DNA of 64,000 bases from Octopus vulgaris (taxonomy: Eukaryota). The position numbers and the translations under genes are program-made. Below, piece after piece: positions 1-64,000 of this stretch. How positions within the stretch are numbered: the first letter of the stretch is position 1; the number at the start of each line of letters is the position of its first letter. A model generated the notes under the pieces. It saw only the letters and a list, made by a program, of their open reading frames with translations. It had not been told where the DNA came from and searched no databases. Location: assembly GCA_951406725.2 (NCBI GenBank), contig OX597819.1, positions 44,888,001 through 44,952,000 of the forward strand. Reading direction: 5' to 3'.

Positions 1-460
1 GCTTGAGCAGAAATACTTTGAGTTCTATAAGTCGTGTTTCTGGAATTTGGATCATCGAAAATAGCGCAAATTTTCCTGGCTAGACAGTACGGGACGTTGC
101 AGTTTGTGTGTGTTGGGTGACATGGTTTGAAATTTGGATACTGTTGTGTTTCTGTGCTTTTGTAATAAATGTCAGTTGTGATTGCGGTGTTGTTTTTAAT
201 TACCATTATGTGAAGAAATCGTGATTGTGCGTTGCTTATTTCTCCTGTGAATTATCGGGGAGGGTGCTGAATTCTTCCAGATTTTTAGGGATTTCGTCCA
301 CATTAGGAAACAATCATCTTTTCCATGTGTCCTCTATATGTCTTTTAAAGGTTATGACTTAGTTCTTTTCAATTTTTTAATATAGGTTTTGTTCTAAGTA
401 TTCTAATACTGAGTTCACGAAAACTGGAGCAAATCGTGTCCCCATAGCTGTGCCTCGAAT
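1..460 (-). mobile_element. Penelope-like element (PLE) reverse transcriptase remnant, runs off the window start
   Basis: Manual minus-strand translation gives IRGTAMGTRFAPVF..LEYLEQ, WKR/DDCFLMW and FLHIMVIK..TTDIYYKSTETQQY.NF.PCHPTH..NVPYCLARKICAI. These match PLE RT motifs (GTAMG..AP, WxRYxDD, TDxYxKPT, HP) but carry stops and frameshifts. Confidence 0.85.
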
Positions 461-467
461 TAAGCAC

Positions 468-514
468 ATTTGAACTCTGATGAGTACACTAAGTATGAAA
501 GCGATAATTTAAAT
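468..514 (+). ncRNA. Degenerate minimal type I hammerhead ribozyme motif (PLE pLTR-type)
   Basis: atttgaact-CTGATGA-GTAC actaa GTAT-GAAA-gcga-TA-atttaaat. The core is intact, stem II has one G-U pair, and stem I has 8 bp with a bulge. Confidence 0.55.
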
Positions 515-561
515 ACCATAATAAAAAACGTGAAACTAGACCATGTTTTAACTTCATCCAA

Positions 562-601
<40 letters not shown>

Positions 602-645
602 AAACAAGTCAAAATAGAAAATGCTAAAATAATTTTATAAAGAAC

Positions 646-690
646 ATTTCAGTACCGGTTTCGGTCATTTTGAGACCTTTTCAACTGTAA
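646..690 (-). ncRNA. Minimal type I hammerhead ribozyme motif with U3-A8 covariant core
   Basis: Minus strand reads cag-TTGAAAA-GGTC tcaaaat GACC-GAAA-CCGG-TA-ctg. It has a palindromic stem III loop and a GUA cleavage triplet, inside a ~270-bp insert between (TA)n runs. Confidence 0.6.
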
Positions 691-859
691 CGATTAAATA
701 ATTAAATTTATAAAAATTAGAAGAAAAGTTTTTTTAAAGGAATATTTGTATAGTGTTCAGATGTAAGTGGCATTCTGCCTTTCTCTGACTCCCTTGTTTG
801 CACTTGTGTGTTCGAGCGTTTTTCATATATATCAACTCGTGTGTTCCTTTTCACCCTTT

Positions 860-902
<43 letters not shown>

Positions 903-1010
903 TGCATATACATATCTACATACATGTATGCATATATATATATATATATATATGTACATGTATATATATATATATATACATAATTATACGCACACACACA
1001 CACACTCACA

Positions 1011-1056
<46 letters not shown>

Positions 1057-1191
1057 CATATATATATATACACACCTATATATGAATATATGACAGTTGA
1101 AATATGAAATTCACTTTCATATTTGTATTCATTTGTACAGTTTAGATTTGCATGATATGCTTTGAATTCTGTTAGGTGTGTTAGTAGATAT

Positions 1192-1380
1192 TCTTTTATT
1201 TGTTCCAGTCATTTGACTGCCGCCATGCTGGAGCACCGCCTTTAGTCGAACAGATCGACCCTTGGACTTATTCTTTGTGAGCCTAGTACTTATTCTATCG
1301 GTCTCTTTTGCCGAATTGCTAGGATACTGGGACGTAAACACCATGTGGTTGGTAAGCAAGCTTCTTACCACACAGCCACT
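1192..1380 (-). mobile_element. tRNA/CORE-type SINE (family 1), internally deleted: head fused directly to the 3' module
   Basis: Reverse complement of the 3' module (ggtgctccagcatggc..tgactg) adjoins head sequence, without the CORE segment or internal microsatellite seen in full copies. Confidence 0.8.
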
Positions 1381-1650
1381 GCTGTGATATGTAGATACAT
1401 ATTATAATACTTTTGAAGATGATATGAAACGTTGGAAGGCGGAGCTTTACACAATCTGTGACATACTGTAAGAAACACTGCCGGTCATCGATGTCACTAT
1501 CAACAGAATTTTAGCTGTAGTATGTAGTGAATAACTTATGAAGTTGTTGTATATTGTTTGTATGTATGTATGTAAAATCATATACACAGGCCTATATTAA
1601 TGTGTGTGCGTGAACTTGTGCAAGATCTCGGTAGTATATGTATAACTGTA

Positions 1651-2078
1651 AGGCGGTGAGTTGGCAGAAGCGTTAGCATACCGGGTAAAATGCTTAGCAG
1701 TCTTTCGTCTGCCGCTGCGCTCTGAGTTCAAATTCCGCCGAGGTTGTTTTACCTTTCATCCTTTCGGGGTCGATTAAATAAGTAGTAGTTACGCATTGGA
1801 GTCGATATAATCGATTTAATCCGTTTGTCTGACCTTGTTTGTCCCCTCTGTGTGTAGCCCCTTGTTGGCAGTAAAGAAATACGAAACGTTAGCACGCCGG
1901 GCGAAATTCTTAGCAGTATTTCGTCTGTCATTACGTTATGAGTTGAAATTCCGCCTAAGTCGACTTTGCCTTTCATCCTTTTGAGGTCAATAAATTAATT
2001 ACCAGTTCGTACCGGGGTCGATCTAATCGACTGGGCCCCTCCCCACCAAAATTGTTGGCCTTGTGCCTAGAGGGAAAA
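1651..2078 (+). mobile_element. Two tandem/nested tRNA-derived SINEs (family 2, Meta/MESC-like central domain)
   Basis: Head ggcggtgagttggcagaa, B-box gagttcaaattcc, central cctttcatcctttcggggtcgattaaataagta. A second headless unit starts at ~1883 and has a different tail. Confidence 0.85.
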
Positions 2079-2224
2079 AGTATGTGTATAACTGTAGTTG
2101 GAAAAAGGAAAGAAAGCTTCTCTAATTCTTTCTCTGATGAGAAATTAAAGTCCAAAATATTATGAGAAGTTTTCTTTCTGTTAAAGCGCTGAATTATTAC
2201 CTTATTTGTTAAAACGTGTTCTTT

Positions 2225-2375
2225 GGCTGTGTGGTAAAAGCTTGCTTCCAAACCACATGGTACTGCTTTGAGACCCACTGCATGTCAACTTGAACAAGTG
2301 TCTTCTACTATAGACTCGAGCAGACCAAAGCGTTGTGAGCAGATTTGGTAGATGGAAACTGAAAGAAGCCCGTCG

Positions 2376-2412
<37 letters not shown>

Positions 2413-2680
2413 ATGTGTGTGTATGTATGTATGTATGTATCTATGTGTGCGCGTCTTTGAGTCTGTTTGTCCCCCCATCACCGCTTGCACCATGCTGGTG
2501 TGTTTACGTCCCCGTAACTTTGTAGTTTGCCAAAAGAGACCGATAGGAAAAGTACTAGGTTTAAGAAGTAGGTCCTGTGGTCAATTTGTTTGACTAAAAA
2601 AGAAGCCCTTCAAGGCGGTGCTCCAGCATGGCCGCAAACAAATGACTGAAATAAGTGAAAAATAAAAGAAGAATAAAAGA
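2225..2680 (+). mobile_element. Full-length tripartite SINE family 1 (tRNA head + CORE-like segment + internal (TA)n(TG)n + 3' module)
   Basis: Matches copies at 9233, 21001 and 46797; ends tgactgaaataagt..aaaaga. Confidence 0.85.
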
Positions 2681-2695
2681 ATATAAATACATACA

Positions 2696-2735
<40 letters not shown>

Positions 2736-2800
2736 TGACAGACAGAAAGAGAGACAGAGAGATAGAGAGAGTGTGAGGGATAAATAGATAGATATAGATA

Positions 2801-3042
2801 TAGCAATCCCTCGTCATATCGTGGTTCACCTATCGCGGTTCACCTACTGCGGTTTATTATTTAAGCTTACTTCGATTCCTCCGAAGTGTTGTTTTGCATG
2901 TGTAATAAAATAAATATATAGATATTGTTAAAATAATAATAAAATAATATGCAGTACAGTACTTTTTATACTTTCTGGATTTTCACCTATCACGGTGCTT
3001 TTTGGAAAATTACACCCACCCGCGATAGTCGAGGTATTACGG
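2801..3042. mobile_element. Tigger/pogo-like MITE
   Basis: Imperfect ~23-bp TIRs tagcaatccctcgtcatatcgtgg / ccgcgatagtcgaggtattacgg, with subterminal ttcacctatcgcgg repeats. Confidence 0.55.
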
Positions 3043-3407
3043 TGTATATAAAACCACAAAACCTTGTATGAATCAAGCTGCAGTCAGATAACGAAACGCA
3101 TTATAATCAAACTAAACGAAACCGTATTTATTGAACGAGGGGCCTTTTGAAAATTTACCTAACAAAATGCATCCGCAATGAACCATGTCCCACAAGCAAT
3201 TGTCCACCATCTCATCTGTGAGAGACCAATACAAGACGGCTTGAAATGATCGTTGCGATCAATAAAGTATATTGTGTATTCCGTTTCTCTTTCTCTCTTT
3301 TGTTATATAATTGTGCGTGTGTGTGCGTGTGTGTGTTCGTGCGTGTGTGTGTTCGTGCGCGTGTGTGTATATATATACATATATATGTATATATATATAT
3401 ATATATA

Positions 3408-3460
<53 letters not shown>

Positions 3461-3609
3461 GAGAGAGAGAGAGCTTCAATTCATGCATATTAACAAATAT
3501 GCGTGCATACATTTCCCCCTCCTAGCTATACTAGTTACTACACGTTCAAGATTTTAAAGAAACTTGAAACTCTTTATCTTTTGATGCCGGCTTATTATTC
3601 AGCGTTAAT

Positions 3610-3661
<52 letters not shown>

Positions 3662-3687
3662 CATATATACATACATACATACATACA

Positions 3688-3751
<64 letters not shown>

Positions 3752-3752
3752 C

Positions 3753-3908
3753 ATGCACGATGCATGATGCATGATGCATGAATGAATGGATGAATGGATA
3801 GATGTATACATATATGATCATATATACATATATATATGTGTGTGTGTGTGTGAGCGATCAGGATGACTTTTTTCCCATTTTGAAGGATTACGTAAACCAG
3901 ATAAACAT
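3753..3908 (+). repeat. 156-bp segment duplicated at 4937-5092
   Basis: Near-identical direct repeat that includes the unique sequence gagcgatcaggatgacttttttcccattttgaaggattacgtaaaccagataaacat. Confidence 0.9.
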
Positions 3909-4886
3909 TCTTTCCTACACATGGCGGCCTATTTCAAAGAAATCTGCTTTGTTTATCGATAAATCAATTTAATGATACATGAGTTTTACGCATTTGAGTT
4001 TTGTGTGTGCGCAAGTGTGTATGCTTGCATGCCACGCATACATACACGTATACATGCATACAAACATACATACATACATACATACATACACACATACAAA
4101 CATACATATATACATACATACATACACACACACATGCATACATACACACATATATACATACATACATACATACATACACACATACATACATATATATTAG
4201 ATGGATAGGTGGATAGATAGATCCATAGATGAATGCATACATGAACACAGGTATATATGTGTGTGGTTTCGTGTGTACAAAGGTCATGTGTATGAAATCT
4301 ATTCATATATCGTTACCCGCATACAGAAGAGGGGGGGGAAGAGGAGGAGAGAAAGAGAGAGAAAGAGAGAGAGAGAGAGAAATATCTGGAAAGACATATA
4401 CAGAGACAGAAGAAAGAAATTTTTCCGAGTAAGTTAATACTCTTCTTTAAAACAGTAATGTTTCTCGCAGTTGTTCATTAATCCCGGAAGGGATCTGCTT
4501 GTCCTTAGCCCAGCTTTAAAATCCTGCATATGTGCTCATCGCTATGCGAATATATACATACATATACAGATTCATACTTACACAGAAAGCAATCGTAAAC
4601 ACTTGTACAACTCTTACAGAAGTTTGCATCAACTAGTTCCAATGGAGGCAAATTATGACCAAACTCGTTCTCATCAAAATGTTTTTCCTCTTTTTTAGTA
4701 ATAGACGGAAACTGAGGAGCCGATCGTAAATATATATGAAAGAAGGTTTGAAAATACAATTTTAAAGATGCTTATTCACTTGACCAATTTAACCTTGTCA
4801 AAAGTAAAATGTAAAGATTTGTAAAAGCTTTAACCAGTACTTAACACAACAAAGCTTTTACAAAGCTTTACATTTTACTTTTGACG

Positions 4887-4942
<56 letters not shown>

Positions 4943-5117
4943 GATGCATGATGCATGATGCATGAATGAATGGATGAATGGATAGATGTATACATATATG
5001 ATCATATATACATATATATATATGTGTGTGTGTGTGAGCGATCAGGATGACTTTTTTCCCATTTTGAAGGATTACGTAAACCAGATAAACATGTGAAGGA
5101 AATCTAATTCTCGCCGA

Positions 5118-5187
5118 CAACTATGATTGTCACACGCTGACGAGAGGTCAATACCTCGAAACTCGAGTCCGTGTGTATCATAAGTTG
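5118..5187 (+). ncRNA. Canonical type I hammerhead ribozyme; predicted cleavage after C5169 (GUC)
   Basis: cacacg-CTGACGA-GAGGT caat ACCTC-GAAA-CTCGAG-TC-cgtgtg. Core and stems are perfect. Stem I extends past an internal loop (caactatgat/atcataagttg), and stem III is the palindrome ACTCGAGT. Confidence 0.9.
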
Positions 5188-5385
5188 AAGACGGGAAGGA
5201 TGACTTCCCTTTGCAAATACTGACAGGACACAGAAAGTGTGTCTATGGCCAGCTGGAGGAGTGTGTCCTCCTGGGGCTAAAAACTACAGTAGCATCCACC
5301 CTTAGGGGTAGCCATATTGAGATGGCAAATATACGTCACGATGTGTTACCGCTACTGTATATAACTCACTTTGATATTTATCATT

Positions 5386-5434
<49 letters not shown>

Positions 5435-5638
5435 GTGCATATATTTTATAATTATGAATATAATTTTAATTAGGGTTCAGCAAAAATTTGCTTCACCACA
5501 TACCGAACTTTAGAAATAGCAGCCAAAGAACCTTAGCTATTTCTTCTACTATAAGAAGAAACTCACAGACAACAAATACTCAAAACAACCCATGTAGACA
5601 GAGAGGAAAAACAACGAAATTCACTCGGTATTTGATTA

Positions 5639-5721
5639 CCTGTGGACGCGTTTCGGAAATAGATCGGTATGAAGAATGTAAAAATCACACTTCATCCAAT
5701 CATTTTCTTCTTCAGCACAGG
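5639..5721 (-). ncRNA. Type I hammerhead ribozyme with long stem II
   Basis: Minus strand reads cctgtg-CTGAAGA-a-[~55-nt imperfect hairpin gaaaatgattggatgaag..cttcataccgatctatttcc]-GAAA-CGCG-TC-cacagg, with a GUC triplet. Confidence 0.8.
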
Positions 5722-5940
5722 ATTCCAAGATCAGGATTCCAAGATCCAAGATTTTAAATTTGAGAGCACTGAAAAAATTGAACATACCTATCCAATTCAA
5801 GCAGTATCAGACAAACTGTATCCAATGACCAGTACCAACGAATTCAAAACATACGAATGAGGTCTCTCATCTTTATTATTATTGACATACATACATACAT
5901 ACATACATACATACATACATACATACATACATACACATAC

Positions 5941-6034
<94 letters not shown>

Positions 6035-6039
6035 TTATA

Positions 6040-6268
6040 TGTGTGTGTCTGTGTCTGTGTCTTTGTCCCCCCGACACCATCGTTTGACAACCAATTTTGG
6101 TGTGTTTACATCCACGTAACTTAGCAGTTCGGCAAAAGAGACCGATAGAATAAGCACTAGGCTTACAAAGAATGAATCCTGGGCTCGATTTGTCTGAAGT
6201 CTCTTAAGATGGTATATTTGCAATTCTCATGACTGAAACAAGTAAAAGAGTGAAAGGATAAAAGAGTA
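6040..6268 (+). mobile_element. SINE family 1, 3' module only
   Basis: tttgtccccc..ttgacaacc..gtaacttagcagttcggcaaaagagaccgatagaataag..tgactgaaacaagtaaaagag, following (TA)n. Confidence 0.8.
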
Positions 6269-6406
6269 AATTAGCATATATTATTGAATGTGTGTTCTTC
6301 CATTTTTTGACAATGTGTAACATGCATATTCTGCTGAACTCTGTTTCCGTATAATGATGTGAAACTCTATAATCTATAAAGATGAAATTAACGATATATG
6401 TTGGAC

Positions 6407-6705
6407 ATAAACTTAGATAAACTTAGATATGTTTCGACCAAAGATTGGTCCAGGCCATGTCTAACTTAATAGCACCACCTGATAGGATTATTCGAATCCT
6501 GTTTAAGTCAAGTTTTGTTCAAGTAGTGAGTTCTTGTTGGGTGAGCTGTATCCAGTTTTGTTCAAGTAATGAGTTCTTGTTGGGTGAGTTGTATCCAATT
6601 ATGGGTGGCTTATCTGGAATTCTTTGAAGGAATCTATCCAGACTCTGTTTTAAGTTGATGGGATCCTTTTCCTCTTTGATCTCTCTCGGGACAATGTTAA
6701 ATAGG
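6407..6705 (-). mobile_element. 5'-truncated LINE 3' end (CR1/L2-group-like)
   Basis: Minus translation LFNIVPREIKEEKDPINLKQSLDRFLQRIPDKPPIIGYNSPNKNSLLE, a short 3' UTR and an (atctaagttt)2 tail. It contains an internal 39-bp tandem duplication. Confidence 0.6.
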
Positions 6706-7914
6706 GAATTTTTTTCAGGTTAAATGGATTTGGTCATAAAACTAGAAAAAAAAATTATTTTCGGTCACATTGTTGCCATCATTGGGTGACTAAACCAAAA
6801 ACACAATTGCTAAACTTTGTTTCTGTATAATGATGAGAAACTGTGTAAACTGTAAAACTGAGATTAACGATGTATGTTGGACATTGAATAGTTTAAGGAA
6901 TATTTTAGGCTAAATGAATTTGGTAATAAAACTAGAAGAAAAATAAAGGTTGTTTTTTCATGCACATTCTTGCCATCATGTGAGTGGCTTACACAAAACA
7001 ATTCATCTGCTGTTAATAGATTTACTATGCAATCTAATGCGTTCAAGTTTAGTACCACAACGTACCACGAGACATTAATAACTTCTCTTATAGCATTCGA
7101 TCGGTCTAAACTTGGAAATGATTTCCAACAGGTGTTTCGGCTGGATCTGGTCGAGGGGGAACAAAAGCAACCTGCACACAGTTTGAGGGCAATCTGTTAG
7201 TATGTTAACTCTAAGGGAAGTAACTCTGTATCAGTCATGCTGGTAGCGTCGACACTGTTGATATTCACTGATGCTATGACTCCTAATGTTATTTCTTATT
7301 TAAATATAATTTTGAAAGCAGACACAGCGGAAAGGAGTTCCAGCTAGATCAAATGTTCATGTAATTTATATGAACGTGTTTCTGATATCCAACTGGTTAG
7401 AAAATGTCAGCAGAAGGGCACCCAGGAGTCATGACTGGGATGCGGCCCTACCAGCTAAGAGTATAAGTTAACTGCGGAGCACTTGTCTGAGCGGGGTCCC
7501 TTCTCTGAAGGCCTGCTGTTGAGCTCTCTTCGGATTTTGTAACCACTTGGATCGGTCAGAAACTTGTGAATAAAAATCGGTAAACGAGACCTTGAAGACA
7601 CTCGTTACATTTTCAAAGCTGTTCTTATATGATAAACTCACATCACCTTTCTCTAACGCGACTAACTGGATCGTGGGTACCTTTGAAAAGCCGATATTTG
7701 GACCAATTTGCCTGTCTCCTTCTGTCTGCTTTCAGCTTCTTTCTCTCTACAAAACTCTTTACATGGGGTACAATCATGCTCAGATTAATCACAAATAGTG
7801 AGTGGAGATATAAATTTCAATGTCTTTACCTCTACTACTATTTGTCCCGGAGAATATCATCTTTTATAAAAGAACATGTTTTATCGCCAGTAGGACTTGT
7901 TTTTCTACAAACTA

Positions 7915-8680
7915 CAAAATATATTTATTTATACTAGAAAATATATGTACTTATAGCAGAAAATATATTCATCCATACAAGAAAAATGCTTTTACTTATA
8001 GGAAAAAATGTTTTCTCTAAAAAATAGTTTGTGTATTTATCTATACAAGGTAAAATATTTATCTATTCTTGAAAATATAATTATACTAAAAAATGCGCTT
8101 ACGTATACCAGAAAATCCATTTATTTACATCGAGAAAATGCATTTATTTAAAACCGAAAATGTATTTAATCTAGAAAATTTATACCAGAAAATGTAGTTA
8201 TATATACTAGAAAATATACTCATCTATAATCGAAAATATTTTCATATAGATTAGAAAAAGAATTTGCATATATGATAAAATGCATCTGTCTATAGCAGAA
8301 AAGTTATTTTTCCATTTATGAAAACACGTGTATGTGCATTGGAAAAGGAATTTGTCTATAGCATGAAGTGTATTTATCCAGATGACAATATTTATGCATC
8401 TATATGAGAAAATATGTTTATCTGTACATGAGTATAAATACATATATGTTGCAAAAAATATACATGTATCTATTCTAGAAAAGATATTCATCTATAAAAA
8501 GAAATGCATTTTTTTTATACTCCATGATAAAAAAAAATGTAGTTGTCTACCGCAGAAAATACATTTCAGCAAATTAGAAAATGGATTTACCTATATAGCA
8601 GAACATTAATTTCTCAAGAAAATATATTTATGTATAATAGAAAATCTATTTGCTATTGCGAAAGAAGTACTTATCTCAGT
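7915..8680. repeat. Degenerate ~22-24-bp AT-rich minisatellite
   Basis: Recurrent unit resembling atatatttatctatactagaaa across ~750 bp. Confidence 0.65.
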
Positions 8681-8708
8681 GAGGAAGTACATATACTCCT
8701 ATATTTAG

Positions 8709-8777
<69 letters not shown>

Positions 8778-8798
8778 CATACATATATATATATATGT

Positions 8799-8848
<50 letters not shown>

Positions 8849-8861
8849 TCACGCATATATA

Positions 8862-9022
8862 GGCACAGGCGTGACTGTGTGGTAAGAAGCTTGCTTCCCA
8901 ACCACATGGTTCTGGGTTCAGTTCCACTGCGTAGCACCTTTGGAAAATGTCTTCTGCTATAGCCTCAGGCGACCAAAAGCTTGTGAGTGGATTTGGTAGA
9001 CGGAAACCGAGTGAAGCCCGTC

Positions 9023-9025
<3 letters not shown>
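8862..9025 (+). mobile_element. SINE family 1, 5' half
   Basis: ggcacaggcgtgactgtgtggtaag..ggttcagttcc..caccttgg..gaagcccgtcg, followed by (TA)n. Confidence 0.85.
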
Positions 9026-9084
<59 letters not shown>

Positions 9085-9232
9085 GACTATATTTGTGTAA
9101 TAAATGGATTTATAGAAACGCCCGGCTATCACAGGAATATTCAGTACTCATACATTTTTATGGGCATATGTGTGTGTACGTATGTGCGTGAGTGTATGTA
9201 TGTATATATATCTATATTTATATATTTATATA

Positions 9233-9407
9233 GGCGCAGGAGTGGCTCATAGGCGCAGGAGTGGATGTATGATAAGTAGCTTGTTTACCAACCACATGGT
9301 GGCACACGCGTGGCACCTCGGGCAAGTGTCTTCTACTATAGCCTCGGGCCGACGTAAGCCTTGTGAGTGGACTTGGTAGACAGAAACTGAAAGACGCCCG
9401 TCGTATG

Positions 9408-9458
<51 letters not shown>

Positions 9459-9669
9459 TTGTGTGTCTGTGTTTGTCCCCCTAGCATTGCTTGACAACCG
9501 ATGCTGTTGTGTTTTTGTCCCCGTTACTTAGCGGTTCGGCAAAAGAGACCGATAGAATAAGTACTGGGCTTTCAAAAGAATAAGTCCCAGAGTCGAGTTG
9601 CTCGATTAAAGGTGGTGCTCCAGCATGGCTGCAGTCAAATGACTGAAACAAGTAAAAGAGTAAAAGAGT
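9233..9669 (+). mobile_element. SINE family 1, near full length with a duplicated 5' end
   Basis: ggcgcaggagtgg occurs twice; CORE-like ggcacctcgggcaagtgtcttct; internal (TA)n(TG)n; 3' module present. Confidence 0.88.
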
Positions 9670-10122
9670 ATATATACGTACATACGTCATTATTTAGTTT
9701 ATTTCAAGATTCTTTGTGAATTGAGAAAGAACCGGTTCTAACCTTGACCCAAGGATCCTTCATTGGAACTTCAACATCAACAATAGGCTAATTTTTTGTA
9801 TATATGTATATGTGTATGTATGTATGTATGTATGTATGTATGTATGTATGTATGTATGTATGTATGTATGTATTATCATGCATGTAGTTGCATATCCAGT
9901 CATGGACATGCATATTTAAATGATAAATTTCTTGAAAGTTTTACAGATTTTTGCAGTTCCAGTGATAGAATGGATCTGTAGTCTTCGAACTAGCTTTCTC
10001 CTTTCTAGTTTTGAGAAGCCTAATATCTCAAGATTGTTATTTAGGTAGTGTGTTACATATCCCAGGCCCTCGATAATTACAGGTATAAAGCTGAACTTTT
10101 ATTCTGGATAGAGTAACTGCAG

Positions 10123-10153
<31 letters not shown>

Positions 10154-10209
10154 TGTATGTATGTATGTATGTATGTATGTATGTATGTATGTATGTATGT
10201 ATGTATGAA

Positions 10210-10528
10210 GGCGCGTGGCTTAGTGGTTAGAGCATTCGGCTCATGATTGTAAGGTCGTGAGTTCAATTCCCAGCGACGCGTTGTGTCCTTGAGCAAGGCA
10301 CTTTATTTCACGTTGCTCCAGTCCACTCAACTGGTAAAAAGGAGTTGCGCTTGTATTTCAAAATGCCGGCCATGTCACACTGTGTGTCACGCTGAATCTC
10401 CCTGAGAACTACGTTAGGGGTACACGTGTCTGTGGATTGCTCAGTCACTTACACGTTAATATCACGAGGAAGCTGTTCCGTTGATCGTATCAGATGGGAC
10501 CCTCTTCGTTGCAACCGACGGAGTGCTC
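10210..10528 (+). mobile_element. tRNA-derived CORE-type SINE (family 3) inserted in (TATG)n
   Basis: A-box tggcttagtgg, B-box gagttcaattcc, CORE-like tgtgtccttgagcaaggcacttta. Confidence 0.8.
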
Positions 10529-10571
10529 ATTTTGTATGTATGTATGTATGTATGTATTATGTAACTATGTA

Positions 10572-11280
10572 CAAGGTGCATTCCAGAAGTTTTAAGACTT
10601 TAACAGAAGAGACATTTATAAATTCAAAAGAAGCACATAACTCTAATCTCCTTCAAAGTAGGCTTCCCTGACCTCAGTGCATGCTTTGTAGCGCTCCAGC
10701 CACTTCGTGAAGACCGCACAGCAACTCCCTAAGGTGAAGGTGTCCACAGCTTCCTTGATCTTCTCTGTCAGTTCAGGGTACGACGAAAAACCAGAGGGAG
10801 CAAAATCTGGACTTTAAAGAATGTGAAGAATCACTTTTTTGTGCCTGTCTCTTTCCATTAGTTAGTTATCAAGATGGAATTGTTGACCAAGAATTGTTTA
10901 GTTGCCGGTGCCACCGACCAGAGCTCTGGTTGTTTGCGACAGAATTTCAAAACCTCCAGGAAGCACTTTTTGTTGACCGTCTGACCGTGATGCCACTACT
11001 CTCGTAAGAGACGATCATCACGAGCCCATCCTGCCTATCAGGATCCTATCGTGCCAGATGAAAACAGATTCTCGGGTCACTGTTTTAGTGCATTAGCATC
11101 CTGGTGCATTCCATATGTTTCTGTAACATTTTTGTCTAGACTAATACAAAAATCTATTCCAAATTTTCTTCATGCCCCGACTGCATTCTGTAAACTAGTC
11201 ATCTGTGATATGCAGTGTTTAGAAGGCTGTGCTAAAAGGGTTGTTACAGCCGTCCCAATCTGGAATAACATAAGTTGGTA
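10572..11280 (-). mobile_element. Decayed, internally deleted mariner element
   Basis: Minus-strand fragments IDFCISLDKNVTETYGM, HGQTVNKKCFLEVLK..PELW, SPDFAPSGF and KWLERYKAC..AYFEGD. Confidence 0.7.
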
Positions 11281-11715
11281 GGTTAGCGTATAAGATGTAT
11301 GGTAAAGATATACGAAAATTACAATAATTTAAGCACATTTATAACTACCTCTTCTCAAAATAGTATCAAAAAGTCTGGAGTGAACTGTGCACGGGCTATG
11401 AGTGAGTGTATGTGTGCATATCTCCATGTATTTATGTATATCTGCATACATTCATTACTATATATGTACGCATACATGTATGTGTATATGTGCGCGTGTA
11501 TGTGACTGTGTCTGCGTTTTGGTGTATATATGTATGTACGAATTTGAAACATACATGTCTGAAAACATAGAAATATACTTGAATATATACTATCATACAC
11601 ACGCACACACACACACAAACACATACACACATATATATATGTATGCATGCATATTTGCGTACATATATATTTATGCACAAATACATGCATAATACACACA
11701 CGCATGCATACATAC

Positions 11716-11842
<127 letters not shown>

Positions 11843-12675
11843 CCATACACATATCCATACATGCATGATTAAGCACTTCGTGAGATAAAGTAGTTTGCAG
11901 AGGTGGTGAGATAATATATACACTGTATACACACTATCGATATATACACTTTCACTGTTTCTCGATATCGTCTACTATGAAGCAATATTAACTAACTTGA
12001 ATGTAGTAGTCTTTGCTTGTTATACACACAGAGTTTTTGACGGTCAGAAAAGAACTTAAAACCACTTAATTCTGTCCTTTCTGCAGCCGAGGTCATCGAA
12101 GTTTGCCGCAAAAAGGCTTTTATGATGTCGCGTATTTGATGTTGAATGATTTAAAATTTGTTTCAATGCTTTTGTTGTGCATCGGCACATGATGTTAGCT
12201 TCGGTTTGCTGTGATAACAATGGTGGACTTAACAATACAGACAAGATATTCTATGCAGTTTTGCCAATGAACATACATACATACATACAAGCATAAACAC
12301 ACACACACACATACACACACACACACACACACGGACACACATCTATATGTACGTGGGTGTGTATGCATGTGTGTATGTGGGTGTATGTATGTATTTACAC
12401 AAGTGTGTGCGCATGTAACTAAGTAGATTATTTATATATGACTGGTCAGCACTAAACACACAGGTATGTGTATAAGCGATTTAATTCCTACGCACGTGGA
12501 ATACTAACACTCACACATACACACACACACACATACACACACACTCACACACGCAAGCGCACACGCGCACACACATGTATATAGTGTGTATGTGCGTGTA
12601 AGTGTGTGTCTGTGTGTTAGCTTACAGAGTTATAATTCTGTTACTAGCCTAGTGACTCTCAAAGCTTCAGAAACT

Positions 12676-12990
12676 ACTGGTAAGAAGTTTGTTTTTCAAC
12701 CACATGGTTCCCGGTTCAGTCCCACTCCGTGGCACCTTTGGGTAAGTGTCTTCTATTATAGCCCCAGCCCGACCAAAGCCTTGCGAGTGAATTTGGCAGT
12801 AAGAAACTGAATGAAGCCTGTCGTATATGTGTATACACACACACACACACACATACAGATATATCTCAGTGTGTGTCTTTGTGTGTCTGTTCGTCCCCCC
12901 GCCACAGCCGCTTGACAACAGTCGTTCGTGTGTTTACGTCCACGTAACATAGCGGTCCTGCTAAAGAAACTAATAAAATAAGTACCAGAC
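12676..12990 (+). mobile_element. SINE family 1, 3'-truncated at a (TAA)n array
   Basis: Head, CORE-like segment and the start of the 3' module are present. Confidence 0.8.
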
Positions 12991-12995
12991 ATATA

Positions 12996-12996
12996 A

Positions 12997-13040
<44 letters not shown>

Positions 13041-13048
13041 TAATTATA

Positions 13049-13080
<32 letters not shown>

Positions 13081-13156
13081 AATGATGATGATGATAATAA
13101 TAATAATAATGATGATGATAATGATGATGATGATAATGATGATGATGATGATGATG

Positions 13157-13207
<51 letters not shown>
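12996..13207. repeat. Compound (TAA)n/(TGA)n microsatellite
   Basis: Directly visible. Confidence 0.95.
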
Positions 13208-13355
13208 TTTTCTCCAATAGGCAGAAGGCCTGAAATTTGGGTGGTGGAGTAGTCGATTACATCGACCACAATACTCAACTGGTACTTGATTTATCGGCCT
13301 CGAAAAGATGAAAGGCAATGTCGACCTCGTCGGGATTTGAACTCAGAACGTAGTG
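13208..13355 (-). mobile_element. SINE family 2 fragment
   Basis: Reverse complement of the central domain and the ggcctt..agaaaa tail. Confidence 0.75.
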
Positions 13356-13520
13356 ACATTCTTCAAGGCCCTACCCCAGCTTCGCTGTAGTCTAATGGCA
13401 AAAACATGTAAAAGTAAAAGTGAAAAAAGTGAATCGAATTAAAGTATAAAATTTACATTCTGATGTATTAAGTACTTAATGTGCAAAGGATCTCTTCACA
13501 TGAATTAGCTCAGAATAATA

Positions 13521-13753
13521 TAGGGTGTTCAAAACGTCTCTCCGCAGGAAGTATTTGATGGTTTTTCGGGCGATTCTTGTACACTGATCCTTTACTTGCT
13601 TCCCGGAAAAAAATGTCTGGCTGTTTTAAATCAGGTGATCTTGGTTACCAAAGTCCCTCCGAATTAATCCATTCACCGAAAACTCTTGAAGTAGCACCAT
13701 GGTGATGCGCAAAATGGAAAAAATCACTGCGGAGAGAATTTTTGAACACCCTG
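13521..13753. mobile_element. Tc1/mariner-derived MITE, 233 bp
   Basis: 27-bp TIRs (tagggtgttcaaaacgtctctccgcag / ctgcggagagaatttttgaacaccctg, 24/27 match) with TA flanks; residual PRSPDL codons on the minus strand. Confidence 0.8.
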
Positions 13754-14764
13754 TATAATAAATATTATAATGTTTAGACGTAAGAAGAAAAAACAAAAAC
13801 GAAATTCATTGCTCTTGGAAAAGTTTTCTATTTCAGTAAAAGTAACTAACCAATAGAATAGTTAATTAGTGCTTCTTTTGTTATCATATTCAACAAAGAA
13901 AGCTCGTATGCTTATGAGAGCGGAATATTACCTATATATTGATATATTTTGACATATGTCTTTAGAGTACTACGAATTGATGTGGTGGAAAAAAAAATGG
14001 CAAAGGCTTTGTTATGTGGTTGAGAATTTCGATTGACAATGACGTGAATCAAAGTTCCATTCCTTGTACGTGTAATCCAAGTGTAATCTGGGGATCTGGT
14101 AGAGTTATTGACAAACTAATGAAATAGGAGTAATGTGTTGTAAAATTATTCGACATATTGTCGTTGAAGCTCGGGAAGAAATAGACTTTTCTATATTCGT
14201 AGCATTGATATTAAAACTAAAATTCGGGATGCATCCGGTAGCCACGTAATTCGCCCGTATCTATACATTGGTGTCCATCGAAAAAATAAGCATCGCCGCC
14301 GCGTCTTCCAGAAAACAGACAAACAATATATGAAGGATAAACTGTGAGATTAATTCAAATATGAAACTAGTGTCGATCATCTGTTTTGTTCGCAAGGCCG
14401 TTGTACATTATAAGTTTGTTCCGTGTGTTCAGACGAACAATAAATATTTTTCTTGGATGCTTTGAAGCGTTTGAGAGAAACAGTGTAGAGTTGGATTCGT
14501 GAGGCATAGCGAAACAAAATATGGAGGTATCCATTGTCTGCATTTATATAGATATGCATTAATACGTTTATATTGATTTCAACAATATAATTCAAAGTAT
14601 CGAATTTGTTATAATTCAGTTATTCTGGTCATGTGATTTTTCTTCGGAAACTTGAAGAAAATTATATCTAGCAAATTTCATTCTCTCTTTTATTTTCATA
14701 TTTATTTTTTCATTTATTATTTTTTTTTCGTTAAGATCTTTCAAATTTAGTTACCAGCGTGTTC

Positions 14765-15205
14765 TGATTTGCTGGCAGAATCGTTAGCGGGTCCACTAGC
14801 ATTGCTTCGTGACATTTATTCCGGCTTAAAAAAATATATATATTTAAGATTCTGAGATCAAATCCCGCTGAAGTTAAATTCGCTTTTCATATTTTCTGGC
14901 TCAGTAAAATAAAGTATTAGTCAAGTTCTGAAGCGATGTAATCAACTGACCCTTTCCCCTAAAACTGCTGTTTTTGTAACAAAATCTAAAAATATTATAA
15001 GGCGGCACACTGGCACACGCATGACAAAATGTTTATCGGCATTTCTTTTCCTTCTTTACGCTTTGAATGCAAATACTGCTGAGGCTGCTTTAGTATTTTT
15101 ACTTCTCTGGTGCCAATAAAATGATACCAGTTGGGAACTAGTGTCGATGTAATAGACTACCCTTCCTACCGAAATTGCTAGGCTTGCGTCTAAATTTGAA
15201 AAAGT
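14765..15205 (+). mobile_element. Two old tandem SINE family 2 copies
   Basis: Degenerate ctggcagaatcgttagc, ttttcat..aaataaagta and gtcgatgtaat motifs, each occurring twice. Confidence 0.65.
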
Positions 15206-15410
15206 TATTACTATTACTATTTTGTTACTCATCGCTACGTCGTTGTGAAAAATATTTATTAATCATGCACGTATCTTTATATATTGTTCAAAGTAAAAGA
15301 CTGTTTTTAAAGTCTGTGTATTATATATATGTTGAAAGACATACAGAAAAACACACCCCAACGAGCACACACACAAACACAACCTGCCCTCCGAAAAACT
15401 ATAAGTATTA

Positions 15411-15832
15411 TCTATTATCTGTCTGTGTGTGTGTCTTCTAGGATCTCGGGCATCCTCCATCCTCCATCCGATTGCGCTCAAATTTGATATGTAGATACCG
15501 ACGGTATCAGGGCGTGTATAAGTCTTTAAAAAATTACAAAAATAGATTCCAGGTGAGAATGCGATCGATAAATCCGTTCCATCAGTCAACAGCCTTATCA
15601 TTACTGGTACTTTAAACTCTTCAGTTACATATTTGTGTGAATTAAGTCGTTTTTCTTTGGAATAGAAAAAAGTCTATCTTTATTTCTTCTTTTGCTGGTG
15701 TCTCAAATTTAGGTTAAATCAGTGTTTCCCAAACGGGAGGCCTATGGAACGGTCGGACAAGTTGTTTTGAGAAAATTTGGTTTAAATGTTTGACAACTCA
15801 ACACCGTCTATTGGATGTGGGGCGTTTTGCTC

Positions 15833-15833
<1 letters not shown>
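15411..15833 (+). mobile_element. Non-autonomous Helitron-like element, copy 1
   Basis: A|TC 5' end and CTCG|T 3' end; the 5' ~165 bp and 3' ~60 bp are shared with 39022-39420. Confidence 0.65.
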
Positions 15834-15897
<64 letters not shown>

Positions 15898-18053
15898 GTC
15901 CTTTTTTAAAAAAATGTGTTGCGTTTTGTAGACAGATTTGCACATGAAATTCTCGCGTTTTTAATCAAAACTTGTTAGTCACTAAAGTGATAACCACCAC
16001 CTTTTTATATATTGTTCACTCTCTTTCTCCCTCCTCTCTCTTTCTCACTCTCTGTACTTCTCTTTCAACAACAATTTGTCTCCTCCCATCCTTCCTTCTC
16101 CTTGCACAGATGTTTTTACGTACAGAAAGACGGAGATCAGCTTCCCTATTATAATAAATGAAGTACATGTATCGGTTTATAGCCCCCACCCAGAGAAGGA
16201 AAAGCCCATGCCAGATGAGGATTCCCCCACCCTTTATTTCTGTCTTAGACCTTATTCAGAAGAAGAAGACTTTAACAAATGTCTTTTTGAAATATGTAAG
16301 AATGGTGGAGAAAGATAAAGACGAAGCCACAAACCAACGATCTGGACTGAATATTGTGAAGAGTAAAAAACTAAAGGCACCTAAGAGTCAAATGGTGATG
16401 TTAAACCAGATGAAGTATTAAGTCTATAACCCAACAACGGATACAATTTAACTAATGATTTTTCACACGGTTACAGCCAACACAACTTTACTCAGAAGTC
16501 GCTATGATGTGCTATCGAACCCGAAAAGTTATGATATCGAAGCGATCTTGTTAACCACGACGGACATGACATTATAAATCGCCTCGTTGATATTATGGAG
16601 GAACGGCAGTTAAACGTTTAATTAACACTGCATAGTATAGCTAACATTTAATATACATTGCGTAGTATAGTTAACTAAAATCAAGGAAGAACATCAGAAA
16701 TAAATATTTCCGGAAGAAGAAAATAGGTGTCTTGTTCAGCAGATAAAATTGTAATGACAGTAAGCATCAGTCATTTATTGAAACAATTCTTGACTAATGA
16801 CTGGAAAAATGGATGCAGACGTACATTTGGAAAGTGTAAGAAATTAGGTTTGTAATTCGTAGAGATTGAATAGCCTAAGCTAAAATAACGTGCAGGAAAG
16901 CAAACAAACAAGCATTGCTGAAACAAATTAAATTCTGAAACAATATAGAAAGACTAGTATTTCTTCAAAAGCATCATCTATTTGTTCACGAAATGGAAAA
17001 TATTAGTTTGATCTAATCAAGATGAGAAGTCCAACTTTCTGAGCAGAAAAAAAACCTTTGAGGGACAAAATGATTATTGTAAATATCTAGCATACGACGA
17101 TACGAGGTAGTTTAAAAGAAAAACCGGAGAAAGTTGAAGTAAAACTAATGAAGGCAGTGTCTTAGTTTGATCTCTGCTCAATAACTGAAACTTGTAGAAA
17201 AATAAGATATTTGTACTCACTATTTACCATCGTAGACAATCTCGAGATTCACTGGAATTCCATTGTTTCTCAGGCAACTGATAGAACGGATGAAGATTTT
17301 CCCATCTTCCCAATTGCCACAAATTATGCCTGAAAAGATCAAATGTAAACTTACAGAAAATTACTCTCAAAGGGTAGGAGTACTTGGTGAAAAATCACCC
17401 GTTATGATATCGATGTATTTTCATCAGGGAAGGTTTGGAAAATAGTGTCGCACACAATACTTTTTTTTATATTCATAAACAATGTACGTTATTGTGGAAA
17501 ACGTATAGTACGGAAATTCTCAAACCAGAGTACGCGAACCTTAGGATAGCAAGAGAAATTGCGGAGCTATGCTAGGTTTGTAAACATAACAACATTATAA
17601 TGTAATAGCAACCAACTAAACGTAACACATTCGTGTGGAGGGCCCTTGGGTGTTCCTATTCACTAATTATTGTGGTTAAAGAATTTTAAACAATTTTCAT
17701 AAATAAAAACAAATTTATTTAAAAGTGAGAATGATGTGCGAGTGTGCTTCTCTAAAACTGCTTCGTATTGACTTACTTATTAAAAAGAGAATATTTGGGA
17801 CGACCCAGAAAACCGCTAAGCAGTATTAGTCTCTTGCCTGACCAGAAATAAAAAAACAAATCTCACTCAAATTATACTTCGCTTGCTGAAAAATAGTAGG
17901 GAGAAATGAGATCAATTGCAGTCTTGATCTTCCGTAATACAGACGATAGCTCCGGGAAGCTGGAAATCTGCTAATCCTTTACTTATGGATTCAAGTTTAA
18001 TATATGGAGCTAAACAACAAAAGCAACAACAACAGCAGCAGCAGCTGTTGTTG

Positions 18054-18106
<53 letters not shown>

Positions 18107-18367
18107 GCTACTACTACTACGACGACGACGACGACGACACAATTTTAAAGAAAGAAAAATCACCGAAATCACCAAAATTTCAATTTTACGAAAGAAGCAC
18201 TTGTATTTCCGTAAGGAAAGGATCCCATTTCTAAGAAATTGAAATCAAATTCAGATCATTCTGTCTTCATTTGCTGCAGATCGTCCAAAGTCTTGTTCTG
18301 TGTGGAATTTCCTAAAAGAAGACTGAGCAGAAATCTATTGTATAAAATTATGCGTGTGTGCGTTTAT

Positions 18368-18562
18368 CAAAGATGTATATTCCGGGTGTGCTATGTGTGC
18401 GAAGAACACCCAGCAAAAATGGTATATTTCATTATAAATATTAACCTTACTCATTAATTTAATTACAAATCTTAATGGAACAATTTTGTTATACCCCTGC
18501 TTGAAATTTGGTGGCATTGGGGGTGGCAGCATACTCACTACCATAAACATCATACGCCCCTG
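18368..18562 (+). mobile_element. Short TIR MITE (hAT-like); second partial copy at 60531-60676 (-)
   Basis: Ends tacgcccctg, and the other copy begins caggggcgta on its strand. Shared core cattataaatattaaccttactcatta. Confidence 0.6.
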
Positions 18563-19292
18563 GGTTTATGTGTTTGTGTGTGAGTCTTTGTATATCCGTA
18601 TACATACATGACGGAGAAATGAGGCAGATTTCGATACATTGTTCCTGTTACGTTTAATTGATCGATAAAATAAGTGTGAATCAAGGAAGTGCTGGTTTAA
18701 ATATAATCGATTGAACCTGAACACTATATTGATGATCGATGACCCAGAATGGCGACCGTCTAAAGACTAAGAACCATCGAAAGAAAGTAAAATAAACATT
18801 GGTCTCCGTTATTCAGCAAAATTGGAAAAAAGTATGCTCTGACTTTTAGCCTTTACTTGTTTCAGTCGTTAGATTACGGCCACGCCCTCGCAACGTCTTG
18901 AAGGTGCAATATCATGGCCGTAAAATATCACCCTGGCACTTGCTTTTTTCTATGCCTATCCCAGCAGACTGTTGGCGAACTGGTGCAGAGAAGCCGGTGA
19001 TACGGAACACAAACACAAAGATATATACACATAGAACTACATATATATATACAATTTAAAAAATAGGATAAAATCTTCATAAGAATTTATCAAGTAGTTA
19101 GCGTGAAAAACCTCATAAGAGAAAATACCATCAATTTTTTTCTTTTAAATTTATTTATTTATATTATATAGAGGGTGCTCTCACACATAGATGCCACACG
19201 CTAGAAGGGACTCTTAAAGTCAAAACTATTAAAATAGATAAACACATAGTACCGAAACAATTCTCGAAGCAGAGAATATAGTGCCCTCTATA

Positions 19293-19326
<34 letters not shown>

Positions 19327-19678
19327 CTGTATTTCGGAGCGGTCGTTTTTCTTTTGTTTGCCAAATAAACAAACACACTATATATTCATTCTTCATTCGC
19401 TTATTACTGTTCCTTTTTTAACTCATGTCCATTGTCCAGAAATCTTTCGTCACACGTCTGTGACATGTTCAGTCATACTTTCCGTCCTCGTGTGAGCTCT
19501 TGCTCCGTTTAGTTCATTCTCTTTAGAATGCAACAGTAATAAATGGGTGAAGAACGAATATATAGTGTTTATTTGGCAAAAATAATAAAAAAGGGAAATG
19601 ACCATCCTCCACAACAATATCTATTTCAACAGTTTAACAACGGGTATCTTGCAACGAAAATTCATAAAAGTCTGTGTG

Positions 19679-19813
<135 letters not shown>

Positions 19814-19902
19814 AGAATTTGCATTAAAAAAAATAATAAAAGATGAAGACGGGTGTGTAAACAAACAGATGTATTAGTTTAACGCTCGAGAAGTGAGAAA
19901 GT

Positions 19903-19938
19903 CTTTTACGTTTCGAGCCTACGCTCTTCAACAGAAAG
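19903..19938 (-). ncRNA. HHR-like motif, repeat family A (CUGUYGA core)
   Basis: cttt-CTGTTGA-a-GAGC gtag GCTC-GAAA-CG-TA-aaag, in a ~175-bp element adjoining (TA)n. Confidence 0.5.
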
Positions 19939-19988
19939 GAACACAGAAATAAACATGGAGAGAAAATAGAAAATGTTTAGTGGCTGTA

Positions 19989-20370
<382 letters not shown>

Positions 20371-20402
20371 TATATATATATATATGAATGTATGTATATA
20401 TC

Positions 20403-20435
<33 letters not shown>

Positions 20436-20751
20436 AAATTGCGACTAGCCACATTAATGATTTATAATTTTCATTTTATCATTTAGTTAAATCGGCCCGC
20501 TGATTCCCATGGTATTTTCTATAAACTGACAAGGCGAGTTCAGTTGATAATCTGACTTCCTCGCTTGTTGTTGTCTCCCTTGTCAGTCAATAGTTAAGTG
20601 GTTTACCCGTGGATGAGAGTTGTCTTGACTCTTATTTCTAGCAATGTTGGTGCTGACTTGCACCCTTTTGTCTCTTTAGTAACGATTGTACTTGTGCTTT
20701 TAGTTTTAAATTGTAACCGGCCACCTTAATAATTTATAATCACACACTCAT

Positions 20752-20784
<33 letters not shown>

Positions 20785-20827
20785 CACACACACACAGACA
20801 CACACACACACACACACACAAATACGT

Positions 20828-21244
20828 AGGCGGGTTTCTCTCGATTTCCATCTGCTAAATCCGCTCACAAGGGTTTGGTTATAGAAGGTAGCTGCCCATA
20901 TTACCACGCAGTGAGGTTTAGTCCGGAACCATATAGTTGAGAAGCAAGCTTCTTACTACACAGTGACACCTGCGCCTGTTGCTAGGCCTACGCCTGAATT
21001 CTTTTATTCTTTTATCCTTTTACTTGTTTCAGTCATTTGACTGTGGTCATGCCGGTGCACCACCTTTTTAGTCGAGCAAATCGACCCCAGGACTTATTCT
21101 TTGTATGACTAGTACTTATTCTACCGCTAAGTTACGGGGACGTAAACACACCAGCATCGGTTGGCAAGCGATGTTAGGGGGACAAACACAGACACACAAA
21201 CACATACACATATATATGCATATATATATATGCATATATATATA

Positions 21245-21309
<65 letters not shown>

Positions 21310-21472
21310 GACGGACTTCTTTCAGTTTCTGTCTACCAAATCCACTCAAAAGGCTTTGGTCGGCCCGAGGCTATAGTAGAAGAGACTTACCCAAAGTGCC
21401 ACACAGTGGGGCTGAACCCGGAACCATGTGGTTGGTAAGCAAGCTACTTACCACATAGCCACTGCTGCGCCT
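20828..21472 (-). mobile_element. SINE family 1: old 5' half (20828-20977) plus a near-full copy (21001-21472)
   Basis: Reverse complement of head, CORE-like segment, microsatellite and 3' module. Confidence 0.85.
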
Positions 21473-22019
21473 AATGTTCATGAAAATTTAGAAACTGATG
21501 TTTCACGTATATTTGTTTGTCGGAGACACTCGAAGCATTTATTGATAGTATTGAATAAACGGAAAAAGTAGATGGAAGAAAAAAAGAAAGAGCGGAAGAG
21601 AGAAAGAGAGAAAGAGAGAGGGGACAGAGACAGAGAAAGAGAAGAAGAGGGAGAGGGGGAGTTTATATATTGAAGTATGAAGGAGTTATATTTGGCATGA
21701 ATGGAAATAGGCGTTAATTGATGAATGTAAAATTTTGCCCTCAAGCATAGGCCCAATATTTTTTTCTTTCGATAATTCATTACATTCTTTATGATAACCG
21801 GATAATTAACTTTAGTTAAAAGAAAATTAGTCATACGCTTGATCATCAATGCAGGTAAGTATAGTGATTCGCTTATTACGAATAGAGCAAGGAATGAAGA
21901 AACTATGCTTCGTTGACACAACGTCTCGTAACACTGAAACATACCTGGAGTTGTTGCCCCTACTTGCTAAAATAAATTTTATTTGGCACTGCTTAAGTAT
22001 TATTATTTAGTTAGATAAA

Positions 22020-22895
22020 AGCAGCGAGTAGGCGCAATCGCTATCATGCCGGGCAAAACGCTTATCGGCATTTCGTCTATCATGACGTTCTGAGTTAAAA
22101 TTCTGTCGAGTTAGACTTGGTCTTTCATCCTTTCGGGTTACGATAAATTAAACTGCATTCAAACACTGGAGTCGATATAATCAACTACTCCTCTCTCCAT
22201 CAAATTTAGGGCCTTGTGCTTATAGTAGTAATGCACGGCAGCGAGATGGCAGAATCGCTGCCACGCTGGGCTAAATGCTTAAGATCAAATTCCACCGAGG
22301 TTGACTTTTCGTTAGATCATTTAGGCCTAGATAATTAGGCCTAGATAATCAGGCCTAGATAATTAGGCCTAGATAATCAGTTAAAACACTTCGGTTGATG
22401 TAATCGACTGTCCCACGCCCTGTAAATTTCGAACCTTGTTCCGATAGTAGAAAGTATTATTTAATTAGAGAAAAGTGGAAGGCGGCGAGCTGGCAGAATC
22501 GTTAGCACACCGGGCGAAATGCGTAACCGTAATTCGACTGCCGTTACGTTCTGAGTTCAAATTCCGCCGAGGTCGACTTTGCCTTTCATCCTTTCGGGGT
22601 CGATTAAATAAGTACCAGTTACGCTCTGGAGTCGATGTAATCGACTTAATCCGTTTGTCTGTCTTTGTTTGTCCTCTCTGTATTTAGCCCCTTGTGGGTA
22701 GTAAAGAAATAGGTATTTCGTCTGCCGCTACGTTCTGAGTTCAAATTCAACCGAGGTCGACTTTGCCATTCTTCCTTTCGGGGTCGATTAAATGAGTACC
22801 AATTATGCACTGGGGTCGATGTAATCGACTTAATTCCTTTATCTGTCCTTGTTTGTCCCCTCTATGTTTAGCCTCATGTGGGCAATAAATAAATA
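22020..22895 (+). mobile_element. Head-to-tail array of four SINE family 2 units
   Basis: Units start at ~22020, 22236, 22481 and 22712 (headless). The second unit contains a 14-bp tandem repeat (aggcctagataaty)x4. Confidence 0.85.
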
Positions 22896-23820
22896 AAAGA
22901 AAGATGCCATACAAGGAACTGACAACAAGAACAGTGGTTTGTATCATATCACCGGTTCTCCGAGATTTTCTTTCCGTCCGAGATTGAATCTTGGAGTCCG
23001 ATAAATAAGTGACAATTGAGAGGGCAAGCCAAAATGAGGCCAAGTATTCGAGTATTTATGTTATTATCTCAAAACCCATGGAATGGTAAGTGTTCATTTG
23101 TTTGTTTGTTTTTCTTTTAGCCGCATGACAAAACGTATCCCGGTCTTTGATAAACTGTCTCTTAGGAATCACAGACTATAATATCCAACACATTCTCTCT
23201 CTCTCTTTCCGTCTTTCTCTCTCTATTCTTCCTTCTTTCTCTCTGTCTCTCTTTTTCTCTCTCTATTCCTTTCTCTGTCTCTCTCTCTTTCTCACTCTTT
23301 CTCTCTCTTCTTCTCTCTCTCTCACTCTCTCACTCTGTCCTTCCAACTCTGTCTCTATGTCCATCTCTCTAGCTTTCTCTCTCTCTCTCACTCTGTCTCA
23401 CCCACTCTTTCTCTCTTTCTCTGCCTCTATTTATGTCTGTGTGTCTGTCTGCCTATCTCTCTCTGTCCCTCTCTCTATCTTTCTTATTTAAGAGGCGACG
23501 ATGAAGATGTTCCTAGTAAGATGAGCAAACTTGTGCAGGGTCTATCGGTATTGATGATATAATTACTTGTCAAAAGCTGATTGCAACGTAATCAGTGATA
23601 TACTCCACCACCCACCACCACAACCACCTCAAGGTCGTTGGGTTGCAAATAAATTTAGGAACGTCCAATAAAATGTCTTGTTTTAATTAATTACCTCCCT
23701 TTATGACTTCAGTGATTCCAATTCCTGCTGGAGATGAGTTTGATTTCCAACCTGTCAGAATCGCTTTTCATTATATGTTCTGTCATGTACCTACGTTATA
23801 AATCATTACATAATCTAAGT

Positions 23821-23893
<73 letters not shown>

Positions 23894-24042
23894 AGGAAAA
23901 AATCTATCAGAAAGTAACTCTATCTCTCTTAAAAAAACATCTGTTGATAAGCATAACAAATGCGCAACCGGTAAAAAGAACTTCACCTAATTAAATTACT
24001 TAAATTACTTAAATTATTTTGTCAGCATTTTCTTCATTTCCT

Positions 24043-24099
<57 letters not shown>

Positions 24100-24104
24100 T
24101 TCTT

Positions 24105-24302
24105 TTTTCTTTTACTTGTTTCAGTTATTTGACAGTGGCCAAACTGGAGCACCGCCTCTTGTCGAACAAATCAACCCCAGGACTTATTTTTTGTAAGCCT
24201 AGAGTTTATATTATCGGTCACTTTTGCCGAACCCCTAATTTTCGGGGATGTAAACACACCAACATCGTTTGTCAAGCGATGGTGGAGGGGGGCTCAAACA
24301 CA
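24105..24302 (-). mobile_element. SINE family 1, 3' module
   Basis: ttttacttgtttcagt..ctggagcaccgcc..cacttttgccgaac. Confidence 0.8.
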
Positions 24303-24314
24303 AATATATATATG

Positions 24315-24381
<67 letters not shown>

Positions 24382-24452
24382 TTACATACATATACATACA
24401 TGCATATATACATGCATACTGACAGACAGACAGATAGACAGAGAGATCTATA

Positions 24453-24483
<31 letters not shown>

Positions 24484-24547
24484 GCAGACACTCACAAACA
24501 GACACAAACGCACACACACACACATACACTACACCTCCACATATATA

Positions 24548-25806
24548 CAAGGTGCGTTAGGTATTTGAGAACATAAATTTTGGCTGGCATTGTTGCATTT
24601 TTTGCTAACTCTGTATCATCTTTGAGAAAATAATAATGGCGGCCCCTCAGCTTACTCAAGAAAGAAAGAGGCATGCTGTTATTGTGGTTATAAAGGCTGA
24701 GCATAGCGATTTAGAAATATCTCATTTTTTAAATGTTCCCAGATCTTTCGTCTACAAAATTTTTAAAGAGCAAGAGGTTGAAGATGGAAAAGTATCACCA
24801 GTATCAAAGCATAAAAAGCATTCTAAACGCTCTGAAATCATCAGAAAACCTGAATTTATCCAGCAAGTTCAACAGACCGTTGATTACAATCCTAGAAAGT
24901 CCATGAGATCAATTGCAAAAGATCTCCATGTGTCAGAAGGAACAGTCAGAAATGTTGTCCCCGAAAACATTAGATAGAAAGCCTAATATGTTGAGGAAAT
25001 GTCAATTTGTCAGAAAAAGCAAAAAAAAAATAATTACACCAGATCTAAAATGCTTTTAAACAATCAGAAAAATCCAGCAGAAGATTTGATTTGGTATTTC
25101 TCAAAGAAGAAAAACTTCGACCATGATCAAAATGTTAACAGAAGAAATTTCAGATGGTTATGTGCAGACCCTTCTCAACTTCCAATTCTTATACATACAA
25201 AATTTCCTGAAACTGTCATGGTTTTAGGGGCTGTCAGCAATGAAGGACATGTGATGCCTCCTTACTTCTTTCTACAAGACCTTAGAGTTAACTCTGCCAC
25301 CTACATTGATGTCCTAGAAATAATTGTTAAGCCCAGAATAGACACTTTATGCAATGGAAAGCTACATATGTTTCAGTAAGACTATTCAGTAACACACATG
25401 GCTCTAGTAACACAGGAATGGATGGCTGAAAATTTTCATGATCACATAACCCGTAAGATTTTACCTTTCTAATTCCCTAGAACTCAACCCATTGGACTAT
25501 TACATGTGGAGCGTTGTTGAGAGAGAGGTCAATGCACACGCCCATAACACAAAAAATTCTTTGAAAGCTACCATAGTCAGAGTAATGTCCAAAATGAACC
25601 AGGAACACTTGATTCAAGTATATAGATGATTTAGATCTCATATGGAAACAGTTGTTGAAGCTGAAGGTGACTTTATTGAATAACATTATAGAAAGGAGAC
25701 TTATTTTTATCCTCATAGCATTTTTTGATAAATAAAGTTATTATCTGTTAATATATATCTGTTTTTTATAAACATAAATATGTCTTCAAATGTCTTACGC
25801 ACCCTG
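24548..25806 (+). mobile_element. Full-length decayed DD37D (maT) Tc1/mariner transposon, 1259 bp
   Basis: 28-bp imperfect TIRs (caaggtgcgttaggtatttgagaacata / tatgtcttcaaatgtcttacgcaccctg), with TA on the left flank and a transposase pseudogene inside. Confidence 0.92.
24636..25683 (+). pseudogene. maT/DD37D transposase pseudogene
   Basis: ORFs 24636-24977 (HTH, NPRKSMRSIAKDLHVS) and 24999-25379 (VMVLGAVSNEG, MFQ*D). The continuation NSLELNPLDYYMWSVVE..EAEGDFIE gives 37 residues between the last two Asp once a frameshift is corrected. Confidence 0.9.
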
Positions 25807-25811
25807 TGTAT

Positions 25812-26033
25812 ACATGTGACCGCGTGTGTACCGTTGGCGATTTTTTCCCTTCGTCTTTCCTTCTCTGGATCTTTCCTTCTCTGGATCTTTCCTTTTCCTA
25901 TGTTTCTAACGAAGAGCTCCGCTCGAAACGTTAAACCCTCCTTCTTCCCTTCCTACCCGAGCGTCCAATAATACTATATTTTTTCCACGTCCTCGCGTTG
26001 TGTTTTCTCTTTGTGTTTTCATGTTTGGATTAG

Positions 26034-26035
<2 letters not shown>
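25812..26035 (+). mobile_element. Repeat family B, copy 2, with HHR motif at 25902-25936
   Basis: gttt-CTAACGA-a-GAGC tcc GCTC-GAAA-CG-TT-aaac; reverse complement of 20163-20370. Confidence 0.65.
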
Positions 26036-26107
<72 letters not shown>

Positions 26108-26385
26108 TTGTATTTTAAAATAATTAAGATGGCTAGACGCAATTTAAAACCAAAAAGGAAATAATTCATCTTCAGTACAAGTGACCATGCGTGTAAGGAG
26201 CACCGCATTGCTAGAAATGAGAGTCTTTAGCTACAAAAGCACATGTTCTATGTATTGACATATGTATATTATTGTTATGCATATGTTCTTAACGAAAACA
26301 CTGACTTTGACTCACGGGACGAGACGTATCGTTTATCCAGAGAAAGCTATAAGCAATAACGTGTCCTCTGAAATGCATATTAAAT

Positions 26386-26792
26386 TAGAACAAGAGCACC
26401 CAGAGAGTGCAAACCTCCGCCTAGGCAACACCAACGTCCTCCCACCGATTGGCCGGAGATGATTATTAAATTGAGAATATCTGAAATAAACTCGATTGCT
26501 CTCACAAACGAGAATACTAAAAATGAGCCCGACCGCTCTCAGAAATTAAGTAAAGAAAAAACGTAATAATACTCCAGAATCTGTGTCAGGTACAGAATCG
26601 ATCCCAGTATCTAATCAGTTCGTGCCAGTCACGAGGCCAAACAACCGTGAAAGATTCATCCGAATCCGTCCAGCGGTTCTTGTGATATCTTGTCCAGGGA
26701 CAAACGAACAAACAAACGAACAAATAAAAACAAGTAAACAAACAAACACGACTGAAGACAATAACTCCGCCTTCTATAAGGCGGGGGTAATA
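26386..26792 (-). mobile_element. Helentron-associated / DINE-1-like non-autonomous element
   Basis: Minus strand has a 5' palindrome ccgccttatagaaggcgg, a (GTTT)n tract, and a 3' subterminal ggcggagg followed by the stem-loop gcactctctgggtgc. Confidence 0.6.
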
Positions 26793-27181
26793 AGACTGAT
26801 ATCTTAGGTTCAAGGTAAATCTATAAGAATCATAGTATTGCGTATTAAAGTTATATATTATGGTGTTATTGTTATATATAACTGATTCCACTTAAGGAAG
26901 AATGAAAGTGGTTTAACTCAAAGGAGGTTAAAGAGACCATCGAATTTAGTACTTGACTGGTACTTTGTTTTATTGATCCACAAGGGCAAAGGTGACACTG
27001 GCGAGATTTGAAATCAGACCGTAAGAATGACAAACAAATAAGGCGAATTATGATTTTTTCCAACAACGTGAAGATCCTATCAATGAACATCTAATAGATA
27101 TATAACCATACATACATACATACATACATACATACAAATATACACGCATGCATACATGCATATACACATATATATATATAT

Positions 27182-27226
<45 letters not shown>

Positions 27227-27294
27227 TACATATCTATCTATTTATCTTATCTATCTATCCATATATGTATCTCTCTCTTTCTAAATGTATACAC

Positions 27295-27367
<73 letters not shown>

Positions 27368-27869
27368 CGTTGTGTATAATGTAAACAGAGTTAGCGGTTA
27401 TAATAACCGACTAAGGGATAAAATATCCCTATATATTATCGGTATCCGTTACCCGTATTCTCCCTGGGCATTGCTGTGGAGGCACACCATACACGTAGAA
27501 AGCAGGTAACAACAAGACAAACAAGAGTTTATGAAGAACCAATGCAAATAATCAGAAAATGGAGAAAACTTCAGATTAACCAACACATCGATTAGACCGC
27601 ATTTATAGCTTATTTTGTAATACATAGCACGATATAACAAATAGGTGACGTAATATATCTTACGGCCGTTTTTGATCGTTGCCAAAATGGTGTCTATAAA
27701 TAAAAGCGAGAATAAAGTTCTTCATTTTCATAGGACATTCGAATTAAGGCATGGAGCTTCATCAGAGTAAAAGAACAAGAGAATATATATATATATATAT
27801 ATGTATATATGCAGAGCTCACCGTTAACACACATCCATGCATATACATATGCAATATTAGAATACCTAA

Positions 27870-28075
27870 AGGTGGCGAGCTGGCAGAAACGTTGGCACGC
27901 CGGGCGAAATGCTGTCTACATGTTCTGAGTTCAAATTCCGCCGAAGTCGACCTTGCCTTTTATCCTTTCGGAGTCGATAAATTAGCACCAGCTGCGTACT
28001 GATGGTCGATATAATCGACTGCCCCCCTCCACCTCTAAAAAAATGTCGGGCCTTGTGCCAAAAGTAGAAAAGAAT
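27870..28075 (+). mobile_element. SINE family 2
   Basis: ggtggcgagctggcagaaacg..gagttcaaattccgccg..gggccttgtgcc..agaaaag. Confidence 0.85.
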
Positions 28076-28309
28076 ATTTCAATACCTAACAAATTTTTTC
28101 AAAGGGAACATCAAATATTATGCTGCAAATTACGTACATGTACAAAAATATATATACATACATAGGCACATACACACATACATTATATATACATATATAC
28201 ATATGTGTGTGTGTGTGTATAGTTCAGATTTTTAGAAAATCTAAGACGAAGACAGGCGTAGGAACACCAAACTAGTGTATTAGTTTGACGCTCGGAAAAA
28301 ATGGAAAAA

Positions 28310-28345
28310 CTTTTATGTTTCGAGTTTACGCTCTTCGACAGAAAG
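28310..28345 (-). ncRNA. HHR-like motif, family A copy 2
   Basis: cttt-CTGTCGA-a-GAGC gtaa ACTC-GAAA-CA-TA-aaag. Confidence 0.4.
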
Positions 28346-28589
28346 GAATAGGGGGAAATAAACAGAGAATGAAAAAAAACGTGTTGTGTTCAGTAGTCCA
28401 ACAAAGGGTGTGTGTGTGTGTGTGTGTTTATCAGTTTGTGCATATATGCATATTATATAAGTATATATTTATCTTTTAGGATTTGTGTAAACCAATACAT
28501 ATTTTATACGATATATGTGTGTGTGTGCGTGTGTGTGTGCTTGTGTGTGTGTGTGTTTGTGTATGTGTTTTGTTTGTGTGTGTTTGTGT

Positions 28590-29205
28590 GTGTGTTTTGA
28601 ATGTGTGTGCCGGTTTGTTTATGGAACCGCATCCTAGCGGTTCGGCAAAAGAGCCCAATAGAATAAGCACAATGTTTTTTTGAAAACAAAATAGTACCAG
28701 TGTCGAGTCGTTCGTCTAAAAAATATTTTCAACGTTCTGCCCCAGCATGGACGCAGTCAAATAACAAGTAAGAGATAAACGATAAAAGATAAAGCAATGG
28801 CTGTCTTTCGTTTGTAAACCCCTAAATATTCGTTTGTTAACGGCAGGGATGTGTGGTTAAGAAGAACGCTTTAAATCCACGTGGTTTCAGGTTCAGTTTC
28901 ATGGTGCTGTATCTTTGGCAAGTGCATTCTTCTGTAATACTGTGCCGACCAAAGCTTTGTTGGGTGAATTTGGTTGACAGAAAACTGTGCGGAACATCGA
29001 AGTATATATGTTTGTATGTGTGATATTGTTTCCTTTTTGTTTGTCTACGTCCCTGTTACTTAACAGTTCGATATAAGATGATTGAGAAAATATGTACCAA
29101 ACTCAAAAAATAAGTTCTGGTCTTGATTTGTAGGAGTTAAATCTTTCAAGGTGGTGCTCCAGCATGGCAGCAGTCTAACGATTAAGAAAGTAAAAGATAA
29201 AAAAG
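28590..29205 (+). mobile_element. Old SINE family 1 copies (3' module 28590-28792; full copy 28843-29205)
   Basis: Degenerate matches to family 1 modules. Confidence 0.75.
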
Positions 29206-30404
29206 AAGACATATGCTAAAAATAACAATATTTATACGGACCAAAAATTTGCTAGAAACAGCAGCCAAAACAGCTTGAATGACACCTTATTATCATACAA
29301 GAGGAAGGGCTTATTCGATAATAAAATCTAACAAGATTGTCTGAAGAAAATATCGGAATGGTTACAACTGGGATATATTTTCCGTTTAATGTAATCAATC
29401 AGGTTTGCCTTGTGGGCTAAGCGTCAAACAACAACAGTAGCATATCAACACTCACACACACACACATACACACACACACATACACACAGACACACAGACA
29501 CATACATACACACACACATGCACAAACACCCACACATGCAAACGCGCACAAACTTAAAGGGAAACACACACATACTTTCACACGCAAATATACATATACA
29601 AAATATATACGCGTGCAGTCTTATGTACACAGATGAACAACCATAATATAAGTACATACAATTATATAGATATATACAGAAACACGTGTGATTGTTGTAC
29701 AGTATGTATTGGCTGTATGTTTAGCCTGTAGCATATACGTGCGCTTGTGTGCTTGTGTCTATGTGTATATGTGTGCTTGCATATGTCTGTAGTCCTGTGT
29801 TCACGTGTGTTTGTGTGAGTGCCTATGTATGTTTGTTACAAATGTGTTTGTCCAGCATGCATTTACAGGAACAAATTACCCAACCATATATAAATCTAAT
29901 AGTGCCTAAGATTTAAGAATCTACCTACCTACATATCCTTTGATCCTTTAATCCGATAATCCAGGAATACAGAAAACATTCACAAAGAATCCGTAACATC
30001 TTTAATACTGCCATGATGATGGTATTTCTTACATGCGCGCACTCTCACGTAAAAACAGATAACTGACAGATTGTAGATTGACACAAAGACATACATACGT
30101 AAACATGGCCTGAATAGATTATATAAAGATCAACAGATAAGGATATATGTGTGTTTGTATATGTTATATAGGACCACGGAAAGCGAAGACATACCAATGA
30201 AACTACATTTGGTCAATAATAAGGTCAAGTTGTAATACTTTATGCTATAAGCTCAATATATTTACCAATGTTGATCTTTCATGGTTTTAGCAATGTGGGT
30301 TGTTGTAATATGTGTGTGCGTCTATATATGTGTGTATATAAATCTACTTACAGTTTATACATACATATCCATAATATATTTATATATATATACACGTATA
30401 TATG

Positions 30405-30458
<54 letters not shown>

Positions 30459-31389
30459 TATGTGTATATGTGTAAGTATATATGTATATGTCTATGTGTG
30501 TGTGTGTGAATGTCTATAAGTATGTATGTATATATATAAATTTATATAAATGAAAACAGGAAGAACTTTTATGCGAAAGTTTGTAAATACGTACACACCC
30601 CTCAGTATATGCCTATATGTATGTATATGTGTGTGATATACATACATACATACATATATATATATATATATTTTTATATTATACTTATAACATTTACGCA
30701 CATGCATGTATAAATATATTTATTTTTACATATAAATGTATATCTATACATACATATATTTATGTATGTATCTATGTATATATATATATAATGTATATAA
30801 ATGTGTTTCTTTCTGGGCTTATGCGTGAGTGTGTGGACATGTACATATAATGTGTATAGTACACGTACAATTTCAATATTTTGTCGTTAGCTATATTCGA
30901 GGGTGTTTTAGTTTAGTTAAACTAAAGGCAAACGTCACATTCACGTTAGATGTTAGATATTTTTTATGTCCCCGTTTGCAGGGCTGCATTCATATACCTA
31001 TGTCTAGTTGTTTGAATGTTCTACTTTTATTATACGTATGTGTTCGTGGCTTTATTGTGCATGTGTTTGTTGTGCATAGAGATAATTATATATCTGAATG
31101 GAGCGATGAACGTGCGGAAGCGTGCTTGTAAATCAATGTAAAGCATGTAGGCAGTATATGTCATTCACTGTCGTATATGCTCCCATGTTTCAATCCAGTA
31201 TATTTATATCTATGTATGTATATGAGATTCGGGGATAGATAGATAGATAAGAGAGAGAGAAAGATAGATAGAGAGAGAGAGAGAGGGTGACAGAAAGAGG
31301 GGGATTGTGTGTGTATATGTGTGTGAGTTGGCACACACGTACGCATAAACATATATACATATATACATGCATACATACATACACACATA

Positions 31390-31423
<34 letters not shown>

Positions 31424-32306
31424 CACATACACACACACACATAATATATATATACACACGCACACACACGCATATACAACCACATAGGGATAGGCGTTTA
31501 AGCGCATACATACTAACAAGCAAGTCGCTCCAAATAAAATTTAAAAGAAACGCGCATACAGATACAGGCAGAAACATATTTATATTTAAAATGTGTAGTG
31601 CTGTGAGACAAGCATATCCGCACCGTCACAGGAACACACCTATATATCATGCTGTATAGAGAGAAATATAGGGAGTAGAATATCACATCCTTTGAGTGAA
31701 TTGTAATGGCATTCAGCTAAGTGCAGTAATGCACTTCAAAACCAAACCAACCAAGCGTGTCGGTTTGTATACATAAAGAAGGAACTCAGTTTCTTCATTG
31801 CGTGACTTAACAAACACCATACATACAGACGACCGCTTACAAACGCACACATACACACCACATGCGCATGTATGTATGTATGTATGCATGTGGGCATGTA
31901 ATTACGTGTGTATATATATGTATATATATGTGTGTGTGTTTGTGTGTATGTGTGTGTATGTGAATGCACAAATTTGTGTGTATGAATTTGTATATATATA
32001 TACATATATATATATATATACATGTATATATATATGTGTATATATGTATATATATATATTTATTTATACATGTGTGTATACATATGTGTGTGTGTCACGC
32101 GCCCGCCTATGTGTGTACACATCATACACATCTATATAGCCAAGCGTGTGCATGGTGATACTTCACACGCTTCACACACACACACACACATACACATACA
32201 CTTATATTTGTATGTGTATATATGAATATGTGTGTGTAGGTGTCTAGGGACACATTCGTGTGTGTATATATGTATATAAATATGTGTATATATATATATA
32301 TATGTA

Positions 32307-32432
<126 letters not shown>

Positions 32433-32533
32433 TATACACGTATAGTTCAAATTTACGGAAAACGAAAGACGAAGAAAGGTGAAAGAAAAACGAACAGGTG
32501 TATTTGTTTAACGCCCAGGAAAAATGGAAAAGT

Positions 32534-32569
32534 CTTTTACGTTTCGAGCCCACGCTCTTCGACAGAAAA
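32534..32569 (-). ncRNA. HHR-like motif, family A copy 3
   Basis: tttt-CTGTCGA-a-GAGC gtgg GCTC-GAAA-CG-TA-aaag, in an element flanked by (TA)n. Confidence 0.5.
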
Positions 32570-32771
32570 GAATAAGTGGGAAAATCTGGAGAGAGAATGA
32601 AAAAACGGAGGGAGAAAAAATGTGCAGAGTTCAAAGTTCCAACATGGCCAGTATATATATATATATATATATACACATACACATATACACGCATTCACAC
32701 GTACATACACATATACGAAATGTTGTGGCACGACGGATTTTTTTACATTGTAAGAAAAGAGTGAAAAATAT

Positions 32772-32802
<31 letters not shown>

Positions 32803-33837
32803 GGCGTATGTATGTGTGAGTGTGTGTGCGTGTGTGTGCGCGCGACCGGGTGTGTGCGTACATGTCTCGTATGGTAAAATTCCCGAAATTACGGGGCGAA
32901 TCCTTCATTAAATGCAAGGCGGTAGAATGTTCATCTTCTGCTGTCTACATCGTTACCTACTCAACTGATGTTCTGTCGCCACTTTCCCGTTTTGATTTAC
33001 CCGGGATATATACTGGCTGTCTTTCCAGCAGCCGAACACCCGTCCAGAAGCTGAACGCTATGCTTAAAACATAGTTAACATATGTATTCATCATTTCATT
33101 GATGAGATTGGAACGTGAATATTGCTCGAACTTACCTCCGTCATCTTTTTTTTATTATCAATTCCGACGATTCTTTCTTCTGGAATGAAAAATATCTCGT
33201 TTCGTTGCATGAAAGCAGGACTGCAGAAATGATATATGGTCATTTATGGTACTTGCTTTATCAGGTCAGGATTTTTAATCCAATTCAAAATCAACGAGAT
33301 TTCCATTCTGATCATAAAAGAACGTTTTTAACAATTATATAGCATCTTGACTAAGACTTCGACGTGTGTTATGCAATGTTGCTCTCTGAAAAAAAATAAT
33401 TATGAACAGATGGAGACAGGATCATATCTTCGTCTTTCGTCACATTTATAAAATTCTTCGTTGGAAGTACGAAAACGTGAAATGTTTTATTGCCAACGGT
33501 ATTTTTCAAAATTTAGATATGTGGTAGAAAATGAAATAGATATGGGAAATAATTAGAGTACATAATGTGAGAACGTTCTCACCTGTCGAGTTCACAGCAA
33601 GGCTGGCTTAAGACCCTTATAGGCACTAAGCACTCAAGAGATTTTGGTATCCCCATATATTGGGTTGTAGCTTACCTTTCGACTTATTTTAGAACATGGT
33701 TGAGTCCATAAAATAAGATTTGACTACACCTTCATTTAGAGTACAGTTTATGCTCTCTTTTTGTGGAAGAAGATTTATGTTCCTATAACCTGTGTTAATT
33801 CTGTAGCCATTTAAAATGGAAGATAAGAAAGTTCATT

Positions 33838-34206
33838 TTCGACACTTTATGCTTTGGGAACCAGACAAAAATTACTGCAGCTCGGCTAGGATCTGTTAGT
33901 CCTCCGTTTCCTCCATATTCACAAGATATTGCCCCTTCGGATTTCCACTTATTCAGGTCTCTGCAGAATAGTCTTAATGGTAAAAATTTCAATTCGGTGG
34001 ATGACATAAAAAGATTCCTTGATGAATTCTTTGCTATGAAACCACCTCAATTCTGATAAGAGGATATTTTCAAGTTAAAGGAAATATGGAGACGCATTGT
34101 GCAACGAAATGGTTCATATTTGGTTGATTAAAAATGTAATAGCAAGTATTTATTGACCTTTTTCTTTCCTTTAAAAATCGGCACGAACTTTCCAGAAAAC
34201 CCAATA
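33838..34206 (+). mobile_element. Mariner (DD34D) 3' fragment with right TIR
   Basis: Translation TRQKLLQLG*..PPYSQDIAPSDFHLFRSLQNSLNGKNFNSVDDIK..WRRIVQRNGSYLVD*; ends cacgaactttccagaaaacccaa-ta. Confidence 0.88.
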
Positions 34207-35410
34207 CATGTAATTCAAAATATAAGCAATAATAAACAATAAAATAAAATTGTAACATGGAAAATAATGTTTATTTTTGTATAATCTACTTTATTTATAT
34301 TTGAAAATTTTCTACTTTTTTCAATTGAAAAATATTTGATCAGATCCTCGCTATAACACATCATGAACACTTCGAACTTATATTTCCGATCACATAAATC
34401 ACACAAATAATATGTTAGCAAGTTTAAAATGATTTTTTTGTGCGTCGTGAACCATTTATCATTTCTGTGATGCCCCCTTTCTTTGATGCCCTAAACACGT
34501 ATTTATTTTGGGGCAGTGAAAGGATTAGTGAAGCTAGTATCTCATCACGTTTTTCTTGTTCCTTGAATGTTACCAATTTTAGAGAGGGCAGAGAATTCAA
34601 CTTCAGAGCTTTACTTGTACTTTATTTATCAATGAAATCAAAATCGGCCTCGGTGGAGTTTTAACCCAGGGGTTAACGAGCTAAAACACACACCGCAGCA
34701 ATTTTTATCATATCGAGCATACAAAGTCGGTGCCCTACGATGTTTCTGTTCCGGGATTATATCAATTTACTGATATTGATAAGGAATTAATGTTAACGAT
34801 CGACTAGACAATGATAACATTGGCTACTTTGATGCATTGAAGTGAAATATACAACTTTATATTGCTTCGGTAGACTTTAAACCATTTTAGGAACCAGAAA
34901 TATCTACAGTTCCCTGGCAATGATGTACGGTATCTGTATCATTAACTAGATTATAAAGTAATCGCCTTTAGATTGGATGATGGTTATCGAGAGTAATCTT
35001 AGCAGTGAACAAGAATTAAACTCAGCATTGCAAAGAAACGGATAATTCTTCGGTTTATTAATAGCCGGTTAAATTCTTCGCTTTATTAATAGCCGGTTAC
35101 AGTTAGGTAGTCTCTTCTGTTGTGGTTTAGTAATCTTGCTATTATTTAAGAAGATCTACTGGTAACAGGTAGAAGTACAATAACGAGCTTTAGATTTATT
35201 ATCCAGATGTGACCCTATTCATATAATCAGTAGGGATCATCAGCGTTACTTAATTTATCGAATTAGAAAACAGGTACCACATCATGTATGAAAACGTACG
35301 ATAATTCATGAATACTGCAATGCCTTCGTATAACTGCAAATGGATTTCATGAATTAAATGTTCTGGAGATACGCTTAAACACATCTACTTATTCTGAGCT
35401 ACTACTAAAT

Positions 35411-35721
35411 CGGTGGTTCCTATAGTGGGCGGCATCCCCGGAGGGTGGGGGTGGAAGGATTCAGGACGGGATGGTGTCATTAAAGAGAAATTGATGCGAT
35501 AATGTGGTGGCAAAAAAGGGGCTGAGGATGGAAAAGCAAACAAATTAACGTTTTAATTAGTTTAAGTTTTATTTGTGAAATGCAGTTGTTTTGAAATTAA
35601 CAGCAGAAAATTGTTTACGTGTGTAATGGTGGGTGGGGTGGGGTGGGGCTGCGACGCTAGAAATGGGGCCCGGGTGCCAAGGGGACAGCTGCCCCCCCCC
35701 CCAAAGGTTTCGGAATCACTG
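35411..35721. mobile_element. hAT-type MITE
   Basis: TIRs cggtggttcc / ggaatcactg; 8-bp TSD tactaaat / tattaaat. Confidence 0.7.
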
Positions 35722-36239
35722 TATTAAATGGTTTCACCGGAAGTCTAGGAAGAAAGCTCCAAAATATCTTAGACATTTGTTCAATTTTCTACTCTATGAT
35801 CACCATTCGGAGTTATGAATCTTACGTTCCTATTCATGTTTACGAACAACTTCCAGCCGCTTCAGATCAGGCATATCATCTTTCATCTACTCCTACCACC
35901 CAATCACATAAGAATAGCTTTCATAAGATACGGGTTCAACTGTTTCTATCTAGAAAAATGACTCAGTAAACAAAACAGGTGTGGGAGATTGTTTGGTGTG
36001 TGGTGTTGGTGGAGTGTAATTCGTCTTATGATGTCAGTAAACATTGACATGAAAAGATAAAAGAAACAATAATAACAAAATAGATAATTGAAAGAGAAAC
36101 CGAGAGAAAGACAGATAAAGAGAGAGAGAGAGAGGTGGGAGACAAAGAGAGAAGTGGAATGAAAGATAGACAATGAAAAAATATATTTCAAAGAGAGAAG
36201 AAACTGCAACAAAGAGAAAGTGTGCTAAGTTTTGAAGCT

Positions 36240-36291
<52 letters not shown>

Positions 36292-36404
36292 CTATTTTAA
36301 AGCGCTTGAGTGTTGTAATGATAATTTTCGGAGTCGCAAGAGGAGGAAATGATGGATGTTAGAGAAGGAAATTGCATGTCATAAGTATATAACAATATGG
36401 AAAA

Positions 36405-36665
36405 TCCTTTCTACGGAAGGTACAAGGCCTGAAATTTTGGGGGAGGGGACTAGTCGATTACGTCGACCCCAGTGTTTCACTGGTACTTATTTTATAGAGC
36501 CCGAAGGATGAAATGTAAAGTTGACATCGAAGGCATTAGAACTCAGAACGTAGCGACGTGCGAAATACCTATTTCTTTACTACCCGCAAGGGGCTAAACA
36601 CAGAGGGAACAAACAAGGACAGACAAACGGATTAAGTCGATTACATCGACCCCAGTGTGTAACTG
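36405..36665 (-). mobile_element. Nested SINE family 2 pair
   Basis: Has the same tail-to-body junction (aaagaaata-ggtatttcg) as at 22712. Confidence 0.8.
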
Positions 36666-37227
36666 GCATCATATTGAAAGACTTCAGGCAAAAATCTTAC
36701 CTCCTCATTTATATGACTGTCCCAATCGATATAAACGTATTTGTCTAGACCTACCAAAAACTGAGCAAGTAGTCTTTAGTCAAATAAATGAAGCCTAGGA
36801 CTTGCTGATGGTTCAGTTTATCATCCCACGAGAGATTAAAAGTAATAGTGGCGAAATTTGAACTCAGAAGAGTCCACCGATTCTACCAACCGAGGATGTA
36901 CATTGATGTGTCTGACAATGTGAAAAGACGAGATATAACTGCGCACAAATAGCTATAATCTTTTAATCAGACTAGAAATTTTCTGATCTAACTACAAACA
37001 CATGATATTGTCAGCTGACATGCTAGAAAAGAAGCAAGAAAAAAAAACAACTTTCCGTTGAACCAAATACTATAGTCTTAAAACAAAGGAAGAACACATT
37101 AGATAATTCCGACCTTAATATACTACGTCTAAAACTAAATAGATTGGATATTGTCACGGTTAAATCACCTGTGATTATAAGTCTGCTTGATCGCAGCTGA
37201 CCTGGAACTAATCAACGTATTTATCAA

Positions 37228-37672
37228 CAACAACAATGTCGCGACGAAGCAGTTTCTCGAATTAGTTTAATATAAGATACAAAAAGTGAAGTGTGAACAT
37301 GGCGGGTAAAAGCAACAACACACTCGGTAACAATCGGTGCATTCGGGTCAGCAGATACGAGTGCAAAGCAATACGTTGAGAAAGTACCTGGCAACGCTGT
37401 CTCGCTCAATACAAAAGACTCTCATTTTACGGTACTTCACATTGCCTTATGTAGAACATGGTTTATTTATAATGATTCGATCAAAAGAAACTTTGTTATG
37501 ACTATCGCTTGCTCATTGTTCAGCGTTTTATTTAAGCTTTGTCTGTTTACTTCTTGCATGTTGAACCTGTAAGAAGTTATTCACCACTTCTAACAGCTTA
37601 CGTCTTCTGATGGTCACATGTCGATTGATGAATACAAACACTCAATTGAAATTGAAGTGAATTACATAATGT
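37228..37672 (+). mobile_element. 5'-truncated Dong/R4-like non-LTR retrotransposon 3' end, followed by a (TAA)n array
   Basis: Translation YKDTKSEV*TWRVKATTHSVTIGAFG..YVEKVPGN resembles the R4-clade C-terminus (W..K...P.IIGALG). A homologous copy lies at 47655-48125. Confidence 0.65.
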
Positions 37673-37726
37673 AAATGATGACGATGATGGTGATGATAAC
37701 GACAAAGACGACGACAACAGCAACGA

Positions 37727-37799
37727 CAATAATAATAATAATAATAATAATAATAATCATAAAAATAAAAATAAAAATAATAATAATAATAATAATAAC

Positions 37800-37889
<90 letters not shown>

Positions 37890-37906
37890 CATAAAAATAA
37901 AAATAA

Positions 37907-37983
<77 letters not shown>

Positions 37984-37992
37984 TAATAATAA
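37727..37992. repeat. (TAA)n microsatellite array
   Basis: Directly visible. Confidence 0.95.
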
Positions 37993-39021
37993 TAGACTAT
38001 TATTATATTTTGAAACACGTTCATTCACGCTCACAACAAAGTATTACAAAGGTATAACAAAGACATGTGGAAATGTACGTATCTAGCCATGTAAAAACGA
38101 AAGATGCGGAAAGTGTGCTACACGATATATTAAAAAAATATTACAAGTTTAAAAGAGTATTTCATAAAATAAAAGAATAAGATACACATATATTGATGAA
38201 ACTGAGATAAAAGAGAGCAAAATTATATAGAAAACAACAAATAAGGGCAACCTTCTGCTCACGCACGCGCGCACACAAGTTTAACAGCCAACACCTGTGT
38301 TTGTTTAGGAAAACCGTAACTCTCATTACCTTATGTTTCTATGTACTCCAAACGTGTAACTCGAAACTCAGGTGCCGGGCTGGGTGACAATAGGCCACTG
38401 TTTAGAAAGCTAAGGTATATCTGTTCATATAACCTTAAATTGGTCTGTATGACCAACTAATCTTCATAATCTATCCGTTGTAGGATCAACCGAGTGGAAG
38501 CCATCTCCTCTGACTGTACATTATGTATTTCTTCTTCATTCAGTTTGTTTAAATGATCCGTTATTCTTAAGGCTGAGGTAGGTGTGTGGGTGTTCTCATT
38601 GAGTCGACTGCTCAACTGGCTCTCTGCTTGTGTTATATTATTTTAAGGGAGTGACAATTTTTTTCTTTTCTCTTTCTGATCATTCTCAGCAATTCAAAGT
38701 CCTTCTCCATAATTCATCTCAGTCACATCATCACAAGGTGAAGGAAATGCACTAATTCATTGCACGCTTCTAAAGTGGTTTTAATGAATATGTCGTTCCT
38801 AAACGTTTCCAATTTAAGTATAGGGTCAGAAATCCTACGGGAAGAGAATAAGTTGGATATATTGTCATAGGTATTTGACCTGAATTTTTCTTTATCAACC
38901 TCTGCTCGATCAACGGCAAAGGTAAATCACATGATTTCAACTTAGAATGCAGAGAGCAAGATAATTTATCTGGCATTCGAATGATTCTGCCAAGTAACTT
39001 CATTAGCAGCAATGTCCCTTA

Positions 39022-39420
39022 TCTATTATATAAGATCCGTTCTGTCTGTCTGTCTGTGTGTGTCTTCTAGGATCTCGGGCATCCTCCATCTGATAGCGCT
39101 CAAATTTCATAGGTAGATACCGACGGTATCAGGGCATGTATAAGTCTTGAAAAAATTACAAAAATCGATTCCAGGTGAGAATGCGATTGATAAAGTCGTG
39201 GGAGCGTGCATTTGTACGCGCAAGTAGATCAGCTGTTGCGATCGATACTACGCGTACGCGAGAAAAATGGAAGTGCAGTTTGCGCAAAAAAAGCCGGCTG
39301 GCTTGAAATAATGCCACAAAATTCAGTATATTTAAGAGACCAAAAAAAAAATATTTGGTTTAAATGTTTGACAACTCAGCACCGTCCATTGGACGGTCGG
39401 GGGTGGGGGCGTTTTACTCG
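39022..39420 (+). mobile_element. Non-autonomous Helitron-like element, copy 2
   Basis: A|TCTATTATATAAG 5' end, (CTGT)n, perfect 3' hairpin accgtcca-t-tggacggt (39381-39397), CTCG|T end, and no TSD. Confidence 0.75.
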
Positions 39421-40006
39421 TTTATATATATAAATAAAACGCTATACATGCTAGAAAGAGACTCGTGGCAGTATGGTTAAGATAGAGTATCCAATGAATT
39501 GCATGACACTTTCCCTCATTTTATTCAAAACTGTGATTATTGACATTTGTTATAGTTTTCGGGCGAGTAAGGAATAATTCCATACACATAATTTCACTTA
39601 AACTCTGCAGATGGAGTCCCCCAACAGAATGCATTTTAATGTCACGGCCACGATATAAAACATACGCATACAAAAACAAGGTGTAATTAAAATATGAATA
39701 CGAAACATAAATTGGCAAACCATAACGCACGATTTAGAAACCATCTTGAATAATGGGTCAAAGAACCACATCGGTTTTGTCAGATACCAGTCCTGGTTAA
39801 GTAAATCATGCACACAATTTTGTTAAAGTCGTTTGTCACATCTATTGCTGACAAGGCTGTGAAACGAACACCAGCCTGTTCCTAGAATGTGTTACTGGCG
39901 AGGTCACCTCATAGGTCTTCCACAGGTTATTTTTGGAATTTATTTTGTGCTGTCTTTTCTACTTGCCGTCAGTCAAGCTTTACCACGCCTATTTAGACTC
40001 AAATTA

Positions 40007-40237
40007 AGGCGGTGAGCTGGCAGAAACGTTAGCACGCCGAGCGAAATGCGTAGCCGTATTTCGTCTGCCGCTACGTTGTGAGTTCAAATCCCGCGAGGTC
40101 GACTTTACCTTTCATCTTTTCGTGGTCGATAAATTAAGTACCAGTTACGCACTGGGGTCGACATAATCGACTTAATCCCTTTGTCTGTCCTTGTTTGTCC
40201 CTTCTGTGTTTAGCCCCTTGTGGGTAGTAAAGAAATA
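40007..40237 (+). mobile_element. Young full-length SINE family 2 with a 17-bp TSD
   Basis: TSD tatttagactc(a/c)aatta at 39990-40006 and 40238-40254. Confidence 0.92.
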
Positions 40238-41069
40238 TATTTAGACTCCAATTACTCCTTCTCATAGCAAGGCAATGTATTGGTATTCTGTGATAACACC
40301 AAAGCTTTGAACCAGCCCGTGCAAATTTCAACAAAGAAACTGTAAGTGGGTGAAGTTTTTATATAAGAAAAATTATGGGATTTTTACATAATAAATCGAA
40401 TTGAAAGTCACTTCTCAGAGTAATTACCAGGTTTTGATTAACAAATGAGTCATGAAATTGTGGCAACCTGTATTACAAGTTTAGGTTTCGTAATTGAAGT
40501 TTAAGCAAGTCGTCTATTCGCGGTAAATTTCCCAGCCATTATCGAATTCAACGGGCAAATATTGCTTATCTGCAGATTGGAAAGACTGCACTGCCTACAG
40601 GTAGAGGCTGAAGTAGTTTGAACATTTCAAGAAAAGTATCCCTGTGATTTTGAAGCAACTTAAGTAATTAGATCAGTGACTACAAAATACATCACTTCTG
40701 CTCGATCAGTCGCTTTACACTGTGACGTTTAACCTTCAGGTTGTTCAAGTTCAGGTGACCACCAATGTTGGGAAATTGTGCTGTCACTAGATTAAGACGA
40801 GTTTAACTTTTCACTTTACAGTTTTCTTTTGAAAGTAGTTTTCGGTACTCAGAGCAAATCCTAAAATAAGAATGACGGCTCCCGGTAAAAACCATCGAAA
40901 GGATCACTAGTTTTTTTTTTTTTTTTGGTTGATCACCTTCCAGTAATCTTATTTCATACACCTTACTGTTTCCTTCCAGTACAATTTCCCTCAACTTGTC
41001 CTCCTTCATAATCAACTGGTTATCCTTAATGATTTCATCGACCTGTTGCTTAATCTTATCACACCGACA

Positions 41070-41282
41070 TTCTTTTCTACTCTAGGCACAAAGCCCGAAA
41101 TTTTGAGTATAGGGTTAGTCGATTAGATCGATCCAGTACCCAAGTGGTATTTAATTTATCGACCCCAAAATGATGAAGGGAAAAGTGGACCTCGGCAGAA
41201 TTTGAATTCAAAACGTAAAGACAGACGAAATACCATTAAGTATTTCGCCAGCCGTGCTAACGTTTCTTCCAGCACGCCGCCT
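41070..41282 (-). mobile_element. SINE family 2
   Basis: Reverse complement of the full head, central domain and tail. Confidence 0.8.
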
Positions 41283-41999
41283 ATGACATCTACATTTGTC
41301 GTCCAACATTTGTCGTCTATATTCTACTTAGATATCAATATACTCCGTGCCTCTGAATCAAGTGATGAATATTGCAACGTCTTTAACAAAGAGTTGATTT
41401 ATAGCAGAACTAGTTCAAAGAGCACGAGAAGAATACAAATGTTTGCAGATAAAATTAAAAGAAGCGACATTCTTTCAGTGACATTTTCTCGGTGATATAG
41501 TAACTTCATTGAAAGGCGATACTTTACAAAATAGGCTAAAGCGTACCATACACCCAGTGTAATATCAGGCATGATGATAAATCCAATGTGTTTTGGAAAT
41601 GCATTTCCGCTCCTCTACCTATTGCCGCTTTTTGTGGTGCAATTACATGAAATACACTGAATCATAATGGACCAAGTCGAGACCATGTAGTAAACAAGCC
41701 AACGCGAACATTTCATATAATAGTCAGTAGATTGCATTTCATCCTTGCGGCATATAAATAACAACACACATAAACAAATATTATTATAGTAATGCGTACT
41801 TAAGCTCCATAGCATTAAACATATGAAAAAACGGCTCACGCAAAACTTAACAGCACCACAAAGGAAAAAGCAAAGACTGTATCGGGCGTAAATTATAATA
41901 ATCTAAATAAATATGGTTCTTTTCTTCCTATGTTATGCAGATTAAACATAAAACTCATAAATGGATACAAAAGGGATATGGTTTTCGTCTACTCGCAGT

Positions 42000-44900
42000 G
42001 TTTTGCAGTTGAACTGTGTCCGCAAAACGAACCTAGTAGAATATACAGGTACATGATCTAGAGACAAGTTAACCAGGGTCTTAACGAAACGTTAGACACT
42101 AGTAAATTAGTCACCTTAATAACTTAGAATCTGAATGTAGAAGAAATATCACAAACAAGTATGAATACACAAGGAAACATAAAGGGTACAAAACCAAAAC
42201 CGAAAATCTGTAACACTGAGAATGTATCTACGAAGACAGACAAAACGCGTACAAAACTAAATTAATAACAAAATGTAAAGAAAGAAATCAAACTCTACAA
42301 GATCTACAGAATACTCTGCAGTAAAAACTGAATGTGAACAATAGAAAAATTATATAAACAAGGGAATATCAGAACGAAATGGAAGAGGAAATTCAAAAGG
42401 GAGAAATCATGAGCATGACAATCTGAAGATCGAAATAATTAAAGAATTACACACAATAGAAGAAATCATAAATAATAGAACAGTTTTAAACAAACAAAAG
42501 ACAAAAAAAAAATGCATAGAAATTAAGAGACAAGTTCTTTCAGTTCTTAATGTAATCAGCAATGAAACGATAGAACTGGTAAAGAAAACGGAGGCACAAA
42601 TAGTGTAAAAATATCATATAAAAATATAGTTAAGATCAAAGAACATTTAGGACAAGAGATCCTTGCTAATTCGCATTGAAATGGTTGGTATAAAAGGCGA
42701 CATGGAGTTTTTGATTAAATCAAACAGTTTGATCCAAGTGCAAACGATTTTGCAAAGAACAAAGTAAAGCAAGAATAACTGTAACAAGAGGAAGCGAAGA
42801 ATTCTGGAGAGTCAGAGCAGCGAAACAATTACTATGGATAATATTCCTGAAAATAACAAGCAGAGAATTTCCTCTATAGGTTGAAAAACATAAGAACACT
42901 GTTATAACACAAACATTTCAAAAAAGAACTGGAAAGACCCAGTATATAAAATAGCAAACTGAAAATATGCTCTATCTTGAAGATTCTCTTGGATGTTAAA
43001 GACAACACCTGATACGTTCACACAAATCCATAACCTGCATAACCTACAGCCTACAAAATTCTAACAGGAGGTAAATAAATGAACGTTTGAGAACGAACCA
43101 TTTCCCCACAAGAGCAGACAGGTAGTTATCAAATTTCATGTGACTATGAAGATCAATTATTAATCAACGAAACCATTGCTGAAGATTCTACAAAGTGAAA
43201 GAACGGTTCAGCTTGATACAGATTAAGTATCAGATTACTTTTGAGAATGATTCTCACGTGTGTTGATTGTGGAAACCTTATCCATGAGTTAAGTAGCACC
43301 AATAATGAACTGATATATTGAATAAACATATCTTGAGAAACTGACAAACAATTTTATAGATGCAGATAAAGGAGAATTATAAAGCAAAGATATCACCATT
43401 AGAAAATATTCAAACCTGTTGCTCTATCGCAGTATCTCGATGCAGAATGAAGACAAATATAAATGTGATGGGAAGTCAATCCACCATTTGTTAAAAAAAA
43501 ATACGGATGGCCACAATTCTCCCGCTAAAGACAATAAGCAAACTAGTAAAGCAAAGATTAACTAAGGACACTGATGGAAGACTTGGTTGAGAAAAGGTCA
43601 CTTAGGCAACATTGAGAAGAAGCGTACTAATTAGGGACATTAGTACAATAATCATGATAGATTATGAAAGTGAGTCAAGCGAATTTGGCAAACAATGAAC
43701 TATCCATTGTCGATTACAAAAGAATGAAAAAAAGAGAGTTAAACAGAAGCATTATAGACTTGTTAGACTAAAACTTAAAACATAATTAAACGTAAATAAT
43801 ACAAGGTAATAGAATCTCTAGCTGATCTAATAATGAATTATTGTTATATTTTCAATTAAACGCAAAACGAATTAGCACAGACAAAACAGTCAAACAAGGG
43901 AAGTCCGATGGCTTTTAGACTACTCTTCTCTCTAACTGATTTAAACATATATTTCCCAATAATCTAAAGAAGTAAGGGCTGGTGCTATTACAACAAAAGA
44001 AAAATGTAAAATCTCCACTGTAGAACTGCAAAGCATTTGTAATAAGAAATAAACAAAAGCTATAGTCAAGAAGCCAAATGATACAGAAGCTAAATTGACC
44101 GGAATTTCCAGGAGAAAAAGATGGAATATAAAAAGAAATTATGAATAAGGTAGAAACCAATCTGAAAATGGAGCAATAGAATCTCATGCTAAACAGGTGG
44201 TAAGAGAAGCCCTTAAATGGACAATATTTGAGAAAAATGAACTGTTAGCAATTCACGAAGAATATTTGTAAAAACCGACTAAAAAGCGCAGAACACAGAT
44301 GAAATACAATGATGCTACAGAACGGAGAGAAACAAAACGTTTGCACACACACAAAAAGAATACGTAATGGAGCAGACAACTATAAATAACTGCAGGCTAT
44401 GTAGCGGTTTGAGAAAGTAAAACCACTTAAGGGGACTGACTGTGGTTTAGTTAAAAGACAATTCAACCATTGGTGTGACAGAAGAGGGGCTTTCGTATAT
44501 TGGAATTTTTGTCTGCGTTATGAAGTACCATAAAAAAAGAGATAATATAACCACACACACACACATACGTACACGCACATACGCACACGCGTGCTCATGC
44601 ACACACACATTCATAGCCATGCATTTTGGTTGTTCCGATTCACAAAGACAGCAATATTAAAGCTGATAAGCTCAATATTTGTAAAAAGCTTCACCAAGAA
44701 ATGGAATGTCTTTTAATCGAACGATAAGTTCCATGGTTACGATATTGTTTTACAGCCATTTATATTAGTTCTTCTATTAGTTAACTCCAGACGATAATGC
44801 CCCTTTAAAAGGAATGAAAAAATGAATATAGATACGGAAAAGATGGGAATCCCAATGTTGGTGCTGAAACCAAACAATTGCCATAATCAAAGGTGCCTTA

Positions 44901-45075
44901 AGATTTGTACAAAATAATACGGATTCAAAAACATAACTTAAACCTCAGTACTTAAAAATACGCACAATACATTAAGCATAACATACATATTATGCTGAAA
45001 ACAATGAATATTTGAATACAATAGAAAGAACAAAACAGGCATAATATTACGCATATTCAAGACACAAATATCTTC
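42000..45075 (+). mobile_element. Highly decayed Dong/R4-clade non-LTR retrotransposon (RT, zinc knuckle and restriction-like endonuclease remnants)
   Basis: A-rich strand with ordered motif remnants: KNWKDP (~42925), DQLLINETIAED (~43150), HLL..DG (~43485), EKPLNGQY (~44205), CRLC (~44390), IIKGAL (~44885) and TGIILR (~45035). Confidence 0.6.
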
Positions 45076-45863
45076 AGTCAGTGGTGCAACCAATGCTTTT
45101 TAGAATTTTCTGTTTGACCTCATTTTCTTTACTTTGTACTTTCTTTCTACCTTTCTACCTTTCTTCAATCTTCAACGGCTACCTTTTACAGCAAGGTGAC
45201 GGTTGTACCACTGCTCGTAGCTCCTATCCGGTCCTGTGATGAAGGAAGAGTTCTCATGGATTCTCGGATGTAGCTAGATACTAGAAATGGCATCGGTGAT
45301 CTGACGATTTTTGACTGTTTCTCTTCCAGCTATACCAGGATCTGTAAAACAGTGATACCAGTAGCCAAAGGGTTGCTGTTTTCGGTTGTGTTGCCTCTGC
45401 TACTATCACTCACGTTTTTCTTTGCCTTTTACTAACGCATGTGTTATTACTTCACCTTATGCATTCGAATCATGCTTGATTGATCTTATATCCACAAGCT
45501 CAGTGCGATGCAACTAACTCCAAGATAATCTAGTGGCCTCTGAGTTTCTTTAGAATGTGGATGTCCATGCGGATCCACTCTGATCACATCATTCTAGAAC
45601 ATCTTTGCACCCACCACATATTTATACGTTTACGTAAAAATAAAACCAAACCAAAGCATTATCCCTGACCGCGATTCGAAAGTTACTGAGACTCATGAAC
45701 TGGTAATCGAACCATTAAATCTACATTATCTCCTGCCTCGTCTTCGGCCATAGAACGCAGAGTTACACTTCACTAAACTCTACTCCAGCTAATAAAATAT
45801 GCGTTCTGCAATACATCAGCAAAACCTCTCCACCTAATTTTTCAATGAAATATGAAAGTTATC

Positions 45864-46392
45864 TGTGGCTGTGTGTTAAGAAGCTTGCTTCCCAAACACA
45901 TGGTTCTGAGTTTGTCCCTATGTGTGGCATCTTGGGCAAGTGTGATCTACACTAGCCTCGCGACGACCAAAGCCGCGTGGGTGGATTTGGTAGAAGGAAA
46001 CTGAAAGAAGCCTGAAAAAAGCTCGTCGTATATTTATGTGTGTGTGTTTGTGTGTGGTTCTGTGTGTCTGTGTCTGTCCCCCTCCAACCCCGTCTCCGCT
46101 TGACAATCGGTGTTCATATGTTCACGTCCCCGTAATTTTAATGGTTCAACAAAATAGACCGATAGAATAAGTAATTTGTTCGACTAAAACCCCTTAAGGC
46201 GGTGATCCAGCATGGCCGCAGTCAAATGACTGAAACACGTAAAACAATATCAATTAGAAATAATTAAGTAGGAGTGGCTGTGTGGTAAGTAGCTTGCATA
46301 CGAACCACATGGCTCCGGGTTCAGTGTCACAGCGTGGCACATTGGGCTCGAGCCTATAGCCTCGAGCCGGCCAAAGCCTTGTGAGTGGATTC
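45864..46392 (+). mobile_element. SINE family 1 full copy (45864-46245) plus a 5' half (46270-46392)
   Basis: Matches family 1 modules. Confidence 0.85.
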
Positions 46393-46796
46393 ATTGTTCG
46401 GCTGTGGAAGGACTGTCGTAAGTTACATAAAGTATCTATTCATGTCTTCCATGATCTAGCTCGAATCTATTGAGACGATGTAATTGTTGCCGTTTTTACT
46501 ATTTTATCTATTCAGACAGATGTTTCCAACGCTTTACCTTATTTTTGTTTTTGTTTTTTGTTTTCATTGTACAACTTCTCTTTGTGTATGATTTCCTTTT
46601 CGTTTGGGGATTTGTTTGTTTATATTACAATTTCAGCTACCCCACTGGAGTTAGAACCCTTTCCTACACTCATCTGAGGCAGTCATCTTCACTGATTTTG
46701 GAGCACCTGATTCATGGATTTCCTTATTCTCTCTTTTGATTACGCTACCTTTGAATTCCTTCGGAGTATTTTGTTGTTTTTTTCATCTTAATGTAT

Positions 46797-47009
46797 ACTC
46801 TTTTACTTGTTTCAGTCATTTGACTGGGGCCATGCTGGAGCACCGCCTTTAGTCGAGCAAATCGACCCCAGGACTTATTCTTTGTAAGCCTACTACTTAT
46901 TCTATCGGTCTCTTTTGCCGAACCGCTAAGTTACGGGGACGTAAACACACCAGCATCGGTTGTCAAACGATGTTGGGGAGGACAAACAAAGACAAACAAA
47001 CAGGCACAC

Positions 47010-47096
<87 letters not shown>

Positions 47097-47276
47097 TACA
47101 CACACATATAAATATACATATATACGACGGGCTTCTTTCAGTTTCTGTCTACCAAATCCACTCATAAGGCTTTGGTCGGCCCGAGGCTATAGTAGAAGTC
47201 ACTTGTCCAGGGTGCCACACAGTGGGACTGAACCCGGAACCATGTGTTTGGTAAGCAGGCTACTTACCACACAGCC
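46797..47276 (-). mobile_element. Young near-full-length SINE family 1
   Basis: Well-preserved reverse complement with all modules. Confidence 0.9.
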
Positions 47277-47654
47277 AATTTACACATAGGCCTATGTATA
47301 AATATTGCGAATAAGTATTTAACTAAAATTGGTAACACAGTTTCTCTAGCCTGGTAATGATGAAAATATTCAGATATTCAGAAGCACCATTAGAGATGAA
47401 CCAGGATATACACAACGAGCACAAACTGACTCAAACTCGCTCCTACACATGTCAAAATTAAACAGAGAATACAACCTGGCAACCACACCAGACTCTGAGG
47501 GTGGAGTCTTCGACTTGGCCTGAGCATGGACTCAAACTCAAATGAAATGAAAGTCTTTTAGTACTAAAAACAGCAAGAAAATAAAGAAACTTTTTCTCGC
47601 AAGACGTTGTTAATAAATAGCTTCTACGTGAAATGCTGTGAAACGTGGTCGTTC

Positions 47655-48125
47655 ACAACAAACAATAACTACGTCCGCATGAAGTAGTCTATGAAATTTA
47701 CCACGAATGGCTGTATAGAAATTGAAATTGACAAATGGCGGGAATAAGCAACAACATACCCGATTACAATCAATGCAGTTGGATCAATGAATATATAGGT
47801 GCAAACAGATAAGTTGAAAACGTACCTGGCAGCGCTATGTCTCCCGCGATACAAAAGCTTCTCCTTTTTTTTCCGGTATTCCGCATTGCGTTTTGTAGAA
47901 CATGGTTGGTTTATTTATAATGACTCGATCAAAAGACAACTTTGACACGGCTATAGCTTATTCATTGTTCAACGCTTTTATATATCTTTTTATCTACTCG
48001 CTTCTTGCATGTTAAACCTGTAAGATGTCACTCACAGACTCTATTAGCTTACGCCTTCGAATGACATGTCAGCCCGTGAATATATATAATAAAAAAAATG
48101 AATTGAAATTGAAGTGAATTAAATG
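47655..48125 (+). mobile_element. Dong/R4-like 3' end, copy 2, followed by (TAA)n
   Basis: Homologous to 37228-37672, including the 3' UTR end aattgaaattgaagtgaatta. Confidence 0.65.
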
Positions 48126-48140
48126 ATGATCATGATGATG

Positions 48141-48212
<72 letters not shown>

Positions 48213-49184
48213 GAACTCTTTTTTGTGAATTAATATTTTTTTATTAACAATTTTTTTGCTAATAATATTTACTACTCGAGCACGTAAAAATGAAAGAAAA
48301 TTTGGCGTACATAAAGACATCAAAGAGTAGACACGATATAGAGCGGCACGCTGTTTATACATACACGCATGTGCGCAAACATACACATATATACAAACAT
48401 ATACATACGCACGCACGCACATACAGAGAGACATATATGAAAATATGTGTATATAATTGTGTGCATATGTATATACACATATAAATACGCGTATAAACAT
48501 AAGCATACGTATGTGCGTGTGGCTATGATTGCGCGTATATAAATACATACATATGCGTGTGTAAGTGTGTGTGTGTTTGTATGCGTGTGTATGTGTGCGT
48601 GTGTAAGTGTTTATTGCATAATATTTATAACATAGAAAGATTAATGTTTTTTGTTACCCTTTCATTTTGCCGCCCCACCCCAAAAAAAGCTTAGTGTTTC
48701 ATTGAATGTAAACTCAATACATGTGACATTGATGAATTTAGTCCGTTATCTATTGAACCGTTGGATATCCCGTTTCAATGCTATCTCGCGACAGTCTACG
48801 TTTTAGAGCCCTTTCCGCATTAAGTTTCTCATATTTGTCAATAACAATACGAAACATTCGTTGCCCATACGTCTGGTGTTCATGAACCATAAGGATGGAC
48901 TTAACCAACTCTTCTTACGTAACATAAAAGATGATAATATTTATTTTCGTACCTCTGTTGTTTACGGGTTGATCAGATGATATAACAAGGGAGTGCATCT
49001 GGTTGGTCCCTCAACCTATAGGAAAAAGCAAACAAGTGCTTTTTTAAGTTGCGTTCTTCAAAACAAAGTACCTCCTATGATGTAGGATTCGATACCTGGT
49101 TAAATATATTATATTCGTGAGTGTTTGACCGCAGATTTTCTCAAGCTACACAACAACAACAACAATAACAACAGCAGCAGCATT

Positions 49185-49330
49185 GGAGGCGCAATGGTCC
49201 AGTGGTTAGGGCAGCTGACTCGCGGTCGTAAGAACGCGGTTTCGATACCCAGACCGGGTATTGTGAGTGTTTATTGAGCAAAAAACGCCTAAGCTCCACG
49301 ACGCTGTACTCTTTCGCCACAACTTTCGCT
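49185..49330 (+). mobile_element. tRNA-derived SINE (family 4, probably tRNA-Arg-related), truncated
   Basis: ggaggcgcaatggtccagtggttagggcagctgactcgcggtc..ggtttcgataccc, with A/B boxes and a TCG anticodon-like loop. Confidence 0.7.
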
Positions 49331-50420
49331 CACCCTCGCTTCCTACTACTACGACATAGCAGAGGAACCATGGTGTAACCCACTATGATGTAGTAAACAT
49401 TCAGACCCTAGTCTAGATTGCGAATCCTCTGTACCCCAGGATGGTTCAGCTCTCCACCCGTTAAAAGGCACCGTTTACGGAATGAGGATAACAACGTAGC
49501 TTTCGCCCCCGTGCAACCACCACTCTATCGCATTCTTAGTGGCTTAGAGTAGGCTCGAATTATAGATTATTCTTTGTGGTAAATGGCTTGAGTCCTGATT
49601 AGAAGAGGAAGAAGAAGACAACAGCAGCAGCTGCAGCAGTGTCAGTGAAGAACATTTAATGCAGCAATCTGTTAATATTGTTCTACAAAAAGAATTAACT
49701 CTGACGAAGTGTTATATTTGCTCGGAACTTTAGGAGCCTGACTAAAAGCAAAATATTTGGCTGAAGATCGTTCCATCCTTCAGCGTACGTTCGAATCGTA
49801 TCGAGTTCGATGTTAATTTGTATAATGCTGAGGTAGATAAAAATTAGCGTCCGTCTTGTATTGAGGTCGATTAAATCGACATTACTAAAAATATCTTTTG
49901 GCATTTTGCCAAAGTTTTGAAATCAATATTAATACAAGCTTGATTATTACATTCTCTATGGACATTCAGATGGGATTTGGCCAACAAAATGAATTATCAT
50001 ATCTGATAGTTTCGCTCGCAAATTAGAAGATATGTCAGCAATATTGTATTATCAACGGATCACCCAATGCTTCGGTAATACTGCAATATATCATATCAGG
50101 AATTTTGTAATAATGAACAGGCGAGAAAAGAAAATGTTTAAGCGAAATACAATTCTATAACAACAACACAGTTGTAAATCTGGTGATAAACAGAGAGAGA
50201 ACGCACCTATTCGTTACAATTTCATATTCCACAAAACAAAACTAATAATGTTTCAAACAATCTTGGGTGTTATTTGATTGGGAAAATCCAATACACTGCT
50301 TTGGCACACTATGAAGCTACAATTAGAAACGACAATGTCTACTTCAAACGAAAATGAGCAGCCAAGAATTATATAGATTACATTTTGTACCTTGCATTGT
50401 ATGAATTAGAGAGTTACTAA

Positions 50421-50445
50421 AATAATAATAATAATAATAATAATG

Positions 50446-50480
<35 letters not shown>

Positions 50481-50487
50481 CACAAAC

Positions 50488-50563
<76 letters not shown>

Positions 50564-50688
50564 TAATAATAATAAAGATAATAATAATAATTATAATAAT
50601 GATGATGATGATGATGACGATGACGAGGATGATGATAATGATAATAACAATAATAATAATAATAATAATAAAAATGATAATAATAATG
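50421..50688. repeat. Compound (TAA)n/(CAA)n/(TGA)n microsatellite
   Basis: Directly visible. Confidence 0.95.
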
Positions 50689-51380
50689 TTTTAAGCAAAT
50701 GGAACAAATATCGTAATGGCGGTTGAAAAGTAATCTGTGCGCATTCAGCCTATAAAAATATATTTTCGCCCATATATTCTCTCGTAAGCTAAATGAACGC
50801 TTTTCATATTAACACATGCTACCTATGGCCAATGTATCGGTATTGTATTTAATAAAACTAAGCCTTAACCTAATACTTCCCAAACTATGGTTTCTCAATA
50901 CAAGAAATATGATAACTATCAAATATATTATATTAAAGGCAATTGCATCAACAATGTGAAATAAATGCTGAATACTCATAATCGTCGATATATATAGTTA
51001 TGTATGCGTGTATCTCATACGCTTTCGGTGTAAAATAAAAGGCTTGATCCATATTATTAACACGAGCTGCCCGAGGTGAATAAGGTCGATTAGATCGTGA
51101 TAATATAATGTGAAGTAATGGCAGTTTTCTAGAAACGTAGCTTAACATCCTTAGCAATAAAGCTAAATGCATATCATATTTTCTAAATAACAAGAGTAAC
51201 TAATGCAATAAATGAAGGAGCGGCTATTGCTTACCATTCTGTTTGTTTTCTTTTAAGGAAAGCTTAATGAATGTACACTTCTATACACATTTATATTGAT
51301 AACAGGAAATTATTAGCAGATTACAAATTTCATACACGCACAAACAAGAGAGAGAGAGTGAGAGAGTGAGATGGAGTGGA

Positions 51381-51495
<115 letters not shown>

Positions 51496-51645
51496 CGCCT
51501 GGCTGCGAGATTTTAACACAACTCCATAAGAGATATCATATCAGGACGTATACCGCAGCAAGTGGCCAATTGATGGTGTGTATACATTCAGTGTAATACT
51601 TAAATGGCTACTGGAATTCAATACTGGCTCAATTGATCATATCAG

Positions 51646-51711
<66 letters not shown>

Positions 51712-51750
51712 TTGTGTGCGTGTATGTATATACATACATACATTCATATG

Positions 51751-51802
<52 letters not shown>

Positions 51803-52904
51803 AATGTAAATATATGTATACAGACATTCATAGATATGTATATTTTTTATACATATATATATATATATATTTATACATATATACATATATTCATCCATCC
51901 ATATATATAAATATATGCACGTATGTGTGTGTGCGCGCACGTGTGTGTCTGCGTGTGTGATAATGAATACTTCCTACATGCTGTGTGATTATGGACACTT
52001 GCTACTAGCGTCGCACAAACATGTAGAAATCTAGACCTAACAATTCCTCCATACTCACTGGACGATTTTCGTCTACCACCGTTTAACTTATAATTTTTTT
52101 TTAGAGACAGACGTTTAGAAACAAGACAATTTCACAAGAAGAATACGATAGTTTTCTAACTTCCTGCGTTATATCCTCGTTAAGAAAGATATACATAATT
52201 CTATTCTGAACTAATTATACTCCGTCGCTATTAACGAATTCATAACAAATGCCTACATAAAAGTATATATTTTTTCATTCTCTTATTGTCCTTATACTTT
52301 CAGTAATAGGACTGCGGCCATGATAAACACGAACAATGATACACATAGAATTAAAATCTTTATAGCTTATTTGAATTCAGACAAAAGTGAAGCATTCTAC
52401 TGTAATCTTCTGCTGCGTTCTGTCTTCTGATTTTCTTTTTGCTTGGTTCCATACCATGGCTTTTATCTTCAGTTCTTTTTCTAACGCACCTCCTTTAGGT
52501 CATCCTCGAGCACTTTGCCTTCCTTCTCTCCATATTGAAGCTGAACCAATTATTGTCTTGCTATTCCTTTTCTCTGCTCTTCTGATTTTATGGTCTGCAT
52601 ATCTTCACTTACATCTCGGTATATGTCAACCGATTCCTGTACTACATTAACTCACGTGTCTTTGCTGAAAATCATTTCTAGAAATGCAGTTCATAAAATG
52701 GTCCTGAGCAGTTTGTAGATACTTTGTAGATGCGTTAGAATAGTGGGTCTCATTCGTTGGAGGCGGTCAACACCACATAAAATGATGAAGTTAAAATTGC
52801 ATTTGAAAATTCTTAGCTTAGACAGCGTATATCCAGACGCGTATCAACATATCGCGATCCACTGAGTTGAGCGCTGCTGTTATTTGATGATTAAGGACAT
52901 CGAA

Positions 52905-53075
52905 GTTAGTGGGTAGTGATGGAACATAAACGCAATCGTTTACGTATCCCCACAACAAAAAGTCACACAAGTTGAAGTTTGGGAATCTCGCAGGCTAACG
53001 ACCATCTGGGAGGAGTTCTCTTATCGCATTGATGTTGCCCGTGTTGCACGTGATCAGATTGAACACTTTTAAGAA
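52905..53075 (+). mobile_element. Tc1/mariner-superfamily transposase C-terminal remnant
   Basis: Translation IWEEFSYRIDVARVARDQIEHF* resembles transposase C-termini of the YRLDVC...GxHIEH type. Confidence 0.45.
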
Positions 53076-53727
53076 AGGCAATAAAAGTTGATTTTTTGCA
53101 AATATTTGTGACTTAGCTGGAGTTTTCTATTGCTTTTCCGTGCACATGTATAAGCTTCTGTTAGGTGTTTCATTCATTATTTAAATTTATTACACCGCTT
53201 TTCTCTGAATTCCTATGCAACATTGTAATATGGAAAGGAATACAAATGCCCAATACAAATGCCCAATACAAATGCCCTATTATTGCGTTGCAATGTAATC
53301 TGTACCGTGTAGTGTTGCAAGATCTGCAGTTTATGCTATATTACAGATACTTTCCGAAAATTATTTGTATGTTAAAGTCATAGAACGTCATTAAAGAGCA
53401 CTGAATGATCATGAACAAGATGTGGGAGATTTCGTAGAAAATCTATTAGTTCAATCGTTGTGAAAAGTGTAAAGTCTGACATTTCAGTCAGCAACACATG
53501 CTTCAACCGGACAAATATTTTTTCCTCTTCTCATGACTATTAAATTATCGGTGTTATATGCTTTCTCCTTTAGAGTAATACTTGCCGACGCATGATCTTA
53601 CAAATTTTCTTGTATTCAGTACTACAACTCTGATGAAAGGATATTGTTGAAATACTTCCATTCACGAACTTGCCCACTCCTCAAGCTCTCTTTCTTGATC
53701 TCTTCACAGAGTATTGATAAACGGTTT

Positions 53728-53958
53728 GGTGATGAGCTGGCAGAATCGTTAGCACGCCGGGCGAAATGCGTAGCCGTATTTCGTCTGCCGTTTCGTTCTG
53801 AGTTCAAACTCCACCGAGGTCGACTTTGCCTTTCATCCTTTCGGAGTCGATAAATTAAGTACCAGTTACGCACTGGGGTCGATATGATCGACTTAATACC
53901 TATGTCTGTCCATGTTTGTCCCCTCTATGTTTAGCCCCTGGTGGGTAATAAAGAAATA
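53728..53958 (+). mobile_element. Young SINE family 2 with a ~10-bp TSD
   Basis: ggtttggtga flanks both ends (53722-53731 and 53959-53968). Confidence 0.9.
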
Positions 53959-54013
53959 GGTTTGGTGAGGATGAGATATGAACACACGCACGCGCACGCT
54001 CGATCGATCGATC

Positions 54014-54155
54014 GAGAGAGAGAGATCTAAAAAGACTGAGAGCTAAAGAGAGAAAAAGGGAGCTAGAGAAAGAGAGGGAGAGAGAGAGAGAGAGATCTAA
54101 AAAGACTGAGAGCTAAAGAGAGAAAAAGGGAGCTAGAGAAAGAGAGGGAGAGAGA
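54014..54155. repeat. ~70-bp exact tandem duplication in a GA-rich tract, followed by (GATA)n
   Basis: gatctaaaaagactgagagctaaagagagaaaaagggagctagagaaagagaggg occurs twice. Confidence 0.85.
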
Positions 54156-54198
54156 GGGAGAGAGATAGCTAGAAAGATAGATAGACAGACAGACAGAC

Positions 54199-54277
<79 letters not shown>

Positions 54278-54945
54278 GATAGAGAGAAAGAGACAGACAG
54301 ACAAACAGATAGACAGACAGAAAGTTAGTGAGTAAGACAGGGAGAAATAAAGCGTTAAAAGAAGAAAGAAAATAAAACAAAGAGATGGGGAACAGAAACA
54401 GATCCAGGGTGTGAAAAATAATTTAAGACAGAACACCAAAGTATTAAAAGGCAATGATGACATCGGCGGAATGTGGCAGAGAATAGTAACAAGTACAGCA
54501 AGGCATTCACAGCTGTTGTTGTTGTTGTTATTGATGAATCTGAGACTAATATGTTCCTTTCATGAACATAACGGGTTTCCGTATATTTAAAGCAATATTG
54601 TCCAGTAAAACGTATATAATAAAAGGGGGCTCGGAGATAGTCTGAGCAAATAACCGCAGAGTGACTTCCCTCATTGATCAGGTTTCGTCTCCGCCATGTC
54701 AAATACTGCCCTCAATACGTTCAGACTATCACTAGGACTATTGCAAGTATTGGTGTTCTTGCTTTTTCCTTTCTCAGAAAGCTAGTTACAAAATACTTTC
54801 TCAAGTTCGTAATTCATCAATAACTGAAAAGGAAAAACAGTGAACAGGCGCCAGAGTCCCAAAAGACTGCAGATTTTTCACTGGTTTCAACAATAAATTA
54901 GTCATCTCTCTTCATATATCATCAAAATAAAAGAATAAGCTTGAA

Positions 54946-54986
<41 letters not shown>

Positions 54987-55003
54987 GTATGTATGTATGT
55001 GTA

Positions 55004-55053
<50 letters not shown>

Positions 55054-55064
55054 CACATATTTAT

Positions 55065-55145
<81 letters not shown>

Positions 55146-55527
55146 GTACATTTCCTCCCGCTATAAGCCAAAAGCAAGTTCTGAAAGACGCACAATGTGA
55201 CGGCACACCTTTGATACAAGCTTTATGAAGTGCCGCTCTAATGTCTAAGAATTACGTAATTTTTTTACGTAAACTGGCATTGCAAATAGAGTTGCTAGAG
55301 AAACAATTGTAGCGAACCATTAAAGATTTGTCAAGAAGTTAATTTCTTCTCTTCTTCCTATTTAGAATATTTACTCTTCTCCAAACCCGCTTTACGGAGT
55401 AATCGCCGTGAAACATGGATGTTCTTCACCTGAAGAATTCCGGTTTTTGACCTGGTGTACGACAGAGTTGATAGCCCAGTATTCGGGCAGAGTGCTTCTC
55501 TAGAAATAGCATTACACCCTACCTCAC

Positions 55528-55566
<39 letters not shown>

Positions 55567-56416
55567 GTACACCCACACACATGTAGGTGCGTGTGTATGT
55601 GTGTGAGTATGTGGAGATTTGTTGCTCGAGTGCCGAGTGTTATCTGAGCACTCAAACAGGCATAAGTCCTCAGCTGAATGTTCCCATCAGGCTTTTCCTC
55701 TTTATCAATATCTATCATACAAAACAAACAAGAATATTAATAAAAGAGATAACATAATCACTTCAGTAAGCTCTATTTTGTATTTAGCAGCATTCAAACA
55801 AATTCTACTTGTAAATTCGTTTTGTGTTCTCCTTTTGTTTCAGTTCTTAGCACATCCTTAGCCATCGTTTCAAACGCTTAACAAATCCCACGCAAAATTT
55901 CAAACAAATTCAATTCGAAATCTAAAGAGGATTTACTCTCGTCAGAATGTCATTCCATTGGGGTGTTCATTTTTTTATTTGTTCAATCATTAGTCTGCAG
56001 TCACGCTGAGACTCCGCCTTGAAGGGTTTAGTTGATCTGGTCAACATCAATACATTTATTGAAGTCTCATATTGATTGTATCCATCTTCAAGGCAGAACC
56101 GGTAGGTGGCGTAGACACAAAATTGGTTGTCAAACTGTATGAGACTGATACTAAGTACAATACAAGCACAGAAATGCAGAACTGTACTCACATATGTATA
56201 TACAAAGATAGATACGTATATGTATATATATATATATATAATGTGTGTGTATGCGTGTATGTATTTGTGTGTGTGTGCGTGCGTGAGTGTGTATGTATTG
56301 GTACATGTATATGCATCCTTATCTACCTTCTAGAGTATTTTTCGGCATGCAAATTAAATTTTCGACTTACAGACACACTCACACACATACTCATACATAC
56401 ATGCACTGACACATGC

Positions 56417-56447
<31 letters not shown>

Positions 56448-56545
56448 CACATACATATAAATATATATACATATTTGCCCTTATGTATGTGTGAATGTAT
56501 GTATATAGGTATATGTGTATGTATATACGCATGTATGTATATATG

Positions 56546-56579
<34 letters not shown>

Positions 56580-56584
56580 GATGT

Positions 56585-56640
<56 letters not shown>

Positions 56641-57249
56641 GCATGTGTATATGTTTGTGTATATGTATGGTTGTAGATAAGTATATGCGTGTGTATATAT
56701 ATATGCATTGACTCACCCGTGAAACAATACACTTTTGTGTATTCGTGTTCGTTTACCTCTGCCCTCCCACCACAACCGCCATTTCGTTTTCGCTTATTTT
56801 TTATTGTTTACATTTTGTTTACGTTTTAGTTTTGTTTTCTCTTTATCTTCGTAGCATTTCATAATGTTTACTGTCAAAAGAAAAAAAAAGAAGGAAAATT
56901 CCCGGTGCCCTCGTGGCAAATAAAGAAAAAAATGTTATTATCATTTATTACAATTTTATTGTTGATATTGATGTTATTGTTTTTCTCATTGCTATTATAT
57001 TTCTTTTTAAAATCTAATTTGTATATTATTAAGTATCTCTCGACAGACCAAGCCATCAACGAAACGGTAGAAAGTATTCATGTTATTATTATCAGTATTG
57101 TTTTTGTTGTATTTTTTGCTGTTTATATTGTTGTTGTTCATTTGTTATTTATTCTATGAATAATTATCTCTTTGGCAATCAATACAGCAGTATAAGTAAT
57201 ATTTCAAAAAACAAACAAAAAATATGATAATGTTGTTTTGTTAACTTAC

Positions 57250-57900
57250 CGCGTTGTGTTATATCATGTAATACCCCGATTTCTGCTTTATCTGTTATAC
57301 TGATTTTTTTTCATGTTATATTTTGTACTACATTTTATTGCGTTAAGAGGTATTGTCTTATATTATTTATATTATGTAAACTTATATTTTATTATGCTAC
57401 AAATATTACATTATGCTACGTTATATTATACTGAAATTTATGTTGTTATATTATAGTATTTTATGTTTACGTTACGTTGTATTCGGCCATGTTGTATCTG
57501 TTGTTATATCGGTATATTAGATTACAATTTGTTATTTATTGTATATTTTGTTACATTATATTACATTATATTATTTTGTATCATATTACGGTGTTATATT
57601 GCGGTATATGTTATATTATGTTCTGGTATATCTAAATAACGTTATATCATGTTACATTTTGTTATGTGACATTATTGCGCAGTAGTATATTACGGGAGAT
57701 GTATGAAAAGTGATGAGCCTTCAAGGCCTTTGAGTCTTGTAATCTTGTACCTTCATCAGAAGTCTTGTACCACGTTTTGTTTTGTTTTGAGGCTCAAGAC
57801 TTTTCTTACACCCCCTCGTATATTTTATCTCATATGTTATATGCTATATTATGTTATATTATGTTATGTAATTGTAATTATGTAATTTTGTGATGATGCG
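57250..57900. repeat. Degenerate pentanucleotide (TTATA/TGTTA)n low-complexity tract
   Basis: 5-bp periodic tatgt/tatat pattern. Confidence 0.7.
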
Positions 57901-59580
57901 TTATATAGGCATCGCTACGTGTTTAAGAATTTATCTTTGGTGTCACACGGTTTTGAGTTCACTGCACTATGGCCAAGTGTCTTGAACTGTAACTCAAAAC
58001 TGACCAATTACTTGTGAAGGAATTGGTAAAAGGAAAGGCAACTGTGAATAGGCTCGTCGTATATAATCCACATATCAACCCGGATGAAGCCGAAATGACA
58101 AGAGCTCAAGCATTGACGATTCCGTATGTGGTACTCTTGCTCTACATTGATTAGATCATCAGTTCATTCTTTTTGAAGACTGCAATATATGATTTCATGG
58201 AAAGTTAGTCCTATTTCGAGTCACCATTTAGAGATGTGTGTTGTTGGCGGAATTCTGCTTCATGTACGCCATATAATTCTAAATATTAAAAAAAAATTTT
58301 TTTGAAATTTTCGGAAAAGTTTTGTGAATGTTTGTTTTACATGAGACTATGCAAAAATAAAAAGAACAAAAAAATTGGTGCGTTACTTAAGGGGTCTTTA
58401 TCTGTTATTTTTAGCACATCTCACGACTACCTCAAACTCTCCTTGTTTGTTTGTCAGACGGACGAAGTGATGCTTTTCAATATCTTTTTCCCTATAAACA
58501 TATTTCATGGTCTATTGCTGTGATTAAGCAACAAAATTCGGACTCTTCGTATTTTAAACTGATTTTTTATAAAGTCGAAAACGTAAATTTTTTTTATTTC
58601 GAAAAATTAAAATGGAAATTTGTTTTCGTAGTCGTGTGAAATCCCATGTGTAGAAAACAAATTTGTAAAAGTTTTCTGAAAATTCCAAAAAATAAGAAAA
58701 AGTTATAATGGCTTTATATGGGGTACTTACAGTAGAATTCCACCTTGTTATCATATATGGTATATTTCGTCATATCAGTTTATATTTTTGCGTATAGCAG
58801 GGTTTGTTTATTGTCTTAATTGCTATTATTGTTGTTTATCTACATATGAATTCTGATCTAGAAAACTAAATACCTGGTCCAAAATTCTTACACATGTAAA
58901 AATTTAAATAATATTCAATAATTGTGTGCCTAGGATAGCATTAATAAGTCTATCTTGCTAATTATAAAATTACATATAAAATATGAAATTAACCTGAGCG
59001 CTATGTTTAGCATATTCCACTAGCACGGAGAGCAATGTTTTGTAACCAAATGGCTCAAACGCACTACACTGGTGTAGGCAGTAGTTAGGAAAGCTACGAG
59101 GTTTGAAATTTTAAAGTTTATAATTATTCAACATTTCGTACATTAGGAATTTGGTTACCTTCAATAAAAGTAGGGAAGACAACGGCCATAAAAAACATCT
59201 GCTTAAGAAATGTAATTACAGTGAGATTTGTATATTTTCTTGATGACAGTCGTTGGCAACAAAACTGCGAGTTACTATATATAGAGAGGACAAACGTTAA
59301 GGCAAGTCAGACTTCTCAAGTCATATACACTATCATTATTGGAAAAAATTTCGATTTTTAATTTTTTCCAATAATAATAATGTATATGAATTGAGATGCT
59401 TGCCTTGCCTCAACGTTTGTGACTCTCTTTAACATTTATATATCAGCTGCATCGGAAATTTGCAATGGGTCCATAACTACCGTTTGGCTATAAACTTGGA
59501 GCCCTGGTAATACATTACAGCACTTACCTAGTGTACCTAATCGTTTAGATCACCTGCGAACTACCCCCCCCCCATATTTG

Positions 59581-59620
<40 letters not shown>

Positions 59621-59708
59621 GGGGGAATATTATTCCAAACTTAGAGGGAAAAATTCAATTTAGAAATACTAAATCAAATTTCACGAAATATAATATATAT
59701 ATATATAA

Positions 59709-59863
59709 ATTAGAAAAAAACCCACCTTTTATCAATTCAATATTGAAAAATTGAATTATACCATTTACTTAATAATTGTTATATGTTTTATCTTATATTT
59801 AATTTTTCTAAATGGTATAAATTTAAATTAATTTTTCAATATTGAATTGATAAAAGGTGGCTT

Positions 59864-59873
<10 letters not shown>
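59709..59873. repeat. Inverted repeat with ~60-bp arms between (TA)n runs
   Basis: attagaaaaaaacccaccttttatcaattcaatattgaaaaatt and its reverse complement. Confidence 0.85.
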
Positions 59874-59904
<31 letters not shown>

Positions 59905-61451
59905 CAGTGGTGTATGGGGGATCTTGTCATTGGGTGTACTGCCACACTGACCATACAATAATTAACCTTAGTATTACTCAAATTAGGCATACAAATTGTG
60001 TATTTCTATTCGAAATACGGGTTCCAAAATGCAAATAATGTAAACGTAATTCACTTGGGACAAAGATATATCTAGCCAATGTAAACTGAATTAGTAATAC
60101 CCTATAAATTGTAAGCATTCTAATATAAGTCCTAATTTTCTTATGCGCAGACGCTGAAAAATAAGAAACCGTATAGTTTTACTTACTTAAATTACTTATA
60201 TGTGAGTGCTATTCCTCTTTGAGACATAAAATGTACGAGAACTTCGTCGTACATTGAACCGCTTTATAATTAGCCTTGAAAACAAATTAAGATGAAAGTT
60301 ATATAATGATATTGTAAGAAAAAGATATTGTAAAAATCATTCGTTTTAGTTTAGGAATTTAAAATTCATATGAACGTACAACTTCTCACCATGAAGACGA
60401 ACATGTGACCGTACTGTCAAAGCTGTCGCACAGCGTTCGCCATTAATTTTTTGCCTTTCTCCCATTCTCCTACGATACGCCCGGTACCGTATTATGATAC
60501 AAAACACTGTATGATGTGAAGTGTTATTTCAGGACACCCGCCACCAGGGTGTATAACAAAAGTTTTCCATTATGATTTATAATTAAACTAATGAGTAAGG
60601 TTAATATTTATAATGAATTTATCATTTTCAGTGGCTATGCAGCGCACACCTAGCACACCCGGAGTATACGCCCCTGATACACATATATATTTACATACAT
60701 TCATACATATAATATATATAGATGTGTGTGTATGTGCGTGTGTGTGTGTAAAGTATACACGTACACGTATCATAAAAAAGACAGCATTTTTATTGAGATA
60801 AACTGAACCTGGTTTTTAGTAAATCTTTCAACACAATTTCACTTTCATATATTTGACAAGAAATGTTACAATACGTATATTGCCGGGCTATGTGGTACCA
60901 AAGTTCATTTATCTACTAACCTAGAAAATTCGTTTATTGTCAATAATCAAGATATCATGCATATATTACACATAAATATCATTATGACATGTCTTATATA
61001 TAATGTCGCTACTGTGAGACATACATATATCACAATATATGCATTTTATTAAATAAACATTCACGGTAGATATTTCCTACGCTGATATGAGTTTCCATAT
61101 ATAATATATTGCAATCTTTATGCATTAATCTACATACATATTTGGAATACATTCGTATAACATACATTTTGCACAATACACATACATAATATTGTGTACC
61201 AGATATTACTAACGAAGTTTAGACATTCCTTCATTGACCATTACTTCTTTCAATGTACAACCTCAGATTATTTAAACTTCTAATATACATACATAAATAC
61301 ATATATACATGCATGCATGCATGCATGCATGCATGCATGCATGCATCCATCCATCAATCCATCCATCCATCCATCCATCCATCCATCCATACATACATAC
61401 ATACATACATACATACGTACGTACGTACGTACGTACATACATAAATGCATA

Positions 61452-61880
61452 CATGGTCTGATCAATAAGCATCCGCACTGTTGCAATAGTAACAAAGCTA
61501 AAGCATGGAGAGTGAAACAGCTTTGCAGGGATTGACCTTGATCTCTACTGTGCATGCGCGCTAAATTTTGACGTTATAGCTCACTTCCGCTGTTTACAAC
61601 AGGGCTTGGAAGAAAGGTGTGTATATCGTGTGATCATCGCATTAACCATAACAGAGAAAGTTGTTCAGAGAATCAGTATCAAATTTTGTCAAAAGCTGGC
61701 AATAACTGTTCAGAGGCCTACGCAAAGTTTTCAAAAACTTTTCATCGTTTTCGACACAATTGTGCTACTGAAACCCGGGTGTCTTATTGGTCAGCTGAAA
61801 ACAGTTTCGGCACAAATAATGGGCTGGACTGGACTGATCTGCACGACGAATTCTCCTCACAGCTACACACACATCTGCGA
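61452..61880 (+). mobile_element. Mariner-derived non-autonomous element, 5' part
   Basis: ta-catggtctgatcaataag TIR-like start; the N-terminal remnant TEKVVQRISIKFCQKL is visible in ORF 61606. Confidence 0.65.
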
Positions 61881-61931
61881 AGTTTTTCTTAGTTCTCCTG
61901 GTTACTGGACTTCCAAAACATCAATATCGAC

Positions 61932-62184
61932 ATCAATTTCGGGATTAATCCTATGGATTCTTCCCTTTTCAGTAGAAAATACGATAAGAAATAAATGAAA
62001 TATTTACACGCACCCATGGAAAAAAAGCATAAGCAAGTGTCATGTGTACACATAAGAGTTACGTGTACTCATGATTCTTGCTTATGCTTTTTTCCATGGG
62101 TGCGTGTAAGTATTTAATTCATTTCTTATCGTATTTATTTTCTACTGAAGAGGGAAGAATCCATAGGATTAATCCGAAATTGAT
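61932..62184. mobile_element. Foldback / Mutator-like MITE (near-complete palindrome)
   Basis: ~120-bp inverted arms meet at ~62056; flanking 11-bp direct repeats tcaatatcgac / tcaatatagaa. Confidence 0.7.
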
Positions 62185-62376
62185 TCAATATAGAAATAAC
62201 GAACTTTAAAAAAAAAAAATTCTGTTGGCTAGCTTTCCTCGATTTCAGCACGATGTGTATTTATAGTGAATATATAAGGAAATGTGGAAATTGACGATTT
62301 AAATTCTGTTCTCAGCATATTGGCATAGAAATAATTTTACTTTTGCCCTTATTTATAAGTTATATATATACATATA

Positions 62377-63637
62377 CATGGTATGGTGAATAGATTGTCG
62401 TATAAATTACGCAAAAATGAAACTAACACTGACATCTCATTTTGACAGATATATGTACCAAATTTACATAAAAATTTCTTAAAATACCAAAGAATAAATT
62501 TGTTCAATAAAATCGCCATTGATTTCAACCACGGCCTCCAGACGCCTTCAGAATCTCCTGACACTCTTCTGGACGTGCTGCTTGTTTAAGTTGATGAATA
62601 CTGTCATAAACCTTGCCTTCAGTTCATCTTTGGTGTTACAAGCAGTTTTGTTGGTCTCCTACTCAACTGCGCTCCACGCATAATAATCAAGAGTGTTGCA
62701 GTCTGAGGTGTTAGATGGTGATGCGGTCGCACAAACTGTCTGACAGCCATGACTGGGCTCTGCTGCTTGTGTGGCATGGTACAAATTCCTATTTCCAGAC
62801 ATAGAGTCTTCCTGCAACCACCTTCTTGACCCAGGGCAGCACTACCTCCTCCAGGCCCTTAATGTGAGCCTCCGTGTTGAGTCTGAGGTCGTGTGGGAAG
62901 ATTAATGGAGACATAACATCACCATCGCTAGTGATCACTCCAAACACTATGATGTTAACTGGATATTTGATTTTTCTCAGTCTTAGTGCATATTCTGGAG
63001 ACACAGCAAGCCAAAGGTTGTTCTGTTTGTTCACGATGTGATCCTGGCAGAAATATTTCTCGTCTTAGAAACATCAAAGCATGTTCGATTGGAGGGGATG
63101 GAGGATGCTTCAGTTCGTTCAAAAGTTTCGTAGCACGGTCTTTTCTCTTGTCCTTGATGACTTGGGATAAAAATTGTCCCTACCCATCTTGTATGAGGAA
63201 TACCGAATGTCTCCATACACTACCTGCCTAATAAGAATCTCACACACTCTCATAGCCCTGGCGATGAACCTGATTGACATGGAAGGATCGTTGTCAATCA
63301 TGCCCTTAATTTTTTTGTCAGAACGATCACTGAGATTTTCGAGGTGCCGTACCTTCGTAATCACCATTAGACTCATCCAACTCATTCCCAATCCTCTGCA
63401 CTCTCCTCAGACTGACACGCAGTCACTCTGAAATGTTTGTATTGGAGCTTCTGACGTGAATACCAAGCAGTACAGCATGTCGTATCCAATTTGTTTGGCA
63501 GAATGAATTGCGTCATGGTGCTGTTTTTCTCACAGACGCTGCCCAACTGACCGTACTATAGTGTGTAGTCGACAAAATCAAACACAAACAATGTGCATGC
63601 TCGAAAATTCAGAAAATGAAATGGTGATATCACACTC

Positions 63638-63639
<2 letters not shown>
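62377..63639 (-). mobile_element. Full-length decayed maT-like (DD37D-type) transposon, second subfamily
   Basis: Minus ORFs DNDPSMSIRFIARAMRVCE and IIVFGVITSDGDVMSPLIFPHDLRLN, then DYYAWSAVE..EAVVEINGDFIE. Homologous to the 24.5-kb element, with degenerate TIRs and a length of ~1263 bp. Confidence 0.85.
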
Positions 63640-63672
<33 letters not shown>

Positions 63673-63678
<6 letters not shown>

Positions 63679-63846
63679 GGGGAAGGAGGATGCTTCAGTT
63701 CGTTCAAAAGTTTCGTAGCACGGTCTTTTCTCTTGTCCTTGATGGCTTGGGATAAACATTATCCCTATCCATCTTGTATGAGGAATACTGAATGTCTCCA
63801 TACACTACCTGCCTGATAAGAATCTCACACACTCCCATATCCCTGG
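63673..63846 (-). repeat. Local duplicate of internal transposase segment 63088-63261
   Basis: Direct repeat with few substitutions, starting right after a (TA)n run. Confidence 0.85.
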
Positions 63847-64000
63847 GATGTATGTACATCAATGAATACATAAGTGTGTGCACGCGTGTTTGTGCGCTTT
63901 TTATTTCATATATGTGTATATTAGTATGTGAGTATATACACGCATGCACACACACACATGTATATATATATGGGGGGGGGGGAATAGAGAGACACATAGA

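Follow-up and report, generated by a model that had tools for sequence, protein, structure and literature searches.

Positions 5092-5385 (+) of a 64,000-nt stretch of Octopus vulgaris DNA, referred to as the window, are probably a dispersed non-LTR retrozyme copy. The complete unit of 353 nt would be expressed as tandem transcripts, cleave itself after residue C17 of a hammerhead ribozyme and circularise. The copy is solo, permuted and, judged by family depth and contig ends, partial (294 of 353 nt). Its GC content is 44.6%, compared to 34.9% in the window.

The hammerhead was recognised by model RF00163 (Hammerhead_1) of Rfam, which aligned over its whole length to 5131-5175 with 32.2 bits and an E-value of 4.6e-6. 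A scan of the whole window at the gathering score returned no matches, because 32.2 bits is 1.8 below the gathering score of 34 for RF00163, a curated cut-off of that one model and not a definition of the motif. Pairing was checked base by base for the core, helices I to III, the palindrome and distal helix I. Together with the Rfam match, the pairing table delimits a type I hammerhead of the canonical kind, in which helix I is extended, at 5118-5187 (+). In helix I, 5131-5136 pair with 5170-5175 (6/6 Watson-Crick pairs), followed by a 3x1 internal loop with UGU (5128-5130) opposite U5176, and by the distal part, in which 5118-5127 and 5177-5187 form 10 further pairs with predicted probabilities of 0.49-1.0. 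The catalytic core comprises CUGACGA (C3 to A9, 5137-5143), with N7 being C or U across the repeat family, GAAA (G12-A13-A14-A15.1, 5158-5161) and GUC (5167-5169). An earlier sequence-only reading of this DNA had described the same core, a perfect 6-bp stem I, its extension past an internal loop and an 8-nt palindrome, and all of these were confirmed. For helix II (5144-5157) it had proposed five base pairs, and all five can form (5/5), but four pairs and a six-nucleotide loop (5148-5153), with the fifth, U-A, pair as an option, give the canonical geometry and are preferred. Helix III, two base pairs and a 4-nt loop, lies within the palindrome at 5161-5168, which is identical to its own reverse complement.

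The CUGANGA, GAAA and UH elements are thus placed at a three-helix junction with helix I open, the arrangement of a canonical type I hammerhead. For canonical metazoan type I motifs, PMC4209133 gives, in its accessible part, 6 bp for helix I, 4 bp for helix II and 1-2 bp with a small palindromic loop for helix III, and all these sizes are found here. By alignment to RF00163, C17 corresponds to C5169, and self-cleavage is predicted 3' of this base. The unpaired U5176, the seventh base after the cleavage site (U1.7), and A5153, with which loop II terminates if taken as six bases, are by analogy the predicted partners of a Hoogsteen contact, since in full-length hammerheads of solved structure U1.7 and loop II interact in this way (PMC11875169, in the part available). 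The predicted self-duplex of the palindrome has -10.7 kcal/mol, and in such a model the palindrome would permit a dimeric hammerhead. According to the same accessible part of PMC4209133, a helix III that short hinders cleavage of the monomer, while a second copy nearby leads to an active dimer. The earlier expectation that any plus-strand transcript would be cut was therefore overstated: helix III has 2 bp, the copy is solo, and such motifs often need a dimer partner.

A motif arising by chance at 5137 could be ruled out. In 100 dinucleotide shuffles, both strands considered, the structural descriptor matched 0.01 times per 64 kb in its loose and not at all in its strict form, and the real window contains two loose matches, at 5137 and 62145. 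The second one (62145-62190, +) is probably due to chance, with no Rfam hammerhead at E-values up to 5 and a fold z-score of -0.19. A long near-perfect inverted repeat with arms of about 35 bp and inner pairing, foldback or MITE-like, is present at about 62000-62113, showing sub-threshold matches to microRNA families on both strands.

Compared to RF00163, the seed of which we take to be Schistosoma Sm-alpha-like, the octopus motif shares the full-length match, the helix sizes, the AAUA end of loop II and the palindromic helix III. It differs in loop II, beginning with U-C, in the helix I bulge, which is UGU instead of UAC or UAU, and in the score of 32.2 bits. For architectural comparison, metagenome contigs were searched. 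A family-specific pattern gave no matches there, while a generic pattern with core and loop II fixed and the helices free yielded 45 matches in 42 loci, which are mostly from two samples and not independent. Among the 45, helix II has 4/4 pairs in 38, the palindrome is present in 39 and U1.7 in 40. Enough flank was available for 42 of the motifs, of which 29 have a perfect helix I; in these, U1.7 is found in 29/29 and a UAC or UAU bulge in 28/29, and the four distal helix I pairs average 3.6 compared to 0.9-1.8 in slid controls. A 3x1 loop and 4/4 distal pairs are shared by the window motif, whereas its bulge is UGU. By alignment, the 42 loci were ruled out as relatives, only one being aligned to the element, weakly and over the ribozyme only (E 0.064). 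Three of the contigs, L003, L020 and L023, carry inverted pairs of canonical type I hammerheads, and L013 has a GIY-YIG sequence near one (1665-2027). Inverted pairs with GIY-YIG nearby are an arrangement described for Penelope-like elements (PLEs), and these contigs are presumably from animal DNA.

Fold z-scores were -2.97 for 5110-5195, -3.89 for 5093-5345 and -4.63 for 5092-5385. In the minimum-energy fold of the monomer (ViennaRNA, which ignores tertiary contacts) helices II and III are absent, and it lies 5.9 kcal/mol below the active fold. Further hairpins are predicted downstream (5193-5278, +) at 5193-5209, 5226-5244 and 5255-5271, the last within 5246-5278. The first and the last had already been noted from the letters, and both exist, but the hairpin at 5193-5209, present in the fold of 5170-5385, is missing from the minimum-energy fold of the whole element.

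To what extent the element belongs to a repeat family became apparent from public sequencing runs. All or part of 5092-5385 is present in 20 of 24 listed runs, which come from 11 studies and nine organism codes; none of these is recorded as RNA, which is no indication of expression either way, and the DNA or RNA status of the runs named here is a guess. Four were aligned to 5037-5390 (354 bases) at 85% likeness, X1, which may be from the source sample, and X11, both guessed to be DNA, and X15 and X17, guessed to be RNA. In X1, 3,578 contigs match the 354 bases, in identity bins of 605, 925, 1,518 and 530. Summed depth in X1, which is not a copy number, is 96,000-1,700,000 over 5097-5384 versus 67-160 over the flank at 5037-5084, three to four orders of magnitude higher and indicating a family size in the order of thousands; the family is thus multicopy, as expected of a retrozyme, and the copy here is solo. 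Both guessed-RNA runs aligned contain the family (2/2), but lack cover over the flank 5037-5084 and are not usable for transcription of the locus. The ends of the copy follow from the same data: depth climbs at 5085-5096 and drops at 5385, and 5092 is where the match starts for contigs from X11, X15 and X17. The element therefore spans 294 bp at 5092-5385, in place of the 5093-5345 proposed from sequence. Within the window, neither a second nor a tandem copy of 5092-5385 is found.

Record 9 of X11 is the window sequence without any difference over 218 nt, and record 19 of X17 has two differences in these 218 nt. In X1, by contrast, a letter different from the window copy accounts for about 70% of the depth at four positions, so that this copy belongs to a young subfamily. 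The earlier view of a recent element is in accordance with the X1 depth and contig identity, which show a young family of high copy number. Family variation is described by 27 variant rows, nine within the hammerhead and 18 downstream. None of the nine affects an invariant core base or breaks a pair; three are unpaired, three keep the pair and three would be restored by a listed partner variant if in phase. The helix II variants 5144/5157 and 5145/5156 would accordingly be compensatory if in phase. Among the 18 downstream rows, five keep pairs, six are unpaired and seven break predicted pairs. Thus, family variation backs the downstream hairpins only in part, and the fold of this region is less certain. 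A-to-I editing was ruled out as the source of variants, since A>G changes are also present in the DNA-like run X1. From loose contig ends at 5189-5198, 5261-5269 and 5301-5309, diverged subfamilies are indicated, alike in the middle of the element (5193-5310) and different around the ribozyme. Their number is at least two or three.

The size of the complete unit was deduced from record 19 of X17 (a 383-nt contig at depth 23.6 from a guessed-RNA run), which contains 5281-5385, 58 other letters and then 5092-5309, with the same 30 letters at both ends. In assemblies of this kind, a closed contig repeats k-1 = 30 letters. The identical ends therefore indicate that this record closes, and the unit amounts to 294 + 58 + 1 inserted base = 353 nt. 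The same linker precedes 5092 in X11 and X15 (one difference in the 30 letters shown), and in X15 family sequence continues beyond 5385. The unit is head-to-tail or circular, and a closed contig fits circular RNA, tandem DNA or a tandem transcript; the closure is one contig in one of the four runs aligned, from a run with organism code H, compared to A for the best DNA run. Among the joints listed for X1, none goes back to the start of the unit, and the pieces listed are at most 135 nt long, a further 173 loose ends falling outside this listing. What had been suggested from sequence, a retrozyme monomer, would thus apply to the 353-nt head-to-tail or circular unit, which is of retrozyme size, but not to the window copy, in which 58 of 353 nt are missing and which is permuted across the cleavage site. 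Within the linker, which the window copy lacks, loose ends of X11 and X15 show a TATA-like word, TATAAG, starting about 10 nt 5' of position 5092; speculatively, it could be an internal promoter starting transcription just 5' of the ribozyme.

At its 3' side, the element is directly followed by a (TA)n tract at 5386-5433 (Tandem Repeats Finder, 5374-5433; the family match stops at 5385), the presumed target and primer site. To the left of the cassette, another (TA)n tract was detected by the same program at 4890-4938. In record 25 of X17 (depth 4.1), family sequence likewise gives way to an AT-rich simple repeat, at about 5381-5385. On the left side, a feature beyond the earlier observations was revealed by sequence self-comparison. 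Positions 4905-5092 (+), 188 bp, are 98.4% identical to 3721-3908 (+) at a spacing of 1184, and this first, presumed source copy starts in a (TA)n tract. The duplicate ends exactly at the left edge of the element with a junction overlap of 1 nt. A flanking terminal repeat of the element is not present within the window, nor is there a clear target-site duplication; (TA)n flanks and the local duplicate are found instead. Templated insertion, by target-primed reverse transcription at (TA)n that broke off at 5092 and switched to DNA close by, is the simplest single event to explain the duplication, but the same picture could result if two haplotypes had been joined via (TA)n during assembly, or if (TA)n tracts had undergone unequal crossover following an insertion with deletion. 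A second local duplication, 63088-63266 and 63673-63850 (179 bp, 94% identity), is located beside an (AT)n tract, and local duplications of that sort may be frequent in the genome or the assembly.

Overall, the element resembles the metazoan non-LTR retrozymes of coral, mussel and axolotl described by Cervera and de la Pena 2020 (PMC7229834, as far as accessible) in its high copy number, its GC content, the highly self-paired fold predicted for it, the head-to-tail closure seen in one contig, and a non-coding unit that carries a canonical type I hammerhead. Retrozymes measure 150-450 bp with less than 50% GC in that source, those of mussel 350-390 bp with about 5,000 hammerheads, values compatible with the 353-nt unit and with 44.6% GC over 294 nt. 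It differs in its cephalopod host, octopus or cephalopods being absent from the main text of PMC7229834, and in the solo, partial and permuted copy with (TA)n flanks and a 188-bp duplicate in place of a clear target-site duplication. The cycle proposed there, in the part available, consists of a tandem transcript, self-cleavage, host ligation and an autonomous reverse transcriptase, probably of a PLE. Monomer cleavage in that source is about 0.8 per min for coral, 0.1 per min for mussel and 6-22% in an hour for axolotl.

Applied to octopus, tandem source arrays would give rise to multimeric RNA, which hammerheads would cut into monomers, either as monomers or as dimers via the 8-nt palindrome, and a host ligase would circularise the products. 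A Penelope-like reverse transcriptase-endonuclease would then prime at a nicked (TA)n tract and copy the RNA leftwards, beginning at about 5385. If linear and cleaved, a monomer would run from 5170 to 5169, yet the copy spans this site, with 78 nt before and 216 nt after it. Because the intact hammerhead is in the middle of the copy, a circle or an uncleaved multimer would have served as template in this mechanism; judged by the junction itself, tandem DNA would also be suitable. Synthesis would have come to a halt at 5092, and the 188-bp duplicate would stem from a switch of template to DNA lying 1.18 kb upstream. In the literature on templated junctions searched, nothing specific to retrozymes was found. 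Because 58 nt of the unit and a tandem partner are missing, the solo copy itself is probably a dead end. Dispersed monomers are frequent in retrozyme families (Li et al. 2026, bioRxiv 10.64898/2026.07.22.740005, accessible part), and in the same source only one of nine predicted Xenopus dimer elements was cleaved in vitro. A preference for (TA)n is reported for some PLE clades in the available part of PMC8557442. O. vulgaris has 190 Penelope-like families making up 6.83% of the genome, of which 31 are recently active with 336 insertions (PMC13282606, accessible part). Counted against a retrozyme are the closure by one contig, the missing joint among those listed for X1, the lack of a tandem copy in the window, the fold cost of 5.9 kcal/mol, the UGU bulge, the breaks of downstream pairs in 7/18 rows, the cleavage of only 1/9 Xenopus dimer elements, and an autonomous partner not being found in the window frames scanned.

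Concerning the surroundings, the window has 35% GC and contains many microsatellites and interspersed repeats. From 670 stop-to-stop frames of at least 45 amino acids, 478 remained after filtering for complexity, of which 38 in repeats were set aside and 440 scanned with Pfam. The only matches were a transposase-type helix-turn-helix fragment at 24609-24974 (+) and one sub-threshold hit. The fragment, matching HTH_23 and CENP-B_N and followed by a next frame at 24999-25379, has seven homologues, of which three, named from Octopus sinensis or O. bimaculoides, are 66-77% identical and four are unnamed, in keeping with an octopus host. Reverse transcriptase or GIY-YIG domains were not matched in the 440 frames scanned out of the 478 filtered ones of the window, although short exons would escape, and the frames scanned over 5092-5385 gave no Pfam match. 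An autonomous PLE at the locus was therefore rejected, no such frame being among the 440 scanned. SINE-like repeats belong to at least two abundant interspersed families with copies 70-90% identical, at 1644-2085, 22001-22895, 27869-28078, 36389-36666, 39990-40242, 41067-41282 and 53720-53961, and also at 1187-1341, 9509-9684, 21000-21473 and 46789-47278. They presumably resemble octopus SINEs. The element itself was rejected as a tRNA-derived SINE: no A or B box pattern is contained in 5092-5385 and ARAGORN predicted no genes, both for the 294 nt present in the window.

Three other explanations were considered. Unlikely, in our estimate, is a pLTR (terminal repeat) of an autonomous PLE, truncated at its 5' side, the 353-nt closure then reflecting tandem pLTRs and free circular RNA not being formed. 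Type I hammerheads do occur in PLE pLTRs (PMC4209133), PLE insertions are mostly truncated at the 5' side and carry one terminal repeat, and of 57 Xenopus retrozyme families 24 are homologous to known transposable elements, nearly all PLE termini (both bioRxiv 10.64898/2026.07.22.740005; both sources in their accessible parts). The window element is like the pLTR hammerheads of these two sources and PMC8557442, each as far as available, in having a type I motif near an element end, 5' truncation, a microsatellite target and possibly dimeric cleavage. The (TA)n target and the share of PLEs in the O. vulgaris genome (190 families, 6.83%) fit as well, and in the unrelated comparison set, 3 of 42 loci have two inverted canonical hammerheads, and another one has a GIY-YIG frame nearby. 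However, metazoan PLE hammerheads are minimal variants with 7-8 bp in helix II and 4-5 bp in helix I according to the accessible part of PMC4209133, whereas the motif here is canonical. Sequence 5' of 5092 returns to 5385 within 58 nt, and not into a reading frame; the unit thus closes on itself at 353 nt, with no reverse transcriptase or GIY-YIG frame attached, and no PLE frame was found among the window frames scanned. The pLTR and retrozyme readings do not exclude each other, since retrozymes have been proposed to derive from pLTRs.

It appears rather improbable that the element is a piece of a hammerhead-bearing satellite copied at the DNA level, by break repair or microhomology template switching, without an RNA intermediate. 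The 188-bp local duplicate, joined with 1 nt shared, and (TA)n on either side resemble the outcome of repair synthesis, copying of DNA out of a tandem array would likewise yield a permuted partial unit, and O. vulgaris has 80 satellite families (PMC13282606, accessible part). On the other hand, the exit of X17 record 25 at about 5381-5385 into an AT-rich repeat hints that the 3' end is fixed, as would be the case in target-primed reverse transcription, and the catalytic core kept across subfamilies implies selection at the RNA level in the family. A single-copy regulatory hammerhead, domesticated by the host and cleaving a host pre-mRNA at this locus, is hardly credible: the motif is perfect and solo in the window, but family depth is very high with several subfamilies, no host protein domain was found nearby in the frames scanned, from which short exons would escape, and the insertion looks young, with no differences over 218 nt to the X11 contig.

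In the literature searched, where coverage of subscription papers and repeat databases was poor, neither a hammerhead nor a retrozyme was found to be described from octopus, including the accessible parts of PMC13282606, PMC8967140, PMC10886601 and PMC8557442; in the 2026 repeat annotation of O. vulgaris (PMC13282606), hammerhead or ribozyme does not occur in the main text or supplement. To the known retrozymes of corals, mussels and amphibians, the octopus family adds a probable cephalopod one; such an extension was to be expected and is not surprising. Of more use is how the solo copy is built: the cleavage junction is intact, the 3' end lies in (TA)n, and local DNA is duplicated at the 5' junction. 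This anatomy makes the proposed PLE-driven, circle-templated insertion testable via the ends of all copies. As a bolder and tentative proposal, more doubtful than the retrozyme assignment itself, octopus may harbor an active, abundantly expressed family of 353-nt ribozyme circRNAs, with thousands of solo copies sharing a 3' end in AT-rich microsatellites, crossing the ligated cleavage junction and ending in local template switches, as the genomic footprint of Penelope-driven reverse transcription on circular RNA. If true, this would be a direct footprint of a step in the animal retrozyme cycle which is still only proposed.
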